Counted from the first letter of the stretch, positions 1 through 64,000 are shown. The stretch is 64,000 nucleotides of DNA from Candidatus Helarchaeota archaeon (GCA_019058315.1 JAHPZH010000003.1:105669-169668); one strand, 5' to 3'. Numbers and translations are program-made. The notes: generated by a model not told the origin, from the sequence alone.

Positions 1-1
1 A

Positions 2-286
2 ATAAATGCTCAACGAAAATTAAGCTTGTTGACAGGTAAGTATGCAATATATAAAGGACTTCAAACTTTAGAAATCTTGCTTGAAAACGGTATTCTTTTC
101 TTAAAAATCAAATACCCATTAACATCCAAACCGTTAATTGTGTCCCTTGCTTGTGAAAATCTTGAAGAACTAAAATTTTATGTGCCTTTTGCAATTCCCA
201 ATCAAAAAATCAACGTCCAATTCTTAATTGATAAAAAAGGAAAAGTTCACTTATTAATAGATCGATATTATTTCCATAAATTATAA
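2..286 (+). CDS. 3' end of a probable Pab87-like serine peptidase (beta-lactamase fold); C-terminal oligomerisation domain; gene begins before the window
   Basis: Frame is open from position 2. LTGKYAIYKG...VQFLID...LLIDRYYFHK resembles the C-terminal domain of archaeal Pab87-type peptidases. The catalytic part is not visible. Confidence 0.5.
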   Translation: MNAQRKLSLLTGKYAIYKGLQTLEILLENGILFLKIKYPLTSKPLIVSLACENLEELKFYVPFAIPNQKINVQFLIDKKGKVHLLIDRYYFHKL

Positions 287-302
287 GATATATATTCCTT
301 AA

Positions 303-797
303 TTAAATTCCAACGATTGAACTTCTTCTTTCCATTAACACAACATCTCTCCATTTACCATTTAATTGACCGATTCGTTCTCTTATGCCCACTTCTTTAA
401 ATCCACAAGCTTTATGAAGTGATATGCTCGCAATATTTTCAGGAAATATTTTTGCTTGCAATGTCCATATACCATTCTTTTCAGATTCTTTAATAACAGA
501 TTTTAGAAGACTCTTTCCTATACCTTTACCTCTTGCAGAAGATGTTAAATATATACTTACTTCCGCAACACCAGTATAAGCACACACACCTGAGAATGGA
601 CTTAAAGCAGCCCAACCTATAACTTTATTATTACTTTTTACAACCAAGCGACAATTTTTTAAATGGTTTCTATCCCATTCCTCCCAACTTGGACACTCAG
701 TTATAAATGTGGCATTTCCAGTCGCGATACCCTCATTGAAAATCGATTTAACCGAAGACCAGTCGTCATTTTCCATCTTTTGAATTTTAAAATTCAT
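303..797 (-). CDS. GNAT N-acetyltransferase, phosphinothricin/methionine-sulfoximine acetyltransferase family
   Basis: IFNEGIATGNATF, EVSIY, acetyl-CoA motif ARGKGIGK, IFPENIASISLHKACGF, GKWRDVVLMER. Confidence 0.9.
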   Translation of the reverse strand: MNFKIQKMENDDWSSVKSIFNEGIATGNATFITECPSWEEWDRNHLKNCRLVVKSNNKVIGWAALSPFSGVCAYTGVAEVSIYLTSSARGKGIGKSLLKSVIKESEKNGIWTLQAKIFPENIASISLHKACGFKEVGIRERIGQLNGKWRDVVLMERRSSIVGI

Positions 798-836
798 AAT
801 ATAACCTTATGGAGGGAATAAAAAATGTAGAATTCA

Positions 837-2354
837 TTAAATTTCAAAATCAATCTCTGCAACAGGTGCAGCTGCAGTAGATATACCTTCTGCTGTTTTA
901 TACTCTTCGAGAGTTCTTTTTTCTACCTTTTTAATATATTCTTGTAATTTCCGATCAATATCAGGTGATATTTCAGGAGGTACATATGATTTAATTATGT
1001 CATCAATTTTTTCTTTAGCGATTGCAATTAAATCCCGAGAACCTTCTTTACGCCATCTACTTCGACGCTTGCGATCCAATAATTTAGGTATATATAATTC
1101 TTTTTTCATATGTTTTAATGTGTGCATCTCTCCTAAAAATGAAACACCTTTTTCAGTACTTGTTGCAATCTTCTTAATGACATCCAATGCAAGAGTTTCA
1201 TCATTAACCGTTATGCCATCAAATGCTCTCTTTATTATTCCTACTAATTCATCATCAATCACTAAAAGTTCAAGAGCTTCAGTTAAGGTTGATTCATAAG
1301 TACCAGCACATGTAATATAATTAATTCCTGCTTGTGCAGCTAATAAGAGAGTTTGTAACCGCTCAATTCCATTTTGAATATCTAAACATTTCGAATCTGT
1401 AACTCCACCAACTCCCCGAGATGGAATATTATAAAATCTTGCTAATTGAGCAATTCCTGTAGTAATTAAGCCTGTTTCCAATGCTCCTAAGGCGGTATTT
1501 CCTGAACGCATATCGGTTGCACATGAGACAGTTCCAAAAAATACCGGGCTTTTTGGATCATATATTTGCGCTAAAATGATTCCACCAATAATTTCAGCAT
1601 TGGTTTGTACTAATAATCCTGCTAATGTTACAGGTGCAGTACTACCTGCAAGAGCTTCTGGTGCAATAATTGTAGGTTGTTTATATTTAGCAAAGACTTG
1701 AAGACCATTTGTCATTATTTGAGGAAGTTGTAACGGACTAGTTGGATTCACAAATCCTACAAGTCTAGGTTTCTTTATAAGTTCCTCATCATCACCTACA
1801 ATTATAGATACCATATTCATCATATCTTGACTCGCAACCTTTCCATAACATCCCAAACCATATGGTTTGCGAGTATTTTTTGACCATTGATAAATACATT
1901 GAGCGTGGATTGAGGTAAATTGAACATCATTTGGCCATACATCCACATGAGAACAATTGATATGCTTCAAAGAATCAACTACTCGAATTTGTTGAATTGT
2001 ATCTGCTAGAACTGTTTTTCTAACTTTGGTTTTCTTTGAAGGATCGTAAATTTTCACTGGCGTTCCTATTGTAGCAAATTGAGTAGTTTTGGTATTTACT
2101 TCAAAATTAAAAGATCCATCAGGACCATGTAATTTGAATGAATTTGGAACTAATTTTAACTGTTCCTTAATGAATGATTCAGAAAATTTTACAAAAGAGG
2201 ATTTTTCATCAGTTTCTGCACCCTTTTTTTGAAGTAATTTACGAGTTTTAGGATCTTCAATTTGAATACCAACAGTTTCAAGTAATGACATAGTTGAATT
2301 GTGGATTGTGTTAATCTCATCCTTAGAAAGAACTTCAATTTTTTTCAATCTCAT
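837..2354 (-). CDS. mttB: Trimethylamine methyltransferase (MttB) superfamily protein, non-pyrrolysine type
   Basis: PTSPLQL, GSTAPVTLAGLLVQTNAE, DMRSG, TDSKCLDIQNGIE, ELLVIDDE motifs; no in-frame TAG; adjacent corrinoid protein. Confidence 0.9.
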   Translation of the reverse strand: MRLKKIEVLSKDEINTIHNSTMSLLETVGIQIEDPKTRKLLQKKGAETDEKSSFVKFSESFIKEQLKLVPNSFKLHGPDGSFNFEVNTKTTQFATIGTPVKIYDPSKKTKVRKTVLADTIQQIRVVDSLKHINCSHVDVWPNDVQFTSIHAQCIYQWSKNTRKPYGLGCYGKVASQDMMNMVSIIVGDDEELIKKPRLVGFVNPTSPLQLPQIMTNGLQVFAKYKQPTIIAPEALAGSTAPVTLAGLLVQTNAEIIGGIILAQIYDPKSPVFFGTVSCATDMRSGNTALGALETGLITTGIAQLARFYNIPSRGVGGVTDSKCLDIQNGIERLQTLLLAAQAGINYITCAGTYESTLTEALELLVIDDELVGIIKRAFDGITVNDETLALDVIKKIATSTEKGVSFLGEMHTLKHMKKELYIPKLLDRKRRSRWRKEGSRDLIAIAKEKIDDIIKSYVPPEISPDIDRKLQEYIKKVEKRTLEEYKTAEGISTAAAPVAEIDFEI

Positions 2355-2380
2355 TTAGATATCAACTCTGATATGATCAT

Positions 2381-3046
2381 TTAATCATGAATGTTTAATA
2401 ATTTTTTAGCTAGAGCAACAGCTTCTATGGCGTCATCTGCCCATCCATCTGCACCAATTTGCTTCGCCCACTCTTCGGATGTCGGGCTACCACCTATGAT
2501 TACTTTATATTTTTCTCGAATACCCCTAGATTTTAATTCTTCTATCACTCGACGCTGTTCATCCATAGACATAGTTATAAGAGCTGAAAGACCTATTATT
2601 TGAGCTCCAACTTCTTCTGCCTTGTCTATAAACGCTTGAGCAGTAACGTCCACTCCAATATTAAATACTTCAAATCCGTTAGAAAATAAAAACGATCCAA
2701 CAAGATCTTTCCCAATCGAATGTATATCACCTTCCACAGTCCCAATGATCACTTTCCCCTTTGTTTGTCGTTCACTTTTCCCTAATTTTTTAATAACAGG
2801 ATCGATAATTTCATCCATAGTGACTTTAACAACATTAGAAGCCATAATTAATTCAGGAACGTAATATTCTTCCTTTTCAAACTTAATTCCTATTAATTTC
2901 ATAATATCTCCAATAATCTTAATGATGCTCTCTGGTGTTGCTTCATTACTATCAATGGCTTTTCTACAAAATTCTTTTAATCCATTTTTATCGAAATTTA
3001 AGATTAAATCTTTAATTCTTTCGTCAATCGACATTGCTCTATTCAC
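2381..3046 (-). CDS. Methyltransferase cognate corrinoid (B12-binding) protein
   Basis: GTVEGDIHSIGK (DxHxxG), IGLSALIT, KVIIGGSP, IGADGWADDA; N-terminal cap domain YYVPELIMAS. ATG at 3034 is an alternative start. Confidence 0.93.
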   Translation of the reverse strand: MNRAMSIDERIKDLILNFDKNGLKEFCRKAIDSNEATPESIIKIIGDIMKLIGIKFEKEEYYVPELIMASNVVKVTMDEIIDPVIKKLGKSERQTKGKVIIGTVEGDIHSIGKDLVGSFLFSNGFEVFNIGVDVTAQAFIDKAEEVGAQIIGLSALITMSMDEQRRVIEELKSRGIREKYKVIIGGSPTSEEWAKQIGADGWADDAIEAVALAKKLLNIHD

Positions 3047-3137
3047 TTTTAGTAGTAATGTGATATAATACTATAAATAACTATTAAATTAAATCTTCGC
3101 TTGAGATTTAATTGAAAAAAAGAAAAATAAGACAATA

Positions 3138-4280
3138 TTAGGCTGGAATTTGTTTTATAACTTTTCCCGGTAATTTTGTTATTATTTGTTCGGCTTGTTG
3201 TACAATTCCATCAATCATTTCTTTTACTGTAGGGATGCTATGGATTCTACCAGTGACTGCGCCGCCCAAGAACGCCGCCTCATCTTCAAGTCCATCCATT
3301 AAATTCGCAAAACCCGACATTTCTACTTTCATTATTTCATTAGTCGAGGGGCATGGTATTCCGCGATATAAATCTGAGGCCCCTTCAATTGTTGCATCAA
3401 TGATTTCGAGAGTTTTGGGATTTCTTACAAATCGCATTGGTCCAAAAACTCCACGACCAACTAATGTATCTTCTTCGGTTCTTTTAACTAGTACTTCTTT
3501 CCATGTTTGATTGAAATCCGATTCCTTGGTGGCAATAAAACGTGTACCCATTTGAATTCCAATTGCTCCTAATGCTAGTGCGGCTGCTAATGATGCACCG
3601 TCTGCAAATCCACCAGCACCAACAACTGGTGTATTAACAGTTCTTACGACTTCAGGAAGAAGAACCATTGAAGAAACATCACGCCAAGAACAGTGTGCTC
3701 CTCCTTCTCTACCAGATGCAATAATTATATCCACTCCAGCTTTTTCGCATCGTTTTGCAGTCTTCACGCTTGGGCAAACATGGCACCAAACAATATCGGG
3801 CAATTCTTCCTTTATTGGAATTCTTGGTTTTTTGGCACCTTTTGCCTTTGCATCAACCGCCCATGGCAAGGGATCACCTGCAGATGTTACTATAACTTTA
3901 AATTTTTTCTGCATCTCCGGTTTTTCTTTCATTAGTTCAATCATGCCTTTAATCAAGCGTCGTGCCGCAAAATCGAAATCAACCGCAACTGGAGTATTCA
4001 TGCCAAATTTCGCATCGGGATGGTCTTTTAGATGGTCATATACGTATTGTATGACTTTTTTTATGATATCTTTGGGACGACCTCTCCCAAAAATTTCCTG
4101 AGCTCTTTCTGGAGTTGCTTGGGTTGCAGTTCCGCCCGCCATTCCTATGGTAGAAACCAAACCTAAACCACCAGCCTTTGCCACGGCGATACTAAGTTCG
4201 GTAGTGCTATAAGGTCCCATTCCGGCTTGTATTATTGGATATTTTGTTCCAATCATTTCTTGAAATTTTGTATAAATCAA
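3138..4280 (-). CDS. Nitronate monooxygenase / FabK-like FMN-dependent oxidoreductase
   Basis: YPIIQAGMG, AGGLG, SGREGGAH, PVVGAGGFADG, ALGAIGIQMGTRFIATKES. Confidence 0.9.
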   Translation of the reverse strand: MIYTKFQEMIGTKYPIIQAGMGPYSTTELSIAVAKAGGLGLVSTIGMAGGTATQATPERAQEIFGRGRPKDIIKKVIQYVYDHLKDHPDAKFGMNTPVAVDFDFAARRLIKGMIELMKEKPEMQKKFKVIVTSAGDPLPWAVDAKAKGAKKPRIPIKEELPDIVWCHVCPSVKTAKRCEKAGVDIIIASGREGGAHCSWRDVSSMVLLPEVVRTVNTPVVGAGGFADGASLAAALALGAIGIQMGTRFIATKESDFNQTWKEVLVKRTEEDTLVGRGVFGPMRFVRNPKTLEIIDATIEGASDLYRGIPCPSTNEIMKVEMSGFANLMDGLEDEAAFLGGAVTGRIHSIPTVKEMIDGIVQQAEQIITKLPGKVIKQIPA

Positions 4281-4592
4281 TAAATTATCTCCTTTTATTC
4301 TAAATTAAGATAACAAAAAGATTTTAAAAAATTATGCCTTTATATATTATCTCAAGTAAGATAATATATTATCTCAAGTAAGATAAGTAAAAAGACAATT
4401 AATCTTAATCTAAGCACTAATACTCATTAATTATTAACAATATATCTTGATAAAACATGCCCATTTAAAATAATTTGTGCAAATTACATGCATATAGATT
4501 AATATGGTGTACATTTAATTATTTAATCTAGAAATAATAATCATTTCTTGAAATTTTGTATAAATCAATTTTTTATCTCCTTTTATCCTAAA
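4251..4592. repeat. ~54 bp imperfect direct repeat (4251-4304 and 4539-4592) covering the RBS and first 10 codons of the NMO-like gene
   Basis: aatcatttcttgaaattttgtataaatcaat...ttatctccttttat(t/c)ctaaa occurs twice, 288 bp apart. Confidence 0.9.
4343..4386. promoter_or_regulatory. Perfect 2x22 bp tandem repeat, each unit with a TTATCT-N6-AGATAA inverted repeat; probable transcription-factor operator
   Basis: tatattatctcaagtaagataa at 4343-4364 and 4365-4386, about 60-105 bp upstream of the NMO-like start. Confidence 0.65.
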
Positions 4593-4617
4593 AGCCCCCC
4601 AAGAAATCTTTAAAAAA

Positions 4618-4851
4618 TTATAGTAGACCTAGCAATAATTGAAGTTCTTCTAAATATAGTTGACGATTTTCCCCTTCTGTAAGTTCAATTGACACCTCTC
4701 CCCCGTAAAATTCGATAACTGCCATTAAATCCCCTTTTTTGTATGTTAAAATTATACTTTTTCCTGCTTTTTTACTATTTACAAAAAAGAATTTCTTTTC
4801 TTTTAAAAACGGTTTAATGATAAGTTTCCAATTTTCACCATTTGTTATCAA
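4618..4851 (-). CDS. Small hypothetical protein
   Basis: 77 aa ORF with protein-like composition filling an intergenic gap; the start is uncertain. Confidence 0.5.
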   Translation of the reverse strand: MITNGENWKLIIKPFLKEKKFFFVNSKKAGKSIILTYKKGDLMAVIEFYGGEVSIELTEGENRQLYLEELQLLLGLL

Positions 4852-5032
4852 AATATCACAAATCCATTAAGAGCCTATTTTATTAATTTGAATTAATTAT
4901 TTTAACCTCTTTAAAGATTTTAAAAAGATTTTTATATTTTTTATCTTAAAATTGATAGAAATCCAAAAAAGATTGACTGTAAATTTATTATTTATATCAT
5001 TTTAACAAAAAATCTGCTAAAAAAAGTTTAGG

Positions 5033-5614
5033 TTGTATTCAAAAATGGGAACTATGTATGAAATTCGATGGCACGGACGTGGTGGACAAGGTGCTATTAC
5101 TGCTGCTGAAATTCTTGCTGAAGCGGCTTATTATTATGAAGATAAATGGAATTGGGTGGCTGTATCTCCTACATTTGGAGCAGAAAGACGTGGTGCACCT
5201 ATTATAGCATCATCTCGAATAGCGGATGAAAAAATCAGAGTCCGTTCTGCAATCACTACACCTGATATTGTAGTTGTCTTAGATGACACCTTATTAGACG
5301 TTGTAGGTGTTACGATGGGGCTTAAATCAAATGGAAAAATTATAATTAATACTCCTAAAAAACCAAATGAACTTAATCTCGAAGGAGACTTCCAAATTGT
5401 CACTGCTGATGCTACAGGGGTCGCTTTGGAGCTTGATTTGAAAGCAGCTGGTTTACTTGTAACTAACACTCCAATATTAGGAGCAGTTGTAAAAGGAACA
5501 GAATTAGTTGCACTTGATGCAGTTCAAAAGATTATTAAAAAGAGATTTCCCGGAAAAAAAGGTGACCTAAACGCCAAAGCAGCCCAATTAACTTATGAAA
5601 GAACACTATTATAA
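5033..5614 (+). CDS. porC: 2-oxoacid (pyruvate/2-ketoisovalerate):ferredoxin oxidoreductase gamma subunit
   Basis: EIRWHGRGGQGAITAA, FGAERRGAP, NTPILGA; first gene of a gamma-delta-alpha-beta operon. Confidence 0.93.
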   Translation: MYSKMGTMYEIRWHGRGGQGAITAAEILAEAAYYYEDKWNWVAVSPTFGAERRGAPIIASSRIADEKIRVRSAITTPDIVVVLDDTLLDVVGVTMGLKSNGKIIINTPKKPNELNLEGDFQIVTADATGVALELDLKAAGLLVTNTPILGAVVKGTELVALDAVQKIIKKRFPGKKGDLNAKAAQLTYERTLL

Positions 5615-5695
5615 TAAAAATTATTTAATCTTTTACGAAAACTTGAAAAACCTTTTATTCAATTTTTCGTTGTTTAGTTAGAATTAATATAGGAT

Positions 5696-5995
5696 TTGAC
5701 TAGTATGGACGAAGAAAGACCGATATCTTCCATGTCTTTTCCAATTGAAGGTGAAGCTGGTAAAACTGGGACATGGAGGACCCATCGACCAATTATTGAT
5801 AAAACTAAATGTACTGCTACCAAACAAAATAAATTGGTTTGTATGTTATGTTGGTTATTTTGCCCCGAAGCTACTATTAGTAAAACTATCCCTCCCAAAA
5901 TAAATTATGAGTATTGCAAAGGGTGTGGTGTTTGTGCAGAAGAATGTCCCACCAAAGCTATTTCCATGGAAGAGGAGGCTAATTTTAAGGAGTAA
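5696..5995 (+). CDS. porD: 2-oxoacid:ferredoxin oxidoreductase delta subunit (2x[4Fe-4S])
   Basis: KTGTWRTHRPIID, CMLCWLFCP, YEYCKGCGVCAEECP. Confidence 0.93.
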   Translation: MTSMDEERPISSMSFPIEGEAGKTGTWRTHRPIIDKTKCTATKQNKLVCMLCWLFCPEATISKTIPPKINYEYCKGCGVCAEECPTKAISMEEEANFKE

Positions 5996-6000
5996 TACTT

Positions 6001-7224
6001 ATGGGTGAGAAGTTATTAGTAACTGGAAATCATGCAGCTGCACATGCATGTAAAGATGCGAGAGTCCAAGTAGTAGCGGCATATCCAATAACCCCACAGA
6101 GTCCTGTTACAGAAAAGATTTCTGAATTTATAGCAGAGAAAAAAATGAAGGCACAATATATTTGTGTTGAATCCGAACATAGTGCAATCAGTGTTTGTAT
6201 TGCAGCTAGTACCACTGGTGCAAGGGTATTTACAGCATCTTCAGCTAATGGATTATGTTTGATGCATGAACAATTACATTGGGCTGCAGGGTCCAGACTA
6301 CCTATCGTTCTCGCAGCAGTTAATCGTGCTCCAGCAGCTCCTTGGAATGTATGGACTGATGAACAAGATTCAATTAGTCAGAGAGATACTGGTTGGATTC
6401 AATTATACTGTGAAGATAACCAAGAAATATATGATACTGTTCTCCAAGCATATAGAATTGCTGAAGATCCAAGGGTATATGCACCAGTGATGGTTTGTTA
6501 TGACGGATATATTCTATCTCATACAATAATGCCAGTCGAAACAATTGATCAAAAACAGATTGATGATTTTTTACCTCCATATAAACCGCATACAATCTTA
6601 GATCCAAAAGATCCTCGTGTTATTAATCTTGTAACCTTCCCATGGATTCGTCATGATGTTGATAAACCAGGAATAGAAAAATTTGGAGCATACCCTGAAA
6701 TAAGATTTGGACTTCAAAAATCATTACTTAATGCAGTAGACGTTATTAAGGAGATAGATGCAGATTTTGGTAGTCGGTTTGGTAGAAATTATGGAATTTA
6801 TAAAGAATATAGGTGTGAAGATGCCGATTTAGTAATAATGGGATTAGGCACACTCATTTGTGAAGCTCAAATTTCTGCAGATATGTTAAGAGAAGAAGGA
6901 TATAAAGTAGGAGTGTTGAGTCTAAAGCTATTTCGTCCTTTTCCAAGACAAGATTTAATTAAATTTGCTTCAAGAGAAAATATCAAGGCATTTGCTGTTT
7001 TTGATAGGAATCTAAGCTATGGCTATGAAGGAGCTTTATGTTCTGATTTTAAAGCCACACTTTTTACTGGTCATATCGATAAACCAGTTCATAATTATGT
7101 TGCTGGAATAGGGGGAAGGGATGTAACTGCCCAACAAATTGTAGATGCAACTAGAAAAAGTTGCAAAGCCCTTGAAAAAAATCAGATTGATAAGGAGTTA
7201 GAATGGATTAATGTCTTTCCTTGA
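6001..7224 (+). CDS. porA: 2-oxoacid:ferredoxin oxidoreductase alpha subunit
   Basis: AAYPITPQ, ESEHSA, GARVFTASSANGL, DGYILSHT, LFRPFP, GIGGRDV. Confidence 0.95.
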   Translation: MGEKLLVTGNHAAAHACKDARVQVVAAYPITPQSPVTEKISEFIAEKKMKAQYICVESEHSAISVCIAASTTGARVFTASSANGLCLMHEQLHWAAGSRLPIVLAAVNRAPAAPWNVWTDEQDSISQRDTGWIQLYCEDNQEIYDTVLQAYRIAEDPRVYAPVMVCYDGYILSHTIMPVETIDQKQIDDFLPPYKPHTILDPKDPRVINLVTFPWIRHDVDKPGIEKFGAYPEIRFGLQKSLLNAVDVIKEIDADFGSRFGRNYGIYKEYRCEDADLVIMGLGTLICEAQISADMLREEGYKVGVLSLKLFRPFPRQDLIKFASRENIKAFAVFDRNLSYGYEGALCSDFKATLFTGHIDKPVHNYVAGIGGRDVTAQQIVDATRKSCKALEKNQIDKELEWINVFP

Positions 7225-7233
7225 GGTGAAAAT

Positions 7234-8148
7234 ATGGCCGAAAAAATAACGATTAAAGATATTCCAGACGAAGAATACATATATCCAGGAACTAGGGCGT
7301 GCTCAGGTTGTGCCTTATCTTTAGCTTATCGACATGCGTTGAAAGCTCTCCATTCAGATGGGGGAGAAATTATTGTAACTGTTCCTGCATCATGTTGTAC
7401 TGTATTACATGGAATGTATCCTGTTACATCAGTTAAATTTCCAATGTTAAATTGTGCATTTGAAACCACTGCGGCTACTGCTTCCGGAATTAAAGCAGCT
7501 CTTAAAGCTCAAGGAAAAGAAGATATAATTGTAGTAGGATGGGCAGGAGACGGAGGTACAGCGGATATAGGGATTCAAGCCCTAAGTGGTGCTGCAGAAC
7601 GTGAAACGGATTTTATTTATGTATGTTATGACAATGAAGCATATCAAAACACTGGAATGCAGAGAAGCTCACAAACTCCATTTAAAGGTTTTACAACTAC
7701 AACACCAATAGGAAAAATGGAACAAAAAAAGAATGTTCCCGCAATAATGGCAGCTCATGGCATCCCTTATGTTGCGACAGCCAATCCAAGTTATCCATTT
7801 GATTTATTTAAAAAATTTAAAAAAGCAAAAGAAATGAAAGGAGCAACTCGTTATATCCATATAATTAGCCCATGTCCACCAGGTTGGGGATTTGATACAA
7901 AAGATCTAATAAAAATTGGAAAATTGGCAACTGAAACAGGGATATTTACCCTCTATGAAATAATTAATGGAGATTTCCAATTAACAGGAGTTAGTAAATT
8001 AATCGCAGAAGGACGAAAAAAACGTTTACCAGTTAAAGAATATATAAAGGCTCAAAGAAGATTTAGATTTCTCACAGAGAAAGATATTGAATTAATTCAG
8101 AAAAATATTGATGAAAAATACAAAGAATATTCTAATAAAATCATGTAA
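7234..8148 (+). CDS. porB: 2-oxoacid:ferredoxin oxidoreductase beta subunit (TPP-binding)
   Basis: ACSGC, GDGGTADIG, YDNEAYQNTGMQRS, SPCPPGW. Confidence 0.95.
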   Translation: MAEKITIKDIPDEEYIYPGTRACSGCALSLAYRHALKALHSDGGEIIVTVPASCCTVLHGMYPVTSVKFPMLNCAFETTAATASGIKAALKAQGKEDIIVVGWAGDGGTADIGIQALSGAAERETDFIYVCYDNEAYQNTGMQRSSQTPFKGFTTTTPIGKMEQKKNVPAIMAAHGIPYVATANPSYPFDLFKKFKKAKEMKGATRYIHIISPCPPGWGFDTKDLIKIGKLATETGIFTLYEIINGDFQLTGVSKLIAEGRKKRLPVKEYIKAQRRFRFLTEKDIELIQKNIDEKYKEYSNKIM

Positions 8149-8313
8149 ATTTTTTGAAAAAATGTAATTTTATTAAAAACTCTATTTTTTTCAACCTAAT
8201 TGAAATTCCTTTTTAAAATTAATTATAGTAAAAACTTATAAAACATATCTATCATGTTTTTTTAATAAGTTCTTAATTTAATAAATATAAAAAGAACTTG
8301 TAAATTAATTGAG

Positions 8314-8556
8314 GTGGTTAGAGAATTGAAACAACCTGAAACAGAGATAACAAACTCGGTATCCTATGATTTGGCAAATGTAGGTAAATTTGTTTTATAT
8401 CTATCGGTAGCTATTTCACTATCTATTACATTAATACTCTGTGGACTAGCTTTAATTAGATTTCTAGATTTCTATAATTCAGATTTAGTAACTTTTAGTC
8501 AAATAGTGGATATATATGCAAAAATTGAAGTATTAAAAATAGCTGGAATAATTTAA
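8314..8556 (+). CDS. Small single-pass membrane protein
   Basis: One hydrophobic segment. GAGGTG SD-like motif suggests a start at TTG 8326. Confidence 0.55.
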   Translation: MVRELKQPETEITNSVSYDLANVGKFVLYLSVAISLSITLILCGLALIRFLDFYNSDLVTFSQIVDIYAKIEVLKIAGII

Positions 8557-8624
8557 GTAAACATTTCATTTTTTTTTTAATTTAAAATATTTATTTTTTA
8601 TACAATTAAAATAATCAAGATACT

Positions 8625-9659
8625 ATGAGTTTTAACATTCAAACAATTCTCTTTGAGCTAACAAAATCATGTAATTTAAATTGCAAACATTGTTACACAA
8701 TTGATTTTGAAAATCATAGAGATTCAATATCAGAAGTTTTATCATTAAATCAAGTAAAGCTCATTTTAAATAGAGTAAAGCAATATAATATTAAAAATAT
8801 CGTTTTATCTGGAGGGGAGCCGTTTCTACGAAAAGATATATTTGAAATTATAGATATTGCAGGAAATTTTGGTTTTGAATCCATAGTAATTAATACTAAT
8901 GGTATTTTATTAAATGATCTAAGAATAATCAATCAAATTAAAACACGATTAGATCTTATTACAGCTATAGTTATTAGTTTTGATGGGGCAACTAGTCAAA
9001 CTCACGATTTTATTAGAGGAAAGGGACAATTTGATAAACTTATAAAAATCTTAGAAAAAATTTATTCTTACGATCTCCCTTTAGGACTAAATGTCACCAT
9101 TGGAAATTGGAATTTCCATGAATTGAATGATTTTTTTAATATTTATGATAAATTTAATGCGTTTTATATGAATTTTGGGTTGTTTATCCCTATTGGAAAT
9201 GGAATAAAAATCAAAGAACAAATATTATCTCCAAAAAAAATTGCAGAATTGATTCATATGACAGCAGAAAAAAGATTAACTGGTTATAATGTCGATCTTT
9301 GTTCTTTCCCTTATTCCAAGTTAATAAATAAAGATATTTCAGGATATTGTTGTAATATTTTTACGGATTTTATTACAGTTACAGCTCAAGGGAATGTTAT
9401 TCCTTGCATAATGTATGATTTTAATTGCGGTTCTTTACTAGAACCAGATATAAATATCAAAGAAATTCTAAATCATCCATTAGCTCAAACATTTCGTGAT
9501 CCATCCAAATTAAAGAAAAAAATGAAAGGTAAATGCACAGATTGTTCTGAATTTAATACTTGCAAGGGTGGTTGTAAATTATTAGCCTTATCATTAAAAA
9601 ATGATATGTTTGAATCAGATCCACTATGTCCTATAAAATATTTGCTAAATTTGGAATAA
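8625..9659 (+). CDS. Radical SAM/SPASM domain protein (PqqE/NirJ/Ahb-like)
   Basis: CNLNCKHC, LSGGEP, INTNG, SFDG...HDFIRG; SPASM cysteines CCN...GNVIPC...CTDC...CKGGC...DPLCP. Confidence 0.9.
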   Translation: MSFNIQTILFELTKSCNLNCKHCYTIDFENHRDSISEVLSLNQVKLILNRVKQYNIKNIVLSGGEPFLRKDIFEIIDIAGNFGFESIVINTNGILLNDLRIINQIKTRLDLITAIVISFDGATSQTHDFIRGKGQFDKLIKILEKIYSYDLPLGLNVTIGNWNFHELNDFFNIYDKFNAFYMNFGLFIPIGNGIKIKEQILSPKKIAELIHMTAEKRLTGYNVDLCSFPYSKLINKDISGYCCNIFTDFITVTAQGNVIPCIMYDFNCGSLLEPDINIKEILNHPLAQTFRDPSKLKKKMKGKCTDCSEFNTCKGGCKLLALSLKNDMFESDPLCPIKYLLNLE

Positions 9660-9731
9660 TAATGCTTACAGAAATAAGAAAATATAACATTATGATATTC
9701 TTAAAAAAAAAAATGTTAAAATTAATTTTTT

Positions 9732-11204
9732 TTATGAAGATTTTACTTTTCGATAATAGAAAAGAACTGCAATAGCTGCTGCAACACCTATCAGAGGTAA
9801 AATAATAAATAACGCGAGCATCGTATTGTCTTCGGGTATTAAAAGCAATATAAGAGGATTTATAGCTCCTTTTTTATGTTCTGTAGTAGGTCCATTAAAA
9901 ATCCTGCAAAAAACACCTCGAGCTGATCCATCTTGATCCATACTATCCCAAGATATTATAAATGAGGTGTTACCATAACAACATACAGAAGGACGCTGTT
10001 GATCATTAGTTGTAATCTTATTCACTAGGATATCATCTGTTTGATTAACACCCGTTAAATTGAATAGTTTCGCGAAAATTCCCCATCCACTTCCATCTTG
10101 ACCATTGCTTTCCCAAGCGACAACAAAAGAGCCATTGTCAAAACAATCAATATCTGGATTTTGTTTACTGCTCGTTATATTTGTATTAACTCTTATTTCT
10201 CCGGTTAGAGGAGTGCCATTGTAATTAAAAATTCGGACACCAATACCATCAATATCTCCTGGAACGTCACCCTGCCAAGTTACTATGAAAGTATCATTAC
10301 CAAAACAACAAACTCTGTGATAAAAATCAAAATTTGAATTGGGTTCATTCACCAAAATATCATCAGTCTGGTTATGTCCGGTTGAGTTAAAGACCTTGGC
10401 ATAAATATCATAATCACCATCTTGATCGCTACACCAAGTAACAATAAAAGAGCCGTTATTGAAACAACCTACGGAGGGGAATTTTTGATTACTTGTCTTA
10501 TTCGTATTTACCATGATATCATCCGTTCTATTATCACCAGTTGCATTGAAAATCTTGACATATATATCATCGTCACTTGAAGTTGTATCGTGTTCCCAAG
10601 CTATTACAAAAGAGCCATTATTAAAACAATCAATGGATGAAGGATATTGATCATCGGTGGTATTTGTATTTACTATGATATGGTCAGTTTGAGCTTGTCC
10701 TGTTGAGTTAAAAATTCTAGTGATAACCCCATAGTAACTCATTTCATCTTCACCAAGACTTGACCAAGTTATCACGTTTGTTTCTTCGGAATTGTAAGAA
10801 ATTGAAGGTGTTATTTGAGAACCACCCGTATATTGGTCATTAACTAAAATATCATTTGTTAAATTCATTCCCTTTGAATCGAAGTTTTTAAGATAAATAC
10901 CATTTGTATCTCCTGAACCATTACCACGCCAGACTACTGTAAAGGCACCACTCGAATTGCAACTAACATCTGCAGTCCATTGCTCGCCCGAGATAAACGT
11001 ATTAACTTGTATTTCATCTCCTTTTGTTATTTCAATGGCTTTTGGTGTTAGTTCTTTGACATAGTTTTTTGAATCAATTGTTTGGGAAAGTAAACACGTG
11101 TAACTTTGCAGAGAATTTTGAACTTGAATCGTTGAAAGTAGACCTATCGTAATTAATAAAATTATATATGCAATTTTAGTCTTTTTTACCAATTTATCTC
11201 TCAC
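9732..11204 (-). CDS. Cell-surface repeat glycoprotein (7 repeats, probable beta-propeller) with C-terminal membrane anchor
   Basis: N-terminal signal/TM; seven ~55 aa repeats VNxxxxxxQxxPxxxCFxNGSFVxxW; many NxS/T sequons; C-terminal TM followed by RKVK. Confidence 0.8.
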   Translation of the reverse strand: MRDKLVKKTKIAYIILLITIGLLSTIQVQNSLQSYTCLLSQTIDSKNYVKELTPKAIEITKGDEIQVNTFISGEQWTADVSCNSSGAFTVVWRGNGSGDTNGIYLKNFDSKGMNLTNDILVNDQYTGGSQITPSISYNSEETNVITWSSLGEDEMSYYGVITRIFNSTGQAQTDHIIVNTNTTDDQYPSSIDCFNNGSFVIAWEHDTTSSDDDIYVKIFNATGDNRTDDIMVNTNKTSNQKFPSVGCFNNGSFIVTWCSDQDGDYDIYAKVFNSTGHNQTDDILVNEPNSNFDFYHRVCCFGNDTFIVTWQGDVPGDIDGIGVRIFNYNGTPLTGEIRVNTNITSSKQNPDIDCFDNGSFVVAWESNGQDGSGWGIFAKLFNLTGVNQTDDILVNKITTNDQQRPSVCCYGNTSFIISWDSMDQDGSARGVFCRIFNGPTTEHKKGAINPLILLLIPEDNTMLALFIILPLIGVAAAIAVLFYYRKVKSS

Positions 11205-11281
11205 CTATAGTTATATCTGAGAGATTTTTTTTTCATTCTCAAATATTTAAATCTTGTGTTGAATGATTTCAAAAGGGAATA

Positions 11282-11665
11282 TTATTTATTATCTATTAGT
11301 TCATTTAATTTCTTTTGACGAAATTTTTTAAATTTTGAAGGTTTAATAGATTTTATTGCAATTAAAGGGTTATTCTTAGGCAATCCATGTGGTAAAATAA
11401 ATTCCTCATTCTCTAATTTTAATAAATATTTTTTGGCATCCTTGAATAAAGAATACTTGCCATTCTTACTGGTATTTAGGTCTTTTTTTTCCCTATAATA
11501 GTCAAAGGTACTCCATTTTTCTTTGCTACGTGCCCATACAATTAAATAATTTCTATCCTTTGGAATTAAGGTATATTTGGTAATTTTTTGGTTTGTTTTT
11601 AGTAAAATGCTAATTAAATTCTCTGATTCCCAATATACAAATTCACCTTTCTGTAATTCTTCCAA
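11282..11665 (-). CDS. Hypothetical protein (basic)
   Basis: 127 aa ORF 3 bp downstream of the co-oriented upstream ORF. Confidence 0.6.
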   Translation of the reverse strand: MEELQKGEFVYWESENLISILLKTNQKITKYTLIPKDRNYLIVWARSKEKWSTFDYYREKKDLNTSKNGKYSLFKDAKKYLLKLENEEFILPHGLPKNNPLIAIKSIKPSKFKKFRQKKLNELIDNK

Positions 11666-11668
11666 GGC

Positions 11669-12049
11669 TTACCACTTGAATATAAATTCATCAACTTCAA
11701 GAATATCATTGATTTTGATCTTAATTTTAGCAATACTTTCAAGGGCATGTTCATCTTCGGAAAATGTGTGAGAGCTATACCGTTCCATTGTGCAAGTGGT
11801 GGATATTTCAAAAATTCCTTTTTCTAATTCCTTTATAGAATTTACCTTTATCTCTTTAAGAACCCAAGAGGATTCGACGCCCCACCATATATTATATCCT
11901 TTTAATGATTTTAATTTGTTATTAAATTCTTCCTTTGTTATTTTTTTATTGAATAATTTTTGGTATAACTCCATTCCCTCATCTTCGTCTTTTTGAAGCT
12001 CTTTTTTTATTATCTTTTTGATAGTTTTTTCTGTAAATTTTTCTTTCAT
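11669..12049 (-). CDS. Hypothetical protein
   Basis: 126 aa ATG ORF, no recognisable motif. Confidence 0.65.
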   Translation of the reverse strand: MKEKFTEKTIKKIIKKELQKDEDEGMELYQKLFNKKITKEEFNNKLKSLKGYNIWWGVESSWVLKEIKVNSIKELEKGIFEISTTCTMERYSSHTFSEDEHALESIAKIKIKINDILEVDEFIFKW

Positions 12050-12144
12050 TTCTTCAACTCGAAAAATATCTTAATTTTCCTAAAATTTTAAAGTTTTGTC
12101 TAATTTGTTATCATATAAAATTTAAATCATGGAAAGAAAAAAAG

Positions 12145-12876
12145 ATGGAAGTAATTCCAAAATATGCTGCTAGTGTAATTCTGATTCGTAATTTTAAAGA
12201 GAAAGGAGATAAGTTTTTTGAAGTCCTGTTGATTAAAAGGTCAGAAACGATGAAATTTCTAGGAGGATTTCATGCTTTTCCTGGAGGGAAAATAAAGGAA
12301 GATGATTATATTGAAAAAAATTTAGAAAGATGTAGGGGATTGAGTATAGATCAAGCTTATGATATCTTATATAATCAAAATACCTCTTTTAAAGAAAAAA
12401 AAATTGCATTAAGTTGCTGGATTGCTGCTATTCGTGAAGTTTTTGAAGAAGTTGGCATTTTAATCGCATACAAGGATAACAAGTTAATTGATTTGTCTAA
12501 TAAAAGTAAAATAAACAAATTTCAAGAATATAGAGGTAATTTAATAAAAAATGAAATTTCCATGTTGGAAATAATGGAAACAGAAGATCTATTTTATGCA
12601 GTTGATAAACTCCATTATTTTCGTCATTTTATCACTCCACCATTTGCCCCAATTAGATTTGATACACGATTTTTTCTCACTAAATTACCCGACGGTCAAC
12701 AAGGAATAGACCCAGATAATAAAGAAATTGTTGATTATGAATGGCTAACACCAAAAAATTCTTTGAAAAAATATAGAAAAAAAGAGATTAAAATCATTCC
12801 ACCACAATATGCTTGTTTAAGAGGTTTAATGAACAGAGATCAAATTCGAGAACTTGAAAAATGCGATCTTATTTAG
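12145..12876 (+). CDS. Nudix hydrolase, NUDT19/CoA-pyrophosphatase-like
   Basis: AASVIL, FPGGK, AAIREVFEEVGI split by a long insert, FITPPFAPIRFDTRFF. Confidence 0.88.
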   Translation: MEVIPKYAASVILIRNFKEKGDKFFEVLLIKRSETMKFLGGFHAFPGGKIKEDDYIEKNLERCRGLSIDQAYDILYNQNTSFKEKKIALSCWIAAIREVFEEVGILIAYKDNKLIDLSNKSKINKFQEYRGNLIKNEISMLEIMETEDLFYAVDKLHYFRHFITPPFAPIRFDTRFFLTKLPDGQQGIDPDNKEIVDYEWLTPKNSLKKYRKKEIKIIPPQYACLRGLMNRDQIRELEKCDLI

Positions 12877-12984
12877 ACCTAGATAACATAAAAAAAATAT
12901 ACATTTTTCATAAAAGATCGAATTTATTGATCAAAATTAGATGATTTTACTATTTGATCCAATAAAAGGGAAAGGTCAAAGTTA

Positions 12985-13308
12985 ATGATTTGGTTAATAC
13001 TCAGCTTTCTATTTGTATATGGATTTATGCTTTGTATGTATTATGGCATGCAACATCTAAAAACCACAAAAAATGACATTCAAACTTCTTTTAAATCTAA
13101 TGTTGAGAAAGGTGTCCCATTAGAAGCTGTAGGTAGGCTTTACTCTGATTCGATCAATATTCCAATTCTTGATGATACCCTAAATAACCAACATAATCGA
13201 AATCTTGAAAATCCTCAAAACAAAGAAATGATAATTTGCAGAGCATGTTCCAGATCTATACCAGTAGATTCAAAGTTTTGCATTTATTGTGGTTCAAAAT
13301 TATTTTAA
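12985..13308 (+). CDS. Membrane-anchored zinc-ribbon protein
   Basis: N-terminal TM; C-terminal CRAC...FCIYCG. Confidence 0.75.
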   Translation: MIWLILSFLFVYGFMLCMYYGMQHLKTTKNDIQTSFKSNVEKGVPLEAVGRLYSDSINIPILDDTLNNQHNRNLENPQNKEMIICRACSRSIPVDSKFCIYCGSKLF

Positions 13309-13522
13309 AATTAAAACTCTCTATTTTTTTTATAATATTGGCGCTAATTTTTATTGAAATAATGGGATATTTGTAAAAATAAATTACTTTTTACTCAAAA
13401 GTCGTAAATAGCTGCTGATTAAAAAAATATTTAAATTATCTATATAAAATTAGATTTAAATTTGAATTAAAACTAATTATCATACCATTAATTAAAAAAT
13501 TAGGAAACGATGTGAGTTTCTT

Positions 13523-14122
13523 ATGTCTGATGAGATAGAAATAGAATCATTAAAGAAGATGTCTAAAGATCTTTACAATCAGAACCAGAAATTAAAGCAA
13601 GAAATCAAGGCGCTTCAAGAACAGATTTATAGTATTTTTTCACAATATAAAATGGTTACAGGAAAGACCCTTGAATCAGCATTGGACTGCGCTAAAATTG
13701 CAGATGAGTTAGTTGATGGAGCTAAAGAAGAATTATTAATTATTACTCCTGTTATTGATAAAAAATATGTAGGCAAAATATTTGACAAGGTCAATAAAAA
13801 AGTAAATGTAATGATAGTAACATCCGAAATGGATCAATTGAAAACTAAAGACCTTAAACAATATATAGAAAATTTGAAAGCGATTAAATCAAATGAATTG
13901 ATAAAGAGTTTTACAAATCCTACAACAAGGTCCTTTATAATTATTAAAGATAAAGAACGAGCGTTAGTTTCTAGTGGAGCCTTAGCTGAGATGGTGATGA
14001 CTTTAACGCAGAATATAGGATTTATGTTAACAAATAAGAATGATTTAAATACATTACTCAGGTTTTTTAAACAACATCTTCCTAGGTTTGTAAAAGTTGA
14101 TTTAATACCGGTGACAGACTAA
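13523..14122 (+). CDS. Coiled-coil plus degenerate PLD-like (TrmB-type) domain protein
   Basis: AKEELLIITPVID...VNVMIVT...RSFIIIKDKERALVSSGAL fits the PLD fold, but the HxK catalytic residues are missing. Confidence 0.6.
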   Translation: MSDEIEIESLKKMSKDLYNQNQKLKQEIKALQEQIYSIFSQYKMVTGKTLESALDCAKIADELVDGAKEELLIITPVIDKKYVGKIFDKVNKKVNVMIVTSEMDQLKTKDLKQYIENLKAIKSNELIKSFTNPTTRSFIIIKDKERALVSSGALAEMVMTLTQNIGFMLTNKNDLNTLLRFFKQHLPRFVKVDLIPVTD

Positions 14123-14129
14123 AAATAGA

Positions 14130-14519
14130 TTATTTTCGGGAAACTTTTCTCATTTTATCAAATGTTTCAGCTAAAATATTTACTAAATTAGGATTCTCTA
14201 CATTTTTTAAAATATTTCCTGCAGCTCCTTTGAGTATATCTTTGAAATTTAGAGGATTTTCGTCCTTCCTTAATAATAAAGCCACTATATGGTTTGGAAT
14301 CCCAATATAGTTCTCTCCCTCAAGTCCCGAATAAAAGCTTGAGATTTTCATATTAGGTTGTGTAGTAACTGCAAAAGATGGTTCATTAGATTGTAATCGA
14401 TGAGTTGAATAAATCGACATCAATAATCGTTCTGTTACTTTATATCTCTTTGGATATTGGGCTATTAAAGATGTCCCAATTTCATTATCCCATTTTAATA
14501 GGATGATTCCTAGTGGCAT
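14130..14519 (-). CDS. Stand-alone uDENN/longin-like domain protein
   Basis: GIILLKWDNEIGTSLIAQYP matches the F/W-D-xxx-G-xxxxxx-YP start of uDENN longins; paralogous to the N-terminus of 17889..18980. Confidence 0.65.
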   Translation of the reverse strand: MPLGIILLKWDNEIGTSLIAQYPKRYKVTERLLMSIYSTHRLQSNEPSFAVTTQPNMKISSFYSGLEGENYIGIPNHIVALLLRKDENPLNFKDILKGAAGNILKNVENPNLVNILAETFDKMRKVSRK

Positions 14520-14532
14520 AATTTTATCTCCT

Positions 14533-15669
14533 TCACTTTGGAATTGAAACTACATCATTTTCAACTTTTACTAAACCTCTTCGTTGAAGTTCCATAGCTA
14601 ATCGTCGAGTGTTTGCCACGGATTGTCCAATTGCCTTTGCTAACTGATCTAAAGTTCTAGAACCTGCGTCATCTACAATTACAAATATTCTTAGTGTTGG
14701 TTCAGTTTCCAATATTTTTTTCATGCTTTCCATTAATGCTAATGCATTTTGCTTCTCTTTTATAGCTTTTTCAGCTTCTTCTTTAATTTTGTCTGTATCT
14801 TCTTTAAGCTCTTTATATTCTTCCATTCCTTTTTTCGAATCTAAAACTTGGGTTTGAAGTTCTTCAATTTGTTTTATATATTTTTGTTCTTTTTCCAATA
14901 ACTTGGAAATTTTTTCCTCATTTAGTGTAATAATTCCATCTTTTTCCTTTAATTGAAGTGATAATTCTTTTTCCAATTCTTTAAAGTCAAATTCTTCTAA
15001 ATCTTCTTTTAGACCATCCATATGATATTTTATTCGCAATTTATTAACTTGTTCTTGAAATCTGTTATAAGATTCTTTATAAGTATCTAATTCCGTTTCG
15101 AGTGTTTTAATTCGTTGATCCTTTTCTACTAATTCACCCTTAACGTCAGCAACTGCAGCTTTTTCAATATCTGTTTTTGATTTTTCAAAACCATCTTTTA
15201 TAGCTTTTATCTCTACTTTTAATGAATTGACTTCGTCGTCTTTTAATTTCAATTTTGAATCGAATTCAGCTTTAATTTCACCGATCTCTAGGTCTTTTTC
15301 TTTTAAACGTACACCGTATTCTCCTTGCTCTTGCATTCTTTTCATTAATTTGTCGTATCTTTCTTTTACGACTGTTAATTCTGTAGACAATTCAGTCATT
15401 TTAAAGTCTTTTTCGCTCATCTCATTTTCAAATGAACTAATTTCTGCTCGTTGCCGACCGATTATTGCTCTTAATTCTATCACATCGGTAGGGAAATCAA
15501 CCATACCATCCATTTTATCTTCTAATTCCTTAATTTTTGTCTCATACTTTTTAAGTTTGTCATTTAACATTGTATTCTCAGTTTGGAGAGCTCTAAGGCG
15601 ATTTACTACACTTGCCTCATCTTTTTGTTTTTTATCTACATTAGATATTAAATCTTCGATATCAGGCAT
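14533..15669 (-). CDS. Long coiled-coil protein with C-terminal winged helix-turn-helix
   Basis: About 300 aa of heptad E/K-rich sequence, then RTLDQLAKAIGQSVANTRRLAMELQRRGLVKVEND. Confidence 0.8.
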   Translation of the reverse strand: MPDIEDLISNVDKKQKDEASVVNRLRALQTENTMLNDKLKKYETKIKELEDKMDGMVDFPTDVIELRAIIGRQRAEISSFENEMSEKDFKMTELSTELTVVKERYDKLMKRMQEQGEYGVRLKEKDLEIGEIKAEFDSKLKLKDDEVNSLKVEIKAIKDGFEKSKTDIEKAAVADVKGELVEKDQRIKTLETELDTYKESYNRFQEQVNKLRIKYHMDGLKEDLEEFDFKELEKELSLQLKEKDGIITLNEEKISKLLEKEQKYIKQIEELQTQVLDSKKGMEEYKELKEDTDKIKEEAEKAIKEKQNALALMESMKKILETEPTLRIFVIVDDAGSRTLDQLAKAIGQSVANTRRLAMELQRRGLVKVENDVVSIPK

Positions 15670-15906
15670 ATAATCACCAGTGTTTTAAGTGAGGTTATGA
15701 TCGAATAATGAATTCTTTATAATTCTTAATTATGTATGAATAGTATTAAAATTATACTTAATAAATAAGTAAATTTTCTTGAAAAACAATTGAAATTAGT
15801 CTTTAATTAAATAAATAAAATAATAACTAATTTTAATGTTTATTTACAGATTAGATGTGGTAAAAAGCTAAATATTTAAATAAATTTTTAGGATTGGATT
15901 ATTTAA

Positions 15907-17628
15907 TTAACTAGAATCAAATTGCTCGATTTTCTTTTCCACTTCTTCTAAATTACCCTCCAATTTCTTAAGAACATTTTTAAATATTTTTTCTGTCAAC
16001 TCGCCACTTTTAAATTGTTTCGCTAACAATTTCATTTTAAATTGAATATTCTCTTTTTCTTTATTTAATTCTTCAACTTCTTTAGGTATTTTTACCGTTT
16101 TTACTTTAGGCTTAACTACTGGTTTTGGGGCAGGTTTTACAACTGGTTTTGGGGCAGGTTTTACAACTGGTTTTGGAGCCTTTTCGAATGTTTTTTGAAG
16201 ATCTTCTTTAATTTTTGCTTCTCTTTCTTTTTTTACTCTCTCTTCATCTGTTACTTTCTTTTCTTCCTCTGCTTCTTTCCTTCTTTTCTCCAACTCCTCT
16301 TTCGCTTTCTCCTCTTCTGCTTCTTTTTTCTTTTTTTCTTCTTCTATCCTTCTCTTTTCTTCTGCTTCCATTTTCTTTTTTTCTTCTTCCATTTTTAAGA
16401 GTTCTTGCTCTTGCTTTAATTTTTCTTCTTCTTCCTTCATTATTTTTTCCATTTTTTCCTTTTCTTTCTTAACAATATCTTCTTCTATGGAGTCTTTAGT
16501 TATTGGTGATGGTGTGGCTTCTTCAGGAATTATAGGTTCAGAACTAGTTTCTGAAGATACTTGAACTCCTTGTTGAAGTTCAGCTAATTTTGAATGTAAA
16601 AATTTAGCTTGTGCTTTAAAATGCTGCATTAAGTCTTCTTCTTCAAGAACTACACATAAATCAGCAATAGCATCGAATTTCTCGGCAGCAAGTTGAATAT
16701 TCCCAGCCATAATAGCAGCTTCGGCTTCTGCAATTAGTCTATCACGTTCTAAAAGAGGTTTAATAAAGGGAGCAATCAGACTTCTAACTTTTATTGTGTC
16801 TGCTATGATATTTAACATAGTTTCTCTGTTATTAGGATCGATGGCGATCATAGCGTAAGTTTTATATCCTAGATATTCCTCAATTTCTTCTGGGACCATG
16901 GATTCTGGTAGATCTTGTTTATTAGCAACTATAGCTATTCGAGCATGCGGTTCCTCTTTTTTTATTAATTCAATAAAAAATTTAGATTCACGAACATTTT
17001 TTGGAGAAGAATCAAGAATTAGTATTACCGAATCAGCACCTTTAATAAATTTATTCCAAACAAAAGAATATTTTTCCTGTCCTGCAAAATCCCAAAGATA
17101 TAAATTAACATGACCTAGCTTTATTGTCGCTACATCACCTGTTATTGTTGGTACATGGCGCATTGGGATATCTTCAGCACGAATTAATCTTGTTAATGTT
17201 GTCTTACCTACACCACTAAATCCAACAAGAGCTATTTTTGGACGTAATTCTTTGAATACTTCATCAGCCACTTCATGGAACCCTTCATATGCAGCTGAGT
17301 CTTGTTGCAAATCAATAATTGAATCATACTTTGAAAAAAATTCGTTTCTTATGATTTCTAATTGTTGAGTTATATTATCATTATCGTCAGTTAGGTCTGT
17401 TATGAAAATAAATAATAGATTATGATCAATATCAGTAGCATAAGCGATTTTAAAATTAATTATATTCATAAATTCAATCGTATTTTCTTTAGCATCTTTT
17501 AAAAAGTCAATTAATGATACTAATATTGGTGATAGAGCTTGGATTGATATTCCTTCCCCATATGTCCTTTTAAAAATTTGAAACTTTTCTTTGAGAATAA
17601 GGATTTCACGAAGCATCTTAATTACCAA
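15907..17628 (-). CDS. Longin - Arf-like small GTPase - helical/coiled-coil fusion protein
   Basis: N-terminal longin-like ~125 aa; G1 GFSGVGKTT, G2 PTIT, G3 WDFAGQE, G4 ANKQDLP; then a helical bundle, E/K coiled coil, PKPVVKPA repeats and a short C-terminal helical domain. Confidence 0.88.
   Translation of the reverse strand: MVIKMLREILILKEKFQIFKRTYGEGISIQALSPILVSLIDFLKDAKENTIEFMNIINFKIAYATDIDHNLLFIFITDLTDDNDNITQQLEIIRNEFFSKYDSIIDLQQDSAAYEGFHEVADEVFKELRPKIALVGFSGVGKTTLTRLIRAEDIPMRHVPTITGDVATIKLGHVNLYLWDFAGQEKYSFVWNKFIKGADSVILILDSSPKNVRESKFFIELIKKEEPHARIAIVANKQDLPESMVPEEIEEYLGYKTYAMIAIDPNNRETMLNIIADTIKVRSLIAPFIKPLLERDRLIAEAEAAIMAGNIQLAAEKFDAIADLCVVLEEEDLMQHFKAQAKFLHSKLAELQQGVQVSSETSSEPIIPEEATPSPITKDSIEEDIVKKEKEKMEKIMKEEEEKLKQEQELLKMEEEKKKMEAEEKRRIEEEKKKKEAEEEKAKEELEKRRKEAEEEKKVTDEERVKKEREAKIKEDLQKTFEKAPKPVVKPAPKPVVKPAPKPVVKPKVKTVKIPKEVEELNKEKENIQFKMKLLAKQFKSGELTEKIFKNVLKKLEGNLEEVEKKIEQFDSS
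16109..16180. repeat. 24 bp coding tandem repeat (3 copies, PKPVVKPA)
   Basis: ggttttggggcaggttttacaact units within the GTPase fusion gene. Confidence 0.85.
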
Positions 17629-17888
17629 TTAAATGATTTCAAGCAAAACATTAATATTTATCGTTATTTCCAATAAATTCTATTTTATTTCTAAAATGAA
17701 ATAATGACTTTAACTTTATCGAATTACTATTAAAAAAATTACTTATTTTTATCGCTTTAAGTTCAATGCTATTACTATTATTTTAAGAAACTCAACTTAA
17801 AATTAAAAATAGATTGTTTAAATTAGTTATAATTAACCAATAATTAATCAAAAATAGAAATATGGATTGGTAATTTATTATCAAGCGT

Positions 17889-18980
17889 CTAATGTTCTTT
17901 GAACTCACCATAGCGGTCTTGAAGTATTCTTAAATGTTCAATTAGAATATAATCAGGTTGAGAACCTTCATAGTAGATTTGGCGGATTTTATCAATTAAA
18001 TATTCTGGGAACACATATTTTACTTTAATATCCGAACGTAAAAACAGATATTCGTTGCCCTTTTTATCCTTTAAGACCGATATCATTTGAGCATCCCAGA
18101 GTCTTTGTAATGTTTCATCAAAATTTTCGATACTTCCATACAACCTTTGATAAGTCTTAGATTTTTGGGAAACTGGAGCTACTCTTAATTCTTTAATCAC
18201 AGTATAACAGTTCATATCCGTAATTAAATCAAGAATCAATTCTGTGTCTTCTGGATTTGGTGAGTATTTTTCAAAAAATGTTCTCACATCATCCATATAA
18301 TTTTTAAGAACGGATGGATCCAGATCTTTCATTGTTTTTGAACGTACAATAGATGCTCTTGGAGGGACTCTACTTACGAAAATATCCCCGATGAGGAAAA
18401 TAGATGAACTAGTCATTGCTTCTAAAGTTTCTTCACGTATTAGTTTGTTTCGAAGCATACTATTCACAATCGAGTCAACATCGATATATTCGCTCCCATA
18501 TTTATCTCTTAACCAAGCTGAAAGCTCAGATTTAGTAAGTGTACTGTCTTCTATGAGTCTATCTAAAATCATTTTTTTGATAGGATCTAGAAGTATTAAT
18601 GCCAATTTTTGCTCATCAGTCATTTTAGGATAGGTAGCGATATGTTTGAAATAACCAGGAAGTTCTTCAATATATTTTTTTCCTTTTAGTTGTGACATTA
18701 CTCTTCTTATTGTATCGGATAAGATATCTTCATAATCTTCTGGGCTTTCATCAATTGAAAGGAGTACAACCATATAATAATCAGTATCTCCAGTATAATA
18801 ACTGGCAAGATTTAAATCACCAATACTAAGTGAAAGAAATCCCGCTTCTTCTTCAAACTCGTGATTGGTATAAATTTGCTTCGTAATAGTGTCGTTAACA
18901 TCAAGATTTTCTGGATATTGGGCTTCAACCCGCATACCATACTTTTTATCCCATTTAATTACACTAATTCCAAAAAGCAT
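17889..18980 (-). CDS. uDENN/longin-like domain plus winged-helix domains protein
   Basis: GISVIKWDKKYGMRVEAQYP...LASYYTG...VLLSIDESPEDYEDIL; wHTH-like LTKSELSAWL...VDSIVNSMLRNKLIRE and a second FDETLQRLWDAQMISVL. Confidence 0.65.
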   Translation of the reverse strand: MLFGISVIKWDKKYGMRVEAQYPENLDVNDTITKQIYTNHEFEEEAGFLSLSIGDLNLASYYTGDTDYYMVVLLSIDESPEDYEDILSDTIRRVMSQLKGKKYIEELPGYFKHIATYPKMTDEQKLALILLDPIKKMILDRLIEDSTLTKSELSAWLRDKYGSEYIDVDSIVNSMLRNKLIREETLEAMTSSSIFLIGDIFVSRVPPRASIVRSKTMKDLDPSVLKNYMDDVRTFFEKYSPNPEDTELILDLITDMNCYTVIKELRVAPVSQKSKTYQRLYGSIENFDETLQRLWDAQMISVLKDKKGNEYLFLRSDIKVKYVFPEYLIDKIRQIYYEGSQPDYILIEHLRILQDRYGEFKEH

Positions 18981-19188
18981 TGTCTTTTTTCTCCTATAGT
19001 ATTTTTATTTTTTTTTCTTTTATTTAAATATTGTTTTACTAAAGTCAAATGTTGAATAATTGAAAAAACTTATTATTTTAGTGAAAGAACAGATTTTTAT
19101 ATTGAGTTTAATTAGAGAATAAAGAAGCTTAGATTTTTAAAAAGTTATAGCTTATGGAACAAATATTTGCAGAAATATTGGTGGTAAA

Positions 19189-19452
19189 ATGGGTAAATTT
19201 CGTAGTATTAGAGCAAAAGAAAATAAAAAGTGTGATAATTGCGGTCAAATGATTGGTGATGGGGATATGTATTTATTTAACGAGGAAGAAAATGTAATTC
19301 TTTGTCATTTCTGTAATTATCAGCTACAAAAGAAAGAAAAAGCTTCCGAAGACTCCCCAAAACCTACAGGATCCGGAACTGGAGACTTTAAAAAGTCTGT
19401 ATCAAAGTTAGATAAATTAATTGAAGATACTTTAGGAAAAAAAGATGAATAA
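19189..19452 (+). CDS. Small zinc-finger protein
   Basis: CDNC...CHFC; SD GGTGG upstream. Confidence 0.7.
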   Translation: MGKFRSIRAKENKKCDNCGQMIGDGDMYLFNEEENVILCHFCNYQLQKKEKASEDSPKPTGSGTGDFKKSVSKLDKLIEDTLGKKDE

Positions 19453-19526
19453 CTCCCCAACTTAATTATAATCTTACTTATTTTATCTCTTTTTCAATTA
19501 ATTGAATATAAAATGAAAGAATTTTG

Positions 19527-20645
19527 TTATGAGACAGGTTTCCAAATTATCCCTAGTTTATCAGCATAATTTCTTGCTTCTTGAATTTCATCTCTTGTGA
19601 GACGGCGATTAATATCGGAAAGTATCGGATCATAAGGAACTTTGTGGGAAGGATGGTATTGTGCCATTACATTTACTATTGCACGAGGACAATTTTCGGC
19701 GATCCAATCCAATATAGGTTTTGTGCAACATTCTACATGGTTAGGCATTACTAAATGCCGTATAATCATTTCACCATTATCATTATCATGGGCCATTTTA
19801 TGATTTCTTGTCGTAATTTCCCAGAAATTAGTTGCATTTGAAAGTTTTTTTGCACATTCATCATTTCCATATTTGAAATCGGGAAGCCAGAAATCCATTA
19901 AGTCAAGGATAAGCTTCATTGTTTCAAGAGAACAATAATGATTGGAATTCCAGAGTTGGGTTATGTTTTGAGTTTGATATTTTAGCGACTCAATGATAAA
20001 ATATGTGTTTGGAAGTGGTGTAACGTAATTAATATTTCTAGCTTTTTCTTCTCTAGCTAGATGATTGGCGAAATGTCCCAATTTTTCAGATGAGGCGTCA
20101 ACACCAGCTTTAGGTTTGGTCGATATATCCCAATTTTGACAAAATTTACACGAAAATACACAACTGCAAAAAAATATCGTACCAGAAGGAACTAAAGGAG
20201 GTTCTTCTCCAAAATGTAAATGCGCACTAGAGATGTTTGCTACATTTCCAACTTTACAATACCCCAATTCACCATTTAAACGATTTATTCTGCACTTTCT
20301 CTCACATAAATGGCATTCAGACATAATCCTCCTACCCAATTCTATTTTTAAATCCAAATAAGAGGTTTTAGGAATTCTGAGATCCCTAAAAGTTAGCTTT
20401 CCTTGATCGATCTTTTTTAAAGTCTCTTTGAAATCCAAGCTTAGTTTCTCATGTTCATACCATAAATTTTCATTTGATTCAGATAAATTGATTTCTGCAG
20501 GAACTTTCTTTGCAATTTGGTATTTTGCAATTCGTTCATTATTCATAATAGCGTAATATCTACTTAATCTATCTTTAACTTCTTTTTTTTCCCATACTTT
20601 TACTGCGTCTGGTCTAACTACACGCCACATTGCAGTTCGATCCAA
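19527..20645 (-). CDS. Radical SAM protein, PflX family
   Basis: CHLCERKCRINR, HFGEEPPLVPSGTIFF, CVFSCKFCQNWDIS, PDFKYGN, IIRHLVMPNH, VNVMAQYHP. Confidence 0.9.
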   Translation of the reverse strand: MDRTAMWRVVRPDAVKVWEKKEVKDRLSRYYAIMNNERIAKYQIAKKVPAEINLSESNENLWYEHEKLSLDFKETLKKIDQGKLTFRDLRIPKTSYLDLKIELGRRIMSECHLCERKCRINRLNGELGYCKVGNVANISSAHLHFGEEPPLVPSGTIFFCSCVFSCKFCQNWDISTKPKAGVDASSEKLGHFANHLAREEKARNINYVTPLPNTYFIIESLKYQTQNITQLWNSNHYCSLETMKLILDLMDFWLPDFKYGNDECAKKLSNATNFWEITTRNHKMAHDNDNGEMIIRHLVMPNHVECCTKPILDWIAENCPRAIVNVMAQYHPSHKVPYDPILSDINRRLTRDEIQEARNYADKLGIIWKPVS

Positions 20646-20745
20646 TATTTTATAGAAATTTCTAAAAATATTAGTAAAAAAATTGAATTTTAGATTTTCT
20701 AAATAATTGATGATTATTAACTAAAACTTTTAAGTTACTTTGTTT

Positions 20746-21105
20746 CTATTCTTCCTTTATCCCAAATATTTTATGTAATTCAGAGATCTTTGCATACATT
20801 AAAGGACCTGCTGCTGCGGTAGCTGGACCGATAGATCCACATCCTATACGTTGTCTTAAATATTCTTCTGTTTCCTTAAAAATTTCTTCCTTTTTTCCCT
20901 TATTTCTCTCCCAGCGCCAAACTGCAAAAGAAATTATTTCATCTGCCATATATTCAAGTTCCTTTAGTCTTTTTGCGATATGTTCACCCGTTATATCCCT
21001 CCCAGTTTCAGGATCAATTACCATCTGTACTAAAGGAGGTTCTATTGGTTTCGTTTCTTCAGGAATAAATTCTTCTTTTTTAGACTTTTTTTTCTTGGAT
21101 TCCAT
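20746..21105 (-). CDS. Hypothetical protein
   Basis: 119 aa ATG ORF, no recognisable motif. Confidence 0.7.
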   Translation of the reverse strand: MESKKKKSKKEEFIPEETKPIEPPLVQMVIDPETGRDITGEHIAKRLKELEYMADEIISFAVWRWERNKGKKEEIFKETEEYLRQRIGCGSIGPATAAAGPLMYAKISELHKIFGIKEE

Positions 21106-21379
21106 GATGTTTAATTTAAAAATCCTTCAATAAAAAATTTCCTAGAGTGAATAATATCATTACCAGTTAAAATAGAAAGTAGATTATAATAAATTATTAT
21201 TAATTTTTTTTATATAGTGTAAAAAATATCTATGGGATTGAATTGGAGTAATTAGTTAATCTAACCAAGCCAAATATCTTCAACCCAGAATTTTAAATTG
21301 AAGTATTATATTCAAGCATAAAAATTTTTAATATAAACAAATAAATTAAAATGAGTTTAAAATTCATCTTCGGTGGAGA

Positions 21380-21913
21380 ATGACAATGGGATTAACCTAC
21401 AGATGTAAGTTAATATTATTTGGAAATGCTGCAGTTGGAAAAACATCAATTATTGATATGTATGTAAATAATAAATTTGAAGAAGAATATATTTCAACTC
21501 TTGGTTATAATGTTTTTGAAAAAAGTATTAAAATGAAGGATGAAAATATAGTAAATTTTATGATTTTTGATATAGGGGGACAAGAACAGTTTGAAGAACT
21601 AAGAAAGAAATATGCCGCTGGTGCTAAAGCCGCTCTTTTAGTTTATGATGTTACAAATAGAGAATCATTTGAAAACATAAAAAAATGGCAGAATGATCTT
21701 ATCAATTTTACAGAAAATGCTACTTTTATATTAGTTGGCAATAAAGTTGATTTAGAAGATGCAAGACAAATTCAAAAAGATGAGGGAGAAGCTTTAGCTA
21801 GTGATATTGGAGCGTATGGATTTTTTGAAACCTCAGCAAAAACAAATACAGAAATCGATGAAGCATTTCATAAATTAGCACAAGCATATTTAGAAATAGT
21901 TATCTCAAAATAA
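21380..21913 (+). CDS. Rab-like small GTPase (copy 1)
   Basis: G1 GNAAVGKTS, G2 YISTLG, G3 DIGGQE, LVYDVTNRESF, G4 GNKVD, G5 ETSAK; no C-terminal Cys motif. Confidence 0.95.
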   Translation: MTMGLTYRCKLILFGNAAVGKTSIIDMYVNNKFEEEYISTLGYNVFEKSIKMKDENIVNFMIFDIGGQEQFEELRKKYAAGAKAALLVYDVTNRESFENIKKWQNDLINFTENATFILVGNKVDLEDARQIQKDEGEALASDIGAYGFFETSAKTNTEIDEAFHKLAQAYLEIVISK

Positions 21914-21942
21914 GTAAATTATAATAATTTCTATTTTTTTAA

Positions 21943-23064
21943 TTATCTTGAAAACAATTCAGCAACTATATTTTCTACTGGATAAAATACGTCGATATTC
22001 CCGTCCCAATCCTTTAGGATGTTCTGATATAGATTTTCAACTTTATTAATAAATTGTTCTAAATTAAAAATTATTGAATTTAGTTTTTCATTGCTAATAA
22101 ATACTCCTGTAAGAAATTTACCGGAAAATATGTTTACTATCTTTCCTCTCTTCTCAATGATAGAGATTTTAGCGTCCGAAGCAGGGATTAGCTCTTCTAA
22201 CATAATATTAACGCTTGTTATAGCGCCAGACATTAAGACTTCAGTGATTTTTGCATCCTTATCAATAAATGATTTATAAAATGCACATAGACCAGAAGAT
22301 TTATCTATTAGAAGAATTTCTTCAACTTTACCTTGCCAATCAAATTCGGAGAACGGAGGTAGCTTTATGAAGAAACGAGATATTAATCCAAAGGATATTA
22401 ATTGAAGCACAGCTCCAAATAATTTGAATTCTAGACCAAATAATTTTAGGAAAAAATCAGTTGAAAATACTATACCTATTGATAATAAAAAAATCGGTGG
22501 AATAACAGTTATTAACTCAATTAGGACGTTTTCTTTATTCTTTGCTTTCTTAAAAAAATCATTGAAATACATTGTGATAAATAAGAGGACTATTGGTCCA
22601 TAAATATATAATGAGATTCTAATAATGGTTAAATTGAATAAAAATAAAGAATAAAAGAATATTACAAGCGAACCTAAACAAGTTGTAAAGAAATATTTTT
22701 TATAAACATATATTTTGTACTTTTCAATAAAATAAACAAGAATTAATGCACCAAATATAAAGGACATGTAGCCTAAATTAAGAAATAAATCCCGGAAACT
22801 ACCACTACTCCAAATAATAAAGGGGGAAATTACAAAATTTGAAGAAAAATAGTCACTAATAATTAAAAAAAGTCTCATAAGAGAAAAATCAAAAAAGAAA
22901 TAAGAAAAACCGAGTTCTTGAGATGATCTAAGTTGTTTTGGTTGCTTTAAATATTTCATAAAAAATATTATCCCAAGTTCTAACGAAATAACAGCATTTA
23001 TCCATTCTACTATTAATAATGGAATTCTTAATGGTCCATAAATAGGAAAATCGACAAATACCAT
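21943..23064 (-). CDS. 7-TM membrane protein with C-terminal longin-like domain
   Basis: Seven hydrophobic segments, PPFSEFDW linker, ILLIDKSSGLCAF...LMSGAITSVNIMLEEL...LKDWDGNIDVF. Confidence 0.8.
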   Translation of the reverse strand: MVFVDFPIYGPLRIPLLIVEWINAVISLELGIIFFMKYLKQPKQLRSSQELGFSYFFFDFSLMRLFLIISDYFSSNFVISPFIIWSSGSFRDLFLNLGYMSFIFGALILVYFIEKYKIYVYKKYFFTTCLGSLVIFFYSLFLFNLTIIRISLYIYGPIVLLFITMYFNDFFKKAKNKENVLIELITVIPPIFLLSIGIVFSTDFFLKLFGLEFKLFGAVLQLISFGLISRFFIKLPPFSEFDWQGKVEEILLIDKSSGLCAFYKSFIDKDAKITEVLMSGAITSVNIMLEELIPASDAKISIIEKRGKIVNIFSGKFLTGVFISNEKLNSIIFNLEQFINKVENLYQNILKDWDGNIDVFYPVENIVAELFSR

Positions 23065-23075
23065 TTAAATACCCT

Positions 23076-24275
23076 TTAATCTTTTAATATACTTTCTATC
23101 AAGGTTGTAAAACCAATAAAAAATTGCTCCTGTTTTTCCTTTAAACTATCTAAATTTAATAAAATCTCCTTATAGTATGATTCAAAGTTTGATTTAATAC
23201 TCTTCAAAAAATAACGATGACTGGCTATATCTTTTTTAACAGATAAAGCGTATGTAATATTAAATGGTTTTATTCCATATTCCAATAGAAGAATAGAATC
23301 TTCATGTTTTATTTTGCTAATTTTTTCAGTTTTTGTATCAGTTATTTGAGTAATTATTGATTCAATTCCCATAATTCCTCCTGTAAGCAGCTTTTCCTTA
23401 AGATATTTAGTAGCATCGTCTTCAATTTCATTTTCAGAGCTATTTTTTTTAATTAGTTCCGTTAAATCACAATAAAAAAGACCCTTGTTATCCTTTTGAT
23501 TAATTATAAATAATTTTAAAAGATTATCTTTCCATTCAAATTCGTAGAAAGGGGGAAAATCATTAGCAGAAAAAAATATTATAATAAATCCTGTTAATAA
23601 AATAGATACCCCTATATAATATACAAATTCATTTAATCCTGGAGGAAAAATACCCAATCCAACCTGTACTGCAAAAACAATTGAAGTAAGACTTATAATT
23701 TCACCAATAAAAAATTGGAGAATTTTTTTTCTAATATCACCTACAGCTTTTTTAATCAATTTAATTTGAAAATTAAGAATGTAATAAGCTCCAGAAAGCG
23801 TAAAGATAATACTAATAATAAAAATTGGTGATCTTGTTGAGGGTAATGCAATAACAGCTATAATAGGTATAAAACTTAAGGCTGTTAGAATTTTTACAAT
23901 TTTAAGATTCATTATTGAGGAAAATTCCTCTAATATAATAAAAGAGAGAAATCCAATTGGGGCGGAAAAACCAAAAATCCAACCAATTCTAGTATAGATA
24001 TCTCTTAATCTTATATTAGTAACAAAAAGTCTTGATACATTTAAAAATAATGCACCCAGCACAATGAAAAAGGTAAACGCCCCAAATGATAACAATATTC
24101 TATTTAATTTAAGATTAACATCCTGAATTTTATGGTATTGATAAAAAAAGTAGATAGCTAGTTGAATACCAATAACAACGGCAGCAAAATAAACTAAAAA
24201 CTGAATTTCTTGATTAGGGGTAATTTGAGAAAGCATTATACTAATTACTTCAAACAATGTGGAACCCCTTTTCAT
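23076..24275 (-). CDS. 7-TM membrane protein with C-terminal longin-like domain
   Basis: Seven hydrophobic segments, PPFYEFEW linker, LFIINQKD...LLTGGIMGIESIITQI...ILLLEYG...FESYYKEIL. Confidence 0.8.
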   Translation of the reverse strand: MKRGSTLFEVISIMLSQITPNQEIQFLVYFAAVVIGIQLAIYFFYQYHKIQDVNLKLNRILLSFGAFTFFIVLGALFLNVSRLFVTNIRLRDIYTRIGWIFGFSAPIGFLSFIILEEFSSIMNLKIVKILTALSFIPIIAVIALPSTRSPIFIISIIFTLSGAYYILNFQIKLIKKAVGDIRKKILQFFIGEIISLTSIVFAVQVGLGIFPPGLNEFVYYIGVSILLTGFIIIFFSANDFPPFYEFEWKDNLLKLFIINQKDNKGLFYCDLTELIKKNSSENEIEDDATKYLKEKLLTGGIMGIESIITQITDTKTEKISKIKHEDSILLLEYGIKPFNITYALSVKKDIASHRYFLKSIKSNFESYYKEILLNLDSLKEKQEQFFIGFTTLIESILKD

Positions 24276-24477
24276 TATATTTTAATTATAATCTATTTTT
24301 ACCTCATATAACGATTTTTTAATCTATAATAGAATAATAATCTTTAAAATATTTATTAAAAAATTATATGTCTGGATATAAATATCAGATATTTTATGAA
24401 TAATATATCAATAAATTTTAATTTAAAAAAATAAAATAGAAATTAGTTTTTATTATATGTTACTGGGAGATTTTATA

Positions 24478-25002
24478 ATGGAACACGAATTCAGATTCAA
24501 ATTAGTACTCTTCGGTAATGTGGCTGTAGGGAAAACCTCTATAGTTGATAGATATATAAATGATAAGTTTGAACAAGAATATATATCAACTTTAGGATAT
24601 AATGTTTTCGAAAAAAATATTGATGTGGGCGGAACTAGTGTTGCATTTATGATATTCGATATTGGAGGACAGGAACAATTTGAAGAGCTTCGGAAAAAAT
24701 ATGCAACAGGTGCAAAAGCAGCATTCTTAGTTTATGACGTTACAAATAGAGAAACATTCGATAATATAAAAAAATGGAATATAGATTTAGAGAAATTTTC
24801 AGACAATGCAACATTTATTTTAGTCGGGAATAAAGTTGATTTAGAAGATTTAAGAAAAGTACAGGTAAGAGAGGGAGCAGACTTAGCAAATGATATAGGT
24901 GCTGTAGGGTTTTTCGAAACTTCGGCAAAGACAGGCGAAGGAATAGATGATTCATTCTATAGATTGGCTCAAATATTACTAGAGAAAATGAAAAAATCAT
25001 AA
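24478..25002 (+). CDS. Rab-like small GTPase (copy 2)
   Basis: GNVAVGKTS, YISTLG, DIGGQE, GNKVD, ETSAK. Start placed at ATG 24478 after GGGAG (the ORF track gives 24457). Confidence 0.95.
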   Translation: MEHEFRFKLVLFGNVAVGKTSIVDRYINDKFEQEYISTLGYNVFEKNIDVGGTSVAFMIFDIGGQEQFEELRKKYATGAKAAFLVYDVTNRETFDNIKKWNIDLEKFSDNATFILVGNKVDLEDLRKVQVREGADLANDIGAVGFFETSAKTGEGIDDSFYRLAQILLEKMKKS

Positions 25003-25100
25003 TATATGAGAATAAAAATTTAATAGTTATTCAATTTTTTATCGTTCTATTAATATTTAAATGGTTTTTTATTTAAATTATAGGAGCATGGAAGCATATA

Positions 25101-26222
25101 TTGATAATTTTTAATACAATAAGAGAAGCAATGTTACGATTGGACTTTTTAATTGTTATTCTCACCATTGAATTATCTTTAATTTTTATCAGGCAATGGT
25201 ATATGGATAAGAAACAAAAATCTGAAAATATAGTCTCCCTTAGTTATGGTATTTACTACCTAATCATAGGACTAGGTTTTGCAATATATTCAATAAGAAG
25301 ACATTATCTTAATAATAACCCATTTTGGAGATTTTTTGGAATTCAATCGAATTATTCATATTTTCTTTTTATTTTAGCAATATTTAGTATGTGTTGTGGA
25401 TCACTTCTATTTTCTTTAGCACTAGAGTTTAAATACAGAAAATTTTTAAAAACCAAATTTAGTTTTTCGCTATTTTTAGCAAGTCTATTATTTATGCTTT
25501 TAATTTTTCAAAAAACACCTTTTTTTTTCCCAATTATTAATTCATTTGCTGTCTTCTCTGCACTTTTTCCATATCTATTTATTTATTATTTAATTGTAAA
25601 TACATTAGGAAGAATTAGAAAAAAACTAATTTTTGGAGCAATTTCTTTAACAATTACAATTATTGGATTGGCGGGTGTATCAGACCAAGGTATAATGATT
25701 TTAAAAAATGTTTCGCCTTATTTTGAACCTTATTTAATTATATTTCAATTATTAGGTGTGTTTGGATTAATTTTATTAATCCTTTCTTTTTGGGGGTTTA
25801 ATTTATTATTAGAAGCTCAATGGAAAGGGAATATAATATCACTTTTTATAATCGATAGATATAGAGGAGATCCTTTATTTACAAAGAAATTTTTGCCAGA
25901 TATTCGAGATGTTGAAGATACAGATGGATTTTTAGCGAAAGGTTTAAAGGGTATTATAGGTCAGATAAGTGAATTATCAGAAACCAAAAAAAACTTACAT
26001 ATTATAGATAAGGAAAATTTAAAAATTGTATTACATTATGGAGAAAAAATTGTTTCTGCTTTATTGATAAGAAGAGAATTAATGAATATTAATTATATTC
26101 TTTCAAAAATAACACTAAAATTTGAGGATAATTTTCTGCCTTTTTATGATTCATGGTTAAAAGAGGATGATATTTTTAAGCCAATGGATAAAATTATTGG
26201 AGAATTAATTCCAGGTATTTAG
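25101..26222 (+). CDS. 7-TM membrane protein with C-terminal longin-like domain
   Basis: Seven hydrophobic segments, LLEAQW linker, LFIIDRYRGDPLF...FLAKGLKGIIGQISEL...IVLHYGEKIVSALLI. Confidence 0.8.
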   Translation: MIIFNTIREAMLRLDFLIVILTIELSLIFIRQWYMDKKQKSENIVSLSYGIYYLIIGLGFAIYSIRRHYLNNNPFWRFFGIQSNYSYFLFILAIFSMCCGSLLFSLALEFKYRKFLKTKFSFSLFLASLLFMLLIFQKTPFFFPIINSFAVFSALFPYLFIYYLIVNTLGRIRKKLIFGAISLTITIIGLAGVSDQGIMILKNVSPYFEPYLIIFQLLGVFGLILLILSFWGFNLLLEAQWKGNIISLFIIDRYRGDPLFTKKFLPDIRDVEDTDGFLAKGLKGIIGQISELSETKKNLHIIDKENLKIVLHYGEKIVSALLIRRELMNINYILSKITLKFEDNFLPFYDSWLKEDDIFKPMDKIIGELIPGI

Positions 26223-26232
26223 GTGCGATTTT

Positions 26233-27297
26233 TTGCTAGAAATAGTATTTTTAGGAGAAAATAGAGAAATAGCTATGGTAGTAGAGGGAATATTAATTTT
26301 ATTATGTTGGCAATTCTCAGTTTATTTTTCATATAAATATTATCGAAATGTAAAAGATCAAAAATTATCAAGAAATGAATTGGATTGGGCACTATTTTTT
26401 GTATCATTTGGATTTACACATTTTTTTTATCAATTTGCGGATTATTATCCAGTGGATCACCAATTTTTTTCGTTTTTGGGTTATATAAGCATGGGTATAG
26501 GGATATTTTTATTCACAACACATTTAGAAAAAATTAAAACGATTCAAACGAAATGGGTATTTCCAGCGATAACTTTTATTATTCTTCTTAGTTTTATAAT
26601 CACTTATATTTATGATCCCAGATTACCACAAACTTTAGCCATTATATTGATTATCCCAGCAACAATTATTATTCCATATTTCATATTTAGGATGTTTAAA
26701 ACTTTAAGTCGTAGATATCAATTCTATACTATAGGTCTATTTGGGGGGTTATCCTTTATTCTGGTTGGAAACCTTGGAGCATCTGATGTTGCCGTTTCCA
26801 TTTTTGGAACATATATAAGGATATTAGCGAGTCTATTAATGATATTAGGAATTAGTTTACTTGCGCTTTTTTTCAATATATTACCCTCACTATCAGAACT
26901 TAATTGGTATGATAAACTAAAATATATTATAATTATAGATCAAACCGGGATTTGCTTGTATGATGAAGATTTCCAAGAAAAAACTAGATTAAACAAAAGA
27001 TTATTAGCTGCTGCTTTATTCAACGTTCATGAATTTTTGGATCAAATGACAAAAGGATTCAAAAAGCTGAAAATTCTTGAAAAAGGAGATGAATTCTTTA
27101 TTTTAGAGTATGGACAACAAGTAATCGGAGTATTAGTAACTACAGAATTATTGGAATCTTTAAAATATCTTTTAAGAAGTTTTGTAATAGAATTTGAGAA
27201 TTTTTATTCAGATATTTTAAAATCTTGGAACGGTGATGCTCGAATGTTTCTCCCCACGTCCCAATTAACATCAAAAATATTCAAAAAGATTCGATGA
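26233..27297 (+). CDS. 7-TM membrane protein with C-terminal longin-like domain
   Basis: Seven hydrophobic segments, PSLSELNW linker, IIIIDQTGICLY...LLAAALFNVHEFLDQM...LKSWNGDARMF. Confidence 0.82.
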   Translation: MLEIVFLGENREIAMVVEGILILLCWQFSVYFSYKYYRNVKDQKLSRNELDWALFFVSFGFTHFFYQFADYYPVDHQFFSFLGYISMGIGIFLFTTHLEKIKTIQTKWVFPAITFIILLSFIITYIYDPRLPQTLAIILIIPATIIIPYFIFRMFKTLSRRYQFYTIGLFGGLSFILVGNLGASDVAVSIFGTYIRILASLLMILGISLLALFFNILPSLSELNWYDKLKYIIIIDQTGICLYDEDFQEKTRLNKRLLAAALFNVHEFLDQMTKGFKKLKILEKGDEFFILEYGQQVIGVLVTTELLESLKYLLRSFVIEFENFYSDILKSWNGDARMFLPTSQLTSKIFKKIR

Positions 27298-27345
27298 TAT
27301 TGTAAATTTGTTTAAAAAAATCAACCAATAAAGAAGTGTTTTATT

Positions 27346-27906
27346 TTGTTTCCAAGATATAATTTAAAAATTCTTGTTATTGGTATTTCAATCGTGATAT
27401 TTTGTGGAATTATGTTTCCAATTTTAAGCTATCCATGGGAATTTAGTGTTTTATTATCAGTATTATTAAATATTGGTCATTCTGTTGCCTTTTGGGGTAT
27501 GATCTTAATTTTTATTAATTTAGTTCTCCATTATACAAGAAAAAGACGTGATTATAAATTTAAGGAATTCGCAATGACTTCTGGACTTTCTTTTATACCT
27601 TTATTGATTTATAATATTTTTATACCAATTTTAAATAATTTAAAATCCGACAATCTCATCAGTGCTTGGGATATTAATTTAATAACGGTCAGTACAAATA
27701 GGGAATCCTTTCAAATCTTGTTTTTTTTCTCAAGGATAATAACAATATTGTGTATTTTTTTCTTTCTTTTACTCTTGAGCTTCAGTATAAGAGATACATT
27801 TGAACTCGAATTAATTAAAGCAATATATCTTTGTATCTTTATTGTACTAATAGCATACTTGATTTCGGATGGTTTATTCACCATATGGGAGTTCTTTGAA
27901 TTATGA
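27346..27906 (+). CDS. 5-TM membrane protein, Yip1-like
   Basis: Five hydrophobic segments; FKEFAMTSGLSFIPLLI and LSFSIRDTFELELIKAI resemble Yip1-domain motifs. Confidence 0.5.
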   Translation: MFPRYNLKILVIGISIVIFCGIMFPILSYPWEFSVLLSVLLNIGHSVAFWGMILIFINLVLHYTRKRRDYKFKEFAMTSGLSFIPLLIYNIFIPILNNLKSDNLISAWDINLITVSTNRESFQILFFFSRIITILCIFFFLLLLSFSIRDTFELELIKAIYLCIFIVLIAYLISDGLFTIWEFFEL

Positions 27907-29135
27907 GAAAACTGGAAACTGCTTTTTTATCTGCGATTCTAATCATTGCAGGTGTTTCATATTTATCATATTGGTGGATTGAAACTGATGTTACGCCACA
28001 GAATAGAGTGGTTGATTTATGGGGAATAGACCCATTTTCTATTGGATTACAATATGGATTATCTTGTAAAAATGAAATTCAAGGTATATGTTCAGGTCTG
28101 ACTCTAGTAGATGGTCTTTTTAAGCTCATTACGAATTTAGCGAGTATTCATTTTACTTTTATAATGCAACCTTTTGTCCCAAAAGAATATCTAATAGAAA
28201 TGTGTGGAGTTGCTTTAGGAGCAGGCGTGACTTATAATCAGATTTTTTTTCTGAATTATATGGCGGATTACATGCAGATATTATCAGAAAGTGCAATGAG
28301 TTGCTCACAATTTATTTTAATCAATAATACTCTTCCAATTTATGGGCCAATGTTTGGACGAACATTAGATTATCCAGGAGACGTGGTGTTGGATAGATAT
28401 CAGGTTATTATAAGACTAAATGACTATCCCGGTAGTGGACATTCAATAATCGGGCATACAATCGCTGGAATGATTGGATACTTAACTGGGATAAATGAAG
28501 AAGGATTAACTATTGGTGTAAGTCAGATTAATCCTCATAAAATTGATATTGGTCCTGGAATGTCTTGTGTATTAGCAATTCGGGATATTCTTCAACATAA
28601 TGAGACTACTGAACAAGCTGCAAAGACTTTTGGTGATTATGAGCGTCATACAGTAGGAGCATGGTGTTTTGCGATATTAGATGGGAATGGTTCTGCAGCA
28701 GTTGTTGAATTAGCTCATAAAATTCCAGATACGCAAGAAGTATTTAATAATACAATAAAGGGTGATGATTTACCTTTCATGGTAATTACCAATCATTTTA
28801 TATCCCCTGAAATGTATCCTCTCTCCGCTCATTCTCAACAATCAGAAGCTAGATTCGATGCTTTACTTCATGAAATTCCAAAAATACCTTATCATGATTT
28901 ATCGTCAGCAATTAATTTATTAAAGTCCCATTATGATCCAATTTTAAAGTGTAACAATCCAGGTCATCGAACCGTATGTAATCATGGAATACAGCCCTAT
29001 CATGGTACAATGGGAGGTTTTATTGGAGTACCTAAGACCCCTATGGCGGTTTTTTGCCTTGGTCGACCATGTGAATCAGATTTTTATATTATGACTTTTG
29101 AGCCAATTAATTATCTCATTGGACCAATTACTTAA
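27903..29135 (+). CDS. Membrane-anchored Ntn-hydrolase, peptidase C45 / acid-ceramidase-like
   Basis: Autocleavage Cys in MS|CSQF, GRTLDY, TGINEEGL, ITNHF; N-terminal TM; 4 bp overlap with the upstream gene. Confidence 0.85.
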   Translation: MRKLETAFLSAILIIAGVSYLSYWWIETDVTPQNRVVDLWGIDPFSIGLQYGLSCKNEIQGICSGLTLVDGLFKLITNLASIHFTFIMQPFVPKEYLIEMCGVALGAGVTYNQIFFLNYMADYMQILSESAMSCSQFILINNTLPIYGPMFGRTLDYPGDVVLDRYQVIIRLNDYPGSGHSIIGHTIAGMIGYLTGINEEGLTIGVSQINPHKIDIGPGMSCVLAIRDILQHNETTEQAAKTFGDYERHTVGAWCFAILDGNGSAAVVELAHKIPDTQEVFNNTIKGDDLPFMVITNHFISPEMYPLSAHSQQSEARFDALLHEIPKIPYHDLSSAINLLKSHYDPILKCNNPGHRTVCNHGIQPYHGTMGGFIGVPKTPMAVFCLGRPCESDFYIMTFEPINYLIGPIT

Positions 29136-29147
29136 GGAGATAAAAAT

Positions 29148-29561
29148 ATGGAATTTGAATTAAAAGAAACGAAATTTGAAGAAAAAATAACCCCTATTAA
29201 AATTTATCTAAAAAGAATCTTAAGAATATTAGTCAGTTCATTAGTTGGAATAATCGCAGGATTGGGTATGTTAGTTCTAAATATCTTTTGGTCTATGAAT
29301 TTCATTCCTGAAATATCTTATAATGATAAAATGTCATTTTCAATTATTTCATTAGGATTACAAGCACTTTTCATCTTGGGTCCACAATTTATTGCAGGTT
29401 TTATCTCAACAAGTATTAAAAAGGCATTAATAACAGCAATAGTTGTAACCGCAACTTTAGGTACTATTTCATTTTTGTTTAGTGTAATTCAAGGAGTGGT
29501 AAACTCAGCAATAATTATTCTAGGAATTTATATAGGCGGATATTATGCTGAACGACTTTAA
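29148..29561 (+). CDS. Small 4-TM membrane protein
   Basis: Hydrophobic segments; AGGAG SD; same operon. Confidence 0.75.
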   Translation: MEFELKETKFEEKITPIKIYLKRILRILVSSLVGIIAGLGMLVLNIFWSMNFIPEISYNDKMSFSIISLGLQALFILGPQFIAGFISTSIKKALITAIVVTATLGTISFLFSVIQGVVNSAIIILGIYIGGYYAERL

Positions 29562-29635
29562 GTAAATTAATTATTGATCTTAAGAACACTTTAGATTAAA
29601 AATTGATAAAAAAGAATAAAATATTGTTTGAATTT

Positions 29636-31102
29636 TTATTTATTTAGTTCTTTTCGTCTTTCTTCCAAATTAAAATCTATATTTACATTTCTAAACACTA
29701 AAAGCCCTAGAACCATGAATATTACTGTAATGGGTCCAAACCATAGGTATCCTGATGAAACCAATTTAGGAATTGGGTCGAATGAAAATGGAAATTTATC
29801 TAATAAGAAGCTCATCCAAATAAATATTTGATTTGGATTAGGTAAATCTTGCGTACTAAGTAAAACAATCCATGTTTTAATATTCGATTCTGTGAAAATG
29901 ATTGGAAGATAGGGTAAAAAGCCAAATATTAATCCAGAGAGAATCATAGCAGGTGCTTGGAATATATTTAGATATAATTCTTTAACACCCCAATATAATC
30001 CTGCTTTGTGTTGTTCTCCAGTTCTAAGTTCGTCATCTTCAGCAAAATCGGCCATAACCACATAAGGGAAGAGATACCAAGAAGAAATCCCAGCAGCAAC
30101 GAGTCCAATGTAAATAAAACCTAAAAATTCAATTCTGATTATGCCTATAATTAGCGAAAATGGTACAAAAATAGTAAATACTATTAAAGCAGATTTCAAT
30201 GCATAATGTTTGGATTTCTTTTTAGATAATCTACTCCATATAGTCCAGAGAAAGATTACAGATAGGAAAAGTATGAGAGCTGCAATAATATATTGAGTTA
30301 ATCCAAATAATAATACATTTTGCATAAATCCGAGGACTGAATTTATAACTATTGTAAAAACTATTGCGAAACAGCCTTGAGCAAGCTGCCACGTCATAAA
30401 ATTCTTGTTTCTCCAAGTTATTTTTAACCCATCTATCAAGCTACGTTCGATCTTAACGCTTGGATCTTCCTTGAGTTTGAATAAAGGTGTAACATAACCA
30501 CAGATTTCAATGAGCCCAAAGATTATTATAATAATAGGCAATATTGACAGCCCTTTACCTGTGAAGGCTGCTGGAAATAATATGGTTACTATTGCAGAAA
30601 TCCCAACAGCTAAAACATTAAAGAAATTTTGGTAGGCAGAAACCTCAATTCTTTCATGTTCTTGTGTTAATTCTCTCATCCAGGCTTGGTAAGGTGAGAG
30701 CAAGAACCCATAGAAGAAATTGAAAGCACAAATGAATATTAATAAGTAGAGGAATAAAAGAACTTCATTTCCTAGTGATACTCCAAGAATTTTAATAAGA
30801 TTTAATCCAAATATATGAGGGATGAATAGCAAAGTAAATGATATCGCTAATGCAGGTGCACCAATGAGAATATATGGTTTTCTTCTACCAAATTTAGTAT
30901 TAGTTTTATCAGATATATATCCAAAAAAAAATCCACTAAAAGCAATGGTGAATTTTCCCATCCCTGTAGCTATACCACTAAGAATTGGTTCTAAATTAAA
31001 GATTTCAAAATAGAGATAGAAACTTAGAAAACTTACCAAATCTAATAAAAGAGAACTACCAAAACGACCGCTTCCATATATTATTTTGTCTTTTTTTTCC
31101 AT
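29636..31102 (-). CDS. MFS transporter, GPH/MelB (MFS_2) family
   Basis: GYISDKTNTKFGRRKPYIL, PYQAW...ELT...ER, MADFAEDDELRTGE. Confidence 0.92.
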   Translation of the reverse strand: MEKKDKIIYGSGRFGSSLLLDLVSFLSFYLYFEIFNLEPILSGIATGMGKFTIAFSGFFFGYISDKTNTKFGRRKPYILIGAPALAISFTLLFIPHIFGLNLIKILGVSLGNEVLLFLYLLIFICAFNFFYGFLLSPYQAWMRELTQEHERIEVSAYQNFFNVLAVGISAIVTILFPAAFTGKGLSILPIIIIIFGLIEICGYVTPLFKLKEDPSVKIERSLIDGLKITWRNKNFMTWQLAQGCFAIVFTIVINSVLGFMQNVLLFGLTQYIIAALILFLSVIFLWTIWSRLSKKKSKHYALKSALIVFTIFVPFSLIIGIIRIEFLGFIYIGLVAAGISSWYLFPYVVMADFAEDDELRTGEQHKAGLYWGVKELYLNIFQAPAMILSGLIFGFLPYLPIIFTESNIKTWIVLLSTQDLPNPNQIFIWMSFLLDKFPFSFDPIPKLVSSGYLWFGPITVIFMVLGLLVFRNVNIDFNLEERRKELNK

Positions 31103-31111
31103 CGTAATGAC

Positions 31112-32566
31112 CTAAGATTTAGATTTTCTTCTTTCTTCTAAATTGAAATCAATTTTTACTCTTTTAAAAACTAAGTGCCCTAATATCATAAAGATTACAC
31201 AGATTGGTCCAAAGAAAATATAACCTGAGGTTACAGGATTAGGCAATTCTAAAGAGAGTTTACCTGTGAAATAACTTAGAATAAGGAATATTTGACCTTC
31301 TGAATCTAGTTCTCTAAATATTGATAATATAATTATGGTTTGTTTATTAGTATCATTGAGAATATAACCGAGAGAAGGCAATACACTAAAAATAATTCCA
31401 GTAACTAACATTGCAAACGCTTGGAAGATATTAAGCGGTATACTATTGAAACCAGTATACATTCCTGCTCTCTTTTCTCCCGTCCTAAGTTCATCATCTT
31501 CAGCCATATCGGCAATTATTACATAAGGGAACAGATACCAGCTGCTAATCGACGAAGCCAAAAGTGCAATATAAATATATCCAAATAATTCATTTGGAAT
31601 AAGACCAAATATCGATAAGGGTATAATTATTGTAAACATGATTAAAGAAATTGAAAGTGACCAATGTTTTGATCTCTTATTTGACATAATAGACCAAGTC
31701 TTCCACATAATGATTATTACAATAAGAAGTATAACTGAAGCGATAATTAATTCAAAGGTAGAATACATCAAAATGCGTTGAACAAAACCAAGAACACTAT
31801 TAATAATAATTGTAAATGCGATCGAGAAAAAACCTTGAGCAACCATCCATAACATATAATTTTTATTTTCCCAAACTACTTTTAATTCTGTTTTTAAATT
31901 TGGTTGTGAGACAAATCTTTCCATGTCTTCTTCTAATGTTATAAATGGAAGTATATAACCCACAATCTCAATTATACCACAAACTATGACTACATAAGGA
32001 ATTAAAGCCATCCCTTTTCCCGTAAATGCAATAGGGAACATAAAAGTAATTATTGTTGCTGCTCCTGCTGCAGCAACATTAAAAAAGTTCATATACGCGG
32101 AGACCTCTATCCGCTCATGTTCTTCTGTTAGTTCTGGCATCCAAGCTTGATAAGGAGTTAAAAGAAATCCATAGAAAAAATTAAAACTACTACTAAAAAT
32201 AAGTAAATAGATAAATAATGAAAGATCATCCCCTGAAACAGTCATTCCAAATACTTTTACTATATTTAAATTAAAGATATGAGGGATAAAAAGCATAATA
32301 AATGTAAATGCAAGACAAGGGGCTCCTACGAGTATAAATGGTTTCCGTCTGCCCCACCTCGATTTTATTTTATCAGAGATATATCCCATATGAAACCCAG
32401 AATATGCAATTACTAATTTTGCAATAGCATTAGCTACTCCATTCAAAAATGGATTTAGAAGAAAGATTTCAAAATAGAGATAAAAACTAAGAAAACCAAC
32501 TAATTGAAGTAAAATTGAAGAACCTAATCTGCCACTACCATAAATTATTTTATCTCTTTTCTTCAT
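31112..32566 (-). CDS. MFS transporter, GPH/MelB (MFS_2) family, tandem paralog
   Basis: GYISDKIKSRWGRRKPFIL, PYQAWMPELT, IADMAEDDELRTGEKRAGMY. Confidence 0.92.
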   Translation of the reverse strand: MKKRDKIIYGSGRLGSSILLQLVGFLSFYLYFEIFLLNPFLNGVANAIAKLVIAYSGFHMGYISDKIKSRWGRRKPFILVGAPCLAFTFIMLFIPHIFNLNIVKVFGMTVSGDDLSLFIYLLIFSSSFNFFYGFLLTPYQAWMPELTEEHERIEVSAYMNFFNVAAAGAATIITFMFPIAFTGKGMALIPYVVIVCGIIEIVGYILPFITLEEDMERFVSQPNLKTELKVVWENKNYMLWMVAQGFFSIAFTIIINSVLGFVQRILMYSTFELIIASVILLIVIIIMWKTWSIMSNKRSKHWSLSISLIMFTIIIPLSIFGLIPNELFGYIYIALLASSISSWYLFPYVIIADMAEDDELRTGEKRAGMYTGFNSIPLNIFQAFAMLVTGIIFSVLPSLGYILNDTNKQTIIILSIFRELDSEGQIFLILSYFTGKLSLELPNPVTSGYIFFGPICVIFMILGHLVFKRVKIDFNLEERRKSKS

Positions 32567-32594
32567 TTTTTTACCATCCTATATAATAAAAAAG

Positions 32595-33455
32595 TCAAAA
32601 TTTTAAATCGGGATAGTTTTCCCTAATTAGTTTTACAGATTTTAAAGCATCTTTAAAAGTTAATTCAAAAACAAGGGGGCCTTTAAAACCTTCATCTCTG
32701 AATAACCCAATCGCGTCCATGGGAAAACTGCCGTCCCCAATTGCAATATGGTCGTCAGGTCGTCCATCAACAATATGTCCATCATTTAAATGAATTTCTA
32801 TAAGTCTATCCTTATGTTTTTCGAAGAATTCTTGAACAGAAAGCCCAGTATAGTCGTAGCCGCAAATTAGATGTCCTGTATCAAAACAAATAGAGAGATC
32901 ATACTTATCGATAATTTTTCTCGTAGCTTCAAACGGAAATTCTATATTTTCAACCGCTATTTTCTTGGGATCTACATCTACGTTCTTTAAAATTTTTTCC
33001 ACACTTTCAGAAGCAAAACCGTTCATTACATGAGTAAGAGCACTTTTAAATTCAGGCGGAATTTTCTGTATTCGGGAAAATTCTGCAGCTAGGGACCCAG
33101 TTAGATGTAATACATATGCTACAGGATCTAGCATCTTCGTACGTTCTATACATTCCACCATACACTGAACTGAGGCATCCCTTATTCTAGCATTAGGACC
33201 TGCAAGCTCAGTTGACCATAAAGGTAGATGAACGGAATATGTTATTCCAGTATTATCTTGTTTAATTTTAAGTAATTTTTTTATTATTCTTTTCGAAAGC
33301 GACGTGGGAAGAACATATTCTAAGTCCATTGTAATTTCTAGATGTTTAAAACCAGCATTTATTGCTTTTTTTACAAGCAAAGGGAATTTAAGGTTCCTTA
33401 AATCTAGGTCTGCATCGATTACATCAAAATTTATTGGTGTAATTCCAAAAAACAA
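32595..33455 (-). CDS. Xylose-isomerase-like / AP-endonuclease-2 TIM barrel metalloenzyme
   Basis: SVHLP, VLH, AVEN, CFDTGH, EIHLNDG, DDH..IGDG, LVFE. Confidence 0.85.
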   Translation of the reverse strand: MFFGITPINFDVIDADLDLRNLKFPLLVKKAINAGFKHLEITMDLEYVLPTSLSKRIIKKLLKIKQDNTGITYSVHLPLWSTELAGPNARIRDASVQCMVECIERTKMLDPVAYVLHLTGSLAAEFSRIQKIPPEFKSALTHVMNGFASESVEKILKNVDVDPKKIAVENIEFPFEATRKIIDKYDLSICFDTGHLICGYDYTGLSVQEFFEKHKDRLIEIHLNDGHIVDGRPDDHIAIGDGSFPMDAIGLFRDEGFKGPLVFELTFKDALKSVKLIRENYPDLKF

Positions 33456-33492
33456 AAAAAAAACTCCTTCAACACCATATTAAATTTCATTT

Positions 33493-34323
33493 TTATGAAG
33501 AATATGCCAAATTTTTACCTAAATGATAGAATAAGATACTTGTTAAAGGTATTCCTAAAAATAATGAGAAAAAAGTAGAGAAAAATTCGAATAATCTTTG
33601 AAAATCTACAACATATAAAGCAAATCCTAAAATAATAAAACAAGACATAGAAATTATAAAAATTCTTTTTTTCGTAGATTTGTCAATTTTTTCCTCTAGA
33701 AATGTATAATATTTATTAAAAAGTAGAGTTACATAACATAGTAATATGAAAACGAGAACTCCCATGTAGAAACCAAAAACTCGATAATCCTTTGATTCTA
33801 CTTGTAAAAAATCTCGCCAAGGAACGAGGTCATAGTTACTATCCCATCTTTGTGTATACCAACTCGTTTGAGTTCCGCACCATAAAAAATCGTGGAAGAA
33901 TGAACCTGCTAATCCTAACGCAATAAGTGAAATCAAAATAATAAATAAAAAACCTTGTTTAATATTTGTAGAATATTTCATATAAGCAGAAGTTCCAATA
34001 AATCCCAAGCCCATAGGTAAAAATATAAATGAAAACAATGAAAAAAAGAGAAAATAATTAATTTCATCCACTTGAGATGAAAATTTTAACCCTAATATAT
34101 GTGGATTGTAAAAGATTATTGATATCATTGCTATAATAACGATAGTGGTGCCACAATAAAGCAGAAAATTCTTCCAGAGTTTTTTATATGTTATGACTTT
34201 TTCATTATAATAAAAAACCAAAGATTTCCATTGAGGTAAAAATAAAGGCAGACATAATATACAACCCACTATTCCATAAATTAATAATACGTGATAACTT
34301 CCATCTAAAAACAATAAATACAC
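33493..34323 (-). CDS. Multi-pass membrane protein of unknown function
   Basis: About 7 hydrophobic segments; FFHDFLWCG motif. Confidence 0.75.
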   Translation of the reverse strand: MYLLFLDGSYHVLLIYGIVGCILCLPLFLPQWKSLVFYYNEKVITYKKLWKNFLLYCGTTIVIIAMISIIFYNPHILGLKFSSQVDEINYFLFFSLFSFIFLPMGLGFIGTSAYMKYSTNIKQGFLFIILISLIALGLAGSFFHDFLWCGTQTSWYTQRWDSNYDLVPWRDFLQVESKDYRVFGFYMGVLVFILLCYVTLLFNKYYTFLEEKIDKSTKKRIFIISMSCFIILGFALYVVDFQRLFEFFSTFFSLFLGIPLTSILFYHLGKNLAYSS

Positions 34324-34324
34324 C

Positions 34325-35419
34325 TTATAGATCTACTAATTTCCTCGAGTTTGAAGATCTATAAGCTGCTTCTACAATTTCATGTGCTCTTAATCCTATT
34401 TCTAAACTTGGTTGAGGGAGGGTTTCCTCTATAAGAGATTTTATAAAAGCAAAATTTTCATAGGTATATATACCAGCCCCAGTTTTAAGCCTTGGAAGAT
34501 TTTTGGATTCAATATATAGATTATTTATTTCCCTATAACTTGATGATATTTCTATTTTTTTTCTTTTTATTTTTCCTTTTAACGATTTAAAGGAAGCACC
34601 GGTATATTTTTGCAAAATTATATTTCCATTTTCAAAATAAAGTTCAAGATGTCGAAAGTCTCTCCTAATTTTATGCCAAATGCTTGTTAAAACACCAGTT
34701 CCACCATTTTGAAATTCAAAATTTAGAATTGCAAGATCTTCTAACCCTGCTTGGGCTTCTGGTGAAACATATCTAATTTTTGAAAATAAATTCTTCATAG
34801 AACCAAAGAGAAATTCTAAAATATCAACATCATGTATTGAATGTTCGAATAAACATCCTGCATGTGCAACTGTCTTATCTTTTCTCCAATCAGAAACATG
34901 CGTAGAACCTGCAATTGGCCACTCTTGATCATCAATCATAATTGTAGTTAGTAATTTCCCTAATGCTTCTTTATTATCTTCAATATATCTTTTAATATAC
35001 CAAAAAATTGGACAAAATCTTAGTACTAAACCAACTTGAGCAAAGATATTATTCCTATCCCTCGCTTTAATCATTTCTTTGATGTCAGATAAAGTAAAAG
35101 CAAGTGGTTTTTCACAAAAAATATGTTTTCCCTTTTCTGCTGCGGAAAGAAAAAACTCCTTATGATATCTAGTCGGAGTTAAAATATAGACTACATTAAT
35201 TGAATCATCATTAATAATATCCATTGGATTTGAAGTTGTTTCCTTTGTTCCAGTTATATTACAAAATCTTTCAATGGCCTTTTGATCTATATCTGCTACT
35301 TTTTTTAAAGTTATAGAAGTATCCTTAAAAAATGGATTATTTATTAGACTCTTTACGGAAAGTCCGTGAGCAAGAGATATTAATCCAGTTCCAATAAAAC
35401 CAATGTTGAGTTCTTTCAA
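34325..35419 (-). CDS. Gfo/Idh/MocA family NAD(P)-dependent oxidoreductase
   Basis: IGFIGTGLIS, TPTRYH, KHIFCEKPLA, EHSIHDVD. Start placed at TTG 35419 (the ORF track gives 35467). Confidence 0.92.
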   Translation of the reverse strand: MKELNIGFIGTGLISLAHGLSVKSLINNPFFKDTSITLKKVADIDQKAIERFCNITGTKETTSNPMDIINDDSINVVYILTPTRYHKEFFLSAAEKGKHIFCEKPLAFTLSDIKEMIKARDRNNIFAQVGLVLRFCPIFWYIKRYIEDNKEALGKLLTTIMIDDQEWPIAGSTHVSDWRKDKTVAHAGCLFEHSIHDVDILEFLFGSMKNLFSKIRYVSPEAQAGLEDLAILNFEFQNGGTGVLTSIWHKIRRDFRHLELYFENGNIILQKYTGASFKSLKGKIKRKKIEISSSYREINNLYIESKNLPRLKTGAGIYTYENFAFIKSLIEETLPQPSLEIGLRAHEIVEAAYRSSNSRKLVDL

Positions 35420-35591
35420 ATAATAGACCAACCATAATATTATAACTAATGTTATAAATTCAAACACATTATAAGATTTAATCCTTTTTATGCAAATTTA
35501 ATTTGGAATGTTATAAAAATTGCTAATTTCTATAAATTTAAATTGTTAGATTTTTTATATCATAAAATAGAATGTAGTTTGATGAAAATTA

Positions 35592-36440
35592 TTGAATATT
35601 GAAGATTTAATATTTTTGATTTTAATTTGGATAGGAAATTGGGATATAAGCGGAACAATAAATTGTTGGATAGGATTTTTAATTTTTGGTACTATAACTG
35701 GAACGCTTATTTTAATTGGATATATTATTAAAAATAAAGAAGCGAAATTTTTGCTAAATATGATGGCATCTGTCTTTTTATTAGTACCAAACATATTTGC
35801 ATTTAGTCTAGTGGCTCGAAATTATATATTTAATATTTATATTGCTTTAATCCTTTTTTTCTTATCCAATGGGTTTATAATTTATACTATAATCCAGGGT
35901 AAGAAGGTGTATAAAGAATTAATATTAGAAGGAAAAATATTTCCTTCTAGGTCACAAATTCAAAAATTATCTCGCAGTGATGTCTCTAACTTGGAATTAG
36001 CAAGTAGAATTTATGAACGGAAGGGTAGCTCTAATCCAAAAATTTATGAAAAAGTAAGACTAGGTGATGAATTTGAAATTCCATCTAAGCAGTTGATATG
36101 CTCTATTTGCGATTATAAAAACCCAAGTGATTCTAGAATATGTAGATCCTGTTATAGTAAATTTTTAACCTGTTTAATTTGTAATAAACCGATTAGTAAG
36201 GACGAAGAAATATTTTGTCCATATTGTAGTGCTCCTTATCATGAAAGAGAATTTCTTGAATGGTTAAAAATAAAAGCCCATTGTAAAAATTGTAAAAAAG
36301 ATTTAGATTTATGGGAATTTCAAAAATATTTGGAAGAACGCGAAAAAGATAATGAATTATATTCAAAATTATGTATAAAATGTAAAAAATTTATTCCAAT
36401 AGATGCAAATTTTTGTATTTATTGTGGAGAAAAAAAATAA
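35592..36440 (+). CDS. Membrane protein with zinc ribbons and a RING-like domain
   Basis: About 3 TM; CSIC..CRSC; CLIC-x12-CPYC-x4-H-xx-EFLEW-x6-CKNC; CIKC..FCIYCG. Confidence 0.75.
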   Translation: MNIEDLIFLILIWIGNWDISGTINCWIGFLIFGTITGTLILIGYIIKNKEAKFLLNMMASVFLLVPNIFAFSLVARNYIFNIYIALILFFLSNGFIIYTIIQGKKVYKELILEGKIFPSRSQIQKLSRSDVSNLELASRIYERKGSSNPKIYEKVRLGDEFEIPSKQLICSICDYKNPSDSRICRSCYSKFLTCLICNKPISKDEEIFCPYCSAPYHEREFLEWLKIKAHCKNCKKDLDLWEFQKYLEEREKDNELYSKLCIKCKKFIPIDANFCIYCGEKK

Positions 36441-36471
36441 TTATGAATTAAAGAATAAGGAAATTTATTAT

Positions 36472-37257
36472 ATGCACGTATATACTCCAACAATTACTCA
36501 AGAAGCTTTACTCCAGACTATGATATTAATAATTGGCATTTTATCTATAGTAGGTTGTGTTAGATATTTAATCAGAAAGCAATCTTCAACGGGAAAGAAA
36601 ATTTTTGATATAATTTTATTATTTTGGTTATTAGGAGAAAATTTTCCAATAATAGGTTACTTTTATCAAGGAGGTATTTTGTTTCTATTTGCTCTTGGAT
36701 ATTTAACATTTTCTATTAGCATTTTATTGTATTTAATAATATTTAGAAAAAGAGTGTATCCAAAAAATGTTGATAAAATAATAGAATATTATGGAACACA
36801 AGGAAATGATCTAGATCATTTAACTTCTGCTGAAACCGGAGAATCATCAGAAGAAAAAATTCTTCCTAAGGTCAAATTAGGTAAAGGGTTTTATAAGCTC
36901 TATAAGTATACCATTTGTCCTGTTTGTAATAAGAAAAATTTACTTACTTCAAGCACATGTAAATACTGTTTAACTAAATTTGCACGATGTAATCTTTGTC
37001 AAAATTACATAGGAAAAGAAGATGTTGTTTATTGTCCTTCTTGTAAAGCCACGTATCACAAATTAGAATTTCTAGAATGGTTAAAAGTTAAAGCTTTTTG
37101 TGTCAGATGTAAGAAAGAATTAGATTTATGGGAATTTCAAAAATATTTGGAAGAAAATAAACAAGAAGGTCAATTACCTTCAAAATTCTGTATAAACTGC
37201 GGAAGATATATTCCAATAGATGCAAATTTTTGTATTTATTGTGGATTAAAATTTTAA
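36472..37257 (+). CDS. Membrane protein with zinc ribbons and a RING-like domain (tandem paralog)
   Basis: 3 TM; CPVC..CKYC; CNLC...CPSCKATYHKLEFLEWLKVKAFCVRC; CINC..FCIYCG. Start moved to ATG 36472 to remove the overlap. Confidence 0.75.
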   Translation: MHVYTPTITQEALLQTMILIIGILSIVGCVRYLIRKQSSTGKKIFDIILLFWLLGENFPIIGYFYQGGILFLFALGYLTFSISILLYLIIFRKRVYPKNVDKIIEYYGTQGNDLDHLTSAETGESSEEKILPKVKLGKGFYKLYKYTICPVCNKKNLLTSSTCKYCLTKFARCNLCQNYIGKEDVVYCPSCKATYHKLEFLEWLKVKAFCVRCKKELDLWEFQKYLEENKQEGQLPSKFCINCGRYIPIDANFCIYCGLKF

Positions 37258-37272
37258 CAAGGTTTTTTTACG

Positions 37273-38871
37273 TTATTTTTTATGCTTTTTTATTTTCTTA
37301 GTTTTTTTAGTTTTAATAGAATTTTCAGTATCTTCTGCTTTAGTTGATCCCTCTAACATCCCAATAAAATTGTCAACTGCTTTTTTAGTAGTTATTAATT
37401 CATCACCTTCAATGACAAACCCAAACTGAACAGCCCAACTAAAAATAATTTTATCAAAGGATTCTTTTTCCATTCCTAATGCGTTTTTCATCATATCCAA
37501 TTTAACCCTTTTAGATACTTGAAGAATATTTTTCAATTGATTTATTCTATCTCTATATGCTTTAAAGGCCATTACTGTTTGTTCTTCTTTCCCAAAAATC
37601 ACGTTATTACCTTTTATTCGTCCTTCAATTGTTCCTCTTAATATCAAATTCTCGATTAAATCTCCAATTTCGTCTGCTTTATTTCCAGTCCTCTCGGCAA
37701 TTTCATCAAAGGAAATTTCGTCGAAGATTTGTGATATTTTCTTTATATCCTTGATAGTTTCTACTAAATGTTTTAATTTTTTATCTCTTAATTCTTTCCT
37801 ACGTTTTTCTTCAAATTTTATTTGCCGTTCTTCATCTATTTTACTTTGTTCTTCGGTTTCTAAAGATTTTATTTGCTCCTCTTCTAACCTTTCCCGAATA
37901 TCTTTTTCCATTTTTCTTTGAAATTCCTCTAATTTTAATTGCGATTCGATTTTTTCTTCAAGTTTTTTAACATCCCATATTTTTGCAGTACTATCCCATG
38001 AACCACTTATGATATATTTCCCATCGGGAGAGAAATTAACAGAGTAAACAAAACTATCATGTGCTAATAAAGTTGTTTTTAATTCTACAGTCTGAAATTC
38101 CCATAATTTTACAGTTCTATCCCAAGATCCACTCACGATATATTTTCCATCAGGAGAAAAAGCAACTGTCTGCACCTCGGCATCATGTCCTACAATAGTA
38201 AAAAGAAGTCTCCCAGAGATTAGATCCCATACTTTAATTGAATTATCTTGAGACCCACTAATAATGAATTTTCCATCAGGAGAAATATCAACAGATTCTA
38301 CATTTCCTTCATGTCCTTTAAGTGTGTTAAGAAGTTTTCCAGATTCAATCTCCCAAACCTTAATTTCATTTTCCCATGACCCGCTGATTATATATCTTCC
38401 ATTAGGAGTGATTGCAACTGAATTTACCGTGCCAACATCTTCTTCAATCGAAAGAATCAATTTTCCAGTCATTAAACCCCAAATTTTTATTGTTTTATCA
38501 TAAGATCCGCTAATAATAAAATTACCATTGGGAGAGATAGCAACTGAACGCACTTCATCTTTATGTTTTTTCAAAGAACGTATATGTTTCCCAGATTCTA
38601 ATTCCCATACTCTAACTGATGAATCTTCGGATCCACTAACTAGATATTTTCCATTTGGAGAGATCGCTAATGAAGTAACACAATCCCCGTGACCTTTAAG
38701 AGTGTGGATAAGTTCACCGGTTGTGCTATCCCAAATTTTAATGGTATTTTCCCCCGAGTGAGATTCTCGTTCTTTACCAGATCCACTAATAAAATATTTC
38801 CCATCAGGCGAAAATATTACTGCATTTACATGATCGGAATGCTCAATATGAATTTTTGATATTCTCTCCAT
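37273..38871 (-). CDS. WD40 (7 repeats) - coiled coil - PCI-like winged-helix protein
   Basis: Seven GH...SPDGK.I.SGS.D..IK.WD repeats; ISFDEIAERTG...IENLILRGTIEGRI (PCI-type winged helix); second winged-helix-like domain. Confidence 0.88.
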   Translation of the reverse strand: MERISKIHIEHSDHVNAVIFSPDGKYFISGSGKERESHSGENTIKIWDSTTGELIHTLKGHGDCVTSLAISPNGKYLVSGSEDSSVRVWELESGKHIRSLKKHKDEVRSVAISPNGNFIISGSYDKTIKIWGLMTGKLILSIEEDVGTVNSVAITPNGRYIISGSWENEIKVWEIESGKLLNTLKGHEGNVESVDISPDGKFIISGSQDNSIKVWDLISGRLLFTIVGHDAEVQTVAFSPDGKYIVSGSWDRTVKLWEFQTVELKTTLLAHDSFVYSVNFSPDGKYIISGSWDSTAKIWDVKKLEEKIESQLKLEEFQRKMEKDIRERLEEEQIKSLETEEQSKIDEERQIKFEEKRRKELRDKKLKHLVETIKDIKKISQIFDEISFDEIAERTGNKADEIGDLIENLILRGTIEGRIKGNNVIFGKEEQTVMAFKAYRDRINQLKNILQVSKRVKLDMMKNALGMEKESFDKIIFSWAVQFGFVIEGDELITTKKAVDNFIGMLEGSTKAEDTENSIKTKKTKKIKKHKK

Positions 38872-39032
38872 GATTCCTAAATCTCGTAATTTTTATAGTT
38901 ATTAAAATATCATTATTTTGAATTTAAAAAGGTTTAATCATCAAATTTTTTTTTATAAATTAAAATGACTTCAGACATAAATTATTCACAAAAAATAATT
39001 TTTATATTAGAAATTTAAAGATTCTTGCCAAT

Positions 39033-39851
39033 CTATTTAATTAACTCATTTAATTTACAAAATTCCAAATCAATTTCTTCAAGCTTGTTTTTTACGTTAT
39101 TTTTTTGGTGAGAATTCATTCCTTTCCAATCTAATACGGCTAATTCGACTTTTTCCATGGTTCTTTCAATTGCTCTTTTAACCATTTGATCAATATTATC
39201 TAGTGCATACTTAGGTGCAATGTGAGAAGTAGCCACATCTGAATTGTAGATTAATCGGTTGAAATTGGGACAATAATGTGTCCCACCAAATCCTATAACA
39301 GTTTTATAACTATTTTTTGAAGATGCTACTTTCATAATTGCATTGGCTACTGCTTCTGCACCCACTTCATTCCTCCAATGCTCTTCATTACTGCCTAATT
39401 CAATAAAGACCAATGGTGTGGATAAATTGGTCGGCCCATGATGAGTAACTTCTAAACTTACTTCAAAATCAGATAAATCTAACTCTTCTTGTTGAATTTT
39501 TAATTCTAATAGTGCATCCTTAATAGCAAATGCAGGAGCTATTGCAAGTTGATGTGGATTCCCACCAAATAATGCCTCATTTGACCAATTTCCAGTAGAA
39601 TGAGTTAAAAGACTGGGGCGTTGTGATTCTGATTTATGTTTACTTCCAAAGATAAATAAATCAGTTTCAAATTTATCCAAATGATCGCAGAAAATTAACC
39701 TTTTATTTGTTATTATTAAATCAATATTTCTTATACGATATTTTGGATTGCCCTCGAATTTTCCATTTTCATTAAATTTATAATGCTTTAGAAGTTGACC
39801 TAATATGGTCTGACCTGCTAAATCTTGTTTTGAAATCACTATAGCTGGCAT
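39033..39851 (-). CDS. dtdA: Archaeal D-aminoacyl-tRNA deacylase
   Basis: SKHKSES..PSLLTHSTGN, EVTHHGPT, FIELGS, GFGGTHYCP, HIAPKY. Confidence 0.93.
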   Translation of the reverse strand: MPAIVISKQDLAGQTILGQLLKHYKFNENGKFEGNPKYRIRNIDLIITNKRLIFCDHLDKFETDLFIFGSKHKSESQRPSLLTHSTGNWSNEALFGGNPHQLAIAPAFAIKDALLELKIQQEELDLSDFEVSLEVTHHGPTNLSTPLVFIELGSNEEHWRNEVGAEAVANAIMKVASSKNSYKTVIGFGGTHYCPNFNRLIYNSDVATSHIAPKYALDNIDQMVKRAIERTMEKVELAVLDWKGMNSHQKNNVKNKLEEIDLEFCKLNELIK

Positions 39852-39871
39852 GTCTAATCTTCAAAAATAAA

Positions 39872-40987
39872 TTATCTAAAAATTTCATTAATTAACGAAG
39901 GGGTTTCCTTTTCAAATTCCGAAATATTACCACAAAAATCCTGTAAAAGAGCATCAAAATGAACTTCAAATCTTTTACAAAATTCAGAAAGTGCTTGAGA
40001 TATTAAAGCAATTGGTTCCCCTTGTAATATTAAAGCTATCCGGACATATTTCCCATCTTCAATTTCTATTTCAAAATCATGATATGAAAGTTTTTTCATA
40101 GGAGTCTCCTTTTTTGTAATTTCTAATCCAAAACTTTGTATAGCGGTTAAAAATCCACCGATAAGATCTCCATCTAGTTCTTCATCAATAAAGCTATAAG
40201 CAGAAAGAACAACACCACTTGTTTTAAGAATTACCATTAAATGAGTTAAAATATTGGAGATATATTGTTTTTCGAATGACTTTAAATTCTCGTTGATTCT
40301 ATTACGACCCCAATCTATTTTTTTTACTATCTCTTTGCTACTATCCACAGTATTTGAATATAAATTTGCATTATTTTCAGCATAAGATAAAATTTGGTGA
40401 CTAAGCTTAATCATATTATATTGTAAATCTATCATTGTCCTTTTCGAACATGATTCTTGCTCTAAATCAATCAATTTTTGTTTAATTCGGTTTATAATAT
40501 CATAGTAGTCAGAATCAGGAAAATTCTTTTTAGCTTCACCGACAAGACTATCAAGAGAGGATAATACTTCATTTAAAGGATGAATTGAATCACAATATGA
40601 GTAAAAATCAAAAAGTGAGTTTATAAGATTAAAAGAATTATATATTTTACCACCAATTAAAGACATTAAAGATTGAAATGAAGATTTTTTAAGAGGTTGA
40701 TAACTCCCTTTAACTTCTAGTTTCTTAAATTTTGAAATTTTAATGGATGGAGCTTTTTCCTCTTTGATTTCAAATTCATTTATTGATTTTATTTTTAAAT
40801 CACTTCCATTATCAATTGATGAATTTGAAGATTTTTTTAATAATTCTGAATCAATTTCTTTTTCTACTTCAATTTTTAACCCCTTAAAATCCTTTATTTT
40901 CAATTTTCTGGTTTTTTCTTTGTTTTTTTCTACTTTAATGTCGAGACCTTTTATTTTTATACCTCGCTTTTTTTTTCTATCGGACGT
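39872..40987 (-). CDS. Soluble protein with C-terminal longin domain; probable ACG start at 40987 (ORF track start 40903)
   Basis: HLMVILKTSGVVL...DLIGGFLTAIQSFGLEI...FCGNISEF longin signature; frame is open to 40999; AGGAGGT lies 7 nt before the ACG. Confidence 0.75.
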   Translation of the reverse strand, partial: TSDRKKKRGIKIKGLDIKVEKNKEKTRKLKIKDFKGLKIEVEKEIDSELLKKSSNSSIDNGSDLKIKSINEFEIKEEKAPSIKISKFKKLEVKGSYQPLKKSSFQSLMSLIGGKIYNSFNLINSLFDFYSYCDSIHPLNEVLSSLDSLVGEAKKNFPDSDYYDIINRIKQKLIDLEQESCSKRTMIDLQYNMIKLSHQILSYAENNANLYSNTVDSSKEIVKKIDWGRNRINENLKSFEKQYISNILTHLMVILKTSGVVLSAYSFIDEELDGDLIGGFLTAIQSFGLEITKKETPMKKLSYHDFEIEIEDGKYVRIALILQGEPIALISQALSEFCKRFEVHFDALLQDFCGNISEFEKETPSLINEIFR

Positions 40988-41136
40988 CCGGGTTACCTCC
41001 TAATTGTTTTATTATAATTATTCTAATAAAATATTTGTTTTAAATTAAATTTCAAATGGATTTAAATTAAAAAAAATTCAACTATACAATTAACTAGAAA
41101 TAATGATATTAGAAAATAGTAAAATTAGTCACAAAT

Positions 41137-42042
41137 TTAACTTAATATAAGTTCCATGTATTTTTTTGGTTTGAAGGGCTCCAAATTATCATAAGATTGA
41201 CCATTTCCTAAGAAAAGTATTGGTTTTTTACTGATATAAGCCACTGATATTATAGCCCCACCTTTAACATCAGCATCCGCCATATTTAGGATTGATGCAT
41301 CAACACCAACTTCTTTGGAGAATATCCTAATTTGTTCATATGCAGAATTTCCAACTAACAATGACGCTACAAAAATTCTTAAATCTGGTTCAGCTACCCT
41401 ACAAATTTTATTCATTTCTTGGATTAAATTCTTATTAGTTTCCATTCTACCTGCTGTATCAATCAAGACTACATTAATGTGTTTGCTTATCGCATGATTG
41501 ATTGCATCAAATGCCACTGAAGCTGGATCTGAACCATAATCGTGTTTTATTAAGCGAACATTTAAATTTTTGGCATGTTTTCCTAGTTGTTCAATGCTAC
41601 CTGCCCTAAATGTATCTGCGGCTGCTAATACTGATGTGTATTTATTATCCATAAAATATTTAACTAATTTTGCTATTGTTGTGGTTTTTCCGGTTCCATT
41701 AATACCTAAAAAGAGCAGAATAAGAGGTTCTCCGCGATTTTTCTTTTCTTCACATAATTTAAGTAAATCAATTGGATTTTCTGGTGTTAACATGTTAAGA
41801 ATTGTATTTTCTAAAGCTGAAAAACTGACATTTTTAATTTTTTCAAGTCTGCCTACTTTTTCACCAGATAAATCTTGTTTAAGGGAATCACAAATTTCGT
41901 CAGCTGCCGAAACAGCAACATCATTTCTAATTAGATTAAATCTGAGATCATCCAAATGTTTTTCTAAATTTTTTTCAGAAAGCATTTTAGTGGTAATTTT
42001 TTCATAAAATCCTTTAAAAGCCCCTTTTAATTTATCAAACAC
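41137..42042 (-). CDS. ftsY: Signal recognition particle receptor FtsY
   Basis: GINGTGKTTTIAKL, DTFRAGSIEQL, DTAGR, DVKGGA, KPILFLGNGQSYDNL. Confidence 0.96.
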   Translation of the reverse strand: MFDKLKGAFKGFYEKITTKMLSEKNLEKHLDDLRFNLIRNDVAVSAADEICDSLKQDLSGEKVGRLEKIKNVSFSALENTILNMLTPENPIDLLKLCEEKKNRGEPLILLFLGINGTGKTTTIAKLVKYFMDNKYTSVLAAADTFRAGSIEQLGKHAKNLNVRLIKHDYGSDPASVAFDAINHAISKHINVVLIDTAGRMETNKNLIQEMNKICRVAEPDLRIFVASLLVGNSAYEQIRIFSKEVGVDASILNMADADVKGGAIISVAYISKKPILFLGNGQSYDNLEPFKPKKYMELILS

Positions 42043-42074
42043 AAAATTTCAACTCAAAAATGAAGAAATCAATC

Positions 42075-42521
42075 TTATGAGGAAGGCGGCGGACCTGGTT
42101 CTTGTCCCTGTTGTAATCTGCTGTATAATTCCTGGAATTTAGGTCTTAACTCATTCATTTGATTTGCATATGCTTGTAATCTTCCACCTAATGCTTGTTG
42201 TCCTTGTCTTAAATCGTTAATTCTTGAATCAATATTTTCTTTTGCGTTCGCAATAGTGACCTCTGCAAAATAATCGCTACCAAGATTAATAATTAATTTT
42301 TTTGTATCTGTAATTTTTGCCTTTAAATATGCAACTCCGCCCACAGGAATAAGGATCTCTTGCCCCTCTTCCACTGTTTTCAAATTTTCAATCGTAAAGT
42401 TGGAATTTTCTAAGTTCATAATTGATGTGTCGATTAATTGCAATTGACTTTGTAATCGTTCAATTTGTTCTTCTAAAAATTTAATCTGTATTGCCATTTT
42501 ATTTAAATCATTCATATTCAT
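42075..42521 (-). CDS. pfdA: Prefoldin alpha subunit
   Basis: EILIPVGGVAYLKAKI...IINLGSDYFAE flanked by coiled coils; directly upstream of ftsY. Confidence 0.93.
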   Translation of the reverse strand: MNMNDLNKMAIQIKFLEEQIERLQSQLQLIDTSIMNLENSNFTIENLKTVEEGQEILIPVGGVAYLKAKITDTKKLIINLGSDYFAEVTIANAKENIDSRINDLRQGQQALGGRLQAYANQMNELRPKFQELYSRLQQGQEPGPPPSS

Positions 42522-42857
42522 AATATAATTACTCCTTTATTTATCTTTTAAATTTACTTTCATTTGGTTCTTTTAACTCTTCTGTTGATTTATCTTAATA
42601 TCTATAAGTTTAAATTTAAGATGTCAACCAATAATTTGATATAATTATTTTAAAACAGCTTGTTCTCTAATAGCTAATAAAAATAATTGATATTATTGGT
42701 AATTTCTTAATTTTTTAAGATAATTAGTAAATCTTAATCCAGTGTTAACTTCTTATCCAATTCTATCGAGTACTTGGAAATAAATTTATCTATTATAATA
42801 TTAAATGTCTTTTTGAAATTGAAATTTTTAATTTAAATTTTAATAACAATTGGAGCG

Positions 42858-43463
42858 ATGCTAATTTTGGGAATAAATGATGCGATTCCTCCTCATGTGC
42901 GACAAAATATCAGCACAGGCGAAGAAATCATATCAACTTTTCGTGGGAATTATAAAAGGAAGTCTAAATCTTCTCCTAAGAATTGGAATAATTGTTTAAT
43001 GATTTTAACGACTGAAAAGCTGTTAATTGATTCTGAGAAAAAAAAAGCTATTGAAAAACTTTCTCTTTCAAATGTGCTCTCTGTTGAACGCTCAAAAGTA
43101 AATAAATTGAGAATATTTTATACTCCAAGAGAGACTTCCGAAGAAGAAAAAATAACCTTAGAAATAGAAAAAAATAAGGGCGAGAAAAAGGAAGATTTCA
43201 CTAATAGATTAGACGAAATAACCCAAAATATCGAGGTTTTTTATGATTCTGCTGAAGAGGACTCAGAATCTGAAGATAAGGGGACTTCTATTATTCCAGA
43301 TTTAATTATTAAACCCACAAGTCCTATGGGCATTCCATCTGAAGCTAAAGAAGTAAAAAATAAGAAGGCTATTATTACAGGAAGACGGTTTTGTCCCAAT
43401 TGTGGAGAAAAATTGCCACAAGGAGGTAAATTTTGTGCTGCTTGTGGCACACAAGTTAATTAA
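42858..43463 (+). CDS. PH-like domain plus C-terminal zinc ribbon protein
   Basis: GEEII...LMILTTEKLLI...LSNVLSVE (bacterial-PH-like); FCPNCG...FCAACG. Confidence 0.65.
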   Translation: MLILGINDAIPPHVRQNISTGEEIISTFRGNYKRKSKSSPKNWNNCLMILTTEKLLIDSEKKKAIEKLSLSNVLSVERSKVNKLRIFYTPRETSEEEKITLEIEKNKGEKKEDFTNRLDEITQNIEVFYDSAEEDSESEDKGTSIIPDLIIKPTSPMGIPSEAKEVKNKKAIITGRRFCPNCGEKLPQGGKFCAACGTQVN

Positions 43464-43480
43464 AAAATGGTGATTTTGAT

Positions 43481-44743
43481 ATGTTTTACACTAAGGTCCC
43501 TATAGCAATAGAGGGTATTGAAAAGTCTTTTACTGTTTTTAATCATACTTGGAAATATTTATTTGAACAAGTCCGTGAGAATTTAACTTTTGTATTTAAT
43601 AATCAAAGAGAGCAACTTTTAGATTATTTGAATTTTTTAACAGGTGAGTGTTGTGAAAAACAAGCAAATAACGAAAGTAAGATTGTATTTGCCGCTGCAG
43701 GGCGCTCTCTGTTTATGGGCGCAAAGCCCTTAGCACATCGATTAGCTCAACTAGATTATAATGTGGAATATCCATATCCAGAAATTAATATAACAGGACC
43801 ACCTTCCTCGAAAATTAATGAAGGGGATACAATTATTGCCATATCAACATCAGGAAGAACTGCAAGTGTTGTTCAAAAGGTTGAATATGGGAGAACAGCA
43901 AGTTGTGATATAATTATTGAATGCGGAAGGCCTGGATCAAAGATATCTGAGGGACCATATACAGTATTTATTCATGTTCCTGATAAATTAAATGAAGAAA
44001 AGTTAAAGGGAACACATGCAGATTTAATTTTTACTCCATTAGGTACAACTTCTGAATTCACACATGCAGTTTTTTCTGAATTGCTTGGAAGGGGTTTGTA
44101 CGAAATGAAAATTAATAATAAGGAAGCGGATGAATCATTAAAAATTATGGAGAAAAGTATGGAGCAGATGATCACAACAGGCGAGGCAGACCTAAATAAA
44201 TGTGTATTAGATTGTGTAGATGATATAAAAGAATTTATTGCTAATATGATCTTGAAATTCTATTCAAATCACACAATTCATTTATTTGGGCGAGGAAAAA
44301 TTTTTGATATGCAAATTGCCCCCTTTGAAATGAGATTACGTCAAATGCCACATGGTTTTATCACATCAATTATTGATTATGCAACTATGAATAGACCTGT
44401 ACGACCAGGCCAATTAGTAATATTAAGTTCTGGTTCGGGAGCACTTTCCATGACTGCAGAAAAAGTTAAAAAATTAGGTGCAATGATAATAGGTATCACG
44501 TCACAGAAGCAATCACCATTCTACGACTTATTAGATATTAAAATACATTTAAATGGGAGAAAAAGTATGAAAAAATATGATTGGGAACTAAGACAGTGGA
44601 AAGGTGGAACTAGTCAATGGGCTCCTGAAGGGTCACAATTTGAGATTAACGGGAGTGTATTCTTTGAAGCAATTTTTGCAGGTATTTGTAATTATGCAGG
44701 TGTAACAGAGAGCGATTTAGCTTATGGACATGTTAATTTATAA
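43481..44743 (+). CDS. Tandem double-SIS protein, 3-hexulose-6-phosphate isomerase (HxlB/PHI)-like
   Basis: Two repeats: AAAGRS..AHRLAQL/ISTSGRT/FTPLGTTSE and FGRGK..EMRLRQM/LSSGSG/WAPEGSQFE; C-terminal HVNL. Confidence 0.75.
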   Translation: MFYTKVPIAIEGIEKSFTVFNHTWKYLFEQVRENLTFVFNNQREQLLDYLNFLTGECCEKQANNESKIVFAAAGRSLFMGAKPLAHRLAQLDYNVEYPYPEINITGPPSSKINEGDTIIAISTSGRTASVVQKVEYGRTASCDIIIECGRPGSKISEGPYTVFIHVPDKLNEEKLKGTHADLIFTPLGTTSEFTHAVFSELLGRGLYEMKINNKEADESLKIMEKSMEQMITTGEADLNKCVLDCVDDIKEFIANMILKFYSNHTIHLFGRGKIFDMQIAPFEMRLRQMPHGFITSIIDYATMNRPVRPGQLVILSSGSGALSMTAEKVKKLGAMIIGITSQKQSPFYDLLDIKIHLNGRKSMKKYDWELRQWKGGTSQWAPEGSQFEINGSVFFEAIFAGICNYAGVTESDLAYGHVNL

Positions 44744-44800
44744 TTTAATTAAACCACGTTATTTTAAAAATGAAATAAAGAAAAAAAATAAAAAAAGAAT

Positions 44801-46894
44801 TTAAGCATAGATCAAGAACAGTTTACCTGCTTCAAAGAACGATAATAAAAGCGTAGAAATTATTATAGATGTTATCAGACTTTTTGATCGTTGATAAACA
44901 TATCCATTTAAAATAGACAAAGCAAAGAAGGCTAACATAACGACTCCAAATACCAAGAAAAACATAGCTGGGCTTACTATTGATGAAAATGATATAGACA
45001 TACCTATACCGAAGTTTAAACCAATAACAATTCCGCTAATTAAAGCATTAAATAATAAAGATTTCCACTGTTTTAATTTTCTCCGACCTTTATCCATTTT
45101 TGTCTGAATAAGCCCTCTAAAAGTTAATTCATAGACAATTGCTTGAAGACAAAGAACACCCATTAATACAAAGAAATCGGCATAAACCTCCGCCTCAAAT
45201 GGTCTGGGGAGCATTAATGGAACATGGACCGAATAAGCAAGAGGATTATATATTGCAATAGTGGGTAAAAATGCCAGAAATCCGATTACTAATCCACGAA
45301 GTGCTGATTTAGGAGAAAGTCCAAAATCTTCTAACTTTAACCCTTGTTTTTTCCATTCATATAGTATTATAGCAATAATAGCAGGGAGCTGGAAAAGCGC
45401 ACTAAATAATGTAAATAGATTCATTAAGTCCCACAACCAAAATCGGGTAAAGGAAGTAATAGGAAACACATATCTAAATAATGTAATTCCCAAAACACCA
45501 AAGCCGATAAATATAGAAGAATACATCAAAATTTTACGAAGTAATTGATTTTTTTCATAAGATTTTGCGATTTCTGATTTTGAGACTACTTTTTGCTTTA
45601 TCCATGAAGCTAGATAAGAGGTCATTACTGGAATAATTCCAATTGCGCCTACTAGGAGACAGATCCAGCCAGCCGATCTCTGGTACATGTCCGAGAAGTA
45701 TGTCGGAGCTAATAGAGATATTGCTCTTTCACCATTCCATGTAACATTCATTGCTTCATTAAACCACAACATAAGATTAATAGCTACTTCATCACCTAAA
45801 GCTTCTTTTATATGATCAGTTCCTGGAAGCAATACAAGTCTCCTTGCAGTTCCTCTTGTAGTATTTCCATAATCCCAAAAGAGTTTTCCAAGGATATTTT
45901 CAAGTATTTCAATATCCTCTACATTATAATGGGTAGCATTAGCTGTTGCATTTCTCATAATATTTATCTGGGCTAATGGATTAGTGAGTTGATCGTCCCA
46001 GCCGGTGATCAGGCAGTAATTTCTAATATTTGTGCTGTTAATAAAATTTACTACAGACCTTGCTTCCATTTGGTATGGTACTGTTAAAGGTTGATTGTTC
46101 CCTAACCAACCCCAAGTTCTAAAAAGCCAATTAATAGAGGGTTCCGAAAAAACAGTTCCATATTTTATTTCATCAGGCAGATAAATAAGAACAGGCGATA
46201 TATCGTTACTAAAGCGGCTGACCGAAGAAATAATAGTATCCAACATATCATCCCAAGAATAAATTGCCCCACATGCAGTTATGTTACCTCCAGTACCGAT
46301 TTTATTTCCAGTGACAGGATTTGTCCAATTATCGAAAATTCCAGCCCGTGTCGTTGTGATGCCTCCCATTGAATGTCCAGATACACCAATTTTACTCGTA
46401 TCGACATCCCAACACATATATTTTAAGTAATCAACTGCAGAATAGACTCCAGCAAGAGTTTGAATCCCCATATCCCATAACCCTCCTGAATCGCCATGAC
46501 CAGGGTGTGCAATCGAAAGAACTTTAAATCCAGCCATTGCTAAAGCTCTCGGAATATTATATTGGATTTCAGGATTAGCTATCATCCCATGCATAAATAC
46601 AACTGCAGGTAATTTATAATCATTTTCAGGGTGAAGAAGGTTGAAATAAATAGGTGGTGTATATAGATATCCAGAAACGGTGTAATCTTGAATATAATTT
46701 ATGGTTTGAGTTGAAAAATAGGTATTAAGTTCATAAGTGTATCGTGGATTTGTACGAAATGAAATTCTATCTTGTCGAACTTCGTTAAAAGTACCATTAG
46801 CAGCCATTAATGGACCTAATACACATAATAGTCCACAGATCAAGAACCAGATACGTCGATTAAAGACCATCCTTATGATGTCTAAAAATCGCAT
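44801..46894 (-). CDS. Membrane alpha/beta hydrolase fused to a degenerate CPBP (Abi/CAAX protease-like) domain
   Basis: VVFMHG, PGHGDSGG, GHSMGG nucleophile, GWDDQL, GTDH; C-terminal TMs with YELTFRGLIQ. Confidence 0.8.
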   Translation of the reverse strand: MRFLDIIRMVFNRRIWFLICGLLCVLGPLMAANGTFNEVRQDRISFRTNPRYTYELNTYFSTQTINYIQDYTVSGYLYTPPIYFNLLHPENDYKLPAVVFMHGMIANPEIQYNIPRALAMAGFKVLSIAHPGHGDSGGLWDMGIQTLAGVYSAVDYLKYMCWDVDTSKIGVSGHSMGGITTTRAGIFDNWTNPVTGNKIGTGGNITACGAIYSWDDMLDTIISSVSRFSNDISPVLIYLPDEIKYGTVFSEPSINWLFRTWGWLGNNQPLTVPYQMEARSVVNFINSTNIRNYCLITGWDDQLTNPLAQINIMRNATANATHYNVEDIEILENILGKLFWDYGNTTRGTARRLVLLPGTDHIKEALGDEVAINLMLWFNEAMNVTWNGERAISLLAPTYFSDMYQRSAGWICLLVGAIGIIPVMTSYLASWIKQKVVSKSEIAKSYEKNQLLRKILMYSSIFIGFGVLGITLFRYVFPITSFTRFWLWDLMNLFTLFSALFQLPAIIAIILYEWKKQGLKLEDFGLSPKSALRGLVIGFLAFLPTIAIYNPLAYSVHVPLMLPRPFEAEVYADFFVLMGVLCLQAIVYELTFRGLIQTKMDKGRRKLKQWKSLLFNALISGIVIGLNFGIGMSISFSSIVSPAMFFLVFGVVMLAFFALSILNGYVYQRSKSLITSIIISTLLLSFFEAGKLFLIYA

Positions 46895-47096
46895 AGAATA
46901 TCCTCCATAATTTAGGATATTATTTTGTTAATTGTGGAATTATTTAAATTTTTTTTAATATATCACACTACTAATTCTCATTTTCGACAAAAATAAGATA
47001 TTTAGATTTTAAATATCCGTTTATAATCGTGTATAATTGTAATTCTTAATTAAATCTCTTTGTTATTTTCTTTTGAATAATAAAAAAAGTAATATT

Positions 47097-48227
47097 TTAA
47101 GCACTAAAGATGTTCATGTCAAAGTTCTCAAGACCCAGTTTTTTTAAGTCAAGAGTTGGATCATCTCTTACTTTCTCCATAATAATCGCATTTTTAGTAC
47201 AATTAACTGCGCATACACCACATCCAATACAGATGTCATACTTTATGATTATCTTTTCGTCAGATAAATCTTCCTCGATCGGAAATTTATGAAATATTGC
47301 ATTCATTGGACATTTTTTAACGCAAGTTCCACATTTGACACATAGTTCATTGTTAATTTGTGGTTGAAAATTGCTTTGTTTGACTACAGGTACTCCGTAT
47401 TTCGCCGCTGGGTAAAGCCCTCCACAGTGGCAACTGCAACAATTACATATCAACATATTAGATTGGGGTCCTGAGATATTTCCTCCATTATGGACCAATC
47501 CAGCTTTTTCTGCTTTTTTAAGATAATCGATGGCTTCCTCTTTACTAAGTTTTCTTCCGATTCCCATATCTACAAGTTGCTTTGCAATAATTCCTGCAAC
47601 AAAACATCCTACATCTTTTGGTGCGACTTTACAAAGATCGCCTTCGTACTCACCTATAAGTCGACATTGACAAGGTAATGCTGCCCAATAATCGTTTTGA
47701 TTTATCATTTCTTCCACTAATTCATACGGTAGAATTTGAGATTCTGGTTTAATTGTTTCATCAATATTAATGATTTTCTCTCTTGCCTCATATGGAAGTT
47801 TCGGGCGAAAAACTTCTACTTTTGCACTTAGAAACATTGAAGGTAAAACTTGATCAATTATTTCACGAAAAACCTTTGCTCCCTTCTTTAGATTTTCCTC
47901 TGTATCTTTAGCAGTTAGATAATATAATTCAAAAATCCCAGGAGCAAGAGGTAATAAACCAAATGAATTTCCAACTTTTAATATAGTTCCTTTTCTTGCA
48001 CAATTGTTTAAAATTTCCTTGACTTTCTCCTTTTCCATTCCTGCTATTTTAGCTAATTTTCTAGGAGTAGTTAATTTTCTAACACCCTCCATATGACTTA
48101 AGACTTTTGCTTCTTCTTCGGTCCAAATTATTCTTAAAAATTCAAGGACTTTTTTATGTTTCGGAGCACCTATTGGACCAGCTCTTAATTTATTCCTCAC
48201 AATATCGTAATAATCAACTTCAGTCAT
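47097..48227 (-). CDS. 4Fe-4S dicluster protein with N-terminal HTH-like region
   Basis: PCQCR, ICNCCSCHC, CVKCGTCVKKCP, CIGCGVCAVNC. Confidence 0.88.
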   Translation of the reverse strand: MTEVDYYDIVRNKLRAGPIGAPKHKKVLEFLRIIWTEEEAKVLSHMEGVRKLTTPRKLAKIAGMEKEKVKEILNNCARKGTILKVGNSFGLLPLAPGIFELYYLTAKDTEENLKKGAKVFREIIDQVLPSMFLSAKVEVFRPKLPYEAREKIINIDETIKPESQILPYELVEEMINQNDYWAALPCQCRLIGEYEGDLCKVAPKDVGCFVAGIIAKQLVDMGIGRKLSKEEAIDYLKKAEKAGLVHNGGNISGPQSNMLICNCCSCHCGGLYPAAKYGVPVVKQSNFQPQINNELCVKCGTCVKKCPMNAIFHKFPIEEDLSDEKIIIKYDICIGCGVCAVNCTKNAIIMEKVRDDPTLDLKKLGLENFDMNIFSA

Positions 48228-48311
48228 ATTTACTCAACTTGAACAGGTAATTATAATTAATTAGATCAAAAAATCTTAAAAAAACTAGCATAACTTGCTG
48301 ATATTAGTCAT

Positions 48312-48986
48312 TCAAACTATATCAAAAACTTGACCTAATCTCATAATTTCAGGACCTGTTGTATCATCCCCAACAACAGCACCATGAGAATTTGCAATAA
48401 CTCCAGACGCAATATATGGATATCCTGCATTTATTGTACCGATATCGACTTCCACCCTAAGGACCTCACCTAGCCATTCCAGAATTTCATGATTGGCATC
48501 AACATGAACTAATACACCTTTGTTTGTACAAAGTGCTTGCGATCCCACCAAACCAGGTTCTTCTGATCCGAGGATATTTCCTTTGACTATTTCTACGCCT
48601 AACGCATCCTCAATAATTTTCAATTGATTCCTTTCAAAGTCAGGATTTATAATTGCGGCTTTATCATTACAAAGAATATTATTTCCTAATGCAGTTAATT
48701 CAGTTCTAACTGTTGCTATATTGATATCCAATTGTTTTTGAAGTTTAATTTGCTCATTATCCGTTATAGTATGAGGGACTAGATATCCATTTTTATTTCC
48801 AATAGATAATGTATGTATGATGTGGGATTGTGCGATATTTATAGCAATACATGATACATTTAAGGTATTTTCTACTGTTTTTATTTCTCGTTTGGTTAAT
48901 CCTTCAGGAATTACACAATAATCATCAGTAGCAAATGAAAAAACGCCAATGTTTGGATTATTGAAAAAATTTTGCTTAATAATCAT
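48312..48986 (-). CDS. eif6: Translation initiation factor 6 (aIF6)
   Basis: [43 protein letters not shown]. Confidence 0.95.
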
Positions 48987-49102
48987 TTTTTTCTTTTTCT
49001 CGAATTATAAGATATTATTAAAAAAATGATACTCTTGATTATTTTAAAAAGAGTTTGAAAAAATTCTTTTATTATTTTACTACTTTTTTCTTTTGAAAAG
49101 CT

Positions 49103-50038
49103 TTGATTGAATTAAAAAATTTAACAAAAAAATTTAAGGAAACAGTTGCAGTTAATGATATCTCTTTAAAGATAGAAGATAAAGAAATTTTCGGTTTGTT
49201 AGGACCGAATGGGGCAGGTAAAACCACGTTACTCTTAATTATTGTTACCGTTTTGAGACCGACTTCGGGTACTGCAATAATTAATGGATTCGATGTATTA
49301 ACTCATCCAAATGAAGTTAGAAAGCAGATTGGTATATGTTTTCAAGATGTAAAATTGGATTGGTCTTTAAATTATAGAGAGATTTTAAATTGGCATGGGA
49401 AAGTTTGTGGTTTATCCAAAGAAATAAGAGAAAAGAGAATAGCTGATTTGACAAAGAAATTACGATTAGACGAAGCTGGAAAAAAAAGTGTATGGAAACT
49501 CTCGGGAGGTATGAGAAAAAAAGTTGAGGTATCTAAAATATTACTTCAACGCCCAAAAGTCGCTATTTTTGACGAACCTACCTCAAATTTAGACCCTGAA
49601 ATGAAAAACATAATTTGGGAATATATAGAAGCGATGAGAGATGAACATGGTAGTACTGTATTATTAGCAACAAATCAGATGGAAGAGGCAGATGAATTAT
49701 GTAAAAAGGATAGAATAGCTATTATTAATGAGGGAAAATTAATAACAATTGATTCACCAGTAAAACTTAAAGACTCAATTCCTGGGGGCGATATTATTGA
49801 AGTTAAAACAAATAAAAGTGCAGATGCAATTAAAGGAAAAATATTAAATATCGACCATGTTGTTGATGTCCAATTAACTGATAATGAGGCATATATTTAT
49901 CTAAATCATTCTGAAAAAATTGCGCCTCATATTTTACAGCTTTTCATAGAAAATGGGTTTACTATAAATAAGTTCAAAATGAGTGAACCTTCACTGGAGC
50001 AAGTTTTTTTTAAGTATACAAAACGGAGTTTATTATGA
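49103..50038 (+). CDS. ABC-2 (DrrA-like) exporter ATP-binding subunit
   Basis: GPNGAGKTT, LSGGM, FDEPT, EPSLEQVF; the H-switch reads TNQ rather than TH. Confidence 0.93.
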   Translation: MIELKNLTKKFKETVAVNDISLKIEDKEIFGLLGPNGAGKTTLLLIIVTVLRPTSGTAIINGFDVLTHPNEVRKQIGICFQDVKLDWSLNYREILNWHGKVCGLSKEIREKRIADLTKKLRLDEAGKKSVWKLSGGMRKKVEVSKILLQRPKVAIFDEPTSNLDPEMKNIIWEYIEAMRDEHGSTVLLATNQMEEADELCKKDRIAIINEGKLITIDSPVKLKDSIPGGDIIEVKTNKSADAIKGKILNIDHVVDVQLTDNEAYIYLNHSEKIAPHILQLFIENGFTINKFKMSEPSLEQVFFKYTKRSLL

Positions 50039-50805
50039 GTAAAGTAATTCTATATGTCGCAGAGCGTGATTTGAGATATATTTGGAGTAATTTAATTTTC
50101 TTAATGGTTCAATATATTTCATTCATTATCCAAATTTTTGTTTATTCTATAGTTTTGAATGCTCTAATACCTTTGTTAAATTATGTAACCTATTATGCAA
50201 CAGGAATGACAATTTTAACCTTATGGTCTATTTCCATGTATACAGTTTATTTTGTATATGGGGAAAAAACACACGGAATATTGCCATATATCTTAACCTT
50301 ACCGATTACAAGGAGAGATTATGTAATTGGCAGAGTTATTGGTTCGAGTATCAGAGTAATGATATATATTTTTCCATTGGTTTTAATAACCCTATTTGTT
50401 ACTGGAGTAGAAAATCCCATTAATTTATTGATGGTTATAGGGTTACTTTACTTATTTATATTTGGTGTTAATGGTTTAGCCGTTACTCTTGGTTCTGCGA
50501 TTAAAGGGGAACGTAAACTGGATATATTAATGGGTGTAATCGATGCATTCATGATTAGAATTTCAACAATTTATTATCCCCAATATGCTATGGATACTTG
50601 GATGCAAATAGGATCTCAAATTAATCCATTATCACACATTTCTACGCTATTTAGATGGTCTTTAGGTATGCAAAATGTTCTTTCCCCGCAATTTCCACCA
50701 GAATTAATTATATCAATAATATTTATTATAATTTTATCCACACTGCTCTTTATTTTTAGTTTGAAAATTTATGAGAATTCAATAGAGGGGGGAGAACATG
50801 GATAA
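50035..50805 (+). CDS. ABC-2 type permease
   Basis: 6 TM, LTLPITR, STIYYP, INPLSH. Confidence 0.88.
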   Translation: MSKVILYVAERDLRYIWSNLIFLMVQYISFIIQIFVYSIVLNALIPLLNYVTYYATGMTILTLWSISMYTVYFVYGEKTHGILPYILTLPITRRDYVIGRVIGSSIRVMIYIFPLVLITLFVTGVENPINLLMVIGLLYLFIFGVNGLAVTLGSAIKGERKLDILMGVIDAFMIRISTIYYPQYAMDTWMQIGSQINPLSHISTLFRWSLGMQNVLSPQFPPELIISIIFIIILSTLLFIFSLKIYENSIEGGEHG

Positions 50806-51616
50806 AGGCTATACTTCTAGATTTGGAATCCTTTCTGTTATTCTAGAAAGAGATTTAAGAAGCTTTTCAAAATACAGTTGGTGGATAATTGGTTTAATAA
50901 TGATGAATTTAGCCGATCTTTTTATTTTGGCAACTACATTAACGAAAATTACAATTGGTCTAAATTATTTTATTTTTTTCACTCCAGGAATAACTATGTT
51001 AGCTACATTTTCAAGTGCATTTTTGATGGGTAGAGAAGTTAATGAAGAAAAAAGATATGGTAGAGATCAATATTTACTTGCTCTCCCCATATCGAGAACT
51101 ATTTTTATATTTGGTAGAACTTTAGCTGGTGCAGTTAGAGGGATAATTTATAGTATTTCATTGTTAATAATGGCGTTAATTTTTACCAGCACTTCGAAAA
51201 TAATTTCAGATTTTTCTATAGGACTCGTTATAATTCCATATAGAACCTTTCTTGATTATTCAATCTTATTTTTCATATCAATAGGAGTAATTTTCCTTAC
51301 ATCTTTAGGAATGTCTGAATTCAGTATAGCAATTGGAACTTCTATTAAAAAATTTGAAAATTATTCTTTATCTCGAACTTTTGCTTCGCTTTGGTTAATG
51401 TTTGGATCTACAGTTTATTATCCTAGAGAGAAAATGCCAGGAATTATGGCATTTTTTTCAGATTTGAATCCTTTAAGTTATGGAGTTAATATTCTTAGAG
51501 GTCTCCTCTTTAATATGCCAATCAGAGTGTTGGATATTATTGGATTATTGGTTTTTACTGTAGTTATGTTCTTTTTATGTTTTTATTTCTACAATAAATC
51601 CACACAAGGGGAATAA
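50798..51616 (+). CDS. ABC-2 type permease
   Basis: FFTPGI, LALPISR..IFGRTLAG, STVYYP, LNPLSYGV..LRGL. Confidence 0.9.
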   Translation: MDKGYTSRFGILSVILERDLRSFSKYSWWIIGLIMMNLADLFILATTLTKITIGLNYFIFFTPGITMLATFSSAFLMGREVNEEKRYGRDQYLLALPISRTIFIFGRTLAGAVRGIIYSISLLIMALIFTSTSKIISDFSIGLVIIPYRTFLDYSILFFISIGVIFLTSLGMSEFSIAIGTSIKKFENYSLSRTFASLWLMFGSTVYYPREKMPGIMAFFSDLNPLSYGVNILRGLLFNMPIRVLDIIGLLVFTVVMFFLCFYFYNKSTQGE

Positions 51617-51684
51617 AATTAGATAAATTAGATATTAAGTAAGTCTATTTAAAAAAGATTAAGAAAAAATTTTAAAATATAAGT

Positions 51685-51942
51685 TTAGACTTTTTTCAAA
51701 ATTTCAATTGCAATTACTTTACCATTTTTTATTAAAAGTCTCGGTGTGTAGTCAGAGCTAAAAATAAAACCTTCTGGTAGTCCAGAGGCTTTTTCAATAT
51801 CTTTTTTGATAACTTCTTTTCCAAGAACCATTACTTTCTTTTCAGTAACTGCATAAAAGACGGGGGGTATTACTACACCTTCCCGTTCATAACCTTCAGG
51901 CAAGTCATTATTTAAAACTTCATCTAAAATAGCTTGAGACAT
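51685..51942 (-). CDS. Stand-alone paralog of the C-terminal domain of the upstream gelsolin-domain protein
   Basis: LPEGYEREGVVI...VLGKEV...LPEG...RLLIKNGKVIAIEILK aligns with IPDGFDREAIIL...VLGKEV...LPDG...RFLIKDGKVAAIEILK. Confidence 0.85.
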   Translation of the reverse strand: MSQAILDEVLNNDLPEGYEREGVVIPPVFYAVTEKKVMVLGKEVIKKDIEKASGLPEGFIFSSDYTPRLLIKNGKVIAIEILKKV

Positions 51943-51957
51943 AAAACTTACTCCTTT

Positions 51958-52587
51958 TTAAAGTCTTTTTAAAATTTCAATAGCTGCAACTTTCCCATCT
52001 TTAATTAGAAATCTAAGTCCATATGAATTATTAAAGAGAATCCCATCTGGAAGTTCTGTAGTTTTTTGAATTTCAGTGTTCACTACTTCCTTTCCCAGAA
52101 CTTTGGCAACACTTTTAACAACTCCATAAAAATCCTGTCCTAGAATGATCGCTTCTCTATCAAAGCCATCAGGAATTCCCTCTCCCATTAATGTATTTCT
52201 CATATCATCAGATAGTGTTTGAGTTATTACACCAACTTCTTCTTCAACTTCACCTTCAGCCATTGGAGGTCGTGCTTTGGCTTGGGGGTTTTCAGCAACT
52301 TCTTTCTCATAAATTGATTTAAATTCGTCAGGTTCTTCATCTTGATCAACGGGGATAACTTTATACATTAAACCCCTGCCACCTCTTACTTCTTGGGAGA
52401 TCCTTGCACCGATGAATTTCTTTGCTACAGAACATTTATTGCCCTTCCATAACCATATTAGTCTTGTATCATCATCAATTATAAGTAGTACTAACTCATT
52501 TTTTAGAGCTTCTTTAACAGATGGAGTTTTTAAGTATGTAGTTTCGCCCGTTTTGAGCACAGAAAAAATTTCCAAACTTTTCACCAT
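51958..52587 (-). CDS. Gelsolin-like domain plus C-terminal extra domain (Asgard 1DGelX-like actin regulator)
   Basis: VLLIIDD...IWLWKGNKCS..KKFIGARIS...VDQDEEPDEF gelsolin signature. Confidence 0.8.
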   Translation of the reverse strand: MVKSLEIFSVLKTGETTYLKTPSVKEALKNELVLLIIDDDTRLIWLWKGNKCSVAKKFIGARISQEVRGGRGLMYKVIPVDQDEEPDEFKSIYEKEVAENPQAKARPPMAEGEVEEEVGVITQTLSDDMRNTLMGEGIPDGFDREAIILGQDFYGVVKSVAKVLGKEVVNTEIQKTTELPDGILFNNSYGLRFLIKDGKVAAIEILKRL

Positions 52588-52739
52588 TTGAGCTATTTAA
52601 TAGTAAATATACAATATTATCCTTCATTTTTATTTTTTCTGATTTAATGTTTATTTATTCATTATGAGTATTAAAAGTTTCCTTAAATTGAAGATTAAAG
52701 GAGGTGATTTAAACAGATATTAATTCGATTATAAAGAGA

Positions 52740-52867
52740 TGGTAGCCCCGCCCGGAGTTTCGGAATAATTTTTTATAATTATACTTTCGAACCGGGGTCA
52801 GAGGGTCCAGGGCCCCCTATGTATAGCCTTTTTTTATCTTAAAATTTGACCACTGCACCACGGGGCT
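52740..52867 (-). tRNA. tRNA-Gln(CUG) with two non-canonical introns (21/22: 52823-52845, 23 nt; 59/60: 52757-52785, 29 nt) and encoded CCA
   Basis: Removing both introns gives a 76 nt cloverleaf: AGCCCCG/CGGGGCT acceptor stem (A1-U72), GGGGG-CCCTGGA-CCCTC anticodon arm, CCCGG-TTCGAAT-CCGGG T arm, ACCA end. Confidence 0.92.
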
Positions 52868-53021
52868 ACAGGGCTAATTTTTTAGTTATTTTATTCTTTA
52901 AATTTAAGTGGTATTAATAACTAATATATCTTTTAAAATTTTAATTCTATTTTAATTCTTAAATAAATCTATCAATAAAAGGAATAAAATTTATTAATTA
53001 AATATAATTTGATGACTTATA

Positions 53022-53831
53022 ATGACAGATAGCTTCGATTCTTCTAGATTCATAAAATTAACTAATTTTTCGGGTGGTTGGATCTGGGTTTCTCATGTAG
53101 ATGAACATATAAATAAATTACTTCCATATTTAGAGAAAATTTCAAAAGAAAAACTGAAAGAGATTTGGACAATTATTGGTGCTGAAGAAAAATCATGGAA
53201 ACCTTATGAAGATACAGAATTTTGCGTAATTATTAATCCGCTACCAGATTTTGTGTTGTTATTAGTCTATAATGAAGGAGATGAGGAGTTTCCTTCGGAA
53301 TTGAAGTATTTCTATGAAAAAAAATCATTAAGTGTTCCAACAGAAGATGCATATGTTTTTACAGAAATCTATCTAGAAATGATAAGACAGATTGCCAAAT
53401 CTGAAAATATTTTGATTATAGAGACACCTGATATAATTTCTCTTGGAGATTTAGCAGATAAACATCCAGATCTGGAAAGAGAAAAGATATTACATGATAT
53501 AATTGGACAAAGATTTGAACCTATAAAATATATTGATAGAAAAACTGCTAATACGATTGCAAAGAACTTAAAAATCGAGATTATACCCAATTGGGAACAT
53601 GAAAAATCTGAATGGGCACTAGAATTTGAACTTTTTCAAGATTTATCTATTTTTTATATAAAATACTTGGAGGATTCATCTCCAAATTTGAAAATTTACT
53701 TTCATGTATCCATCCTCAAGTATAATCTTGAAATTATCATAAATTTCTCTTGGTTATTTTTAAACGCAATTATTCGAGAGGGGAGGAAAATATTAGGAAA
53801 TAAGATGCCCAAAATTTCTGAATTTCTTTAA
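53022..53831 (+). CDS. DUF3786-like protein (apparently two copies of the domain)
   Basis: NFSGG...PLPDFVLLLVYNEGDEEFPSE...PTEDAY; the second half shows a similar degenerate pattern. Confidence 0.6.
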   Translation: MTDSFDSSRFIKLTNFSGGWIWVSHVDEHINKLLPYLEKISKEKLKEIWTIIGAEEKSWKPYEDTEFCVIINPLPDFVLLLVYNEGDEEFPSELKYFYEKKSLSVPTEDAYVFTEIYLEMIRQIAKSENILIIETPDIISLGDLADKHPDLEREKILHDIIGQRFEPIKYIDRKTANTIAKNLKIEIIPNWEHEKSEWALEFELFQDLSIFYIKYLEDSSPNLKIYFHVSILKYNLEIIINFSWLFLNAIIREGRKILGNKMPKISEFL

Positions 53832-53856
53832 AAATAGAATTTAATTATTCCTTAGA

Positions 53857-54465
53857 TTATTTATTCATATAATCCAGAAGAGTTTTCTTTTTCTTTCCGG
53901 TTTTTTTAGTTTCTTTTATCTTTTTTTGCGTTTTAGTTGTTTTAATAAGTTTTTTCTGTTTTATCTTTTCCTTTGTTTTTTTCTTTTCTTTTTTAATTTT
54001 TTTAGGTTTAATCTCTATTTTTGGCATTTCAGGTTCTTCTTTCTTTTTCTTTTCCTCTGCCTTCATTGCTTTAAGTAGATCTCCATCCAATTGAAAAGGT
54101 TCAACAAGGCTTTCTTCTTCATTAATTTCAAATGAAATTGGCTTTATTTCAAGAGGGGGAGTGTTAGGGGGAGGTTCTAATTCTATTTCTGGAACTTTCT
54201 CAAACCCCTTAAAATCTGGTTCCCAATTAATAGGAATTTCTAAAGCCCAAGGATCAAATTGAACGATGATTGAATTATTTATACGTTTTACCTTCTCTTG
54301 TTCAATAGCAAGATGTAGTATTTTTTTTGCGGTCGTAATATTGCAATTTTCAAATGCTTGGAAACTTAGTGTAAATACGAAATTATCGATATCGAGTTGT
54401 TTTACATTATATATACGAAATGGAAAGGCAATAATTTTTAAAATCTCACTACCTGATATAGACAC
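53857..54465 (-). CDS. DUF2240-like archaeal protein with Lys-rich tail
   Basis: IIAFPF...FVFTLSF...AKKILHLA...FDP..LEIPINWEP. Confidence 0.6.
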   Translation of the reverse strand: MSISGSEILKIIAFPFRIYNVKQLDIDNFVFTLSFQAFENCNITTAKKILHLAIEQEKVKRINNSIIVQFDPWALEIPINWEPDFKGFEKVPEIELEPPPNTPPLEIKPISFEINEEESLVEPFQLDGDLLKAMKAEEKKKKEEPEMPKIEIKPKKIKKEKKKTKEKIKQKKLIKTTKTQKKIKETKKTGKKKKTLLDYMNK

Positions 54466-54493
54466 TTTTAATTCAACTACCTAAATAAAGAAT

Positions 54494-55129
54494 TTAAGGT
54501 AAATAATTTAATATTTTTCTAAGATCTGTACCAATTATAGTTACATCAGCAACCTTAGCAACCTTTTTATCTTGTGGATTTATTGCGATAGAGAGTCCTA
54601 CTTTTTTAAACAAATTAATATCATTTTCATTATCACCTACTGCAATGCATTGCGGAAAAGTGATATTTAATTCTTTAAGAAGGCCACTTATAGCCTCATC
54701 CTTGTTATTATATGCCACATTGCAAAATACTTCTCCAGTAAGATAACCTTGTTTATTTACTATTACCTCATTTGCGATTGAATAATCAAATCCAAATCTT
54801 TTTTTCAGTTTATTAGCGAATAGAGATATTCCCGAGCTTAAAAGTGATGTTTTCAATTTTCTTGACTGTAATATAGATAATGTTTCTTTTATACCATCAA
54901 TTAAAGGAACTTGATTTAAAATCTCTTCAATTCGGCTAACATGCACGTTTTGCCATAATCCTACATCTAGATCAGCCCACTTTTGATAACTAATTTCTTT
55001 ATTAAAAAACATTTCTCGATGAGTTTTCGCTTTTTCAAAAACATTTAAGGAGGTATGAATTAATTTCCAACTATTATTTTCTTTGGTTAATGTTCCATCC
55101 ACGTCAAAAATAACTAATTTAAACTTCAT
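54494..55129 (-). CDS. HAD-IB phosphatase, phosphoserine phosphatase (SerB)-like
   Basis: FDVDGTL, LSSG, ANE...LTG, AVGDNEND. Confidence 0.88.
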   Translation of the reverse strand: MKFKLVIFDVDGTLTKENNSWKLIHTSLNVFEKAKTHREMFFNKEISYQKWADLDVGLWQNVHVSRIEEILNQVPLIDGIKETLSILQSRKLKTSLLSSGISLFANKLKKRFGFDYSIANEVIVNKQGYLTGEVFCNVAYNNKDEAISGLLKELNITFPQCIAVGDNENDINLFKKVGLSIAINPQDKKVAKVADVTIIGTDLRKILNYLP

Positions 55130-55451
55130 TTTATATTATTCCAACAGTTTAATTGTTTTGAATTATTATAAAACTGATTTTTTTTGTTATGCTAAATTAT
55201 TTTATTTGGTTTTTAATTTGAATTAGAGAGTCTATATTATTATGTAAAATTTATTTCATACACTTGGATCTAATAATATTGAAATGTTTCAAAATTTTCT
55301 AAATTTATTCAAGGTTCTATAATAAACATTTATAAATAGTTTAATATTAAATAGTTTATAACATTAAAATATGTTAAAATTAATTTTAACATTATATTTA
55401 AATTAAATAATTAATAGATTTATCAAACCATTTCCCCCGAGGGATGATAAT

Positions 55452-55934
55452 ATGTCATTTGATGAACGAATTAGTGACCTCCAAACTCAAATTGAAGAAG
55501 TTGAAAGTCAGAAAAACTCGGATTTGAGTGCAGCTGAATCTGAATTTGAAAGTAATAAATCAGCAATCAATACAGAGGGCGAATCTGAAAGAACAACCCT
55601 TGAAAGTGAATTAAACTCGGCAAATTCATCTTTAGACTCCGCTAACAATAAAGTTGAAAAAGCTACAGCTACCCTCGAAGAAGCAAAAGATGCCCTTAGT
55701 GCAGCAAAAGATGAACAAAAAGCAGCAAAAAGTGCTCAAAAAGATGCTGATAAGGCAGTTAATAACCTAGATAAAGAAATCGAAAAAAGAATCAAGGATG
55801 CCGAAAAAGAATACAATAATAAATGCAAAGACATTGAAAAAGAAGCAAAGAATAAGATAAAAGACTTAGAGAAACAAATCAAATCTATAGAAAAAGAAAA
55901 AGCACAAGCTGAAAAAGAAGCAGCTGCAGTTTAA
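55452..55934 (+). CDS. All-helical coiled-coil protein
   Basis: 160 aa A/E/K/S-rich heptads, no Pro or Trp; followed by a T-tract. Confidence 0.85.
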   Translation: MSFDERISDLQTQIEEVESQKNSDLSAAESEFESNKSAINTEGESERTTLESELNSANSSLDSANNKVEKATATLEEAKDALSAAKDEQKAAKSAQKDADKAVNNLDKEIEKRIKDAEKEYNNKCKDIEKEAKNKIKDLEKQIKSIEKEKAQAEKEAAAV

Positions 55935-55949
55935 AAATAAAATACTAAC

Positions 55950-55965
55950 TTTTTTTTTATTTTTA
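55950..55965 (+). terminator. Oligo-T tract, probable archaeal intrinsic terminator
   Basis: T9-A-T5 run about 15 nt after the stop of 55452..55934. Confidence 0.45.
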
Positions 55966-56244
55966 TTAAATAAATTTAATTATTTTTTTTTTATAGTTAT
56001 TTACAATTCTCCAATCTCATTATTTTAATAGATAGTAATTCTGCAATTAATCTTACTGTATATTTAGTTCCCTCATATTTAGAAAAATTTTAAGATTAAA
56101 TCTTATAAACTAAATAATATTATTTATTTAGTTACAAAAAAATAGGTCATAAGATCAGATTCAAATTTAATTAAGAAGTAAATAATGTGCATTACTTTTT
56201 GAGAGAGAATTTTTAATTTAGCATCTAATAGATTTAATTTTTAG

Positions 56245-57651
56245 GTGATGAAAACGACTGTAAATGAACAATTGGTTAATGAATTAAAGCATGTTATTCC
56301 TCCCGAATATATTGCAACAGATAAGGAAATTTGTTTTGCATATTCTATGGATTCTAGTCCTGTTCCTGGGCATATTCCAGATATTGTTATCCGTCCAGAA
56401 ACAACACAAGAAGTATCGGAAATTGTTAAATTAGCAAATAAATATAAAACGGCAATTTACCCTCGTGGTGCTGCGGCATCATTAGTAATGATGGGCGTTC
56501 CAATACAACCTGGTGGTATTTCTCTAGACATGACGAGAATGAATAAAATTATGGAGATAGATGAAGATAGTATGAGTGTGACAGTTCAAACTGGAATTAC
56601 TTGGGGAGAATTGGAATACGAATTAAAAAAGAAAGGTTGGTATACAGGAATGGTAGGACCTGGACCGGGATTATCCACAACAATTGGTGGGGCAATTAGT
56701 GTTGCATCGGTTTATTATGGTTCTGCTAAATATGGAACTGCTTGTGATATTCTACTCGGATTGGAAGTTGTTTTACCAACGGGCGAGGTCATTAGAACAG
56801 GTTCTGCAGCATTAGACACAGCAAAAAGGCATACTCGTTATGGTATTGGATTAGATTCTACAGGGATTTTTTGTGGAGATCAAGGAATCATGGGAGTCAA
56901 GACCGAAGCCACACTTAAATTATATCCAGTTCCAGTAGCAACAGGTTTTTTTGTTTATGGATATAATGATGAGGATCCTCTTCTCAAAGCACTTCATAAA
57001 ATGACATCTTTACATATTGCATCTGATATTGGATACACTGATGGAGCCTCAGGATTGGACATGGGTGGTGGTCCAGAACGGTTTATGATTCATGGAAAAA
57101 TAGAAGCACATAGCGAAAAAGAATTAGAGGTTCAATTAGAACTTTTTGATGAAATTGCAAATAATACTAATGGAATTAAAAAAGGTGATTCTTTAGCGAG
57201 GATGATTTTTCATGATTCTATATACATGGTATTCCCAATGGCAGGAATGAGCGGGAATTATGGAGCTTCTTGCAATAAAATGCCAATTTTTGAATCAAAA
57301 AAAGTACATGATTTATTTTTAAATTATCGTGAAAAGCATTTAGAAGAAATACAAAAACATAAGCTCGTTACAGTATGGTATACCTTTATTTCGGGTTCTA
57401 CAATAGATATTTTACCTCAAATACAAATTCCAGCACATGACCCAGAAGCGTTGAAATATGGTACTGAATTATGGAAAAATTTTATTAAAGAAGAATTGAA
57501 ATACGGTACAATTCATTATTGGCTTGGTAAAGTAATTGGGGACCAAGTAGTTGAACATTTTCGTTCAAATTATTTCGAATTTATTAAAAAATTAAAGGAT
57601 ACCCTCGATCCGAATGGAATTTTGAATCCAGGGTTATTAAAATTACCATGA
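56245..57651 (+). CDS. FAD-linked oxidoreductase, GlcD/D-lactate dehydrogenase (VAO/PCMH) family
   Basis: PDIVIRPET, YPRGAA, DMTRMNKI, TIGG, LGLEVVLPTGEVIRTG, DPNGILNPG. Confidence 0.9.
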   Translation: MMKTTVNEQLVNELKHVIPPEYIATDKEICFAYSMDSSPVPGHIPDIVIRPETTQEVSEIVKLANKYKTAIYPRGAAASLVMMGVPIQPGGISLDMTRMNKIMEIDEDSMSVTVQTGITWGELEYELKKKGWYTGMVGPGPGLSTTIGGAISVASVYYGSAKYGTACDILLGLEVVLPTGEVIRTGSAALDTAKRHTRYGIGLDSTGIFCGDQGIMGVKTEATLKLYPVPVATGFFVYGYNDEDPLLKALHKMTSLHIASDIGYTDGASGLDMGGGPERFMIHGKIEAHSEKELEVQLELFDEIANNTNGIKKGDSLARMIFHDSIYMVFPMAGMSGNYGASCNKMPIFESKKVHDLFLNYREKHLEEIQKHKLVTVWYTFISGSTIDILPQIQIPAHDPEALKYGTELWKNFIKEELKYGTIHYWLGKVIGDQVVEHFRSNYFEFIKKLKDTLDPNGILNPGLLKLP

Positions 57652-57660
57652 GGTTTTTAA

Positions 57661-58824
57661 ATGGAGTTAGGAATTAAAAAGCATGTAGAAGATATTTATA
57701 AATGCACCCGTTGTGGTTACTGCCGGGAAATGGTAAGAGAAGAAGTTAATACCTTCCGAGTTTGCCCTATACGAGAAAATACTCCGGGATTTGAGGCATA
57801 TACAAGTAAGGGAAAAATGTTATTAATGAGAGGAGTTTTAGAGGGCACTCTTGATTTAACTCCAAAATTATCTGAGATTGTTTTCACTTGTACAACATGT
57901 GGAAGTTGTAAGACACATTGTCCAGTTGGTATTGATACAGTAGGAATTTTTGAAGTCTTTCGTAATGATTTAATTCGTCAAGAATTGGGTTTACCTTCAC
58001 ATACGATGTATGGAAAATATGCTATGGAGAAAATGAATCCTTACAATGAACCTCATGAAGACCGAATGGCATGGTTGCCCGAGTCCGTTGAATTCTCCAA
58101 ACCAGCTGAAATTGCGTATTTTGTTGGATGCACTTCAGCATATAGACAACAAGAAATTGCGACTGCAACTTATAAAATATTAAAAAAAATAGGGGTTGAT
58201 TTTACAATTCTTGGTCCCGATGAATGGTGTTGTGGATCTCCTCTCTTTCGAACTGGTCAACTTGATCTGGCTACAAAATTAGCTCAACATAATATTGAAA
58301 AACTAAATGAATTGGGAATAAAACAAATTGTGTTTTCATGTGCAGGTTGTTACAGGACTTTTGCTATGGATTATAAAAATATTGGTAAATTGAAAGCAAA
58401 ACCAATCCATTTTACAAAGTTTATTTACAATCAGATTAAAGAAGGAAAGATAAAGTTTAAAGAAAGTCCTTTAAAAGTTACTTATCATGATCCATGCCAC
58501 ACTACGAGATCTATGAAAAAAGCAGATTATAAATCACCCAGAAGAGTTATAAATTCTTTACCTGGCGTTGAATTGATTGAGATGGTAAGTACAAAAGAAG
58601 GAAGCATGTGTTGTGGGGCGGGTGGTGGTTTAAAATCAGCATTTTCGGATATTGCAGTATCTGCCGCTCAAAAACGTGTTCAGCAAGCGAAAGAAACTGG
58701 TGCCACTCATTTAATTAGTACTTGTCCATTTTGTAGGAGAAATCTTATGGATGGAAATGAAAAAGGAAATTTAGGAATGAAGATAATGGATTTAACAGAG
58801 CTTATTTTAGAAAGAATGGAATAA
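57661..58824 (+). CDS. Fe-S oxidoreductase with 2x[4Fe-4S] and CCG domains (GlcF/GlpC/HdrD-like)
   Basis: CTRCGYC..CP, CTTCGSCKTHCP, YFVGC, EWCCG, YHDPCH, CCGAGGG, TCPFC. Confidence 0.92.
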   Translation: MELGIKKHVEDIYKCTRCGYCREMVREEVNTFRVCPIRENTPGFEAYTSKGKMLLMRGVLEGTLDLTPKLSEIVFTCTTCGSCKTHCPVGIDTVGIFEVFRNDLIRQELGLPSHTMYGKYAMEKMNPYNEPHEDRMAWLPESVEFSKPAEIAYFVGCTSAYRQQEIATATYKILKKIGVDFTILGPDEWCCGSPLFRTGQLDLATKLAQHNIEKLNELGIKQIVFSCAGCYRTFAMDYKNIGKLKAKPIHFTKFIYNQIKEGKIKFKESPLKVTYHDPCHTTRSMKKADYKSPRRVINSLPGVELIEMVSTKEGSMCCGAGGGLKSAFSDIAVSAAQKRVQQAKETGATHLISTCPFCRRNLMDGNEKGNLGMKIMDLTELILERME

Positions 58825-58869
58825 AAAAATATTATTTTTTAAATATTTTCACATCTTTCAAAAGAATTT

Positions 58870-59352
58870 TCAAAAATTTTTATCAATAGCCCTTATTTTT
58901 ACTCTATTAAGTTTATTTGGATCCACAAGAGCAGTATATTGCGATCCAATCTTAAAGAGACCTGGCATTATAGTCATCATTTCTATCGATCTTGTAATAA
59001 TATAAGGTTCTATTCCTTCTATAGGTATATCTATTCTAAATTTCAATTTAAATCTTGAATAATCTGGTCTTGTGAAACCACTAGATCTCTTAATTGAAAG
59101 TAGTGTTGCAGTTCCACGGATTCCTTTTTCTTTGAAATATTTACGTGTACTTTTTTTTGTATAATAATCCAAGCAGACTATTAAGTATATGAAAACAAAT
59201 ATAATTATTATAACAAAGAAAAATTCTGGTCTTATTAAAACATAGCTAGAATATGTAGGCATGGTAAAATAAATTATTGTAAAAATTGCCATAGATACTC
59301 CAAATAAAATGGTTATAACTAATATACCAATTTTAAAATATTTTTTCCGCAT
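58870..59352 (-). CDS. 2-TM membrane protein with C-terminal OB-like domain
   Basis: Two TM segments, GIRGTATLL...IGSQYTALVDP. Confidence 0.65.
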   Translation of the reverse strand: MRKKYFKIGILVITILFGVSMAIFTIIYFTMPTYSSYVLIRPEFFFVIIIIFVFIYLIVCLDYYTKKSTRKYFKEKGIRGTATLLSIKRSSGFTRPDYSRFKLKFRIDIPIEGIEPYIITRSIEMMTIMPGLFKIGSQYTALVDPNKLNRVKIRAIDKNF

Positions 59353-59509
59353 TTTAACCCACTTTTAAAATTTTTCAAATTAAAAAATATTTCAATTTTT
59401 AATTATTAAATATGCTGATTTTCATTTACTAACTAAAATTTTAGAAATTACTTTCACTTAAAGGTTATTTTTAAGGAAATATAAGAAATAATTTCAAAAA
59501 GAAATCTCA

Positions 59510-59749
59510 TTAATCTTCTATAATTTTAAAAATAAAATAAAAAATACAGATTACTATAATAATAATCACCAGAAACCAATCCCATAAAGAAATTGGCTCA
59601 AACTTGCTTCTACCCCCAACATCATATATATACCACTCAATAACACTTTTAAGAAAATTCCAAATTTCATTTCGAAATATTACAATTAAAAAAATAGTTG
59701 CTCCAATAATTCCTATAATAATTATTTTTTTGTAAATATCTTCATCCAT
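59510..59749 (-). CDS. Small 2-TM protein
   Basis: Start placed at ATG 59749 (MDEDIY) to avoid overlap. Confidence 0.55.
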   Translation of the reverse strand: MDEDIYKKIIIIGIIGATIFLIVIFRNEIWNFLKSVIEWYIYDVGGRSKFEPISLWDWFLVIIIIVICIFYFIFKIIED

Positions 59750-59813
59750 TTTTAATGCTACATCTATTTTTATATTAGCGTATATATTGTTAGATAAAAT
59801 TACAAATTTAAAT

Positions 59814-60041
59814 TTATGTATATTGACCCATATCTTTTGTAGGTTCCTTTGCAATTTCTTTTTGTAATTCTTTTTGGATTTCTATAGATCTTTTTATAAT
59901 ATGTTTAGGATCCATCATCTCTTCAGTTTTCTTTTGTTGATCTTCAATCATTTTATTGAGTTGTTCCATATTTTCTTCAATTTTTTTCAATAGTTCTATG
60001 ATTATATCCAATTTTTTTGAAACTTGCTTATTATCCATCAC
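59814..60041 (-). CDS. Small coiled-coil protein
   Basis: AGGAG SD upstream; heptad pattern. Confidence 0.65.
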   Translation of the reverse strand: MMDNKQVSKKLDIIIELLKKIEENMEQLNKMIEDQQKKTEEMMDPKHIIKRSIEIQKELQKEIAKEPTKDMGQYT

Positions 60042-60134
60042 TTTCTTCTCCTAAAATTGATATAGAAAAAACAAAAATAAGTAATTTTCGATTCTATATA
60101 AGATTTTAGAAATAAATATCAAAAAAGTAATATT

Positions 60135-61379
60135 TTATTTTTTCTCCAAAATATGTACACATAAAGCTGCTTCGCCAGGACCTATATTACCGCCACCATT
60201 TTCAGCCAGCGCAATTTTTGCTTTAACTTGTCTTTCACCAGCTTCTCCACGTAGCTGAGTTACTAGTTCATAAATTTGTGCTAATCCAGAGGCACCGATT
60301 GGATGACCACGAGAAAGTAATCCCCCGCTAGTGTTAATAGGAATTTTTCCATCAAGTGCTGTAGCTCTACTCTCGGTAAATGGTCCGCCTTCTCCTACTG
60401 GACAGAATCCCATTTGTTCAATTTGATGAATTTCTCCAAAAGCTGTAGCATCATGAACTTCTGCCACATCTATATCTTTTGGACCTAAGGCTGACATTTC
60501 ATAAGCCGCTGCGGCAGCTCGTTTGGCTATATCGTCTTTCTTCCATGACCCAGATCTTAAAACCGAAGCTCTTACTAATATTGCCCTTGGATTTGGAAAT
60601 TCTTTTAGAAATTTTTCAGAACATAGAATTGCAGCCGCAGCACCATCTCCTACTGGGGCGCACATGGACCGGGTCAAGGGATAAGCAACTTCATAATCAT
60701 CCAAAACCTGTTCCACAGTCATAGGAAAAGTATACTGGGCTAGTGGATTAAGTGATGAATTAGTGTGATTCTTAGCTGCAACTACAGCCAATTGGCGTTG
60801 TGTAGTCCCATATTTTTTCATATGAGTACGTGCTGCCATTGCATAGAGATCCATAAAAGCAGAATGGCCTCCTTTTTTCCCTTTATTCACTTCAACTCCT
60901 TCTTTTTCTGCTTTCTTTTTCTTTTGCCTTTCGGCCCATTTCTTCAATTGTTCAATCATCCTAGTTGTGACTTCCACATCTGTTCCTGCTATAAATCCTT
61001 CCATCATTTTCTTTCGGTCTTCGTTATAGACTTTTTCAACACCAATAGCAAGAGTACAGTCATAAAGACCAGCTTTTATTGCAGTCCATGCTCCATGAAA
61101 AGCAGTACTGCCACTAGCACAAGCATTTTCCACATTTGTTATAGGTATTTTATCAATACGGTTAGCAGAAAGTGCTACTTGACCTCTAATTGAGTGCTGA
61201 TTTTCACTCATACCCCAACCAGAATTGGAAAACCATGCAGCTTCTATTTCTTTTAGACTTAAATCACAATCTTGTTTGGCGGATTTTAAAGCTTCACCTG
61301 TAAATTTTTTGATACTTTTTTCAAGAAATTTACCGAATTTTGTCATTCCAACACTATATATATAAACTTTTTCGCTCAT
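60135..61379 (-). CDS. Thiolase, SCP2-type (paralog 2)
   Basis: NVENACASG, EVHDA, SRGHPIGASG, AENGGG. Start placed at ATG 61379. Confidence 0.93.
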   Translation of the reverse strand: MSEKVYIYSVGMTKFGKFLEKSIKKFTGEALKSAKQDCDLSLKEIEAAWFSNSGWGMSENQHSIRGQVALSANRIDKIPITNVENACASGSTAFHGAWTAIKAGLYDCTLAIGVEKVYNEDRKKMMEGFIAGTDVEVTTRMIEQLKKWAERQKKKKAEKEGVEVNKGKKGGHSAFMDLYAMAARTHMKKYGTTQRQLAVVAAKNHTNSSLNPLAQYTFPMTVEQVLDDYEVAYPLTRSMCAPVGDGAAAAILCSEKFLKEFPNPRAILVRASVLRSGSWKKDDIAKRAAAAAYEMSALGPKDIDVAEVHDATAFGEIHQIEQMGFCPVGEGGPFTESRATALDGKIPINTSGGLLSRGHPIGASGLAQIYELVTQLRGEAGERQVKAKIALAENGGGNIGPGEAALCVHILEKK

Positions 61380-61405
61380 TTTTTTCCCTTTCTTATTTAA
61401 TAAGA

Positions 61406-62659
61406 TTATATTTTTTCCAAAATATGGACACACATGGCAGCTTCGCCAAATCCTATAGTTCCACCACCATTTTCAGCTAAAGCAATTTTTGCTTTGACTT
61501 GTCTTTCGCCAGCCTCTCCTCGTAGCTGAGTTACTAATTCATAAATCTGTGCAAGACCTGAAGCACCTATTGGATGGCCACGAGAGAGTAATCCCCCACT
61601 CGTATTGATAGGAATCTTTCCATCTAGTGCAGTAGCTCCACTTTCTGCAAATGGACCCCCTTTTCCTATTGGACAGAATCCCATCTGTTCTGTCTGATGA
61701 ACTTCGCCAAAAGCAGTAGCGTCGTGAACTTCTGCCACATCTATATCTTTTGGTTCAAGACCAGCCATTTCATAAGCAGATTTAGCAGCCCTCTTGGCAA
61801 TATCATCTGATCTCCATGAACCAGATTTTAAAACTGAAGCACGTATTAAAACTGCTCTAGGGTTAGGATTTGCTTTGAGAAACTTTTCAGAGCATAGAAT
61901 TGCAGCTGCAGCACCATCTCCGATTGGGGCACACATGGACCTTGTCAGGGGATAAGCAACTTCATAATCATCCAAAACTTGCTCCACAGTCATAGGAAAG
62001 GTATATTGTGCAAGAGGGTTAAGAACTGAATTATTGTGATTCTTGGCAGCAATGACAGCCAATTGGCGTTGCGTGGTTCCATATGCCTTCATATGATTAC
62101 GGGCAGCCATAGCATATATATCCATAAAAGCGGAATGACCTCCTTTTTTTTCTTTTTTTACTTCAGTCCCTTCCGCTTTAGCTTTCTTTTCTTTTTGCTT
62201 TTGTGCGTATTTTTTCAATTGCTCGATCATTTTAGTAGTAGCTTCCACATCTGTATACACCATAAAGCTTTTCATCGTTTTCGCACGGTCCTCGTTATAG
62301 AGTTTTTCAACACCTATAGCCAGCACGCAGTCGTAAAGACCTGCTTTTATTGCAGTCCACGCCCCATGAAAGGCAGTACTCCCGCTAGCACAAGCATTCT
62401 CCACATTTATAATTGGAATTTGGTCGATACGATTAGCACTGAGCGCTACTTCTCCGCGAATGCAGTGCTGATTGGAAAATATTCCCCAAGCACAATTAGA
62501 ATACCATGCAGCTTCGATATTACTTAAATCTAAGTTGCAATCTTTTTGGGTAAGATCAAGGGCTTCGCCTGTTAAATCCTTAATACTTTTTTTGAGATAT
62601 TTCCCGAATTTAATCATACCAGTACCAATTACATAAATTTTATTGCTCATATTTTTCAA
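61406..62659 (-). CDS. Thiolase, SCP2-type (paralog 1)
   Basis: Same motifs; highly similar to its neighbour. ATG 62650 is an alternative start. Confidence 0.93.
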   Translation of the reverse strand: MKNMSNKIYVIGTGMIKFGKYLKKSIKDLTGEALDLTQKDCNLDLSNIEAAWYSNCAWGIFSNQHCIRGEVALSANRIDQIPIINVENACASGSTAFHGAWTAIKAGLYDCVLAIGVEKLYNEDRAKTMKSFMVYTDVEATTKMIEQLKKYAQKQKEKKAKAEGTEVKKEKKGGHSAFMDIYAMAARNHMKAYGTTQRQLAVIAAKNHNNSVLNPLAQYTFPMTVEQVLDDYEVAYPLTRSMCAPIGDGAAAAILCSEKFLKANPNPRAVLIRASVLKSGSWRSDDIAKRAAKSAYEMAGLEPKDIDVAEVHDATAFGEVHQTEQMGFCPIGKGGPFAESGATALDGKIPINTSGGLLSRGHPIGASGLAQIYELVTQLRGEAGERQVKAKIALAENGGGTIGFGEAAMCVHILEKI

Positions 62660-62712
62660 CTAGACAAACTTTTTTCTATATTTAGGATAAGATAATTTTT
62701 TTTTATTTTTTA

Positions 62713-64000
62713 TTAATCCCGTTTTAATTTATAACCAGCTTTTTCACGGTCGTAAGTATTTTCTGTTGCACCACGCTTTTTTAGTATTCTTTTTAGAATT
62801 CTGTGTACATCACTTTTTGGAAGTTGATCCATGAATTCTATATATCTAGGAATCATAAAATAAGCCATTTTATCTTGACAAAAATCTAGAAGTTCTTCTG
62901 GGGTCATTGTTTTACCAGGTTTTAAAACCACTGCGACCATTACTTCATCCTCCCCTAATTCAGATTTAACTCCAAAAGCTGCTGATTCTAAAATTTTCTC
63001 ATTTTGATTGATTATATTTTCAATACTATATGCAGCTATATTTTCACCCCGTCTTCGAATTGCATCTCTCTTTCTATCTACATAATAAAAATAACCATCT
63101 TCGTCATAATAGGATAAGTCTCCAGTGGTGAACCAATTTTTTCCATCTTTATCTTGTCTAATAAGTTTTTTAGAAGCTTCTACATTTTTATAATACTTAA
63201 CTTCTCTTTGTTTTGCTTCTCTATCTCTCCATTCAAAAACAAGCTCACCAACTTCATTAGGACCTAACAGATTTCCATCATCATCTAATATTGCTGCATT
63301 CCCTCCTAGACATTTTCCCATTGACCCTACACGTGGTTTCACAACTCCGAAATTAGCAAGAGCAAATCCACCTCCATCGGTTGCAGCGTAGAATTCCCTT
63401 ATTGTAATGTTATATCTATTTATGAATGCTTCCCACACCTCTTTAGGACATGCGGCACTTAAAACAATTTTAACATTATGTTCTTTATCGTTAGGTCTTT
63501 CTGGTTGTTTCATTAAAATAGGAATCATTGCCCCAAGCGTATTAAATTCAGTAACATTATATTTTCGACATATGGCGAAATGTCTGCTAGCACTAAATCT
63601 TTTAGCAAAAATTAACGGCACTTCATTAAGGTATGCTGTGAAAGTTGAAATGAATAGCGCATTAGCATGAGCTAAGGGTAGGGCAGTATAGATAACATCG
63701 TTCCCTTGAAGAATCATTGCTGCAAAAACTGCCTTCATTGTCGATATATTATTACCCCCAACCAATTTTCCTTGATAAAAAGTTACAGCTTTTGGCAAAC
63801 CTGTAGTACCTGCCGTATACATAAGTATTACCATATCTTCCAAGCTAATTTCAGTCTCAATATCGTCATCTGGCGCTTCCATTACTTCTTGAAGAGATAT
63901 TGTTCCTTCAGGCAATTTAAAATCGCTTGGAGCCTCTCTTAGATTGACAATAACATGTTTCATGTTTTTGACTTGATCTTTAATTTTCATAAAAGTCTCT
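62713..64000 (-). CDS. AMP-forming acyl-CoA ligase, CaiC (crotonobetaine/carnitine-CoA ligase)-like; 5' end outside the window
   Basis: YTAGTTGLPK, LPLAHANA, RFSASR, YAATD, WFTTGDL, DRKRDAIRRRGENI, YFMIPRY. Confidence 0.9.
   Translation of the reverse strand, partial: ETFMKIKDQVKNMKHVIVNLREAPSDFKLPEGTISLQEVMEAPDDDIETEISLEDMVILMYTAGTTGLPKAVTFYQGKLVGGNNISTMKAVFAAMILQGNDVIYTALPLAHANALFISTFTAYLNEVPLIFAKRFSASRHFAICRKYNVTEFNTLGAMIPILMKQPERPNDKEHNVKIVLSAACPKEVWEAFINRYNITIREFYAATDGGGFALANFGVVKPRVGSMGKCLGGNAAILDDDGNLLGPNEVGELVFEWRDREAKQREVKYYKNVEASKKLIRQDKDGKNWFTTGDLSYYDEDGYFYYVDRKRDAIRRRGENIAAYSIENIINQNEKILESAAFGVKSELGEDEVMVAVVLKPGKTMTPEELLDFCQDKMAYFMIPRYIEFMDQLPKSDVHRILKRILKKRGATENTYDREKAGYKLKRD

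Follow-up and report, generated by a model that had tools for sequence, protein, structure and literature searches.

Do the Rab-like GTPases of an Asgard archaeon have partners encoded next to them in the form of membrane proteins? In eukaryotes, the longin fold serves in the docking and regulation of GTPases of this kind. Asgard genomes contain dozens of small GTPases and more than 100 longin or roadblock proteins. In the cultured Asgard archaeon MK-D1, the genes for GTPases generally lie outside operons that encode roadblock, longin or TRAPPC3 proteins, which means that gene arrangement does not reveal the partners (Tran et al. 2024, PMC10933270). Asgard proteins expressed in human cells showed no membrane targeting (Tran et al. 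2024, PMC10933270). The locus described here, from a Candidatus Helarchaeota archaeon, offers matched and clonable candidates, i.e. one GTPase with two membrane-embedded longin subunits. No paper describing a 7TM-longin fusion was found in the literature, and the 7TM-longin plus GTPase architecture is apparently undescribed; Asgard '7TM proteins' and structural clusters resembling GPCRs are named, though not described further, in a 2026 preprint (PMC13734099).

The window, i.e. the whole stretch of 64,000 nucleotides that was analysed, contains six ORFs at 21380-27297, whose coordinates and strands match those described earlier. The features are as follows, in whole-window positions:

21380..21913, plus strand: P0001, Rab-like small GTPase of 177 aa with a Pfam Ras match
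21943..23064, minus strand: P0002, B-type 7TM-longin protein of 373 aa (clade B; AF2 model)
~22363-23028 and ~21946-22356, minus strand: TM bundle and longin domain, respectively, of P0002 in the AF2 model
23076..24275, minus strand: P0003, A-type 7TM-longin protein of 399 aa (clade A; AF2 model and fold matches)
~23565-24218 and ~23079-23552, minus strand: TM bundle and longin domain, respectively, of P0003 in the AF2 model
24276..24456, no strand: divergent intergenic region between P0003 and P0004, 181 bp, AT-rich on reading the sequence
24457..25002, plus strand: P0004, Rab-like small GTPase of 181 aa, co-directional with P0005 and P0006
25101..26222, plus strand: P0005, A-type 7TM-longin protein of 373 aa from a TTG start, the start being uncertain; longin domain ~25803-26219
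26233..27297, plus strand: P0006, B-type 7TM-longin protein of 354 aa; longin domain ~26887-27294

The sequence-only reading had proposed that a unit of one GTPase and two 7TM-longin genes occurs twice. The gene order agrees with this layout, with one correction that concerns P0001. This gene is convergent with the first pair, tail to tail, with 29 bp and a common T-run between them, and is therefore not co-transcribed with P0002 and P0003. P0004, P0005 and P0006 are read in the same direction with gaps of 98 bp then 10 bp, and P0004 diverges from the first pair (P0003/P0002) across the 181 bp region, which is presumed from its sequence to hold the promoters of both units. The 10-11 bp spacing reported for the genes of each pair was measured as 11 bp (P0003/P0002) and 10 bp (P0005/P0006). 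In the pairs, a Shine-Dalgarno-like site lies at or directly past the stop codon of the upstream gene; ahead of P0006 this site, AGGTG, overlaps the P0005 stop codon. The six genes, their spacing, their paralogy and the four ExxW junctions (PPFSEFDW, PPFYEFEW, NLLLEAQW and PSLSELNW, directly past the last TM segment of the four membrane proteins) were all confirmed in the sequence.

One B-type and one A-type protein were modelled with AF2 (P0002, pLDDT 80.6; P0003, pLDDT 80.5). Both models consist of seven TM helices followed by a domain of longin order, the architecture that had been predicted, and P0005 and P0006 align to P0002/P0003 with about seven hydropathy peaks. Lys and Arg amount to a mean of 2.1-3.7 per loop on the predicted cytoplasmic side vs 0.2-0.4 on the other side. 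This bias indicates an external N-terminus and a cytoplasmic longin domain, as expected for a C-terminus inside. Taken together, the AF2 models and the loop charges correspond to the topology of GPCRs. In both models the best fold matches of the TM domain were ADGRL3, CD97, ADGRV1 and GABA-B (Z 11.3-12.7, ~210 residues, rmsd 3.9-5 Å); GPCR-like matches (Z 10-12.7) lie below the caution level of about Z 13 for helical bundles, so that the bundles are not separated confidently. The TM part matched neither GPCRs nor any other family in Pfam and NCBIfam, where the membrane proteins as a whole had no significant match either, and every score of an ESM Atlas feature search with this part was below 0.9. 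HisKA_7TM is present in 10% of one ESM Atlas cluster matched by the TM part, which is a lead only.

ACER3 and AdipoR2 were also found among the TM-domain matches (Z 10.2-11.2). They fit an explanation independent of GTPases, in which the 7TM part is a transporter, a channel or a lipid hydrolase (PAQR/alkaline ceramidase-like), the longin is a general regulatory or oligomerisation module and adjacency to GTPases reflects loose co-regulation in a GTPase-rich genome. However, PAQR and ceramidase proteins have their N-terminus inside whereas the 7TM-longin family is N-out, and at the invariant positions of the 7TM-longin proteins no His/Asp metal-site pattern was apparent.

The C-terminal domain of P0002 was assigned by DSSP, in the AF2 model, as E247-254, E260-265, H275-292, E300-305, E308-314, E318-324, H329-351 and H357-370. 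P0003 has the same strand-strand-helix-strand-strand-strand-helix-helix order, interrupted between strand 2 and helix 1 by an insert modelled at low confidence. In both models this is the longin order, without N-terminal helix. Superposition on solved longin domains gave Z 11.7-14.1 and rmsd 2.3-3.2 Å over 112-127 residues, the partners being Fuzzy/Inturned, Sec22, VAMP7, AP sigma and mu, Mon1-Ccz1 and TRAPP longins. Longins matched residues 246-373 of P0002 at Z 12-14, and the top fold match of both models was Fuzzy/Inturned 7q3d_C (Z 14.0 and 14.1). Topology and superposition thus support the earlier assignment of the C-terminal domains to the longin fold. A Foldseek search against the PDB gave nothing at E<=1e-3 (best 4.5e-3), and the weak matches below this level were longin or roadblock proteins without exception; in the ESM Atlas, a cluster of Asgard proteins named Fuz/Mon1/HPS1 longin was matched with TM 0.77. 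The longin-domain profile matches Trs23 at 8.5e-4, and the Pfam family that the members match most often is Sybindin (8/18 at E<=1, best 7.8e-5). P0006 reaches 13.9 bits (E 0.058) against Pfam Sybindin PF04099, whose gathering cut-off is 25 bits. With scores below this cut-off, the domain is a remote relative of Sybindin and not a scored member.

Roadblock proteins (MglB, LAMTOR and Asgard roadblock) were fold matches at Z 10.5-11.7. They point to a second alternative, in which the longin pair is a GTPase-activating platform (MglB- or GATOR1/FLCN-like) switching the Rab-like GTPase off at the membrane. The near-invariant Lys in the strand 3-4 hairpin of the B-type longin would suit such a role, and among prokaryotic and Rag-type regulators the best documented are GAPs of the roadblock and longin kind. 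The roadblock matches nevertheless span residues 241-348 only and miss the last helix. The topology is longin rather than roadblock/LC7, with two C-terminal helices and, before strand 1, only the short ExxW junction helix. The closest relatives in sequence and fold, i.e. Trs23, Sybindin, Fuzzy/Inturned and Mon1-Ccz1, are moreover GEF-type longins, and the A and B alignments showed no conspicuous conserved Arg that could serve as a finger. The catalytic Gln, finally, is kept in P0001 and P0004, unlike in MglA. A GAP platform is accordingly held to be quite unlikely.

Matches over the whole length of the C-terminal domain include the SRX domain of SR-alpha, and SRX-SR-beta complexes ranked high among the folds matched by the A-type model (Z 12.1 and 12.0). 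The longins may thus bind the GTP form only, as SRX does with SR-beta-GTP, and serve as an anchor or effector site that tethers without catalysis, which would agree with GTPases devoid of lipid anchors. The data at hand fit this reading and the GEF reading alike. Against it stands the conserved two-subunit design, which is more typical of catalytic longin platforms such as TRAPP and Mon1-Ccz1. Tethering of this kind appears rather improbable.

The two subunits are distinct. The four membrane proteins are distant paralogues with 19-24% identity, in line with the high divergence noticed initially, and profile E-values among them range from 1e-78 to 1e-151. Upstream genes form clade A (SH-aLRT 97) and downstream genes clade B (SH-aLRT 96), with mirrored subtrees. 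Gene order within pairs is always A then B, and the distances of the partners co-vary (Mantel r 0.83, a value reached in 0/5000 permutations). Order and co-divergence therefore make the pair the evolutionary unit, and the A/B split, new here, separates two old paralogue clades. Heterodimeric sensors had been proposed in the sequence-only reading; distinct, co-diverging A and B subunits fit a heteromer, which the pair probably forms.

The GTPases themselves match Pfam Ras at 6e-50 (P0001) and 1.5e-48 (P0004). They have a Rab-like G domain, with motifs G1-G5 (in P0001, G1 GNAAVGKT, G3 DIGGQ, G4 NKVD and G5 SAK) and Rabs as nearest solved relatives. P0004 is 69% identical to P0001, and its best-ranked solved relatives are Rab21, Rab8A, Rab3, Sec4 and Rab1A (~1e-33). 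No prenylation Cys is present in the C-terminal tails, which end in ...EIVISK and ...EKMKKS; the proteins are therefore Rab-like and not bona fide Rabs, which supports the view that they are unprenylated. PADLOC gave only a 0.0037 VakA match for P0001 and none for the membrane proteins, so nothing suggests a defence system. P0001, P0004 and two GTPases behind the C5 array, the four that lie beside A/B arrays of this genome, form one clade (support 100); those next to the pairs of relatives belong to two further clades. A single dedicated clade of pair-adjacent GTPases was absent from the free tree and was not rejected (AU p = 0.29).

How regularly does a GTPase accompany the pair? A small GTPase was found within 1 kb at 6/14 related pair loci against 0.065 expected (~6.5%), i.e. 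an enrichment of about 7-fold or more, with P ~1e-4, a value overstated by the relatedness of the loci. All three A/B arrays of this genome (both units of the window and a third array) adjoin a GTPase, and the six-gene layout recurs in a Helarchaeota-labelled MAG with 72-86% protein identity. The position of the GTPase varies with the lineage, being upstream, downstream or divergent relative to the pair. Small GTPases are the only neighbour family recurring beyond close kin of the pairs; radical SAM, MFS and AAT-type hydrolase neighbour genes have no recurrent link to them. The link to a GTPase neighbour is thus enriched in other genomes, but it is not universal. At 8/14 related pair loci no GTPase lies within ~5 kb, and the same holds for each of the 24 loci that belong to other families of the phylum, of which 22 carry a single gene. 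This genome encodes ~42 TM-longin proteins of ~360 aa, and the same longin type occurs in 112 ORFs; fusions of this domain include one with an MFS transporter and many other architectures. Most of these proteins and ORFs are far from any GTPase, and the longin domain could therefore be a general adaptor. The loci without a GTPase neighbour and the variety of fusions favour the GTPase-independent explanation introduced above, and the recurrence and enrichment of the GTPase as sole neighbour speak against it. We regard it as unlikely.

The preferred reading, to which we give an even chance, is that each unit codes for a longin platform embedded in the membrane together with the Rab-like GTPase that it serves. 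The A-type and B-type proteins most likely come together as a heteromer, in which two seven-helix bundles of GPCR shape have their N-termini on the outer side. The sybindin-like longin domains fused to them would meet as a pair on the cytoplasmic face of the membrane, in the manner of Bet5-Trs23 (TRAPP) and Mon1-Ccz1. The neighbouring lipid-free Rab-like GTPase would then dock on this platform and thereby be recruited to, and regulated at, the membrane, and the 7TM bundles could make docking or regulation dependent on a ligand or on the membrane state. Recruitment with nucleotide exchange (GEF-like) is slightly favoured over GAP activity or pure effector binding. Heteromer formation, GTPase binding, the direction of regulation and sensing are all things that we infer. 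Prediction of a complex of the P0005 and P0006 longins with P0004 scored 0.74, against 0.56 for a control with chain 1 replaced, and gives no answer either way.

The full receptor-to-GTPase reading proposed from the sequence stands in part: the fold, the cytoplasmic longin, the A/B pair and the adjacency speak for it, whereas the GPCR-like fold matches stay under the level of caution for bundles and the link is not universal. In its strongest form, an archaeal receptor-GEF whose GPCR-shaped A/B heterodimer senses an external or membrane signal and whose longin pair loads GTP onto the lipid-free Rab-like GTPase, it is distinctly doubtful. If true, it would represent a prokaryotic forerunner of receptor-to-G-protein signalling and of GEF-defined membrane identity. 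Binding and exchange, if true, would mean that longin-based Rab regulation at membranes predates eukaryotes, in a form in which the longin is joined to a receptor-like bundle. The locus also suggests a simple route by which unprenylated Rab-like GTPases could reach the membrane, and a candidate tie of lipid-free small GTPases to it.

Among known systems, the TRAPP core, in which Bet5/TRAPPC1 and Trs23/TRAPPC4 (Sybindin PF04099) act in a GEF for Rab1/Ypt1, likewise places two different longin subunits side by side with a Rab-type GTPase as client. It is the best sequence-level relative of the 7TM-longin domain (Trs23 and Sybindin, below the Pfam cut-off). The TRAPP longins are however soluble and need Bet3 and other subunits, whereas here the longin is fused to 7TM and no Bet3-like gene lies nearby. 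Mon1-Ccz1, Fuzzy-Inturned (CPLANE) and HPS1-HPS4 (BLOC-3) are heterodimers of paralogous longins, the first longins of which form the Rab-binding site. These tri-longin GEFs are soluble proteins with three longins apiece that depend on lipids or other proteins for their recruitment, in contrast with the single longin per chain, built into the membrane, found here. MglA-MglB, LAMTOR/Ragulator and Asgard roadblock proteins belong to the same alpha/beta superfamily and provide dimeric small-GTPase platforms, but roadblock has an N-terminal helix and one C-terminal helix where the 7TM-longin domain has none and two, respectively.

The actinobacterial conservon CvnA-D, present in several copies per genome, clusters a membrane sensor, a roadblock-type protein and a Ras-like GTPase. 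Its sensor is histidine-kinase-like and its roadblock protein separate and soluble; unlike the Helarchaeota units, it comprises neither a 7TM-longin fusion nor an A/B pair. In Asgard archaea, Liu et al. (bioRxiv 10.1101/2020.10.19.343400) proposed a candidate GEF module, an operon in which a Rab-like GTPase is accompanied by a LAMTOR1-like roadblock and a DENN protein. It resembles the present locus as a conserved Asgard neighbourhood joining a Rab-like GTPase to the roadblock/longin superfamily, but its parts, DENN included, are soluble, whereas the Helarchaeota units encode neither DENN nor roadblock and carry 7TM-fused longins as an A/B pair. Adhesion/class B2 and class C GPCRs share with the 7TM-longins seven helices, an N-terminus outside and a C-terminus inside, and SLC38A9 and GPR155/LYCHOS, which signal to Rag GTPases, are comparable as membrane proteins that control a GTPase via a cytosolic part. 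The 7TM-longins differ from the eukaryotic 7TM receptors in having no sequence-family match and no heterotrimeric G protein, and in carrying their output domain covalently fused.

The six open reading frames that the sequence-only reading had placed across 21380-27297 were found there by ORF reading, in the same order. They encode two Rab-like small GTPases and four membrane proteins of 354-399 residues (P0002, P0003, P0005 and P0006), arranged as two units of one GTPase gene and one membrane-protein pair, P0001/P0003-P0002 and P0004/P0005-P0006. The GTPase genes are:

21380-21913, + strand: P0001, small GTPase (Pfam Ras, 6e-50)
24457-25002, + strand: P0004, small GTPase (Pfam Ras, 1.5e-48)

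Gene order and positions of the units stood as proposed, the one departing detail being that P0001 is convergent with P0002, with 29 bp between them and a T-run common to both. P0004 is divergent from P0003 (181 bp) and runs in the same direction as P0005 and P0006, the successive gaps being 98 and 10 bp. Shine-Dalgarno-like sites in both pairs overlap the upstream gene's stop codon or lie just past it. Where P0005 begins is uncertain (window 25084-25103): an in-frame TTG lies 14 nt past an AGGAG, an out-of-frame ATG immediately 3' of it and an in-frame ATG 10 codons further down. Three co-directional genes occupy 27346-29561, the first beginning 48 bp past P0006. This first gene (186 aa) has no Pfam match at E<=0.01, so that Pfam does not bear out a Yip1-like identity; the second codes for an AAT/Ntn-hydrolase-type protein (PF03417, 1.5e-16) and all three are absent from the neighbour families common to related pair loci.

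The four membrane proteins gave no significant match in Pfam and NCBIfam searches. Their pairwise identity is 19-24% and their profile E-values range from 1e-78 to 1e-151, which points clearly to paralogues. All four carry the expected ExxW motif right behind the last hydrophobic segment. The AlphaFold2 models of P0002 (pLDDT 80.6, pTM 0.75) and P0003 (pLDDT 80.5, pTM 0.70) bear out the proposed seven transmembrane segments and C-terminal longin domain: seven TM helices are followed by a short ExxW-bearing junction helix, then by a domain in longin order (strand-strand-helix-strand-strand-strand-helix-helix). Among 23 family members, loops TM1-2, 3-4 and 5-6 hold on average 2.1, 3.7 and 3.4 Lys+Arg, against 0.2-0.4 in the N-terminus and remaining loops. 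The positive-inside rule therefore places the N-terminus outside and the longin domain in the cytoplasm, in agreement with the C-terminus anticipated inside. Two further ORFs of the same genome, G000:C2:162963-163649 (228 aa, E 1e-10) and G000:C2:166157-166888 (243 aa, E 8e-6), match the 7TM part only and have no longin domain.

At E<=1e-20 the family was detected in 56 genomes out of the 151 sampled from the phylum, and at E<=1e-30 it comprises 273 representatives of 50%-identity clusters; its named relatives are without exception 'hypothetical proteins' of Asgard MAGs. Within the class to which the window belongs, the genes almost always sit in adjacent pairs. In a tree of 77 proteins, all upstream genes fall in one clade (A, with P0003 and P0005; SH-aLRT 97) and all downstream genes in another (B, with P0002 and P0006; 96), and the two subtrees mirror each other. 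Distances between A proteins correlate with those between their B partners (r = 0.83, a value reached in 0 of 5000 permutations), and several genomes carry two or three diverged pairs. The mirrored, co-diverging clades and the multiple diverged pairs thus argue that the two genes were copied and passed on together, as would be expected for an obligate heteromer. At the 24 loci examined in other families of the phylum, a single gene is present in 22 cases and a tandem pair in two, and the encoded proteins lie outside both clades.

P0001 and P0004 are 69% identical, with intact G1-G5 motifs including the catalytic Gln, and their closest solved relatives are Rabs throughout (~1e-33). Since their C-terminal tails have no cysteine, they are Rab-like proteins that cannot be prenylated. 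The proposed enrichment of GTPases beside the pairs was recovered: 6 of the 14 related pair loci whose flanks could be used have a small GTPase gene within 1 kb, and its placement (upstream, downstream or divergent) varies between lineages. Related genomes contain 44-57 Ras-family matches per 3.1-4.5 Mb, hence a chance expectation of ~0.065 per locus; this gives P ~1e-4, or ~1e-3 with the count reduced to 4/8 for related loci, both values still being overstated by the relatedness of loci. In an all-against-all neighbour comparison, the GTPase was the only family common beyond near-identical genomes. The full six-gene layout is kept in the Helarchaeota-labelled MAG GCA_013375355.1, at 72-86% protein identity. 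The own genome has three A/B arrays, each of them linked to a GTPase: the two window units and, outside the window, G000:C5:1284350-1292965 (parts in loci L004, L006-L008, L015 and L016), where six tandem 7TM-longin genes, A-B-A-B-B-B, are followed after 52 bp by two convergent small GTPase genes. Together with P0001 and P0004, these two GTPases form a single clade (support 100). Adjacent GTPases of relatives lie in two other clades; a single GTPase clade is absent from the tree as found, and constraining it was not rejected (AU p 0.29).

The same genome holds 112 ORFs with this longin-type domain (~42 membrane proteins of ~360 aa, ~50 soluble forms and ~14 proteins of ~1,130 aa that end in the domain) and 115 GTPase-like ORFs, and most longin-type ORFs are far from any GTPase. 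These unlinked longins, the scattered GTPase clades and the lack of a GTPase within ~5 kb of 8/14 pair loci and 24/24 loci from other families argue against strict coupling. A GTPase-independent role of the 7TM-longin proteins is a possible alternative. One ~1,130-aa protein has weak TPR and MIT matches. Locus L104 (G000:C5:824007-825629) encodes a protein of 540 aa in which a full MFS domain (Pfam MFS_1, 3.5e-18) is fused to this same longin-type domain at the C-terminus, and which reads as a transporter carrying a GTPase-platform tail; several other genomes of the phylum have open frames of 525-570 aa whose C-termini match.

Three of the GTPase genes beside A/B pairs in related genomes, L061:277-816 (-), L062:3256-3795 (+) and L064:2018-2560 (-), have an intact P-loop and no ATG, GTG or TTG from the upstream stop codon to it, so that a non-canonical start codon is likely; RISFDAAFK precedes the P-loop in two of them. 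In a relative's genome (G071), ~520-aa Ras-type GTPase-domain proteins (L063:2670-4235 and L063:7515-9071), with N-termini roadblock-like by eye, flank a GTPase, A, B module on both sides.

Structure comparison of the two models supports a longin-type C-terminal domain, as the sequence-only reading had it. Both domains superpose over their full length on Fuzzy/Inturned of CPLANE (Z 14.0 and 14.1), and likewise on Sec22, VAMP7, AP sigma and mu, Mon1-Ccz1, TRAPP longins and the SRX domain of the SRP receptor, whereas superposition on roadblock proteins stops at the first C-terminal helix. Yeast Trs23 (8.5e-4) was the only clear match of the domain profile in the PDB. Sybindin was the commonest weak Pfam family among members (8/18, best 7.8e-5, under the curated cut-off), and the ESM Atlas gave a cluster of Asgard proteins named Fuz/Mon1/HPS1 longin (TM 0.77). 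The modelled TM bundles, only ~20% identical to each other, share adhesion and class C GPCRs as top classes (Z 11.3-12.7, ~210 residues aligned, rmsd 3.9-5 A), ahead of PAQR/ceramidase proteins and rhodopsins. Because the tool advises caution with helical bundles at Z values this low, the predicted bundle is called GPCR-shaped and not a GPCR.

The best-supported reading, to which we give an even chance, is that of an A/B longin platform embedded in the membrane, which would dock the neighbouring lipid-free Rab-like GTPase. Such a platform may recruit the GTPase and promote nucleotide exchange, and we lean to recruitment with exchange because the nearest sequence and fold relatives are GEF-type longins. 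The longin pair could possibly act as a GAP or as a GTP-dependent anchor instead.

Many Asgard roadblock and longin families have been described, as well as an operon of roadblock, Rab-like GTPase and DENN (Liu et al., bioRxiv 10.1101/2020.10.19.343400). Asgard roadblock, Rab-like and TRAPPC3 structures were solved, and operons were reported generally not to reveal GTPase-regulator pairs (Tran et al. 2024, PMC10933270). Asgard structural clusters of 7TM and GPCR-like type are mentioned, with no further detail, in a 2026 preprint (PMC13734099). Our literature search found no description of a 7TM-longin fusion or of the A/B pairing. Longin GTPase platforms are of a known kind; what would be new here is the fusion to a receptor-shaped membrane bundle and the pairing.
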